DNA of 49,464 nucleotides, filler included, from Jimgerdemannia flammicorona (taxonomy: Eukaryota), in the NCBI GenBank assembly GCA_003990765.1. It is 2 parts of 2 records of this genome, joined end to end, with 100 filler letters (N's around TTAATTAATTAA, not from the genome) between each part and the next. Parts side by side here need not be neighbours in the genome. Positions count along the whole stretch, not along the records: positions 24,783 to 49,464 come from RBNJ01000941.1; 1 more part is not named here. One strand, given 5' to 3'. The position numbers and the translations under genes are program-made. A model generated the notes under the pieces. The model was not told the DNA's origin. It saw nothing but the letters and a program-made list of their open reading frames with translations, and did not search any database. Shown piece by piece: positions 1-49,464 of the stretch (positions within the stretch are counted from its first letter, which is position 1; the number at the start of each line of letters is the position of its first letter).

Positions 1-150
1 AAAAAAAAGAGAACTAATAAGTCTATAGGTAGATATACTTTAAACTCACTCACTTCTATATCTCAAGAACTTTGTAAAGTCAAAGAAGATCAAGTTTTCA
101 AGATATAGAAATCTGATATACTTATATAGTTATACATCTACTACATTACA
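1..150 (+). repeat. 3' part of 5' LTR of element A
   Basis: Aligns by eye with ~6270-6426; ends ...ctacattaca and is followed by acttagtgcc (decayed TGG-initiated primer-binding site). Confidence 0.85.
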
Positions 151-2334
151 ACTTAGTGCCTATTGGCTGATAATTTAAGATAAATCCCTCTCTTTTAAGC
201 TGAATAATGAACAACTGCTACTATCTGAACAACTGTATAAATCAAATTAAGACAACTAAATAAGATGGATATAAGACCACCAGTATTCTATGAATATATT
301 TCAGATAAATTAATTATTATCTTTATTGATAATTTTGAGCAATATGCTACTATAAGAATACTGACAGTAAGGTAGCAAGTAGCCCTCATGCTCTTCAGTC
401 TCTGAGGTCTAGTAAGAGCAGTATTCACAGCTACAACCCATGTGGAAAATAATGATGATGCTGTACTGATAGCACAGAAGGCCTGACTTAGAGCTACTTA
501 CTATACAGATGAGATCAAGTAAGTCCTGAAGAATTAGCTCAATACAATATGTCAAGAAATGAGTAAGAATCTAAACACATTCTACACCAGAATTCAATAT
601 TAGATAATTTTTGCAGATTATGATGCTGTCATCAGAGATCAAGTAGCTAAGGTAATCTTTATAAAGAGAGTCTATTCAGAGATAGTCATGGTCATCTGCT
701 TATCACCAGTAGTTCTGGATCTAGTACAAAAGATCACCTATGCTCAGTGATACTAAATAATCAGATATCTATAAGACTATATAATAAAAAGAGTCACTGA
801 AGTTAGAATTGAAGTATCTAAGACAATTAGTATAATCCTCATCATGATGATCAATTGAAACACACCTCAGCCAAGAGCTACTAAATAGTAAAGAAATAGT
901 GACTCTATAGAGAAACTAGCTAAGAAGTTCACTAAAATTACTATCCATTTAGGAGATATAGTATAGAAAATCAGAAGAAGAGATTATTACTTAGTTCAAA
1001 AGTTTACTACTATATTAGACAAGAAGAGAGATATCTGCTATACTTGTGGAGAAGAAGGCCACTACTCATATGAATATATAAGTGAGATCAAGTACAAGAT
1101 ATAGTTAAGTAATACTACTTTGAATAGAAAACAGGCCAATACTATTATCTTTGAAAAAATTGAAGAATCTGATAAAGAAGAATAAGAGGTCTACTCTATA
1201 TAGACCACTAAGAAGGATATTCATAAAAAAACTCTACAAGAGATCACCAGAGAGACTTAAGAAGAATCTAGTAGAGAAATAGATAGAAACTACTATAGAA
1301 AGCCAAGCTGAAGAAATAGATCAAGATATAGAGCTTGAGCAAGTAGTTTAAGATATTATCTAAAGAACTACTCTAGTCTCAGCCAGTGAAGAAGAAAAGA
1401 AAAAGAAGCTTGGTAAAACCAAGATCTTTAAGTATGATATCTTCAAGAGCCTTAGCTAATAAAAGATCTATACAACCTTTGACCAGCTGGCAGAAATTCC
1501 TACATTCAGATAGCAAATGAGATATGGACTTACTGAGATAATAACTAAGAAGTAAGATTGGAAGATAACTAAAGCCATCAATATTCAAAAAGACTCAGAA
1601 GAAGAAAGTAAAGATAATTGCAAGATCTCTATCTATACAACCTATTAAATCAAAAATAGAATCTTCAAGACCATTATTGATACTAAAGTAGAAGAATACC
1701 TCTTCCACAAGAAAGCAGCAAATTGCCTAGGTTGGGAGGTTGAAAAAGCAACCAAGTTGGTATTCATTATAGTAAATAGAATAAGAGCTACACCTCTGAG
1801 AAAGATCTGAGATATCTCTATCAAGTTTAGAGAAATAACTATCCTAGTAGATGTTATTGTAACTAATATAATCAACTATGATATTCTTATCAGTAATTAA
1901 TAGCTTTATAAAGTCAGAACAATAATTGATCTGAATGCTCAGTAGATATAGATTATTTATCAAGAACAGAAGATATAGATTTCCATCAATGTCAACAAAA
2001 GAGTACTCTCTAAAATAGAAGAAGAAAGTAAGTAAGAAGAAGTCTACATAGTGACTATTTAGAAAAAGAAGAAGAAAGTTAGATAGATCAGTGAAAAGGA
2101 CTGATATAAAAAGATTATTGAAGAATATACACTATAAGAAGTCTGCCCCCATGTAATCAAGATATACTATATGGAGTATATTAATAATTACTATTAATAT
2201 ACTGGCAGAATTAAGAAGATCTACTATAAAAGAAGACAGAAGGTCTTCAAGAAACAGACAAGAGAAGAAAAGAAGAAGAAAGAGGATGACAAATCATCAG
2301 CCCTTTTAGAAAATAGTGATGATGAAGAAGAAAT

Positions 2335-2750
2335 CAAGATCAAGATTCAGAAAATCTACCCTGATACAGTTCTATCAGAATATAGATCAGAGAATATAGC
2401 TGGAATAGATATTACTATAGTAAAAGAAACCACACTCAAGCTCCAGATAACTACCCTACTTACAACTGGTTTAGAGATGACTATTCCAAAAGACTATATC
2501 AGAATCCTCAAGATAAAAAGCAGCCTAGTCAAAAGTGAGATTACTATTGAAGGAGGAGGAGTCAATTCAGACTATATTAGAGAAATACTACTTATTGCTA
2601 GGAACTACAACTCTATGATTCCATTTCCAATCAAGAAGAAGAATTGACTGATACTGATGTTAATCTTCTCAGTTCTTTAGCCAAAGATCATGAAAGTTAA
2701 GAAGTTGAAGAAAACAGAGAGAGAAAGAAAAGAATTTGAATCTATAAGAA
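2335..2750 (+). pseudogene. dUTPase domain remnant in pol of element A
   Basis: Translation ...AGIDI...TTGLEMTIPKDY...KSSL...TIEGGGVNSDYIREI...ETERERKEFESIR resembles dUTPase motifs I-III and V (TERG..GFGSTG with G->A changes). Confidence 0.8.
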
Positions 2751-5430
2751 GAGGAGTATTCATTAGTATTAAGATTACTAAACCCAACTATAAGAAGGAG
2801 AAAACTACAAATAAGTATAGTTATACCATTGAAAATAAATTCCCACTCAAGAAGGAACTCAAGAAGATACTCTATAATTTGAGAATATTCTGGCTATAGA
2901 TTTTAAGAATATCAAAGAAAAGACCCTACACTACTATTATGATATATATAGATATAGGGGATACCAAACCAATCTATTAAAAAGCAAGACCAATTTTGCC
3001 AGCTTACTGTAAATGACTCAGAGAAGAAATCAAGTAGATGGAAGAAGCCAGTATTATTAAAGAAGCCAGCAGTTCTTGGACTTCATCAGTTGTACTAGCT
3101 CTGAAGAAAGAAAACAAATTAGAAGAATTTGCCTCAAGACTCTATACTGATTACAGAAAGCTCAATCTGGCTATCAAGAAGGACTACTAACTACTACCCC
3201 TTATTAGCAACATTCTTGTAACTCTGGGAGATGAAGTACAGTATTATAATACTTTGGATTTATACTCAGAATTATATCAAATCAGTCTCACAGAAGCAGT
3301 AAGTGAGAAGTTAGCCTTTATCACTCTAGACAGAACTTATGTCTATCTGCAAATATTATTTAGAATATACAATATACCAGTAAGCTTTCAGCAAATAATG
3401 AACAAAATCTTCTACTATAATATGAGAAGATAGATGATAGTTTATATGAATAATATTATTATCTATAGTAAAATAGCTAAAGAATATCTGCAGTATATCC
3501 AGCAGATGATGGCAAAGCTAAGGAAGTATAGTCTATATATTAAGTCCAAGAAATATAAGTTCACAGAAATTGAGATCTTCTATCTTGATCATATTATTAA
3601 CTGAGATAAAACATATATAGACTCTCTTAAGATTCAAGCAGTAGCAGTATATCCAAGACTCACTACTATCACTAAAGTCCAAGTTTTCATAGAACTCACT
3701 TTATACTATTATAGATTTATATGAGAATTCTCCAACATTGCAGGTCCAATCTATAAGCTCATAAGTTCCAATAGACTGATAGGTAATAAAAAGCATTTGA
3801 TGAGCTCAAGATCAGACTGACTCAGACATCTATTCTCAGAAGACCCAATTGGACTCAAGAATTTATTTTGTAGACAGATATAAGTGCACAAGAACTAGAA
3901 GTAGTTCTGACTTAGAAGAAAGATAAAGTAGAGTATATCATCACATATCTTAGCTGAGAAATCTGAGGAGCTAAAAAGGAATATAAATTCTATAAGTTAG
4001 AATGTCTTATAGTTATCTGAGCTATAGAAAAGTTCCACTACTATCTTACTGAAAGATACTTCACTATCTAGATAGACTACTCAGCCCTCACTTAGTTACT
4101 AACCACTGGGCAACTTAAATGAATCTATGCTAGATAGATTATGAAGTTGTAGGCCTATAATATAATCATTGTGCACCACTCTGAAAGAACCAATACCAAT
4201 ATAGATACTCTCTCATAGATACTCTGAAGAGCTCCAACCAATGAATCAATAATGAATAAAGAGCTTTACTATAGAATTATTATTTATCTAAGATAGCAAA
4301 AGATGTCTCAACATCTGGAAGAATAGACACAAATGATTATCAACAGAACATAAAAACAATTTGAAACTAATGAAGAAATATTAAAAAAAAAAAAAGCTAT
4401 TAGTTATACTCAAATATAAGAAGAAGCAAATAATGAAATCAGTATATAAACTCAGTTATCTAGGAGGAACAAATACCTATAAAAAAATAAAAAGAACAAT
4501 ATAGTAGTCAGAAATGGAGGAAGATATCAGATGATTTGTCAAGACCTATGATAAATATCAAAAATAGAAATAAGATCAATGAAATCAGACTCTGAGATTA
4601 ATATACATAGAACCAATACTCTTTGTTTATATAATAATAGATATAATCAGCCCTCTACTCTTGACTTTGAATAGCAATTAATATATTATTATTATTGTAG
4701 ACCTTTTTATAAAATAGATAAAAGCAGAACCTTTTAAAGAAGCCAATATATAGTCAATTACTAATTTCTTTACAAAGAAATCATCTGTTAATTCAAGACC
4801 CCATTATAAGTAACTATAGACAGAGGAACAGAATTTGTGAATCAGTTCTTTGAGATTCTCTATAAGAAGTATAAGATCTAGTACATTCAGACTATAGCCT
4901 ACTACTTTCAAGAAAATAGATAAGTAGAAAAGACTAATAAGACTCTCAAGAATATTATTATCAAGATCTATAATAACTACAAAAATTGGAATCACTATCT
5001 GCCAATAGTATTATCTACTCTCTGGGATATTTGATCACAAAGCATCTATTTTATATCTTGGGAAATACTGCTTAGAGAAGAAAGTTCTTAAGGAACTCTA
5101 TTATCTAATAAAAATACTATATGGAAATATATGGATATAGAGATTTAGAAACTATACCAAATCAGAAAGAAGGTTAAGGATTATATAACCAAGATATAGG
5201 TACTATAACAGAATAATATAAAAAAAGTTCATAAGCCTCTAGAAATTATCAAGATAGTAGTATATTAGAATATAGTAGAAGTTTCATAGTCATAAAAACT
5301 GAAGCTTAAGTAGGAAGGACCTTATCTTGTATAAGATATATATGTATAAAAAGAACTACCTTTTGGCTACAAAAACTCTCAGACATAATCATCCCTACTT
5401 CCATTCACTAAAACTAACTCAAAAAGTATT

Positions 5431-5892
5431 ATGGCTAATCAATAGAGTACTGTAGCAGCCCTCAAGATCACTAGTACTATACAATATATTATAGAAAGAC
5501 AATGGTATACTACTGAGTCACTTATAATAGAGGAATTCTTCAATAGTATCCAGAGTATAGTACAGACACACTTATCATAAATTTCACATTTCAAGATCTA
5601 CCAGAACTAGACCAAGTTTCAAAAATACTTTAAGTTAGGATAACTACTAAACTCATAGTCAGAGATGAAAAAAGAAGACTAGATTAGAGAGTGCCAGCTC
5701 TCTCATACTCAAATTACTATCACTAAATAAGTTAATAAGTTATTTAAAGATAATGAGCTAGCTCTAGCTCATTTCCAAAGAGTTGTCTCAGGAGACTTTA
5801 GATATATCAAAAGACACTATTGAGAGAATATAATAATACAAATCACATAATATAAGGAGATACAACTTGTGAAGGCTTGGGAGTTTAAGTGA
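5431..5892 (+). pseudogene. Decayed third ORF (154 codons) between integrase and PPT of element A
   Basis: ATG overlaps the pol end (tATGgcTAA). Single frame to TGA 5890-5892; internal stops are explicable as transitions. A second copy lies at ~7579-8043. Confidence 0.7.
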
Positions 5893-5933
5893 ATAGGATA
5901 TTTCAGAGATAAATTACCTATTTAGGAGGAAGT

Positions 5934-6426
5934 TGTGATGGTTTATCTAAATTAGGAATATGAATCAAGAGAATAGACATTTGATTATAATATCTGAATC
6001 TGATTCTCAAATATAGTATAGTTTTACAAATAGCAGTCATTTTACAAATATTAAAGTTTTGATAAATATTAATATTTTTACAAATATCAAGATTTTACAG
6101 ATGTTAAATCTTGACAATTATCAAAGATTTAACAGATATCAAGAATTAATACTTGTGAAAAATAACTTACAAGAAACATAGTTATAACTTAGCTACCTTA
6201 TAGCTAGCAAACTTATATAAATATTTCCAGTATCTAGAGTGAATAAATCTCAGATCAAAATAGTTCAAAGTAAAGAGAAAGTAAGAGAACTAGTAAGCCT
6301 ACAGGCAGATACACTTTGAACTCATCTACTTCTATATCTCAAAGACTCTGTAGAGTTAAAGAAGATTAAGTTTTCAAAATATAGAAATCTGACATATTTA
6401 TATAATTATGCATTTACTATATTATA
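5934..6426 (+). repeat. 3' LTR of element A (~490 bp) with internal ~19-20-bp tandem repeats
   Basis: Starts TG after PPT; distal part matches 1-150; tttacaaatat-type repeats at ~6020-6150. Confidence 0.85.
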
Positions 6427-8453
6427 TCATATATATATTACTCATTTATAATATCATTACTAGATTATATAATTACTATTTGTAATATATATATTACAGA
6501 TTCTTATAACAGAACCTAAAAATAATTTAAAACTAATAAAGAAATACTAAAGAAAGAAACCTACTAGTTATACTAGAGTATAAGAAGGAGTAAGTAATAA
6601 AGTCAATATATAAATTTGGTCATCTAAGAGAAATAAATATCTTAATAAAATAAGAAAAATAATATAGTGGTCAAGAATAGAGAAATATCAGATAATTTGT
6701 CAAAATCTATAATAAATATCAGAAACAGAAGTAAGACTAATAAAATCAGATACCAGAATTAGTAGATATATAGAATTAGTATTATTTACTTATATTACAA
6801 TAGATATAATTGACCCTCTATCTATAATATTAACTGGTAACTAATATGTTATTATTATTATAGATCTCTTTATAAAATAAATAGAAGTAGGATCTCTCAA
6901 AGAAGTCAATATATAGTCAATCACTAATTTCTTTTACAAATTATCTACTAATTCAAGACTCTAAAGTAAATAATAACAGATAGAGAAACAGAATTTATAA
7001 ACTAGCTCTTCAAGGTTCTTTACAAGAAGTACAAGATTTAGTATATTAGAACTATAGCTTATTATCTTCAGAAAAATGAATAAACAGAAAGGACCAATAA
7101 GACTCTCAAAAATATTATTGCTAAGATATGTAATAATTACAAAAATTGGGCTACTATCTGTCAATATATAGTATTATCTGTTCTCTAGAATATATAATTA
7201 TAAAGTACCTACTTTAACTCTCAGAAACTACTATTTAGAGAAGAAAGTTCTAAAGCAATCTTATTATCTAATAGAGATATAGTATGAAAATAAGTAGATA
7301 TCAAAATATAGAGATTATACCAAATAAGAAAGAAGACTGAGAATTATATAATTCAGATATAGATATTATAATGAAATAATATAGAGAAGTTTCATAAGCC
7401 CTTGGAGATTATTAAAATAAGAGATAAAGTTCTAATATAATAGAATATAGTAGAAGCTTTTATATAGAAAGAACTTTACCTTGTGCAAAATATAAAAAAA
7501 AAACTATCTTTTAATTATAGAAACTATCAGATATAATCATTCTTACTACTATCTATTGAAACTGACTTAAGAAGTACTATAGCTAACTAACAAAGTACTG
7601 CTGTAGCTCTCAAGATTACTAGTATTACCCAGTAAGCTATAGAAAGATAATAGTATTCTATTAAGCTATCTACTATAGAGAAATTCTTTAATAGTATTCA
7701 AGATATTATACAGACTTATTTATTATATATTTCACACTTTAGAGTCTACTAAAACTATACTGAGTTTTAAGAGTATTTTAAGTTAGAATAATTAGTAAAT
7801 TAAGAAAAGGATATAATTAAAAAAGAGTAGATTATCAAGTATCAGATATTATATATCTAAATCACTATTACCAAATAGGTTTACAAACTATTTAAAGATA
7901 TAAAATAAGCTAGTTTTAGCTCATTTCTGAGAAGTACTTCTGGAAGATTTCAGATAGGTAAAAAGATATAATTGAGAGTATATAATCAAGCAGATTATAC
8001 AGTATAAGAATATATAACTAGTAGAAGCTTAGAAGTTTGAATAAGGTAATTCAGAGATAAAGTCACTTATTTAGGAGAAAATTATATATATAATAGTTAA
8101 TCTAAATTAGAAACTATAATTAGAAAATAGATATTTGATCATAGTATCTAAATCTGATTTCTAATATATAATATAGTATTATAGTTAGTAGTTATTCAAT
8201 CTTATAGTTATATGATTTATATAATTATATAAAAAGTATAACTATATAAAACTTATAATTATATATATTATACAGACAGATCTCACAACTATATGAAATA
8301 ACTCATAGAAAAAAAAGTCTTAACTTAGTCACTATATAGCTAGCAAACTTATATAAATAATATCAGTATCTAGAGTAAATAAATCTCAGATTGAAATAGC
8401 TCAAAGTAATAAAACAAGAGAACTAGTAAGCCTGTAGACAGATATACTTCAAA

Positions 8454-10507
8454 TGTAAGAGGGTTGCTTTTTAGGGTAACTGTTACATAGTTCTAAAATG
8501 GTTTTCTGGAAGTTCTGGATATTCTGGAAGACTGTTTTTTTATGGTCAAGATCAATTTCATATGGAGTATGTCCTCTATGCTTTTTGATTTCAAGATCAG
8601 GTTGATGTCTCAACCAAAGTCCTTTTTCGGACTAGTTCTGGATATTCAGAATTTTCTATATTTCAGGAAGTTCAAGAAACTAAGACCAGCTTAGTTGAAT
8701 TAGCATATTGCTGCAGACAATACCCAATTAGGAAATTTTATGACAGGGTTAGGAGTGGGACCTAATGGGGGGCAGATTTACTTAAGAGTGGTTTGTGAGT
8801 TATTAAATAGGTTTATTTGCTATTTATAATATTACTATACTAGGAGTAGTTATTGGGGGGATATTGTGGGGAAGTGCTCAGGAGTTATTGTGTTCAGATT
8901 GTTTGAGTCTGGGATTCTGAGGTCTGGGGGAGGGGGTATTTATACTAGTGAGGGGCTATCTGGACTATACTAGATATAGATGTAGCACTAAGTGCTTTGC
9001 TGAGTCAGAATGCAGTCATGTAGTATAAGTGTGATCTGACATATCAAGAGATCATCTGACTGCTGAGTCAGTTCACAGTCATGTCATATAAGGCTAATCT
9101 AACTATACTATGACTGCTAGGCTATTTATAGGTTTAGGCACTATCTGGGTAGTCCTCGATGATATCACTATCAATTACATCATCTCTGATAAAGTAGTTA
9201 TCTAGGAAGAGTGGTTCACGGATTACTTCTCCTTGTTCACTGAGGTAATAATATATTGGAACTTCATCTCCATCCTACAAGATGGCATCATCAGTCTCAT
9301 ATACTGGATAAGGTGTTGGTGGGTGAAGGAGGGGTGCATTATCTTCACTTTCATCGGATTTGCTATCTGTATACCTTCTGTAAGTTACAGTACTATGAGT
9401 TACAGAGTTATAGTAAGCTGGTGGCTGTGGTTCATGTCACTCATACTTGAGTGGTGGAGTGGTTGGTTTAATCTCGAGGGTTGTCTGGAGGTACAGGTTA
9501 TGTTCTCCAGTCTCTTCATTGTAGTTGAAGTAATCGGGGGTGAATGTGGGTTGGTATTTATACCAGTGGTCATTGTCTCAATAAGTCTCATATGCTATTA
9601 TGAATTGTTGTAAGTTCATTGGCAAGGTTGGCAGTGTGATCAGAGTTGGCAGAGATCCTTGGCTAGAGGTCATATCGACGTCAGAGGGATCATTGTCTTC
9701 TGCTTTATCTTCATTGAAGTGGATTATATCATAGATGTCCTTTATAGTATATCCAACTTGAGACATTTACAGGATATGATCATTGGGGTGTGGAAAGGTT
9801 CTGTTTGTGGTTTCGATGTACTTGAGATACTTGTAGTTGAGTTCTTGTATCATGTCATCGATTTGGCCATAGGATAGAGTAGCAACCATTTTGGTTGTGG
9901 TAACTTGGAGGTGGGGAATAATGGTGCTATATTTATAGAAGAGTTCTCGATATTTGCAAGTGATGAGCTTCTGGTGTTAAGACATCTGGGTAATATCTAT
10001 ATCGTGGTGGTGTTCAATCATGTCTTCTAGGAGGTGGCTGATCTGGTAATAGCTTGAGATTTGTCCGATTTGGTGGGCCTTACTAAGTATGTTTAAAGTA
10101 TTCCATCAGACTTCTATGAAGTAGAGGAGTGCTAGGCTATGGATATTCATAAGGAGCAGAGGGAGTATGGCTCAGTTGACAATAGCATTCCAAATGTCAG
10201 TACAGATATAGGTATAGATCTCAGTGGTCATGTTTGTGTATTTGGAAGTTATAGTTGTTATTTGTTTTGGTTCTCTGATTCGACGTATCTTGGTACTCAG
10301 TATATATGCATTTGATCCTGATTGGTAAGATTCTATTTATATAAGTCTTGTATTCTGTAACTTCATATTGACTCAGCTTTGTGTGCTGTAACTTCAGTTT
10401 GACTCAGCTTCATGATCAAGCAGGTGATTTAGAGGTCACATGTGATTTCAGTGGCTTGTTCAGAGGGTGACGTGTAATTTCGGTGGCTTGGAGGTTGTGC
10501 ACTTATA
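8454..10507. mobile_element. Nested 2054-bp solo-LTR-like insertion
   Basis: Termini TGTAAG...CTTATA (CTTACA with one transition); 5-bp target duplication tcaaa (8449-8453) / ttaaa (10508-10512); interrupts the host LTR. Confidence 0.8.
9134..10231 (-). pseudogene. Decayed 365-codon ORF of unknown function inside the nested element
   Basis: ATG ACC ACT GAG ATC at 10231 reads in one frame to TAA at 9134-9136 (1098 bp). Internal stops TGA/TAA/TAG are consistent with CGA/CAA/CAG. Includes track ORF 9578-9766. TATA-like cttatataaatag ~100 bp upstream on the minus strand. Confidence 0.7.
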
Positions 10508-11988
10508 TTAAACTTACCTACTCCTATATATATCCAAAGACTCTAAGGAGTCAATAAAGATCAAGTATTCAAGATAAAGAAATCTACTACACTTTTAAGA
10601 TTATATATATTTACTATATATTTTTCTTTAAAAAAAAAAAAAATCTAATATTAAATATATTAATATATTACTAAAGTTTATTATATTAAATTATTTTATA
10701 ATCTAAATTTATTTGTAATAAAAAATATATATTATTTTTTAAATTATTATTATAATATATATCTCTTAGTCTATAAATGAGAACATAACTAAGTAGATAA
10801 TTGTTATTTTGAAAAAACATTTTTTTCAAAATGAATTTTTTTATAAAATTTTGATCAAAAGTAAATATATATATATATATTATTATTATTTTATGAGTTA
10901 AATTTCAAAAGCCAAATTTGGCTACATTATAGAATAATAGATATATATATATTGATAATTTTTATAATTTTTTATAATTAATTTTATATTTTGTACAAGC
11001 TCAAATATAAAATAAACTATGAGATATTATAATTATTTAAATATATATCTTTTATTTAATAAAAATTATTAATTTATAAATATATTATTATTTAATTTAT
11101 AAATTCTATTTTAATTTAGGGGGGGTTTTTTTTTTGGTTTATTTATTCATTTATATATATTCTCATGTTTCAACAGTATTGCTTACCTTTCTCTAGATTT
11201 CAACACGATCTGCTACTGTGGCGTTTTCTTATCTATGATATCTCCGGCGTCACGGTGTTGTCGATGCCAAACCGTAATTATAATTATGTTTAAGGGATGA
11301 GCAAAGTGAGGCATACCGTTATTATAAGGATTTAGGAGCCGAGTGCTCTCGGCTTTCGTCCAATTCTTGATAAAACCCACCCGTCGCGGCTCCCCCGTTA
11401 TACGGAATAACCGCTCTCTTCGTTGTCACCTCACTTTACCCTGCGAAATATTACTATACACAGTTTAGAGAAGGCAAAAAGACAATGGCCAAAATGCACT
11501 TATATTGTCAAGAACCAAAAATAGGTTATCTATGTTGGTTTTGTGAACTTTTATGTAATTCCAAGATGTACGGCTCTTTAGGGGCATCTACCGTTGTAGC
11601 AGTATCCACTGTATACAATCCGAATGTTCGCACTGTCTCCGAATGTTCGCAGTCTCATCTCCGAATGTTTGCGCAGTCCCCCGAATGTTCGCACCACGAT
11701 TTTGTGACAAATGCGGCAATTTGCGAGCTGGGCATTGCAGGTGTTGCCTACCTAGTATGTAGCTTTGGCTGGAAAGTGGGATTGTCGGTACAACTGTCAA
11801 TAAGATGAAACCTTAAAGATAACTGGAAAGAGGAGCTCCGGTAACCAAGCTCAACCAGTCCAATAGCGATAATCAGTCGGAATATGAACATTGACATATA
11901 TAAGTCGCCTTTCGGGCTGATTTGCAGCAAACCACTCTCAACGGTTCTCGGGCCCACTTACAAACACCTTCGATATAAACGGCCATCG

Positions 11989-14867
11989 ATGACAAATTCG
12001 CAAGGTGTCGGTATCACGGCAGACGAAAATCCGCAAAGTCAACCAAAACAGAGAGGATCATTGACCACAGTGTCGAACATCCCATTGCCGACCAAGGACG
12101 CAACCCTTTTGGACAACGGTACGATCAAACGTAAACGTGATACCGCAGACGAGCAGCAACAGAAGGTTTTAGATGAGCTGCAAAAAGAAGAACTAGGAAG
12201 CACGAATTCAGATCTATGGGTTGAAGGTGCGCCTTCGGATGAAGAGAAGGGGTCTGCACCTACAAGAGCGGCTGGGAATTTAGACGACGTGACAGATCAA
12301 CAGACAAGATTGCCATTCGGTATGCTGATGGTTGTTTATGTGGGGTGAGTCTACAAGCGCTATTTGAACGAAAATGGTTAAGTCGCTATCCCAGTGTGCC
12401 TTAGACTAATATTTGTTGCAATATTTCGATTTTAGGTTGATGTTCGGCTATTTCTTGGCATCTGTGGATGGAACTATTATTGCTACCGCTCTTCCAAAAA
12501 TTGCGAGTACTTACAACCAACTGAACGAAGCACCATGGGTACGTTTTGACAAATCCACTGAGCTTTCTTCCCCTGGACTACAAAATTCTAATACAACTCA
12601 ATTAACAATCGCTGAACGCTTTGCAGGTCGCGACATCATACATGATAGCAAAGTGACTACCTCTATTCTTCAATTTCAATTTCATATCTCCGCGTAGATT
12701 GCTATTTCTAACACTTATATTTTAAACATCCACCTAAAGTAACGCGTGCCAGGTGATTTTTGGAAAGATGTCTGACATCTTCGGTCGACGATCTACCATT
12801 GTCTTTGCCCTCACTACGTTCTTGGTTGGTTGCTTAATTTGCGCGACGGCCAACGACTTTATTACCATGATTGCCGGGAGAATTTTATCCGGAATTGGTG
12901 GTGGAGGTAAGTGACCGCTTCCAGTCTCTAAATATGTTTGCACGCGCTGTAAGGATTGATTTCCAGTTCATAATGTTCATATTATCACGCTCCAATTCAA
13001 CAAAAAAAAAAAAAAGGCATTATTGCTACTACCCTTGTTCTCATCAGCGACATTTTCCCAATGGAGTCACGCGGTCGTTATCAAGGGTGAGAAATATTAG
13101 TGATTCCAAATGACATTCCTTGCTATATCGAAACCCCGTTTTCGGTGTCTGACATTTTCCGTTTATCGCACTAGTATAACTGGAGCTGTGTTTGGCCTGG
13201 CGAGCGCCGTCGGACCGGTTCTAGGAGGTAAGGGGGAGGTTTACAAAATAAATAAAACCTTCAGAAGTAGCATTCTGACAAATTTCCATTCGTTTTACGA
13301 CCTATATTCATATCATGCAGGTGTCCTCACAGACAAGCTTGATTGGCGATGGTAATATACATAGTTGGTGCTAACTTTTATGCCGTCATTCATTCTTGGA
13401 GCCTTTCCAAACATAGCTGACTATCTTACAACTTATATATACATGCAGGATTTTTTGGATCAATCTCCCCTTCGGTTGCCTCTCTTTGGTCCTTCTCGCT
13501 TCTCTCTTACGGCTGCCGAAGGTCAAGGGTTCGATTCGCCACAAGCTTCATCGCATTGATTACGCAGGCATCGCTTTCATGGCCGGGGCGCCCACTTTTT
13601 TGCTGCTAGCCATTAATTTTGGCGGCAACGATTATGCTTGGGATAGTCGTAAGAATGTTTTCCTAAATATATCACATTAATGCATAGGCCTTTCGATTCT
13701 TCTCACCCTTTAAATATTCGCATCTCCAAAGCAATCGTCGTTTCCTGCTTCTGGGCTGCCGGCGTCTCCCTTGGCATCTTCTTAGCCATCGAGGCTTTCT
13801 GGGCCAAGGAGCCCGTCATTCCACTTCGTCTTTTCAAGAATCGCTGGATAGTTTCCATCACCATTGGCAACTTCTTCTGCACTTGGACCATGGTTGCTTT
13901 TATTATCTATCTTCCGCTGTTTTACCAAGTTGTTCATGGTGACACACCGACAATTTCAGGCACGAAAATGATTCCGATGATGGGTAAGTAGTATAAGTAA
14001 GTTCGAGAGTGTGCTATGTAATTATGTCGTTCCGGCTCTGAACATTTTATTCGTCGCTCTACTTACGATTTTCGTGTTTTTTTTTTTTTTTTTTTTTTCC
14101 CGTTGTTAGTTGGCCTCATCATTTTCGCCATCTCCAGCGGCATTTTTGTCTCACGCAAAGGCTACGCAAACCGGTCCATTGTTCTCGGCACTGTGGTTCT
14201 GACCATTGGATCTGCTCTCGTCTCAACGTTTGATCAGTACTCTGGCGCCGTCAAGGAGTATTGCTACACAATAATCGTCGGCGCCGGTATTGGCATGTTT
14301 ATGGCTCCGTCCATCACGGCTGTGCAGGGCGCAGTGGATCAAAAAGGTTGATATTGCGATTTGAAAATAACTAAGAAGGACTGGATAGAGGGAAAGTTGT
14401 TTAATCTAACACCTATCCCGATATTTCCTCAAAAGATGTGGCAATCACTACTTCGCTGGTGTCCTTTTTCCGTCTGTTGGGTAGTGCTTGTGGTATCGCT
14501 GTCTTTGGTTGTGTTCTTCAGAACCAGCTTGCCGCTAAACTTATTGGCGTTTTGCCCGCTGCTCTAGTAAGGATAGTACACTTCTAACCTGTTATTCGAC
14601 TCGGTGCTTTCATGTCCTTTTTCTCACTTATACCATCATTTTTTTACCAAAACCCAGTTCGAGAGCGCCAAAACCTCCGTAGATGGGCTGGATCGGCTTC
14701 CCCTCGATCTTCGCGCGTCCGTGATCCAGGCGTACGTGGAGTCAATCCAGCTCAATCTTCAGATTTTGATAGGCATCTCCGCACTAGGGTTTCTTGCGGT
14801 AACTACTTTGATCGGATGGGAACGAAATACCGGCAAAAAGACCGTACAGCCGATGCAATCCGAATAG
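11989..14867 (+). CDS. Multi-exon MFS multidrug transporter (DHA2 / EmrB-QacA-like, 14-TMS type)
   Basis: Spliced motifs LASVDGTIIATALPKIA, WVATSY, FGKMSDIFGRR, ASAVGPVLGG, WRWIFWINLP, IDYAG, EPVIPLRLF; GT-AG introns; stop TAG at 14865-14867. Confidence 0.92.
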
Positions 14868-15414
14868 ATAGGAAAAAACGATGCTAATAAATTGGTGGAA
14901 CAAAAATCAAGTAGAGTTGCAGACTTTGATGATGGTTATTAGGTTATGAGGCATTCGCACACATCTATAAGTATGTTTTTAGAATTCGACAAAGATACTA
15001 TGAATCAGCATCCTTAAATCGATCCCACCCCCAATTTTCTGCATCAATTCCAGGAAAATTGGGTGTTGTGAAATTTGCCTGTGTAAGAGGCGATATCTTC
15101 TAAGCGACTCTGATTTAGTACACATTAACCAAACGGCAAATGCTGGCCTTCGATTGAAGTACGGGATATACAGTGAGAGACAAAACCTTTCTGTTTTATT
15201 ATTATTTTTAAAAAATATATTGTGGCCTAAATATGAATATTATTAACCCCCAGATTTTAATCAATAATAAAGCAGCATCTGGGCTTTATACAGTATGAAT
15301 TTATTTGATTTGAATAATTATTTATAGAATTTATAGTGCAATAAAATAACATTGATCATTGGAAAGATTTTGTCTCTGATATGTTTCTGATACAAAATCA
15401 CTATTTATTAGTAC

Positions 15415-16727
15415 TGTAACAAACTAAGACATACCACTCAAATTATACCTTAGCTAGATGACACAAACAATTAGCCAAGATGATATAAACACACAGCATA
15501 GTAACCAGCAACCATTGCTGCAAAAATTGTATAATTAGCCAGATATACCATAAAGGGTCTGTTTATCTGTACAGACTCTGTATACCATACAGACTCTGTA
15601 CACTGTTCAGGTCCTGTACACTATATAGACTCTGTACACCTGCCATAAGTAGCAAACCTATAATTAGCCACATAGTAACCAGATAGCAACCACAATGTAT
15701 AAATTACCCCAGAGATAAGAGTGAATAAACCTCAGTCTGAAATTGAATACAAAAGCAAAAGACAAGTCTGCCTACTATACTTTGAGAGATATATCTACCA
15801 AAAGCCACTTGATCCAGAAAGAATTGCAACACTTAGGAGAAATGTCTGCTCTAAAGCCACTACTAGGAGATTGTAAGCATTGGTTCCCTTTTTCCACTCT
15901 GGTCTACTTTCCAATACAAAGAATGAGTTCATTTTTGGTTTACTTGCCAGATAAGCCTGAAGATTTGCTATCTAAGTTTAAGGAAGAACTTTGCTGCCCT
16001 TTCTCAGTTGAAGTCACTGATTCAGAAAAAATCCATACTATTCAAGTTATTTCCCAGAAGCCCACCAATTCCAGAGAATTCACATTATCTGCTATTTTCA
16101 AGTTATTTATATTCCCAGAAGAGTCCAATTTAGAAAGAATTCATATCATTCAAGTAGTATTTCCAGTTAAAGCTAATTTAGAAGAATCTGTATCATCCAA
16201 GTTATCTATGCCAATCTAAGTTATCCATTGTTCTCAGTGAGCCCAAGTTATTGAGTAATCCACCATCAGTATTATTTCCAGTAAGAAGAACCTATGCCAT
16301 CCTCTATTCTCAGTGAGCTGAATTGAGTTATCTATCAGAAATCGCATACTTTTGGAAATCATCATGCTATACAGAGATCATCACACAGAGATCACTACTA
16401 CCCAAGAAGGAGAACTACTAAATTGTCAGACCATCACATATAGAGATCATTGCATTATATATGAAATTCTACTAATTTCTAGTTGACCTAAGAAGGAAAC
16501 CCATTTATATATATAAATCACTGCTATATCTAGAGAACTATCTCAATTAGGAAATCCACACAAATTGCTCACAGATATCTAGCTTTAACTATTATACCAC
16601 TAAACACTAAGAACCTTGGGAATTATAGAACATTTTGTTGCTTTTTGACAAAGTAACTAGGGGCTTAAGCCAAACTACATCAATCTCCAATCTTGTAATT
16701 CGCCTCCATTGAGCCAGGCACATTACA
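15415..16727 (+). repeat. 5' LTR of element B
   Basis: TGTAAC...ATTACA termini; colinear with 23182-24682; contains four ~18-bp near-palindromic units (ctgtacagactctgtaca) at ~15567-15638. Confidence 0.92.
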
Positions 16728-16729
16728 TT

Positions 16730-16747
16730 TGGGAGCTCAACTGGGAA
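16730..16747 (+). promoter_or_regulatory. Primer-binding site, probably tRNA-Pro type
   Basis: tgggagctcaactggga two bases after the LTR resembles the tRNA-Pro PBS TGGGGGCTCGTCCGGGA, mostly by transitions. Confidence 0.65.
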
Positions 16748-19700
16748 GATTTCAAAATCAATATAACTTTTCAGCTCACAGGAACCTACAGTCAAACTGG
16801 ATATATTTGATCCAATACCAACCTCTGCCACTACAGAAGAACCAGTTATTACCAGTATCTGGACAGGAAGAGAAGTAATCACCTCAAGACTTGCCAACTA
16901 CTCAGTATCAGAAGAATTCCAACCAGAACCAGAAGGCAGTATAGCCCAAAATCCCCAACCAGATCAATCAGACAGTATAGGTAGCCCTGCTAGAAATTTT
17001 GAAGAACTTGTACAAAAACTAGAAGATCTTATCACATGAATCTGAGATCTTACAGCCAGACACCCCATACTAGTCCCATCAATCTCACTAATAGAACCTT
17101 TATCACAATCCCTTGCAGAGTTGGAAATAGCTCCTACAAGAATATCTAGGCTTATTCTACTTTGTCCAAGATCCAGAACACTATCCTCAAGATACCCAAG
17201 TACCTCCATCTCCAGTGACAGTTCAGAAAGTAAATCAGAATCAGAATCTGAACCTAAATCAGAATTAGAAGAAAGTGATGATGAAATGGCCATCTCATTA
17301 CCAACCTTTGCAAGATACCCAGAGAAAGACTCCAGAGAATTCCTTGATAGAATTGGAGGAATTGCAGTCTTGAGGAATCTCTTAGATGAAAGAAAAATCA
17401 CCATCTACAAGGCTCAGCTCAGAGAACCAGCCAGAGGAATTTTCTACTGAATAGCAAATAACCCAGATTTAGAACTGGCAAGATAGATACAAGCAGCAAT
17501 ATCTTACAAGCTAGAATATGAAGCTATGGTCTACTGGCTCATTAAAAAGTATACAGAAAATGAAACCTACCACAAGGCTTAAGAATCCATCATAGGGATG
17601 AAGATGAATCTTAGAGAATTGCCCAGAGCCTTCTTTACAAGAATCCAGAAGAGAATGCATGCTGCCAGATTCAATGCTATCAACCAGGACATCATAGGTC
17701 CAATGATCTTCATGAATAGAATTCCCCCAAACATTATCCAGCATATCTACACCCTAGGCATCAGAAGGTCCAAAGAGCAAATAGATGCAGCTCAAGGATT
17801 CTTTGATGTCAGACAAAGAACTACCTGGAGTGATCATGACAAGAAAAAAGATAAAGAAGACATCCTGATCAAAGCCCTACAAGGACTCTTTCAAGGACAA
17901 GAAAGATCTGAAGAAAGAAGACCAGCCAAGGAAGGAAAAAAGAACAGAAGCAAAATTCAAGACCTTAGCTCCAAATTGGACTGATTGGTTAAATATATTG
18001 AAAAACTTACCACATGTGAAAATCGAGACTACTAAGACAACAGAGGATACCCACCACAGAGGAGCCAAGGTTATTTACCAAGAGATAACAGGAATTACTA
18101 GTAAGAAGAAAGAAGGTACTTAGTCCAAGACAGAGCCCAAGTCCAATGCTTTCACTGTGGACAATTCAGACACTATGCTACTGAATGTGATATGTAACAA
18201 AAGAAATGACCAAAGGGACTCAGAACCACAAAACTGAAGGAATGACACTTGGTACAAGAAGACTGAAGCCCATTCTGTTGAAGATTTCGAAGAAGCAAGC
18301 AATAGTAAAGACTACAGTAACCTAGACTTGTATCCTACCAAGATTACCACTCAGAAAACAGTCTACCCATTAGAGAAAAAGAAGAGACCTGTAGGAAGGC
18401 CATCCAGAAATGTCAGCAGAAGAACTATCCAAGAGGAAGATGAAGAACATAAAGAAGAACAAGTAGAAATACCTCCCCAGACTCCTTCATCTTTTGTTCC
18501 CAAGACAAATGAGCTACTACTAGAAGATAAAGAAATGGAATAAGAAGAATGGGAACCTGCTGCCCCAAAGCCCAAAAAGAAGTATACCCCAAGGACTATG
18601 CCTAGAGACATCTACAATGAAGCTTGGCAGAAGATTCAAGAAGCCAAGATGGAAGTTTCCCTCCTGCAGTTCCTGCAATTGACACTAGCTGGAATCCAAA
18701 ACAAATTGTTGAAAACAACCAGATCCAGTACTGGCTGAGTTCCCATTCCACAGCAAGAACCAGCTTCCATCTCTATCCAAGCAGCTAAAAGACATATCAG
18801 TACCTACCTATATGGAGACATTGGAGGACAGAAGGCAAAGATCCTCATAGACACAGGAGCAGCTATCTGTATTATTGCCAAATGATTCCTGGATACCCTC
18901 CAATGGCCCATTGATAGACCATCCAACCTCAGCATCATAGTAGCAGATGGAGCCCAAACTCAACCCCTTGAAGAAGTATGAAACATCACTATCTCTCTTG
19001 GACACATTCAGTTCTCCATCCTGAAAGCTATTGTCACTGAAGCTATCACCTATGATATGATTCTTAGTACCAACTGGATGAAGGAAATGAATGCAGTTGT
19101 TGATATTAGTCAACAAGTACTCAAGTTTGACTACTGAGACAAGAAGTACAGAGTTAAGGTGACCAGTTATGAGCAATTGAAGAAAAAGCAGAAGGTCACT
19201 ATTCAGGAGAAATATGCCAGCAGTGAAGAATCTACTACAGAGAAAGAAGAAGAATCTAAAGATGGAAATAATCCCAGACTCAATCCCCAAATTAACCTGG
19301 TAGATGACAGACCAGAAAATAATATGTGGGCCAAGAACATCATCCCTATCATCATTGGAGCTATTGCAGGAGAAATCAAAGGATGCCCTACCTGCCTCAA
19401 GAGATACAAGTATCTCGAGCATTCCTCCAAGATTATGGGAACAAGGAAATCACCTAGCACAGCCTGTCCAGAGTGTAGAAAGAAGAAGAAATACAGATAT
19501 ATTCCAGAAATACCTACAACCAAAGCTGCAGGGATATAAGTAATTTAGGGTCAAGAATTATTCAAGGAAGAAGAAACTTCTGACCAAGAATTTCCAGAGC
19601 AAGAAGCACCTGAAGAAGAAGAGGTCTTTGAACTCATTCCCTGAGATGACCCTCACTGGACACCACCTGAAGATAATGACTCCTGAAATATGGAAGAAGG

Positions 19701-20469
19701 ACCCAGCATAATTACCATTATCCCAAAGAAAGAAACTCACCAAGAAAAGGCTTTTTGGTTAGGAAGATGTCCACACCAAATGGTCTTTTACTCTCCCTGA
19801 GACTACTGCTATCAGTGTCATTTATTAGACCAATAGGAGAGATAGAGACCCCAGAGACTAGAACCCCTGAATATACTTATACAGTCAACTACCTTCCAAG
19901 AAGTTACCACTAAGTTGCAAAGCTGATTCAGGGGATAAGACTTCTTCACCTGGACAGAAATATATCTCTTGTCTACTCTTCTACCCACTTATGACCAAGA
20001 TGGGTACTGATTTCCAAGACAACAAGAGATCAATAATTGGAAATATCATTTTCGAGTAATAGGATATAGCAACTATAGAAGACACCCTGACTGCTGAGAC
20101 TGCAGATATCAAAAGATTCATCTAAGTCATGATGTTGCAATCCATACTTTGAAGAGAGGAGATAACAGAGGCCAGATCTGAAAAAGCCAGATTCAAAAAA
20201 GCCAGACCAAGAAGCTAGAAAGAAGAATCCTTAAGATTTATAATTTGGGAGAAGACATCCTAGCTCTCATCAGACATGCAATCTACCAAGGATGGGCAGA
20301 AGTTGCCACCAACTTCATGAAAGCCCTAGATCCTATAGGAAAAAGAGGAATCAACTACCTCTAAGACCCCTCTACTGGAGCCAGATGGCCACACCTCAAC
20401 CTCAGAGCCTGGAGGCTCTCTGCTAGTGGAGCTTCAGCTCTAGGACAATCCAAACTTAGCAAGGACATT

Positions 20470-20880
20470 GCCCAGTATTCCCTGCTATATCCTAAGGCCA
20501 AACTCTTGACCAAAGCTCACCTAGAAGATATAGGGTATAATCTTCACAGTCTAGAAGATGAATCTATCAAGTCTGGAAAAACCTTCATGATCAGAACTAG
20601 ATTAGCCATGCAGTCACCCCAAGGAGCTTATATCTAACTGACCTCAAGGTCTGGACTTGCTAGACAAGGAATAACTATAGAAGGAGGAATCATTGACCCA
20701 GGGTATATAGGCGAAATTAAGGTTATTCTACACAACAGTAGTATGAAATAGCACTGAATCATTAGAGGACAAAAGATTGCCTAAGTAGTCTTCATGAAGG
20801 TCAAGACTCCACAGTTACAAGAAGTCTCTGAACTAACTGAAAGAACAAGACAAGCTAAGAGATTTGGAAGTTCAGACAGG
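20470..20880 (+). pseudogene. dUTPase domain remnant in pol of element B
   Basis: DIGYNL, SRSGLA, EGGIIDPGYIGEIKVIL, RGQKIA*, RFGSS correspond to dUTPase motifs I-V. Confidence 0.9.
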
Positions 20881-22626
20881 AAGGAAGTATATCTCCTTTA
20901 GGTCAACCATCTCAAGAGGAATGTTCCCCAGCAAGTGTACCAGCAACCAGTTAGACTACATAAGAATCTTATCCTGGAGCCTAGAGAACAAACCACCTTC
21001 GAAATCTTTGCACCACCTAATCTCAGAAACCTTTTCTTTGAACCCAAGGAAGATATTTCCTACCTAGATATAGAGAGATATACATTCCCTGACAAGATGA
21101 ACCTGGTACATTCCTAAGCAACCAACCAAAGCTAGGAAACCATCATCTTGCCAAAAGGAACTATCATAGGACATCTGGTGCCTTTTCTCAACTGAACTTA
21201 CAGAGAAGTTTACAAACTAAACCTATTGAGAAATGGCAAAAGGTCCCAGAAGAAAGGAAAGACCCCTCTATAACCCAGGAGATAGTGAAGCCTTCCACCA
21301 ATATTGGAGAAGAATTGACACCTCAACAACAGCAACAACTAGTAGAACTTCTCAACAAATACCAAGACATCTTCACTACTGATTATGGCAACCTGCCATA
21401 CAATCCATTATATTACTATAGCATAAATATAGGAAATATAACACCCATCTAACAGAAACCCTATAGAATATCCCATCCCTTAAAAATATTTGAAAAAGAG
21501 CACATTTAAGAACTCTTAGACAATAGAGTCATCTGACCCTCTACTAGTCCCTGGATCAGTCCTATACTTATCATACCAAAGAAAGGAGAATGGAGACTCT
21601 GTGTGGATTATAGAAAACTCAATTCAGTCACTGAAAAAGATGCCTATTCTTTGCCCAGAATCAATGACCTTTTGGATCAGTTACAAGATACCAGATACTT
21701 CAGTAGTATAGACCTTTTCACAGGATTCTATGAGATTCCCATGAACCTCAGAGATATTAAAAAAACAGCCTTCCTTGTTCTAGGAAAACTATTTGAGTAC
21801 CTCTGAATGCCCTTTGGACTTTGCAATGTACTCTCCACCTTCCAGAAGATGATGAATTCAGTCTATGCCCCTTTGATCCATCACTGCCTGATTGTATATA
21901 TAGATGATTCTAACATCTATTTAGTAAATTTTGAAGAATACCTGTATCACCTAGAGGAATTCTTCAAGCTTACTCACAAAAACCACTTGGACTGAATGCA
22001 AAGAAATGCTACTTTGGAAAACAGAAACTTGAATTTCTTGGATTCATAGTTTCAAAAGAAGAAACCTATGCAGACCCAAAGAAAACCAAGAAGATCAACA
22101 ATTGGCTAATACTTAAAACTCTGAAGGAAACACTATTATTTCTGATGCTAGTATTCTACTACAGAAGGTTTATCAGGGACTTTGCCCAAATTGCTGCCCC
22201 AATCCAAATCCTTCTCAAGAAAGGAGTACTATTTAAATAAACAGAATCACAAGAAAAAGCCTTCAAAGAACTCAAGAACTGCATGACTACAGCACCAATC
22301 CTTGTATACTCCAATTTATAGAAGCCATTCATCTTGTATACAGATGCTTCTAAAGATGGCCTCAGAGCAGTTCTAGCCCAAGAAAGATAAAAGAAGTATT
22401 ATAACTAGAAACAGAAAGATCAGGAGATCAAGATTGGAGATCAAGTACTAGTTTGGAGAAGTATAATTGAAACAAATTTTGCTGCCAAATTGGAACCCAA
22501 ATGGGAAGAACCTTATCTTGTACACAACATCAGAGAAACTAGCATCTATTTAAGAAGTATGGATAGACGAACTCTGAGAACACCAGTATATATCAATTAT
22601 CTCAAACTATATCTTCCCTCTACATC

Positions 22627-23142
22627 ATGAGCCAAAGGATTGATCAGTGCCTCTAGATATTGGTCCTCAGCTCCTTCTAGGCCCTATCAGTTCCTCTATC
22701 TCAATTCGACCAAGCTAATGAAAACCCCCTTCAGAAGATCCAAGTTCACTAAGAAAATCTCACTCTGGCCAGATACCTACTATAAATCCACCAACTGCAG
22801 GCCTATTATATAATTAGTGAACAATTGCAGAACCTTCCAGCCCCAGAGCAGACCTATATCAGGAATACTACCAGTCTGACCAGAAGAGACACTACTGCTG
22901 CAGACAGACTATACACTATTTACAAATGAAATATCACAACTCTGACACAGGCACAGTTCTCCCTGAATAACATTCAAGGAATAAACTCTACTACCTATTT
23001 GAGCCTCATCAATGCTGTCGAAATCCTATTCTCTGAAGAAGAAGAAGAGCCCATAGAATAAAGTGACCCTAGTACAGACAATGAAGATGATGGAATAGAT
23101 ATAGATGCAGAAGTAGCCTATACTTATTGGGATGATGACTGA
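22627..23142 (+). pseudogene. Decayed third ORF (172 codons, acidic tail) after pol of element B
   Basis: ATGA overlap with the pol stop (22627-22630); one frame to TGA 23140-23142; internal stops are all C->T-derivable. Confidence 0.72.
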
Positions 23143-23181
23143 AGAATAGTCTAAGACAGACTATCCTTTAGTAGGGGCTGA

Positions 23182-24682
23182 TGTAATAAACCAAGATGTA
23201 CTATCTGAATTATACCTTAGCCAGATGACACAAACAATTAGTCAAGATGATGTGAACATATAGTATAGTAACTGGCAACCATTGCTATGGAAATTGTATA
23301 ATTAGCTAGACATACTATAAAGGGTCTATTTACCTGTACAGACTCTGTATACTATACAGATCCTGTACCAAGGATCTGTACAGAGTAGTGGGAGAGTAGA
23401 GATAGTGTCAGACAAAGTGGTCTTTTATCAGATAAGAGTAGGGGGGGGGAGGGGGGGGGCCCCTAGGGGAATTGGATAGGGGGTGGGATCACTGTATTTA
23501 TATAAGATAGATGGGCATAATAAAGGAAAGAAGTCCAAGTGACTATGAAAAAAAAAAAAAGTATAGGTCCTATATACTGTACAGACTCTGTACACCTGCC
23601 ATAAGTAGTAAATCTATAATTAGCCACATAGTAACCAGATAGCAACCACAATGTATAAATTACCCCAGAGACAAGAGTGAATAAACCTCAGTCTGAAATT
23701 GAATCCAAAAGTAAAAGATAAGACTGCCTACTATACTTCAAGGGATACATCTGCTAAAAGCCACTTATTCCAAAAAGGATTACAATACTTAGGAGAAATG
23801 TCTGCTCTAAAGCCACTACTAGGAGATTGTAAGCATTAGTTCCCTTTTTCTACTCCAGTCTACTTTTCAATACAAAGAATGAGTCTATTTTTAGTTCACT
23901 TGTCAGATAAGTCTGAAGATTTGCTATACAAGTTTAAGGAAGAACTTCACTGCTCTTTTCCAGCTGAAGTTACCAATTCAGGAAGAATCCATACCATCTG
24001 AGTTATTTCCCAGAAGCTCGCCAATTCTAGAGAATCTATGTTATCTGCTGTTTTCAAGTTATCTATATTTCCAGAAGAGCCTGATTCAGGAAGAATCTAT
24101 ACCATTCAAGTAGTATTCTCAGTTGAAGCCAATTCAGAAGAATCCACGGCATTCAAGTTATCTATACCAATCCAAGTTATCTGTTATTCCTAGTGAGCCT
24201 GAGTTATTAAGTAATTTGCCATCAGTATTATTCCCAGTAAGAAGAACCCATATCATTCTCTATTCCCAGTGAGCCAAATCAAGTTATCTATCAGAAATCA
24301 CATATTTTTAGAAATCATTACACTATATAGAGATCATCACATAGAGATCACTGCTACCCAAGAAGAAGAACTACTAAATTACCAGACCATCACATATAGA
24401 GATCATCATACTATATATAAAATTCTACCAATTCCCAGTTGATCTAAGAAGGAAACCTGTTCATATACACAAATCGCTGCTATACCCAGAGAACTATCCC
24501 AATTAGGAAATCCACACAAATTGCTTATAGATATCCAGCTTTGACTATTATACCACTAAATACCAAGAACCTCGGAAATTATAAAACATTTTATTATTTT
24601 TTGACAAAGTAACTAGAGACTCAAGCCAAACTACATCAACCCCCAACCTTGTAATTTGCCTCTGTTGAGCCAGGTATATTAC
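23182..24682 (+). repeat. 3' LTR of element B (with ~190-bp private insertion), ending at the assembly gap
   Basis: TGTAAT start after PPT; matches the 5' LTR to ...caggtatattac; extra segment ~23369-23560. Confidence 0.92.
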
Positions 24683-24782
24683 NNNNNNNNNNNNNNNNNN
24701 NNNNNNNNNNNNNNNNNNNNNNNNNNTTAATTAATTAANNNNNNNNNNNNNNNNNNNNNNNNNNNNNNNNNNNNNNNNNNNN
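24683..24782. other. Assembly gap / artificial contig spacer
   Basis: Exactly 100 positions of N with a central TTAATTAATTAA (24727-24738; stops in all six frames). Confidence 0.95.
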
Positions 24783-25271
24783 TTTTAACAGACTGATGAC
24801 TGCTCTCAATCTGGTACCCTACTAGTTTACTATAATTACTCTTTCTTCTATCTGTAATAATCATCTCCTCTCTTATCCTGACTCCACCCCAAAAAACAGT
24901 CACCTATACTAGAACTACACTTACCAAGAAACTTGCCAAAGCCAGAGAGCCCCACCACAGGCATCAAAAATCTATAGATAACCTATACTGAGTACTTAAT
25001 ATCTAAGATCAGCTAACTCTCTACATAATCTATCATATATTAAGATAATATATTGTTAGTAATAACAAAAGGAAGAAAGTGCTACACCAAAACAGGTATA
25101 CCCCAGATATAGCCAAAGACACCAGAAACCATAAAAAGTGAAGAAAACACTAATCAGATACTAATAAAAGGGCAACTTATCACTATTACCTTTCTCTCAT
25201 TGCACCCATACAGGTATAGCAAACCACACTAGGGTAGAGGGTGAGAAGTTAGGGGAAAAGAGACCCAGACA
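24783..25271. repeat. Unclassified CpG-free repeat fragment, possibly an LTR end
   Basis: Same CpG-depleted composition as the retroelements; ends ...cccagaCA just before the nuclease remnant. Confidence 0.35.
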
Positions 25272-25574
25272 GTTGCCTGCTAAAACTGTGTGACCAGTAT
25301 GGTAGTGGAGAAAGAGGGTGATCATTGTTTCCAAGGCATATATATCAAAGATATATAGTACATATGGATGGATCATTCAGGGGTTGAACAGTCAAAAGGT
25401 CTTTCAGTGCTGGGATTGTAAATGGGTAGTAGATAGAGATGTAAATGACGCCCGAGGGATCTTTCTGAGAGGACTTCTGTTTCTCAAAGGGAGATCTCAA
25501 TGAAGGCTTTGCTTGATGGAGCTGCCCAAGTTGCGAAACTTGGTGTACAGGGTGAATTTCACGTGCCTGACTAG
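25272..25574 (+). pseudogene. C-terminal remnant of a TnpB/Fanzor-like (IS607/Fanzor2-type) RNA-guided nuclease
   Basis: KRVIIVS(K)AY(I)SK(IY)ST(Y)GW...KVFQCWDCKWVVDRDVN(D)ARGIFLR. Reverting transitions gives EAYTSKTCxxCG...CxxC...DRDVNGARGI (RuvC-II, zinc ribbon, RuvC-III). Continues as ALLDGA after a 35-nt interruption. Confidence 0.85.
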
Positions 25575-25627
25575 TGTTGACTAGTCATGGTTAGTGATGC
25601 TCGCTTAGACCCATCCGTAACATCGGG
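25510..25627 (+). ncRNA. Candidate omegaRNA scaffold / transposon right end
   Basis: Perfect hairpins CCAAGTT-GCGA-AACTTGG (25526-25543) and TGACTAGT-GTTG-ACTAGTCA (25568-25587) overlap the 3' end of the nuclease frame. Confidence 0.45.
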
Positions 25628-25630
25628 TGA

Positions 25631-27913
25631 ATGGCATTTCTTTCCGTCTTGACATGCCGCCTCAGGCTACAGAAAATAAACACCCTCTCCTTCGCAACCC
25701 GCAACTGCACATCGTCGCTCAATGTTCTCGTCTCTCACCGCCGCTTCGTCACCCAACCCGACCACCAACCACCCACCACTAGCGTCCTCACTACCCCACC
25801 TTCCCCACCTCGACCACCTCGAAGATCCCGAAGCTTCACGAACCCCCCTTGGACTCCCGCGGAGGACACCCTTCTCAAAGCCTTCGTACTCCGCAATGGC
25901 TGCAAGTGGACTGATGTCTCCAACCACGTACTCCCCAATCGCCTCCCAGTGGCCTGCCGCAGCCGCTGGATTAACGTCGTGAACCCTTCCCTCCGCCATG
26001 GCACCTTTACCCACGAGGAGAGAAACGTCATTCTCCAGGGCGTCAAGCTCTATGGCGAGAGGAAGTGGTCCTTCATCGCTAACGAGCTTCTACAGGGCAC
26101 GAGATCCGCGAGCCAAGTCGCCGGTCACTGGAAACTGACGCTCAACCCGGCCATCCGTCGGAACCGCGCGCGAGAGACCTGGGAGCCCGATGAGGATAAG
26201 TTACTTGTGATTGGCGTGGAGAGGTTTGGCGTCGGGAAGTGGGAAGAGATTGCGCGCAAGATGCTGCCGCATCGGACGAGGGTGCAGTGCCGGCAGAGGT
26301 GGGTACGCGTACTGGATCCCGAGGTGAGTAGAGTCCCGTGGACGGAGGAGGAGATGGAGATTTTGCTAAGGAGGGCGTTGGTATATGGGACAGAGAATTG
26401 GTGGAAGGTAGCGGATGGGTTGCCCGGGCGGACGCCGTGCGCGTGCGAGGAGATGTGGGTAAGAAAAGTCGATCCGTCGCGGCGTGAAGACAAGCGGTGG
26501 AGGGACGAAGAGACGAATCTGTTCTGGGCTAGAGTCGAGCAGTTTGGGAACGACTGGGTCAAGGTGGCAGAGGCATTGGACGGGAGGTCGCGGAAGGATT
26601 GCATGCACAACTTTTGGAGATTCGCCAAGCAGCTACGGGAGCACGTCGTCAAGGATGATATATTGATCGGATCCGGCGACTTCGCGCGGTATGTGGCGAT
26701 GCTCATTAATGGCAAGCTCTCGCGGAGGAAGTTCCAACGCTGGATACCCCAGGAAGACGCCCAGCTCCGCCAAATTGTCGAATCGGCTGGTACGGGAACC
26801 CCCCTCGATTGGAATGATGTCGCACGCCAAATTCCCGGTCGTACCCCCTTACAGTGCAAGGGTCGTTACACCGACCACCTCTCCGCTCTCATCAAGGGCC
26901 GGTGGACTGCCGACGAGGATGCTCTCCTCGCTTCGTTGGTCACCATGCATGGGCACGCATGGTCCAAGATCGCGTCGCACGTGCACGGCAGGACGCCTTT
27001 GCAATGTCGTCGGCGCTGGAGTAACACCTTGCAATATCAGCAAAACAACATCAATCCGTCAACTGCATCCAACGTCGCCGATTCTGCCTCCCCCCGACCC
27101 GCTATCCAAAAAGGTCCCCTAACCAACGACGAGAAGCACGCCGTCATTTCCGCCTGGGCGGAACTCGGCCCGGACTGGTCGGCCGTCTCGCGCCTGCACC
27201 TCCCGCACCGCACCCCGGAACAGTGTGGCCGCGTCTGGCGCCGTTCCATCTCCGGCGAGATCCGTAAGGGCCGCTGGATGCCCGAGGAGGACGACGCGCT
27301 TCGCTTCGCCGTTGAGCGCATCGGCGGGACCGCCCAAGGACAGGAAGAGGGGACCAGCACATCCCAACCCACTCCCTCGCCACCGAACATGTGGATTTCC
27401 GTAGCCCGCTTTGTTCAGGGCCGCACACCACCCCAATGCCGCCTCCGATGGACGTGCACGCTGCGCCCGGGAATTCGGAAGGGCAAGTGGACGGGCGCCG
27501 AAACGATGCGGTTTTTGGAGGCGGTGGAGCGGCACGGGAGGCATGGAAACGTGGCGTGGGAGAACGTGGCGAGGGATGTCGGGGGCGGGAGGACAGCGTG
27601 GGCATGCCGGCAGAAGTATTCGCGCGGGACGACGAACACGGCTTACCGCACGTGGGTTTGGAGTGCTGTGGAAGATACGAGGTTGAAGGAGGCGGTTGAA
27701 AGGTATAAGGATGGAGCCCCCGAGAAGATGTGGGAGATGGTGGCGAGGGAGGTTGGGACCGGGAGGAGCGCGTGGGCTTGTAGGATGAGGAGTTTGGGGA
27801 ATGCGAAGGGGGTAGAGGCTAGGATCCAGAAGAGCAGGAAGAGGTATTTGAAGGTCAGTATGGAGCGGTTGAGGAAGGTCATGGATCAGAAAGGGGGGAG
27901 CGTGGATGGATAG
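25631..27913 (+). CDS. Intronless multi-repeat Myb/SANT protein (about 11 repeats), 760 aa
   Basis: Repeats start WTPAED, FTHEER, WEPDED, WTEEEM, WRDEET, WIPQED, WTADED, LTNDEK, WMPEED, WTGAET, WSAVED, most with W...(G)RT..QC..RW-like cores. Confidence 0.93.
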   Translation: MAFLSVLTCRLRLQKINTLSFATRNCTSSLNVLVSHRRFVTQPDHQPPTTSVLTTPPSPPRPPRRSRSFTNPPWTPAEDTLLKAFVLRNGCKWTDVSNHVLPNRLPVACRSRWINVVNPSLRHGTFTHEERNVILQGVKLYGERKWSFIANELLQGTRSASQVAGHWKLTLNPAIRRNRARETWEPDEDKLLVIGVERFGVGKWEEIARKMLPHRTRVQCRQRWVRVLDPEVSRVPWTEEEMEILLRRALVYGTENWWKVADGLPGRTPCACEEMWVRKVDPSRREDKRWRDEETNLFWARVEQFGNDWVKVAEALDGRSRKDCMHNFWRFAKQLREHVVKDDILIGSGDFARYVAMLINGKLSRRKFQRWIPQEDAQLRQIVESAGTGTPLDWNDVARQIPGRTPLQCKGRYTDHLSALIKGRWTADEDALLASLVTMHGHAWSKIASHVHGRTPLQCRRRWSNTLQYQQNNINPSTASNVADSASPRPAIQKGPLTNDEKHAVISAWAELGPDWSAVSRLHLPHRTPEQCGRVWRRSISGEIRKGRWMPEEDDALRFAVERIGGTAQGQEEGTSTSQPTPSPPNMWISVARFVQGRTPPQCRLRWTCTLRPGIRKGKWTGAETMRFLEAVERHGRHGNVAWENVARDVGGGRTAWACRQKYSRGTTNTAYRTWVWSAVEDTRLKEAVERYKDGAPEKMWEMVAREVGTGRSAWACRMRSLGNAKGVEARIQKSRKRYLKVSMERLRKVMDQKGGSVDG

Positions 27914-28181
27914 TTATGGAGAGCTATTAGAAATTTTCATAGTACATTGATTCCATGTATTTGCATGTACACGCGATAATAAGACTTTGGCCTTTGCATC
28001 CAAAAAGGGCCAAACTTTGCTAATCTGCTACAATTGTCTGCTCAAACCATGTTGGTGTCACCTGGTAACTGTTCACGCCGATCTTCAGAGCAGTCACCAA
28101 AATCGTCATCGGCCCATTTTCCTTTTTCATCGCTGTCTTTCTTCACCCCCCCAACCCCCCCTCTCGACATCCCAACTCCGA

Positions 28182-29934
28182 ATGGCCACCCACTCCACCC
28201 CGCGCCACTTCACCGCCCTCTTCAAAACTACCCCCACGAACCTCACGCGTCGCCTCCACACCAATACCCGCCCGCACTCGTTGCCAGACCTCGCGTGCCA
28301 CCCTTTTTTCACCCCAAACCACCACCCACCTTCTGGGTGCCTGGGGCAGGTCCGCACCTTCTCGCGCTCCGCGTCGCCGCTGCCGCACAATCATACCAAT
28401 TTCTTCGCATCCGGTGCAAAAACTGCATGGATCTCTCGGCCCATCGGTGCGGGGTCTGCCCGGGGGCTCGCAACCGATACACCAGCGGCGGCGGCATCAT
28501 CAACGGGAGTGAAGCAGAGCGGGAAGATGGGGCAGAAGAATGAGATGAAATTGCGATGTGAGTTTGGTGTGTGGATTTCTGTGGGGCTATTTTGGGAGGT
28601 CGTGTGTGATTCATCATCAATCAATCTCTCCTCCAGGCACCGAATTCGACCACTCAGGCTCTGTCAAGACGACGGCGGGCGAGTTCCTGAAATCGGAACT
28701 CTGCGCGCATCACGGCTTGCAGCCGCGGGATTTGCGTAAAATTGACACGCACTTACTGAACCAAATGCCGGCGATCCTGGTGCGGTCGGAGGCAATCCTC
28801 GTCAATCTGGCGCACATCCGTGCGCTCATCAAGGCAGACCTCGTCGTGTTGTTCGATAGCTACGGGAGCACAGATAGCTACAACCAGAGTATATTTGTCT
28901 ATGATTTGCAAGAGAGGCTCAGGTTGAGTGGCGCCAAGGCTGGTGGATTGCCGTTTGAGTTTCGGTAAGTTTAGTAGAGGGGTAAGCACAAAGGGAGAGG
29001 ATTTTGTCGCGATTGAAGAAGGAGCTGGATCGATCGAGATTGCAAATTGAACCGGGGATATCACCATTGTCGTACATCACCCTCGTCATTAACACTCCTC
29101 CATTCACCTTTCATGCAGCGCCCTGGAAGCCATTTTCATCTCCGTGATCAGCTCGCTGCAGTCGGAAATGGAAGTGCTCGACTCTCTCGTAACGCGGCTG
29201 CTGGCCGAGCTTGAGGAGCGGATCGAGCCGCAGCAGCTCAAGGAACTGCTGCAGTACACTAAGAAGCTGTCCAAGTTTGAGAAGGACGTGCTGAGTATTA
29301 GGGGCGCCATCACGGAGGTGCTGGAGCAAGGTGTGTGTGACTGGAGGGGATATGGGATGACCGTGGGCTAATGATAGTCAGCGGGGGGTTAAGTTCTGCG
29401 GGATATATTGGTGAGATGGTGTTTGAAAGTATAGACTCGTTGTGGGTGGTCCCATGGTATGGTGCACTATACCATCTGATGGCCTCAACCCCTCCCTCCC
29501 ACTCCTTTTACCCAGACGAAGATCTCGCGGCCATGTACCTAACGGCCAAGAAATCCGGCGCACCACGCGACTCGAGCGACCACGAGGAGATCGAACTTCT
29601 CTTAGAGACGTACTTGAAGCAGGTAGAGGAGATCGCGAACACGGCGACGACGTTGTTGGCCAACATGCGGTCGACGGAGGAGATTAGCAACATCATCCTG
29701 GACGCCAACCGCAACGCCCTGCTCCTGTTCGAGCTCAAGCTTGCCATGGGCATGCTCGGCGTCAGCGGTGGCGCACTCATTGCCTCTTTGTTTGGTATGA
29801 ACTTAAGGTCGTACATGGAGGAGAATCCGTACGCGTTTGGTATTGTTAGCGGGGGGGCAATTGCAGTTGTAGGAATTACATTTTGGGTTAGCCTGAGGAA
29901 GATGAGACGGTTGGTGAGGATGATGGTTTGTTGA
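28182..29934 (+). CDS. MRS2: Mitochondrial CorA-family Mg2+ channel (Mrs2/Lpe10), 4 exons
   Basis: Presequence-like N-terminus; LRCTEFD, GLQPRDLRKID, LPFEFRALE, DEDLAAMYLT, LDANRN, LFGMNL. Introns ~28559-28637, 28965-29118, 29331-29514. Confidence 0.93.
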
Positions 29935-30123
29935 GGGGGTGAGAATAAATGATGGCCGGGAGTTGGGGATATGATTGAGGAAGACGCGGCAGGGGAGTTG
30001 GTTGGTGGATGTTCCTTATTAAAAGTCGTCCAACAGATCTACAAAAACCGAGTCACGACCCCAATTGTTTTCACAGGATCGCGTATAAGCCAGAACACCT
30101 GTACTTCTCTTACCCTTTCATCA

Positions 30124-31523
30124 ATGACAACCTCCTCCTTGCTCTTCCGCTCTCTCTACCGTTGTAAAATCTCCACGCTTTTCCAAACGAACTCGTTCTT
30201 TGCTTGTCTCAAACCCATCGTCATGGCCACCCCCGCGACCAACTACTCAACCTCCAGCTCTGGTTCGTCCTTCCTACCTTCCTCAGATCGTTTCCAAACA
30301 CCGAACATGCTGCTCACCCTCACACACATCTCATTGCAGATGCCAACCTGTTCGACCAGCTCCTCCCCTCGACCTCGACGATCCGCCTCTTCGACAGCAT
30401 CCCAAAGTACCGCGAGTGGCGGCGCCAGGTCCTGCTTAGAGGCGAGACCGTCGGGTTTGTGCCTACCATGGGCGCGTTGCATGAGGGGCATTTGGAACTA
30501 GGTATGATATGTGAATGGGTAAACTTGAAGAAGTTTGTTGTGGTGTTGATAATGCTTTGGAGCCTGATCTAACTGGAACCCTTTGATCAATTCGCCCATC
30601 AGTCACCCTCGCCAAACAGCACACGACGCACGTGGCCCTCTCCATCTTCGTTAACCCGGCCCAATTTGCGCCCCACGAGGACCTAGCGCAGTATCCGCGT
30701 ACCCTCCCATCGGACCTCAAAAAGCTGGAGTCTCTGGGCCCGGGGGCCGTTTCCGCGGTGTTGGTTCCCAGCGTGTCGGACATGTATCCGTCGGGCATCA
30801 CACTGGACGTGGTGGAGCAGCGCGGCACGTTTGTCGAGATCAAGGGAAAGTCTCACCAAATGGAGGGTATCACGAGGCCGGGATTCTTTAGGGGCGTGGC
30901 TACCGTTGTGTCGAAGCTGTTTAATATTGTGAGTTGGAGGCCGTGTGGCGTTTTGGATCATGGTGTTATATGGTCTGACTTTTCGCATTCGCATGTAGAG
31001 CACGCACAGAACTCACCCATTCCCCCTCGACCCTCAACCCCAGATTCAACCCGACGCCGCCTTCTTTGGCCAAAAGGACATCCAACAATGCATGGTGATC
31101 CGCACCCTAATCCGCGACCTCCACTTCCCCCTCCATTTCCACATCGCCCCGACGGCGCGCGACCCAACGGACGGTCTGGCCCTGTCTTCGCGCAACCGCT
31201 ACCTGACAGCCTCGCAGCGCCCGCGCGCCACGGTATTGTACCGCGCGCTCTCGGTCGCGCGGGCCGCCTACGACGCCGGCGCACGCAACCGCGAAGAGGT
31301 GCTGGCGCCAGCCCTCGCTGTCGTCGACGAAATGGCACGCGAGGTCAGGGAGCTGGACGAGGGGTGGGAGGTCAGGCTTGATTATATTAGTTTGGCGGAC
31401 CCGGAGACGTTGGAGGAGGTGCAGGAGGTGGTGGAGGAGGGAAGTGGGTTCATTTTGAGCGGGGCGGTGTTTGTCGGAGGAACGAGGTTGATCGATAATA
31501 TTGTGGTTGGGGTCGAGTTGTAA
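30124..31523 (+). CDS. PAN6: Pantoate-beta-alanine ligase (pantothenate synthetase), 4 exons
   Basis: GFVPTMGALHEGH, SIFVNPAQF, FRGVATVVSKLFNI, FGQKD, DGLALSSRN, RLIDN; GT-AG introns. Confidence 0.96.
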
Positions 31524-32146
31524 TTGGGAGGTGGAGAATACTTGATGTTGATAGGTATGGCGCATGTATGTGGTGGGCGAACCCTTCATGGTCAATCGCA
31601 CTTAATTTATAGAATGATTAATTTAAATTTGATTTCGAGGTTGGGTTGAAGAGGGTGGTGAGGGAGGAGTGAAGTTGTTATGGGGGAAAAGGCCTGAGAT
31701 ATGAACGGTGCTGTTCTCTGTTAGATTCGTCAGCTGTTCCTTACGAACTTTCACAGTGGTTCACAATATTTGTCGGGTAGCATAAGGGAAGCCCAAATTA
31801 GTAGATACACCATCAACGCACGGGGTTACTGATGGTTATGTCGTGAGAGGACTCGGGCTTTTATGAGCACATAATCATTGGGTTATCGATATCGAGGAAA
31901 CCCTCCTCTGATCATAACGCCGCAGAACTCGTCGCCCAATACTGGCACATCCAGCCCCCATCGAGAGTGTCCCTCTATCCGCGTCGCGTCCAGATGGCAG
32001 GATGTCGTCGATTTTCGGACAAAAACCGTGTGGTGCGCGAGCTTTGAATAGTGTGAAGGGTCGGATGTTTTCAATTCGCGATGACGTCACCATCTACATA
32101 ATAGTACGTGACCTGGAACCCAACAGCAGCAACGATCCTGTTTGAC

Positions 32147-32848
32147 ATGTCCTCTTCAGCAACGCACCCAAAGGGCAAGACCCTCATCGAGCGCATCCCC
32201 TCCAAGACCAAAAAAGACGTCGATGACATCCCAGACGCCGAGAAATGGCGTATTGTCGAAGAGTCCGGTCTGCTGAAGAAAGTCAAGACGAAGCGCAAGA
32301 AGGCGAAGAAAGAGGAGTCAGAGCCGGAAATCTGGGAGTACGTCTTCCAGGCCCTCTTCATTTCCGTGCCCTTCAGCTTTCTCTTCTCCATGTTTGACGT
32401 TGTGGTCAGAGTCCAGTATCGTGAGAGCTGGACCGTGCCTGGGCTGGCATGGAAAACATTACAGGCTTTTCCAGGTAATTTGTTCGGCTACACGCTTCCT
32501 GCAATTCTCGGAAATTATTTCCTGCCATAACCCCTCTTTCCATCTCCCGCCTTCAAAACCGCAGTTCTCTTCGTCATCATCTACCTCACAAACCGCCACA
32601 AACCAACCAAGTTCCTCCAGCTCCTCATGGTTCTCGCGTCGACCGGGTGCGGCTGCTTTCTCCTCTACACCTCCACCAAGTCTTCGTCGCTCGGCCAGAT
32701 GCAGCGCACTCCCGGTCTCGCCACCATCTGGATCTACTTGATAGTACAGCTCGACCTAGTCCCAGCCTTGATCTCGCTGAGCATCGCCCTGCTTTATTAC
32801 TATTATGGTTTATCGGAGGGGGGGAGTGAACCCATCAAGAGGTATTGA
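32147..32848 (+). CDS. Small multi-pass membrane protein of unknown function, 2 exons
   Basis: Exon 1 (DIPDAEKWRIVEESGLL...FDVVVRVQY) spliced via GT-AG intron ~32475-32564 to exon 2 (MQRTPGLATIWIYLIVQLDL); several hydrophobic segments. Confidence 0.8.
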
Positions 32849-33305
32849 GCCCTCTAGGTCGCACGTGTTTATGTCCCGTGAAATCCTAATTGTAGTCGTG
32901 GTGTAATGTCTAGAGGGTATTGGCCCATAAACGTATTGCCTCTTCGAGGCTCTCGGACACGGGTGCATATTTGCCCGTTTGCTTATATCTTGAGGAAAGA
33001 TACCATAAATCGAGATACGACTGGTTCCACGGTTCCACGGAACCAAAAGAGGGATACTAGGCTTCTACGCCTTGTCCAATAAAAAGGTGTCACGTTTTGT
33101 TATTTACGATTTTTAAGGTCACTCCACTCACCTTCCTCGGTCTCATCGTTCAAACTCCATCACATGATCGTGACGACGTCGCTCAACCACAGTATCCAGG
33201 AATAGACGTAGCAAAGTTGGTATATGTTTGTTTTTGATCATTTGTCAGGATATTTTTAATCTTGGACTGCATAAAACAGCTTCCATTGCTCGGGTTGTAT
33301 TTTTG

Positions 33306-33361
<56 letters not shown>

Positions 33362-33363
<2 letters not shown>

Positions 33364-34250
33364 CATTGTCACAGCGATCCCGGTAAACACCGATGAGACG
33401 CCCGACGAAGACGGCGATTTTTGTGTGATCACGTCGCCCGTCGATGTAGCCGTAGCCGTCCCGTTCGTACCGTTCACTCTGGGCGCCACGATCGTCGTGC
33501 CAGCCGGGAGCATCAGCTCGGACAGAAACTCGGAGCTCTGGAACATGCATGTCTCGTTGTAGCCACATCCAGGGATGATCTTGAACGCCTGTGTCGCGCT
33601 CGACACGTTTTGCATTAGATACAGGTACCTCTCCCACACCAGCCCGCGCTGCTTTCGCGTCCACCCCTCGGCCTCGGCCTCGCACGACGTATCCAGCTCA
33701 CCGTCGTTCAGCACGTCCAGGATAGGTAAAGCTGCCGCCACGACGGCATCACCCACGGCTACAATATAGCCGTCCGTTGCGCAGAGACCGTACTTGCCGC
33801 GTCGGCATTCCAGTAGGGCGAGACAAAGTCGGAGCTTGCGAAGTTGCAGTCGTTCGTCCCGGGGCCGGGCACGTCGACTGCGAGAGTCGCTGCTTGTCCA
33901 GGTACATGTTTCCGCGTTGGCGACCACGTACTTGACGGGTACGCTCGAGCCAGCGCATCGCTGCACCATCTGCCCACCAGCCGAGTGGCCCGCGACGAGA
34001 ACCTCCATGAGGTTGGGGAACGCCCAGCGCGCGCCGCCGATGAGAAAGTCGAGCACCGTGAAGGAGAAGATCACGCCTGTCTTATGTCTGCCAGGCCATG
34101 CACCAGCCGGCGCAGCCGAAGGTAAGGGCGCCGGCCGGCGGATTATCCGATGCCCATATGAAGCGTGGAGTTAATTTTGGGGAGGAGGGTGAAGTCGAGC
34201 GCGTTGCGTTGGACGCCGTGTACGATGGCGACAAGTTTGGTCACCGAGGG
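33362..34250 (-). pseudogene. Disrupted alpha/beta-hydrolase-like gene running into a 55-nt poly(A)
   Basis: LVAIVHGVQRNA ~34200-34240, AGHSAGGQMVQR (GxSxG), YVVAN, CEAEAEG; frame breaks and apparent deletions; T55 at 33307-33361 on the plus strand. Confidence 0.65.
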
Positions 34251-34476
34251 AAAGAATAATTGCCCAATGCCGATGTTTGAGGATTATTGAACATAAAGGT
34301 TCATACGAAGTTGTGCAAGCAATTGTCAACGTCCATTGACCTCACCACCAGAATATATCTTTCTGTGGCATTTGTGACGCGTATATACAGGGGAGAGCAA
34401 AAAAAAAAAAAAATCTTGGTAGAGGCAACACCACAAAGGAAGCGGGAACGTTTACCTTCTCATATTTGTGTACAAG

Positions 34477-34985
34477 ATTGACATATTTGAGAGTACCTTA
34501 TAGCACCACCGTTTTTTCCCCTCAACACGATTTTTTCCACCACTGGATTTTTTTTCAGAAGACGTCCTTTTGTCTTTGTGGATCGCCCACCTCTGGAATC
34601 GATCATCGCCACCTTTGTTAATAAAATGCATGGATGCGTTCCGTCTTTTTTTCTTTTGCCATATATACATACATACTTATTTGAACTTCAACACAATGGA
34701 GCAAACTTCTGACCCCAATAACCGTCCTTGGAAACTTAAATAACACATCTTTTCGCTCACAATATCCGGTCTGGATTTCTCAACGGATAAATAAACGATT
34801 ATGGATGGATAAACATCGTTGCTGTTGTCACCATTGTCGTCGTTACTATCATTGTCAATATGGGTGGGATGGCACATGACCGTTTTGGGGAGATGCATCC
34901 TCTGAAAAAATCCAGTGGTGGAAAAAATCGGGTTGAGGGGAAAAAAACGGTGGTGGTATAAGGTATCCCCCCCATATTTGTCAAT
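34477..34985. mobile_element. MITE-like non-autonomous element with ~85-bp imperfect terminal inverted repeats
   Basis: taccttatagcaccaccgttttttccctcaacacgatttttccaccactggattttttt is the approximate reverse complement of aaaaaatccagtggtggaaaaaatcgggttgaggggaaaaaaacggtggtggtataaggta. Confidence 0.75.
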
Positions 34986-35874
34986 TCATCTGTTTCGGGA
35001 CATGAGTTAAAATATCGGGCAACTGTCACCTGATTCCTTTAGGTGTAACATTTTACTGTCAAAAGTATGGCGCCGCAGTAATCGCCCACCTCGTCGTGCG
35101 CAAAAAACGATAACATACAAAGAGAAGGAACGTCGAACTAGAACTATCGAAGTGATCGTATCCATCAAATTTTATGACGGCGCGATACGACTCAAAGTTT
35201 GGGGAGGGAAAAAAAAATGCTTTAGCCATTACGGTGTTTGTCCGACAGGTCGAAAAATGGATTGGCTACACAAATTACGCATCCACATTTTTGCAACCCA
35301 CCGGATCGAACTTAACATCAAAATCGCTCACATTCTAGTTTACGATTTGCAAACATTCAACGTGGGAGCTTTCTCTTTATTCTTCCTTTCCGTCCGCAAA
35401 ATAGGCTCAGGATTTTCGTTCCGATCTTCTGGTCGAGACTAAATGGCTAATGGACATGCGACCGGTGCCGCATGCTACGAATGGATACATATTTTCTCGG
35501 TAGAAGGGCTGTGGGAAAAGGACGATGTAAACAGCCCGATATGCTTATGTCTGTCCTTTCTTGTATTTCCTACCCTAATGGGGATCTCGGAAGTCACCCG
35601 ATTCGAATCAGTCACGGCTCCGGGCTCATGCATAAACCACAAACCCTCTAACGCAGGAGGCAGCTCCAGGTAAGTGTTTTTATGAGGGGCAATCATGCTA
35701 AATCCAAACGGCAGTAAATTTGTTTATATTTTCCACTTCAATGCACATGACCTTTTATAACATCCGTGGCATGTGTCCGATTGCTTACGGAGTGCACCTA
35801 CTAATCATTGTCGATTCGAAGGATACCGCTCAGGAGGTCGGACACAGCAGATGTGGGAAATAGATATTACTCGA

Positions 35875-36985
35875 ACCGTATGACTTCATGCAAGATGGAT
35901 ATGTCGGCATTCTAAATCTTTCCCAGGGTTCTAAGTTGTCCATACCATGGTATCAGTTGCATGTACGGCTTATCATATTGGTTCGATCAACCTTCTCCAG
36001 AGTGACATCACTCAAACCGTATCACTCGTTCTATCAGCAAGCATAATAGAGCTTTCCCAGGGCAGGGGTATTATGTTGCCCATAACGGACATCCATGGTC
36101 TCAGTTGTATGTCGTACGGCTTATCATATTGGTTCGACGATCCTGTTACCAACTATCAATCCAGAGTGACATCGCTCAAACCGTATCACTCGTTCTATCA
36201 GCAAGCATAATAGAGCTTTCCCAGGGCAGGGGTATTATGTTGCCCGTAATGGATATCCAAAGTGTCAAATGCAATGTCGTACGACTTATCATACAACAAT
36301 CTCCAGAATTATATCACTCAAATGGAACTGTCAGCATTCTAAAGCTTTTCCAAGTGCACCATATTGTCCGTAACGGGCATCCAAGGTGTCAGTTGCAATG
36401 TCGTACGACTTATCATGCAACAGTCTCCAGAATGATATCACTTAAATGGGACTGTCAGTATTCTAAAGCTTTTCTAGGAGCATCATGTTGCCCGTAACGG
36501 ACATCCAAGGTGTCAGCAATGTCGTATGACTTATCATGCAACAATCTCCAGAACGATATCACTCAAATGGGACTGTCAGTATTCTAAAGCTTTTCTAGGA
36601 GCATCATGTTGCCCGTAACGGACATCCAAGGTGTCAGTTGTAATGTCGTACGGCTTATATGGCAACAATTTCCAATTTCTCGAACCTTTTGCCAAGGTGA
36701 CAACAACTATGCCTACATCAAAATATCCTACAATGGCACCATAATCCTGCTATTTAACTGGTTATGTGATCACCTTGATGCACCATTGAAAAATATGGAA
36801 GTAGTGAACGTTATAATAAAGCATACAACAGTCTCCAGAATGATATCACTCAAACTGTATCACTCTATGTAAGAATCTTTCCCAAAGGGTACTATATTGC
36901 CCATAATAGACATCCAAGGTCACGTTGCATGTCATGCCGTACGACTTATCATACTGGTTGTCGACGCTCTGCTACCAACAGTCTA
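35875..36985. repeat. Imperfect tandem array of ~120-165-bp units (about 8 copies)
   Basis: Anchor gtacg(a/g)cttatcat recurs near 35878, 35963, 36114, 36279, 36403, 36524, 36648 and 36939, with a shared gttgcccgtaacggacatccaagg block. Confidence 0.85.
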
Positions 36986-38858
36986 CATTTTTATTATTAT
37001 TATTATTTTATTATTTTAATATATATCTATATTGTTACTTACACGATTGAACAAGATGATAACTAACACTTAAATGTGAGAAACTCTTTCAAAAAGTCAA
37101 TTAGAGCAGAATCTCACCGGTATACCTTTGTCTGCCAATCCCAGTCACGTTAGCTATGAGAACGAAATATATTGAATTAGAAGCAAATATAAAAAAATGC
37201 ACCCCTAGACCCCCTGGTCCCCCCACAAAATGTCTGCGTTTGTGGATCTGCTATTGCTATCGATATTGGTGTGCATGTGTGCATACCAATTTTGTTTCCG
37301 CGGAACTCGAGAAATTTTACTTGGCAATATCTCTGCCGTATTGATATATTTTTCCGAGCACCAAGTATATTAATATTGAATCAACGCCAATTGAATTGGC
37401 GTTAGCTAGAACGAAGGCTTCGTCAAAGGTTTCCCAGGGCTTTTTTTAAATTCTTCCGTGTTCAGCTAAAAAAACAAAACAAAAAACAAAACAAAAAACA
37501 CACCAAATGTCCACCGCCAAATAAACAATGTGCACGCAGTAAGATCCCCGTGATTTGCAGGGCCTGCCGCGTTTATATGGTGACATTCACAAATGGTAAT
37601 ATTCTAGCCTCGCTTTCCAACTTTGGGCATCGATTTCCTGTTTCGATTTGTGGCTGAGGGCTGGCAACCTCATCTGACAGGACGCAGATCAATTCTAAGT
37701 TCGGAGGGATCTCCCGCCAGTAATTTCAGTCGTGCGTACCTGAAACACAACATATACATTATCGAAAGATCAATAGAACCTAAATAGACAAGTTCCCAAA
37801 AGAGAAAGGTCACGCGCACCTGTAATTTCGAAACATTCCACAATTTTTGATCTCAGCTCGGAGCGGAATACAAGAGTTCCGTTAAATCCGTACCACGTGC
37901 GGGATAGCGATCTACACTCCAGGATGATCTCGGCCCACCTGCCCAACATCCAGACACTCCTCACACTCCAAATTACCCCCTTCCACCCAGTGCCCCGACC
38001 AATAGTTCAGCATTATGTCCTGAAGGCAGGACGATCACTTCAAGCGACAGTAACTCGCAGGATAATTCTTTGGGCCGTTTGCCTCTTGCTTACGATCATC
38101 GACGTATGTTGTCGCTGCGTGCGTCGCGGGATTGCGAAATGACACCTGTTTTGCGCGCAGCTAGTGGTTGCAACTCGTACAAAGAAAGTCACAGCTACCT
38201 GCACCCCGGATGTTTGTTTGTTTACCATGGCCGTTCCATAATAGCACCAGTACACGAGCTTCAATGTTGGTTACCTCTACTTGGATGTTCTACACGCGCT
38301 CGAGCCACGGTCTCGGGCACTCTTTGATCCATCACTCCCGAATGGCCGTGTCTCACAGCCACACAGGGTCCACTTTTACCGTTTATAGGCAATAACGCCA
38401 CGCCCGAGGACGCAACGTCATTTGGACGGAAAACGCGGTGGAATTCCAATTTTTGGGATCGGTCATTTGGCTACACGGATGGCTCCAATAAGCGGCTATA
38501 TCAGGATCGACAACACTAAGCGGTTTACCGTATTTGTTCGGCAAAATCCCTCCAATATTCGCCATGAGCAGCATTCCGATAGCGTGCACGACAATGCGAG
38601 AAACCAAAAAAAAAAAAATGTCAGCCCATCGAACCGTTAGGTGCTTAGCAACTTTTTTTTAGCTATTTATAGTCTATATACCAGCCATAGTTCAATACGT
38701 GCACCTGTCACATCGATTCTGTACAACCTGTGACCTACACAACTGTGTCAATGCCAAGTTAGTGAACATGGTGGAAAAGCTCAGTGATATCTATATAAGC
38801 CCTTTTCGGAGGAACGCAAAAGGAACAAACTGGTATCAACGATCTAATTTCATCCGAG

Positions 38859-41121
38859 ATGAACCGCGAAACCAATTCGACTTTCTCTCATTTTGGCAAC
38901 TCTTCCGAGAGCAGGCCAAGCCAGAGTTCGGTCCCGCAATTGTTCTACTTCCCGAGATTTAATCTGTCGAACGCATCCGCCGATAGCCTGGCGCGCCCGC
39001 GGGGTGCGCAACGGCCCCTGGAAGACGTCGACCTCGAGGAGCTCTGCACCCAACTCCGGGAAGGTACTACGGCTCTGCGCAGGAGGCCCGATCGCGCCGC
39101 CAAGTCTCAAGCCAAAGAGTCCAAGGTCCTCAAGCGCCGTCGCCGATCCCCTGAATCCTCCCCCCCGGCCGCGAACGTTCCCCACGCGATGACAGGTCAA
39201 CCCAAGACGAACCGCCCCCCCCCAATTCTTGGCGCCGCCCAATTCGGCAGCAGCGAACAGCTGCCGGCCTGTATGATTTCGCTGGGCGAGAGCAACAGCG
39301 AGATGCAAAACCTAATTGACGTCCAAGTGCCCGGCCAAGTGCCCGGCCAGGTGCTCGGCCAGGTCCTGGAGTCTGACGACGGGTTTGCGGGAAACACCCA
39401 GGTTGCGACGCGAAAAAACCGCGCGGTCGCCTCAGAGGTGATGACAACCGATTACCTGAAGCACTCCGGACAGAATGTTGTCTCACACCTCGTCATGGAC
39501 CACAACATTGCAAAGAACCACTCCTTACATGCAATTTTTGAATACTGCCTCACGACCTACGTTAACTGCATCGGCCGCAGATTTCCCACCTTCCCGCGGA
39601 AGACCACTTTCGACTGGTACAACCGAACCGACAACCCAGAAAACGACATTATGGCATGCACTATTATCTACTCGTCCATTCGGCACGGACTGAAGATGCA
39701 TCAGAACGCACAGTTCATGTCCATGCTCGGCACAAACAATGTCGATGCCATTCATGACCATTTCCTGGATCGCACTATATACATGTTCGGCGAGCAGTGC
39801 AAGCCCACGAAGCATAATATCATCGCGGCTTGCTTCTTATGCATGAACCGTGCGATTACGAGTGAGAAGAAAAATATCTATTACGATATTGCTCAGAGAA
39901 TGGCGAGGGAGATTGGCATACTACCAATCCCTGTGGGAATTGAGGAGAAGGAGGTCGAGAAAGTGATCAATGCCAGGGTTTGGTGGTTAGTATAACGTTC
40001 GGGTATTTGATGAGCGATTTGAAGCGCGATTTTTTGATGATGGCTAAAAATGTATCTTCTTCCACCACAATAGGCGCTTGCGTCAAACTGGCATATTTTT
40101 AGTTCAAACTGGCTCAATTCCCTTCACAGAGCTCGAGAAGATTGATATGGACATGATCCAAGGCCCCACTCCTTGCTATCTCGACGCCGAAGACCCCTAC
40201 GACGTCTGTAATGTCATCGCATGGGGACACGAATCCAAGATCTGGGAGATCCAGACCAGCATCTGGAACACCTACAACGCAGATACCGGATCCAAGATCT
40301 CCCGGGACACCCTCCTCGCCTACGAGGAAGACATAATTGGGTGGTACCAGCAACTCCAGCCCTCCTTAAAGACCGACTCCACGCTCCTCCCTTCCCTTGA
40401 ACTCAAAGTCGAATTCTTTGCATCCCTCATCACCCTCCACAAGGAATTCATACCGGCTTCCGATGAGCAACTCACTCCGGACTCCCTCAATTCACTCAAC
40501 AAATGCCTCGCCTCTGCTACCTTCATGATATTGCTACTCGAGCTCCAGGTTGACGCTGGGAAGTGCCAGATGGACGTGTTCGAGTTCGAAAGGGCCGTCG
40601 ATATCGCCATGACATGCATGAGAATGAGCGACGAGGAAAACGCAAACCTCGCAAAAGGTGTCCTCGTCAAGGGATACAATCTCATCCGTCGCACTAATGA
40701 GCACGCCAGGTCCATCGTCACAGAGATCGAGGGCGCCTTGCTAGAGCACGACCCGTCGGGGTCCTTTCTCAACGAATCGGAGATGCTACCTGACCTCGAG
40801 GTCGGGACGGAGATCATACCTGAGCTCGAGGTCGGGACGGAGATCATACCTGAGCTCGAGGTCGGGACGGAGATCATACCTGAGCTCGAGGTCGGGACGG
40901 AGATAGGGTTTGGAATGACGTCCGACAACGTGCCAACAATGTTTGAGTCATACAATGCGCAGCTTGTGGCAACGGTACCGCGTGAGATCCCGCCCGGGTT
41001 TGTTAACACGTTCTCGATTGGGAAAGAGAGGAAGGAGGCGAGGTTTCGATACTATGCGCCGGATTCGTCCAAGGCCAAGAGCGTGTTCGTTGTCGAGGAC
41101 GAGTTGAACATCGAGATTTAG
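38859..41121 (+). CDS. Fungal transcription-factor-like protein (middle homology region type); true start uncertain
   Basis: Two long ORFs joined by a phase-2 intron 39986-40073 (ARVWW|RLRQ). YYDIAQRMAREIG and IIGWYQQLQPSL resemble Fungal_trans/MHR motifs. Confidence 0.72.
40789..40885 (+). repeat. 30-bp coding minisatellite (PELEVGTEII, three full units plus a partial)
   Basis: cctgagctcgaggtcgggacggagatcata repeated almost perfectly. Confidence 0.95.
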
Positions 41122-41544
41122 GGTTGAACTCTGGGAGGGTATACGTCGAGAGGCACAAATTGTATGTACAAGTCGTGATGACAGAGATATATATATGCTT
41201 TTTTTTTTTTTTTTTTTCTCTTTAAGAGCTAGCTTAAATTTAGCAACTTTATCAGACTATATTACGATTATATATGACTTATGAACCAATATACAAGCGA
41301 ATACCTTTATGTATTATTATGCCCTAAATTTTCATTATGTTTTTAGCAGACAGAACCAGATCAGGTCGATTTCGCTTATGTAAGGGTGCCCATTGTGGTT
41401 GAAACAATAAATGCGGAGATTTCTCCAAAACACCAAAATGTCTCGCTCACGGTCACATGATTTAATGCTACCCTGTCCTTTATATCAATCCCTTTCCCCT
41501 CCAATCCATCTGTCCATCTCTAACTCTCTTCTGTCGTCGCAACC

Positions 41545-43324
41545 ATGTCCAACTCCTCCGCCGCCTCAGACCGCCTCTCCCTCCTCTCCGCCCACCTTGC
41601 CGTTGTCGCGCCTTCCCAGCTGCACCGTCAGCAGACCAACGCCGCCGCCGCTCCGACCCCTGTCACTACGAGCCTTGCCGGCAAGGTGTGCATCATCACC
41701 GGCGCTGGGTCCGTGCATGGTATTGGGTAAGTGGTCAGATTTTGCAATAATATTTTATTGGCGTTGATCTAGACTGATGAATGTTCACCTGGCCACGTCA
41801 TACTTCTTTAGTCGCGCTAGTGCCTGGGCCTTCGCTCAGAACGGTAAGCCTTTACCATCCATTTCTACGAGACCCGAGCCTAGCTCTTCATCGGATTCGC
41901 CACTCACATAAGCATCTCGTCCTCCACAGGTGCTGCGGCCATTTACATCACCGATTTCCGCGTCGACCACCTCGAGTCCCTCGCTCAGGAGATCACAGCC
42001 GCCTACCCTGGCGTCAAGGTGATCGCGCGACGCGTCGACGCCACCTCGGACGAAGACGTCAAAGGTGTCATCGACGATGCGATCGAGAAGTTCGGGAGGC
42101 TCGATGTCTTTTTCGCGAACGCTGGTGGGTGAATTGTGCAATAAGTGACGGCGTTTGAGTGTGGATTGATATATTGTTGGTCGTTTGTGTTCAAACTGCA
42201 GGTGTGGCCACGGGCGCGCATATTAAAGACACGGACGGTCAGCAGTTCATGGAATCGATGAGGGTAATTGTCCTCTCTGCGGTGTTTTTGGTACCCTAGC
42301 GGCGGGACTCCGCGCATCATTGATCCATTTCTAAACTCCGCATTCTACGCGCCTCGTACAGATCAATGGACTTAGGTAATCAAGCGCACATTCTCCATCG
42401 TCGATAGCCCTCTCGCTTCGCAAATCTGACAACCCCGAAATCTTGCCTCATTAACACCGATTCAGCACCTTCCTCGCCATCAAACACGCCGGCGCGGCCA
42501 TGCAGATCACAGGCAAGGGCGGGAAGGAGAAGACCGGCGGATCGATCGTCGCCACCGCTTCCGGTGGGTATCTCGCTGCAATCTCAATAGGCGGACTTGA
42601 TAGAGGCAATGCGTGTATCATGCTAGGCGCATTTTCACTCATTTCGATTTTCATACATCGCTGCCCTCCAATCATGTTACAGTTGCTGGTGTTCGCTCAG
42701 GCGCCGGCTCACTCGATTACTCTGCTTCCAAGGCTGCGTAGGTTTTATTCAGTCTTTCGTCTGCTTCCATCATCGATCGAAAGTTTTCTCCCCTCGCTCA
42801 CTCCATCCATCGCCCCACGCCTCGTAGTGTGATCAACATGGCCCAATGCGGCTCGACCCAGTACGCCAAGGCCAACATCCGTGTCAATGCCATCTGCCCG
42901 GTACGCTCATGGCCGTCTACGTGATTCGCTCAGAATTTTATCGTAGCTCTAACCTTCCTCCGTTGACTCGGTTCGCAGGGCCTCATCGAGACCGACATGA
43001 CCAAGATCACTTTCGACTACGCCAAAGCCCGCGGCACGGCCCACAAGATTGGCCAGCTCAACCCGCTGGCGCGGTACGGTGTCGCGAGCGAGGTGAGTGG
43101 ATCTTTCAGAAGGTTGGTGCCAATGGGTTCGCAACTGAGTTCAATTGACTAACGATGAACTTCGACCGCACCTTCTTTTGATTCAACTCCCTACGTTTCT
43201 CTAGGTCGCCAGCGTGGCCCTCTTCCTCGCTAGCGACGCCTCGTCCTACGTGAACGGCCAGGCGTGGGCTGTCGACGGCGGCCTCAGCGCGAGCTTGCCG
43301 GTCGCGCCGGGGAGGTTCTTCTAG
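41545..43324 (+). CDS. Short-chain dehydrogenase/reductase, multi-exon, with PTS2-like signal
   Basis: [60 protein letters not shown]-terminal RLSLLSAHL. Confidence 0.93.
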
Positions 43325-43991
43325 GGAGTTCCTTGTTGGGTAACGGTGGTGGGGGTATTGATACGAAAATATTTGTGAAGACCACTCGTAGATTTGCGTT
43401 AATAAAATGTATGGATGATGCACCCCACGGTTTTATTGATTAGTTGATCAATACGGTGTCAGAGGAGGAAATAAGACGATCGGTACCTGTTAATTATTTA
43501 CTAATAAGCATGCATGCATGTGAACGACCTCAAACGTGAACTCAAAAGGAGCTTCGTGCTGGCGAAATATTTGCCAGATAAAAAAAGGAAAAAAAGAAAA
43601 AAAAAAAACACACACGATGCATGCACACAACAGACGGTATGTTAGAGTGATATGAGACCGCTCAAGGATTTCCTCCTATTGATGATTAATGATCTCTTCA
43701 CGACCTCACAACTAATAAACAATGCGCTTCCGCTTGATAGAGCCTTGGCTTTTTAGCTTTGCTGATTAGCTAACCACAGTTTTGACTATTGTTGTATAGC
43801 GTTAGCTACAGTTGGCCGATTCAATCCATCCGATTTCCTACGATAGCTCCCTTCCACGTGTAGATCAATAAAATACAAGTATTCTGTCTTTATAATCTAT
43901 GTTCGCGATGAACTGGCACAACAGGTTCCCTACAACCTCGCTCACCGGCCCTCAAACCCCTCACCCTCTCCCCGCCCTCTCGGGCAAGGTC

Positions 43992-44207
43992 TCAGTGCTT
44001 CTCCCCCTTCTTGGCAGCCGGGGTGGTGACATACTCGACGCCGAGGTAGGCGGCGAACGCGACGGTGGCGATGCCAAGGCCGGGAAACATATTGCGGAAT
44101 ATGGTGCGGTTCGAGAAGATGGCGTGCTTGCGCCAGGCCTCACGACGGGCCCACGGGTCGTGCCGCTCGGGAGTGAATTGTAGCTGGTGGTGGGTCTTGC
44201 CGGGCAT
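43992..44207 (-). CDS. NDUFB3: NADH:ubiquinone oxidoreductase B12 accessory subunit
   Basis: DPWARREAWR...FPGLGIATVAFAAY signature; 71 aa. Confidence 0.92.
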   Translation of the reverse strand: MPGKTHHQLQFTPERHDPWARREAWRKHAIFSNRTIFRNMFPGLGIATVAFAAYLGVEYVTTPAAKKGEKH

Positions 44208-44464
44208 TTTGGGTGTTGTAGTTGCGGGTGGAAGGGGAGATGAGGGTTTGTTTTGATGGGAAATCGAGCAAGCCACTGGTGGAGGTGATGTCACCCCTGG
44301 CTGCGAGCAACAGAAGTATTCCAATTATGGTGGGGGTGGGAGGACACATACATCCTTCGCTACAACACATAAAAAAGACAATCTGATGTGAATTGCCATC
44401 GATTGTGCCGCGGTTGTGTTGATCGAGTGCTTGCCGCTTGCTTCCGCCGCAAGATGATTTTTTG

Positions 44465-44471
44465 TGAGTCA
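44465..44471. promoter_or_regulatory. Gcn4/CpcA-type site (TGAGTCA) in the divergent NDUFB3-ARO2 promoter
   Basis: Exact consensus ending 66 bp upstream of the ARO2 ATG, next to a reverse CCAAT (attgg). Confidence 0.5.
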
Positions 44472-44537
44472 GATTGGAACCAGTCACATAAAAGACAATT
44501 ATCCACTCTCCATTCCTTCTTTCCTCCTCTCTCCACA

Positions 44538-46152
44538 ATGAGCACCTTCGGCACCGTTTTCCGCGTCACCACCTACGGGGAGTCTCACTGCAGGGGTGTC
44601 GGTTGCATCGTTGATGGCGTGCCTCCGGGTTTGCCCCTTACCGAGGCGAACATTCAGCCCCAGTTGTCGCGGAGGAGGCCGGGACAGAGTAGGCTGACCA
44701 CTCCGGTGAGTAGAGGGGGATTCATGTCGGGATGGGAGGAGCTTGGAATGGACACCCGAAATACTGTGAAGGAGGAGGACATGGCCTGACCTGTTCATTG
44801 TCATGGCTTTGTTGCTCTTGTTTGCACGGCTGGATTTCCTTCAGTGTAAACACACAACGCGTCACAACCACCGCGTGCCAGCTCCCCATATCCTCCTAAC
44901 CCACACGTCCCTCCTTCGCCCAGCGCGACGAGAAAGACCGCGTAACGATCCTCTCCGGTACCGAGCATGGCATAGCCCTCGGCACGCCGATTGGTCTCTC
45001 GGTCCCGAACGAGGACCAGCGTCCGCACGACTACTCCGAGACGGACCTGTACCCGCGTCCGTCGCACGCCGACTGGACCTACCTGCAGAAGTACGGACTC
45101 AAGGCCAGCAGCGGAGGCGGTCGCGCCAGCGCGCGCGAGACCATCGGCCGCGTCGCCGCCGGCGCCATCGCAGAGCACTATCTGCGCCTTGCGCTCGGTG
45201 TCGAGATCGTCGCGTTCGTGTCTAGCGTCGGGAAGGTCGCGATGAAGTTTGTGGAGGAGCTAGAGGATGAGAGGCCCCACGGTACCGAGTTTTATGAGTT
45301 GCTTAATACTGTGTCGAGGGAGACTGTTGATGCGGATGAGACTAGGTGCCCGGTTAAGGAGTCCGCAGATAGGATGCGCGAGGTAGGTGAAATCATGAGG
45401 ATTAGGCATGCTTCCGGATTTATGTGTGTATGTGCTTTGCGCAATTTACGAGACCTCTTTCTGCACGCCCACAGCGCATCCTCGAAGCCAAAAGCAATCA
45501 AGACTCGATCGGCGGCACGGTGACGTGTGTGATCCGCAATGTGCCCTCGGGACTCGGCGAACCCTGCTTCGATAAGCTCGAAGCTCTTCTCGCGCACGCC
45601 ATGCTCTCCATCCCAGCTACCAAGGGTTTCGAGATCGGCTCAGGCTTCAACGGCACCAAGATCCCGGGACACCTGCATAACGACCCTTACTTCCGCAAGC
45701 CCGACGGCTCCCTCGGTACCATCACGAACAACTCAGGTGGTATCCAGGGCGGCATCTCTAACGGCGAGCACATCTACTTTAGAGTCGCGTTCAAGCCGCC
45801 GGCTACTATCTCCCTTTCCCAGCAGACCGTCACTTATGCTGGTGATCAGGGGACCCTCGCGGCGAGGGGGAGGCATGATCCGTGCGTGGTGCCCCGCGCC
45901 GTGCCGATTGTGGAGGCGATGACGTCGTTGGTTATTATGGAGTGAGTTATTTTATTTTATTTTATTTTTTTTGGGGGGGTATGGGTTGATGTCCGCGAAA
46001 TGCGATTCATAGTGATCTTGACGATTGATCATGCCTTCATATTCTACAGCGCATTCCTCCTTCAACAGCAACGGAAGGCCGCCGCGGCCCTCATCCCGCC
46101 CACGATAGCCATCCATCCCTCGCTGCGTGGCGTCGTTCCGGACGGCAAGTGA
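44538..46152 (+). CDS. ARO2: Chorismate synthase, 4 exons
   Basis: [67 protein letters not shown]. Confidence 0.97.
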
Positions 46153-46777
46153 AGGCAGTAAATCAATTGACCGGATTTGGACTTGACGTCTACTCATAGT
46201 AGAACCGAAAGAAATTTTAATAGTGTGACGTTTGTGTGCTAGAACTGCTTAGTAAATGGACGAGCTGAGAAATTGAATAGGCTGTAGTTTGTTCGAATAC
46301 AATCCAAAAATGACATTGATGACAGGCCAGACATGGCATCCCCTGTTTCATGTAATTAGAAGTCACTATGGTCGTTCGTTCGTTCGGAATGATGCAATGG
46401 TTGGTCCACAAGACAAACAAATTCCATGCTGAGCCAGATTGGGGCGTTCGCGGAACCGGAGGGGTTGACTTGACTTATATACCCAGATCTGCATTAGAGA
46501 AGATTGGATAGTCCGAATCCAGTTACCGCACGTGATTAGACCGACAAGCCTCTTTATTAACTCTCACTTTCCCTACTTTACCATACACTCCGCTTCGTCT
46601 TGCCACACCCTTCGCCACCCAAAACCCTATCAGATTCCACTCAATTTCACCGATAGCTTCCTCTCCGGAGGACCCCGAGCTTTCGTTTGGCGTGTTGCCC
46701 ATCACATTCAACATTGACACATCTCCGTCCCCGGCCCACTCCTCAAACAAAACCCCTCTCCCTCAATCACCTCGAAA

Positions 46778-49464
46778 ATGCCCACCACCCCGGCCGCTTC
46801 GCCCACTTCCTCCTTTTCCTCCACCTTCTCGGCCGCCTCCTCCAGCACCTCCAACTCATCCCTGAACACCATGTACGACATCGTTTACTCCCAGTCGGTC
46901 GACCACGCCCAAAAGCCCGCTGAGCAGCCCCGCGGAAACACGAACAATGTCCCCGCGACACTCGCGGGATGCATGCATCTTGCGAGATACAAAAACCAGC
47001 TAAAGGCCGGAGCCACAGCCGCGGACGCGTCTGAGGACGGCCGCCGCGACAACCCGGTAGCGACGCGTGGAACCGACACACAGTTTGTTGAGAACCTCCG
47101 CACGTTGGTGAGGTACTCGCTGGCTTGGGAGGAAGGACAGAAGGCGTGTGTGGGAAAGGGTGTGAAGCACGGGCATGGAAGGAACGGGCATGCGGTGGGT
47201 GGCGGTGAGGTGAAGGCGGCTGGGGCGAGCGTTAAGAAGCGTAGGAGGCTTGATGAGGTAGGTGGTGGGTTGGACGCGGTGCTGGAGCAAAGGTGGGGGT
47301 CTGTGTGAAAACAGCGGGGACGGATACGGCCTTGTATGTTGGAGGAGGCTGCGTTGAATTTTTGTGAGGCATTTGAACTATGGAGTATGACGGTGATTAT
47401 TGTTGGAACGCAGTCGTTACTGTTGCGGGTTTCCTAACGGACTCGCTTGCATTGCCGTCCGATATTTAACGATTCAACAAGTCCTTACGCTGCATTTATT
47501 GCCTTTATGCTGACATGTTCAACGGGGGGTGAAGCGGGGCGGATGGCGGAAGGATACTTTTCTGTTCTTTTCGGGCAATATGAGCAAATTGAATCAACCG
47601 TCGTGTGCCGTCTTTTTAACGAGTTTATTCTGCCTCCTCCATTCCTCACGCCCATTCCTTGTATGCGTGCCGATATCGCAATCCTGAAATGTCTTTCAAA
47701 ACCTCCATTGTAGCTTCCTCTTCCGCAATGCACTACGTGCCACACCCCGCTGGGACGGCTACATGTATGCCTACATTGCGTCTTTATGGGTTGCTGGGCG
47801 GACGGACACATGGCGCACCACATGATGGAAAAGGGGCATGGATTTGGTGAGTGCGCAAGTTTATGTTTGATGGAGGTGGTTTAGCATGATGATCCGGACC
47901 TGGGTGTCAATTTGCAATGTCGTATATGTTTACGTCTTTCTTGCACATTTTTACCGATGTTCCGCCTGCTGGCTCATTAGCTATGGATTTTTCTCACCGG
48001 AACCTGTACTGCGTCGAGTGCAAAGATTACGTGTACGACTTGGAGATCCTGGATCGAATTGTACGTCTCGAGACGCTGCGGATTGACGTTGGTGGTGGGT
48101 ATCGAATCGGTCCTGTCACGCTGCGAGCGAACGGAAGTGAGTTTTGGGGGAACAACTCGAACGGTTGTGGCGTTGGACTGACATATGCGCCTATGCATGC
48201 CATTATGTTCAGGGTTGCTTGTTTTAGTTGATAGTGCGGATATTGAATGGCCTCTTTTTTTTTTTTTTTGGCTTATAGAGTCATTACCCAAGAGACCGCG
48301 ATATACAGTATGGCACCCGTCAGACGATGAGATTCAACTAATCACACAAAAGTCGAAACTGACGCCATGTCAAGGTATATTCTCGTGATGATCATTCCTT
48401 CTATCTTTTGCTCAGCGTCTCCCGTGTATCCACACATTCGTCACCGATATTAATTTTTTCTTTTCACCCTGGTTATATAGGCATTCGCGGCCTCTTTAAT
48501 ATGGGTAACACTTGCTTCATGAATGTGATCCTTCAGAGCCTTATTCACAACCCGTTGTTGCGGGCGTACTTTCTCAGCGATAGGCACAACTCCAATTTGT
48601 GCATCACGAAGAATTGTATGTGTTGCGAGATGGACAAGCTATTTGCAAAGGTAAGAATGGTTTTTATGCGACGTGATTGTCCGAGTGGATAATAGCCACA
48701 AGCTATATGCTTGTTAGTCAATGCACGGTGTGTTGATGGATATACACCAGATTATTATATTTCCTCGATTTAACTCCCTTGCGCCGTGGCATCGCAGCTT
48801 TATTCAGATGAGAAACAGCCGTACGGTCCGACCAGTTTCTTGCAAGCGATGTGGCTATCTTCAAAGGAGCTGGCGGGCTACGCGCAACAAGACGCACACG
48901 AATTTTTTATTAGCGCTCTTAATCAAATTCACGAGGGTTGTTCAGGTAATTTGCATAGGTTTAGACATTATAATCCACGGCGAACGGAGGCTGAGCGCTG
49001 CCCCTCTCTTGCGTCGTCTTCATTAACAAATAACACCCTTCTGTTACACCCTTGTTCACGATTCAGGCACTAAAAGCCACAGCTGCACTTGCATCGTCCA
49101 CCAGACCTTCGCGGGCCTCCTGCAATCCGACGTGACTTGTCTGAAATGCTACAATGTGACAACCGCCTACGACCCCATGTTCGACATCAGCTTGGATCTT
49201 CGCCCCGTTGAGAGGAAAAAGCGCCAGCAGTCGCTTCAGCAGCTGCCCATCGTCGCGCCCAAGATCGATGGAACCGAGACCGCGTCAGCTGCGACGGCTG
49301 AGAACGGTGCGAACGCGACAGAGGCGCTGGCTTCGGGGATGGTTGCAGGCGCCGCGAAGGAGCAGGAGGCTATCGGTGCGGCGAAAGAGAATGGGTCGAC
49401 GGTGGGTGGGGTAGAGGTGGCGGGTGCGGGTGCGGGTGCGGGTGCGGGTGCGGGTGCGGGTGCG
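46778..49464 (+). CDS. UBP8: SAGA deubiquitinase Ubp8/USP22-like (ZnF-UBP plus USP domain), 3' partial
   Basis: Exon 1 46778-47257 (GCMHL...NLR) splices in phase 0 to 47714 (CTTC...CLHC...GH). Then YCVECKDYVYD, GLFNMGNTCFMNVILQ, QQDAHEF, CTCIVHQTF, DPMFDISLD. Confidence 0.93.
49420..49464 (+). repeat. (GCGGGT)n coding hexamer repeat (Ala-Gly)
   Basis: Perfect hexamer run to the window end inside the UBP8 exon. Confidence 0.9.

What the first reader, a model, noticed from the sequence alone, without database searches (positions are those of the whole stretch)
25510..25650. Intact-looking omegaRNA-like hairpins whose predicted guide would be the start of the Myb gene
Seen: two perfect stems (one with a GCGA GNRA tetraloop), a third imperfect stem (~25587-25614), possible gatgg/ccatc long-range pairing, and retained CpGs despite the decayed nuclease. 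The segment ends ...gtaacatcGG four bases before the Myb ATG. Known: TnpB/Fanzor omegaRNAs overlap the ORF 3' end and take their guide from flanking DNA. Inference: the transposon end now forms the Myb promoter/5' UTR, or yields a guide RNA against this host gene usable in trans.
Basis: partly seen in the sequence, partly recalled or inferred. Interest (0 to 1): 0.7.

Follow-up and report, generated by a model that had tools for sequence, protein, structure and literature searches.

The report
Dead Fanzor2 transposon end abutting Myb
The hairpins are the real guide-RNA scaffold at the tail of a dead, known kind of RNA-guided jumping gene that landed 13 bases in front of a fungal Myb gene and probably now forms the start of that gene's message, but nothing found shows that it works as a guide against the gene.

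Summary
The hairpins are the omegaRNA scaffold (about 25505-25617) of an IS607-type Fanzor2 transposon. The right end is sharp at ...CCATCCG|25617 (26 of 30 loci), 13 nt before the Myb ATG, not 4. Left ends read RCCG, and a serine-recombinase remnant follows them in full-length copies. The GAUGG/CCAUC helix and one hairpin covary across subfamilies. Only about 305 nt of this copy survive, and its nuclease is dead. Retained CpGs occur family-wide and at both ends of a full-length copy, so they look like an unmethylated margin beside genes, not selection on RNA. The guide occurs nowhere else in the assembly and is predicted to pair with the scaffold's own end. Contigs of a probable RNA run carry the Myb sequence 29 nt into the element, and the 10 kb upstream is CpG-free repeat, so a transposon-supplied leader is likely but unproven. 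This scan has already noted dead copies of this family on other DNA of the genome.

The parts
24784..25314 (.). End of an unrelated, very abundant repeat that truncates the Fanzor2 remnant on its 5' side
   Evidence: Own-genome search: 4566 candidates, 40 scored; matches at about 77-80% stop at query 524-535. The same repeat is nested in other copies. No left end, TnpA or upstream Fanzor was found in window 1-25300.
25310..25503 (+). Decayed C-terminal piece of the Fanzor2 gene (zinc finger and RuvC-III region), stop codon 25501-25503
   Evidence: Pfam Cas12f1-like_TNB E 3e-06 on the read-through frame; tblastn of intact relatives hits 25318-25491; 84-94% identical to other copies.
25505..25617 (+). 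omegaRNA scaffold, about 113 nt, which is also the transposon right end
   Evidence: Sharp common end in 26 of 30 loci; covariation over 18 sequences; no Rfam family. The 5' limit is inferred from conservation, not mapped.
25515..25519 (+). GAUGG, 5' strand of the long-range helix (likely the pseudoknot) with CCAUC at 25611-25615
   Evidence: Helix 88% paired over 18 sequences, with one double change (G-C to U-A in L021) and six A-U to G-U changes; RNAalifold finds it unprompted.
25523..25547 (+). Hairpin carrying the GCGA-capped extension (25526-25543)
   Evidence: Base of the hairpin: 3 of 5 pairs with double changes, 91.9% paired. The GCGA extension occurs only in this subfamily.
25550..25605 (+). 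Long imperfect stem-loop topped by the 8-bp stem (25568-25587); holds TGACTAG repeats at 25568 and 25578, similar to motifs at the left end
   Evidence: Folds; repeat positions. That these are transposase-binding repeats is inference from passages of 10.1101/2023.08.09.552727.
25615..25617 (+). CCG core shared by right end and left junction; the right end reads TCCG, targets read RCCG
   Evidence: Left junctions: A before the core in 12 of 14, G in 2 of 14; CCG intact in 10 of 14, CpG-decayed in 4. Right ends: ATCCG in 20 of 30, decayed forms in 6.
25618..25637 (+). Flank and predicted guide: 13 nt of leader plus the first codons of the Myb ORF
   Evidence: The first 14 nt occur once in the assembly, here. 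CGGGUG can pair with the scaffold's terminal CAUCCG.
25631..27913 (+). Intact host ORF, 760 aa, 11 Myb repeats, with an Arg/Ser/Thr-rich N-terminus
   Evidence: Pfam PF00249, 11 stretches, E 5e-107; next Met at residue 211; covered at depth 29-46 in two probable RNA runs.
15200..25440 (.). CpG-free repeat block upstream, with an assembly gap at 24683-24782
   Evidence: 15 CpGs in 10,241 nt; long direct repeats about 7.9 kb apart; N runs.

Best explanation
This is the surviving right end of a dead IS607-type transposon that carried a serine recombinase and a Fanzor2 nuclease. Shown: family, both ends, scaffold structure and decay. Inferred: the recombinase inserted it at an RCCG site 13 nt upstream of the Myb start codon. 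In a genome whose repeats have lost CpG, such sites exist almost only in and around genes, which explains why copies sit beside genes. Like any copy, it took its guide from the flank; in the element's active life that guide would have directed cutting of the empty site (RCCG plus flank) to keep or home the element. Methylation-type C-to-T decay then destroyed the ORF and another repeat cut off the 5' part. A margin of about 80-130 nt next to gene-rich DNA escaped decay, which is why the scaffold looks intact. Because the insertion and later repeats displaced the gene's original upstream DNA, the Myb transcript most likely now starts in the last part of the element, which acts as a passive leader or promoter rather than as a working guide.
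For: Ends and core. TnpA remnant after the left end in full-length copies, including two with this right-end type (L063, L066): tblastx to a resolvase-like frame and NF033518 hits of E 1.3e-06 in L074 and 1.7e-19 in L136, both under the curated cut-off. Fanzor2 motifs in relatives. Decay gradient in 12 copies mostly with CpG-rich flanks: CpG kept 12/12 at -2, -16 and -84, 6/12 at -133, 0-2 of 11-12 beyond -213; in 4 buried copies 0-2 of 4. Other substitutions do not drop at the scaffold edge: 3 of 1420 in the last 122 nt, 6 of 1883 in -282 to -122. 6 of 14 close copies carry indels in the scaffold (read). Left ends show a margin too, and in full-length L063 it is symmetric, +79 and -84. RCCG density is 0-1 per 5 kb in repeat blocks and 61-89 in gene-rich blocks. 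Myb contig in run X2 spans 25589-27955.
Against: Pooled, CpGs 30-90 nt from the end are kept more at right ends (31 of 33) than at left ends (9 of 27; Fisher p 7e-07). The left-end set is more decayed inside, so age confounds this, but a right-end-specific cause is not excluded. Methylation itself was not measured. The X2 contig has 29 letters on the element side, under the tool's 31-letter rule for bridging; the runs are RNA only by guess; X1's listed Myb contig starts at 25635, with 44 pieces not shown; strand and start site cannot be read from contigs. Upstream ATGs at 25587 and 25597 would burden a longer leader. No empty allele was seen, so the TAM and the original promoter of this locus are unknown.
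Confidence: 0.7

Rival explanations
1. Orphan guide for homing in trans: the scaffold is kept because an active Fanzor2 elsewhere loads RNA from dead copies and cuts empty alleles, so that dead insertions, this one included, are copied across at mating.
For: Scaffolds are near-intact in copies with dead ORFs in two families. Short nuclease-less elements exist in a sister family. Three contigs start with an identical 127-nt right end and one relative has a single frame break, so a young family may be collapsed in the assembly. Ghost omegaRNAs are functional with SpuFz1 (PMC10432273, passages and Discussion). Run X2 differs at 7 letters in the Myb gene yet carries the junction, so the insertion may be shared between haplotypes.
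Against: Symmetric margins in L063; scaffold indels in 6 of 14 close copies; no drop in non-deamination substitutions, at low power; no intact Fanzor ORF in the loci read, which are only part of 104 matches. With 14 nt of its own flank the terminal helix falls from probability 0.96 to 0.00 here, the strongest end-to-guide pairing among 13 copies (no pseudoknot or protein modelled).
Confidence: 0.12
2. RNA-guided regulation of the Myb gene: a Fanzor2, perhaps nuclease-dead, uses this guide to bind the filled locus (CCG plus guide) or the gene start and alters transcription, as TldR proteins do in bacteria.
For: The guide overlaps the start codon. A 3-nt CCG TAM is reported for NlovFz2 (PMC10432273, passage), and the filled locus does read CCG plus guide.
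Against: All 14 left junctions have a purine before the core while right ends have T, the usual self/non-self pattern of IS607 (passages). No intact or domesticated Fanzor was seen. Other copies point at genes in either orientation, 8 same-strand and 13 opposite among 21 of 44 with a Pfam hit within 1.2 kb. The guide is predicted to be sequestered.
Confidence: 0.03
3. Purely passive neighbour: the Myb transcript starts within the 13-nt flank or its own N-terminal region, and the element contributes nothing.
For: X1's listed Myb contig begins at 25635; this copy's private letter at 25549 is not seen in X1 or X2; the X2 contig misses the bridging rule by 2 letters.
Against: The X2 contig is continuous from 25589 through the junction, and unique DNA further upstream has zero depth, which argues against DNA contamination. 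The first ATG is needed for the first Myb repeats. A core promoter needs DNA upstream of the start site, which here is element (established knowledge).
Confidence: 0.15

Closest known systems
Fanzor2 in eukaryotic IS607-like elements (PMC3627910, passages; 10.1101/2023.08.09.552727, passages and section 24)
   Same: Serine recombinase plus TnpB-like gene in full-length copies; no terminal inverted repeats or variable duplication; scaffold at the right end with pairing next to the guide; repeats in a stem-loop.
   Different: Core is CCG/RCCG rather than GG/GGG; this copy is a 305-nt remnant with no left end or recombinase; it abuts a host start codon.
ApmFz2 omegaRNA (PMC11832414, passages)
   Same: The 5' part pairs at long range with the last scaffold nucleotides; variable peripheral stems.
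   Different: Scaffold here about 113 nt against 205 nt; TAM there is GGG; nothing here was solved or assayed.
NlovFz2 and ghost loci (PMC10432273, passages and Discussion)
   Same: CCG motif as in the NlovFz2 TAM; omegaRNA present without an intact nuclease.
   Different: Ghost loci of SpuFz1 are compact two-ended Fanzor1 elements with inverted repeats; this is a truncated, decayed copy, and expression as a small RNA is not shown.
IS607 CboIStron TnpA/TnpB (10.1101/2023.11.20.567912, passages)
   Same: Target motif and scaffold end share a core and differ just upstream (TGGG against UCGG there; RCCG against TCCG here).
   Different: No group I intron here; the host gene is not interrupted; eukaryotic host.
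TldR RNA-guided repressors (PMC10705468; search listing and start of abstract only; details recalled)
   Same: Only the idea of a transposon-derived guide matching a host gene start.
   Different: No intact nuclease-dead protein, and the guide matches only its own flank.

Membership tests
IS607-type element | Serine-recombinase TnpA gene after the left end | tested here: met
   Met for the family, not this copy: remnants in L063, L066, L073, L074; NF033518 hits below cut-off. Absent from window 1-25300.
IS607-type element | No terminal inverted repeat or variable duplication; short core at both junctions | tested here: met
   CCG at left junctions and right ends; the two end sequences are unlike; right flanks are unrelated.
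IS607-type element | Transposition by TnpA through a circular intermediate | not testable with these tools
   Needs an active element.
Fanzor2 | DPG RuvC-I, shifted glutamate, C4 zinc finger, RD in RuvC-III | tested here: met
   All four in relative L037 across two frames; zinc-finger and RD region in close relative L022; this copy keeps a decayed tail only.
Fanzor2 | Placement in the Fanzor2 clade by tree | not tested
   No tree built. Best named hit of relative L116 is a chytrid protein at 51% identity, and some hits are fused to a resolvase domain.
Fanzor2 | Intact ORF with RNA-guided cleavage | tested here: not met
   Stops, frameshift and truncation in this copy; no intact ORF in the loci read.
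TnpB/Fanzor2 omegaRNA | Structured scaffold at the right end with pairing beside the guide | tested here: met
   89.1% of cells paired, 4 of 14 pairs with double changes, 0-1 of 500 shuffles as high on four of five measures (48 of 500 on the fifth), slid controls 33-45%. The structure was drawn from these sequences and they are related, which inflates such counts.
TnpB/Fanzor2 omegaRNA | Expressed as a discrete RNA of scaffold plus guide | tested here: inconclusive
   Only contigs were available; scaffold depth of 150-400 comes from other copies, in X2 from L016, whose end lies just past the stop codon of a convergent gene.
Ghost locus | Both ends and omegaRNA kept, nuclease gene absent | tested here: not met
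   Left end missing and ORF tail still present. Ghost-like short elements exist in a sister family.
TldR-like RNA-guided regulator | Intact nuclease-dead TnpB whose guide targets a separate host site | tested here: not met
   No intact protein; guide found once, at its own flank (exact 14-nt match only). Definition recalled.

The most novel reading that the evidence does not exclude
One 113-nt right end serves as both the Myb gene's promoter/leader and a precursor of a guide RNA, and across the genome dozens of gene-adjacent dead copies are kept as orphan guides that a hidden active Fanzor2 uses to home them into empty alleles, so that host transcription feeds the guides.
Probability: 0.08. 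Interest if true: 0.75.

Novelty: new member of a known kind. Interest (0 to 1): 0.3.

Why it matters
The element type, the flank-derived guide and orphan omegaRNAs are in print. What this locus adds is modest but usable: a compact fungal Fanzor2 scaffold of about 113 nt with covariation support, an inferred RCCG target motif, and a case where the scaffold DNA probably forms a host gene's leader. I saw no report of that last point in the listings of five searches (listings only, open-access library only). It also gives a caution for genome scans: intact-looking omegaRNAs beside dead nucleases can arise from a decay-free margin next to genes. If the novel case held, it would bear on the open question of what Fanzors do in their hosts.

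Tried and rejected
Rfam on 25200-25900: two chance hits, E 0.99 and 2. Boundary at 25626 with a GG core: rejected, copies diverge after CCG at 25617. TA duplication (Tc1/mariner type): rejected, the first flank base varies, T 10, A 8, C 5, G 3 of 26. Other targets of the guide: none by exact 14-nt search; near matches were not searched. Genome count of an 8-nt right-end motif: 3755 matches against 1503 for the control, uninformative. Rest of the element upstream in the window: not found. Orientation bias of neighbouring genes: none, 8 of 21, p 0.38; 23 of 44 right ends had no Pfam hit among the six longest frames. Myb orthologues to define an empty site: only distant hits, at most 39% identity, and no relatives of this genome are held. 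Scaffold RNA depth as proof of omegaRNA: rejected, it comes from other copies. A pooled left/right difference as proof of selection: set aside after the paired look. No supplements were opened; tables of Fanzor loci in those papers may already list this family.

Full report
Observation. The stems, the gatgg/ccatc complement and the CpGs are in the sequence, and the stretch folds better than shuffles (z -3.16; scaffold alone -3.35, antisense -2.62). No Rfam family matches. A read-through frame just upstream hits Pfam Cas12f1-like_TNB (E 3e-06), and the downstream ORF 25631-27913 has 11 Myb repeats. The host looks like an early-diverging fungus; this is inferred from the homologues and the earlier notes, not established.

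Boundary. A search of the own genome with 25300-25700 gave 39 matches, 30 fetched. Of those 30, 20 end in ATCCG and 6 in CpG-decayed forms of it; the other 4 are truncated, variant or mis-picked by my script. Flanks are unrelated. The end is G25617, 13 nt before the ATG.

The element. Full-length relatives are 2.8-4.4 kb with insertions. Of 20 left-end loci fetched, 14 showed the junction: flank, CCG, then CTCAAAAAATCG; the base before CCG is A in 12 and G in 2. A serine-recombinase remnant follows the left end, also in L063 and L066, which carry our right-end type (hits below the curated cut-off). Relatives show DPG, the shifted glutamate, the zinc finger and RD, and the best named hit is a chytrid protein at 51%. 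This fits Fanzor2 in IS607-like elements (PMC3627910, passages). Target RCCG against right end TCCG mirrors the self/non-self pattern described for IS607 (10.1101/2023.08.09.552727 and 10.1101/2023.11.20.567912, passages). CCG is the TAM reported for NlovFz2 (PMC10432273, passage). Our TAM is inferred, not assayed. In the window only 25310-25617 survives: an abundant repeat ends at about 25314, and no left end or TnpA lies upstream.

Structure. On 18 scaffolds chosen by me from several subfamilies, a 14-pair core was 89.1% paired, with 4 pairs changed on both sides; slid controls gave 33-45%. RNAalifold found the terminal helix and the first hairpin unprompted. The terminal helix rests on one double change and six wobble changes, and one of its six pairs fails in 8 of 18. 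It matches the pseudoknot next to the guide in TnpB and Fanzor2 RNAs (section 24; PMC11832414, passages). The GCGA extension is subfamily-specific, and the second perfect stem owes its perfection to a private change.

Why it looks intact. I split 16 close copies by eye on flank CpG into 12 exposed and 4 buried (one of the 12, L009, has a short CpG-poor flank). In the 12, CpGs are kept at 12/12 (-2, -16, -84), 11/12 (-56), 8/9 (-70), 6/12 (-133), and 0-2 of 11-12 beyond -213; non-CpG C-to-T runs at about 1% in the last 122 nt and about 12% upstream of -162. In the 4 buried copies the same CpGs are mostly gone. A sister family shows the same in many copies. Left ends also have a margin: 10/11 at +2, 8/8 at +14, 4/9 at +33, 3/11 at +83, 0/10 at +150. 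Pooled, the right margin is wider (p 7e-07), but that left-end set is more decayed inside. In four elements with both ends: L063 keeps CpGs to +79 and -84; L073 has lost nearly all at both ends; L074 keeps them to +54 and -157; L071 keeps them only at the end with a CpG-rich flank. Other substitutions do not fall at the scaffold edge (3 of 1420 against 6 of 1883, low power), and 6 of 14 close copies have scaffold indels. A methylation-free margin explains this best. That deamination of methylated CpG depletes it is general knowledge (PMC13297926, passages); methylation was not measured here.

Why beside genes. RCCG occurs 0-1 times per 5 kb in the repeat blocks and 61-89 times in gene-rich blocks. 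Of 44 right ends with enough flank, 21 have a Pfam-recognised gene within 1.2 kb, 8 on the same strand and 13 opposite. Among the 8, this locus has the shortest distance to the recognised frame (14 nt against 206 or more). The search favours well-kept right ends, so these counts are biased towards gene-adjacent copies.

The guide. The first 14 nt of flank occur once in the assembly, so under the known mechanism the only target is an empty allele of this site. The flank's CGGGUG pairs with the scaffold's CAUCCG: with 14 nt of flank the terminal helix drops from 0.96 to 0.00 and end-to-guide pairing is 0.87, the highest of 13 copies; two other copies also lose the helix by other pairings (no pseudoknot or protein in the model). 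The nuclease search gave 104 matches; none of the loci I read had an intact ORF. The assembly is fragmented and may hide young copies.

Transcription. Six runs were listed, four laid, all as contigs. X1 and X2, RNA by guess, cover the Myb ORF at depth 29-46 and leave the unique bin 25144-25261 at zero. One X2 contig runs 25589-27955 with 7 other letters; it has 29 letters on the element side, under the tool's 31-letter rule. X1's listed Myb contig starts at 25635. Depth over the scaffold (150-400) belongs to other copies; in X2 it carries the deletions and flank of L016, whose end lies just past the stop codon of a convergent NAD kinase gene, so it is probably antisense 3' UTR. This copy's letter at 25549 is not seen, though contigs drop rare variants. 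The first ATG is probably the true start, since the next Met is residue 211. Upstream lie 10 kb with 15 CpGs. I infer that the start site lies in the last tens of bases of the element; upstream ATGs at 25587 and 25597 argue against a much longer leader.

Verdict. A real omegaRNA scaffold of a dead IS607-Fanzor2 copy, probably acting as the leader of a host gene (0.7). Orphan homing guide 0.12, RNA-guided regulation 0.03, no contribution to the gene 0.15. The scan had 21 notes fitting this family in this genome, 8 shown; word and sequence look-ups for this scaffold found none. New member of a known kind; interest 0.3.

Noticed in passing
L160:1170-1593 (G000:C275): A nuclease-less element of about 420 nt with a sister-family scaffold sits inside an intron of the RNA polymerase I second-largest-subunit gene, which gave a single match in the genome.
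   Followed up: partly
L153, L155, L158, L159 (upstream of their right ends): Short, internally deleted, CpG-rich elements with a scaffold: ghost-like members of the sister family.
   Followed up: partly
L143, L144, L145: 1-127: Three contigs begin with an identical 127-nt right end and different flanks, suggesting a young collapsed family; L037 and L038 also break at one shared place, and L037 has two long overlapping Fanzor frames.
   Followed up: no
L114:483-490 (same site as L016): Right end inserted about 4 nt past the apparent stop codon of a convergent NAD kinase gene; well covered in the probable RNA runs.
   Followed up: partly
window 25631-25765: The Myb protein's first 45 residues (5 Arg, 1 Lys, 1 Asp, 10 Ser/Thr) look like a mitochondrial presequence, as do two paralogues, L165 and L166. 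Judged by eye; no predictor was run.
   Followed up: no
window 25625-25632 and 25550-25557: The flank repeats GGGTGAAT found inside the scaffold, so the 13-nt spacer may not be pristine host DNA.
   Followed up: no
left and right ends of many copies: Deletions of about 10-11 nt are frequent at both ends and in the ORF.
   Followed up: no
window 15415-16320 and 23182-24275: Long direct repeats about 7.9 kb apart, LTR-like, in the CpG-free block.
   Followed up: no
run X1, joint 25445-25563: One contig with another copy's flank skips 117 nt of the scaffold; deletion or antisense splicing not resolved.
   Followed up: no
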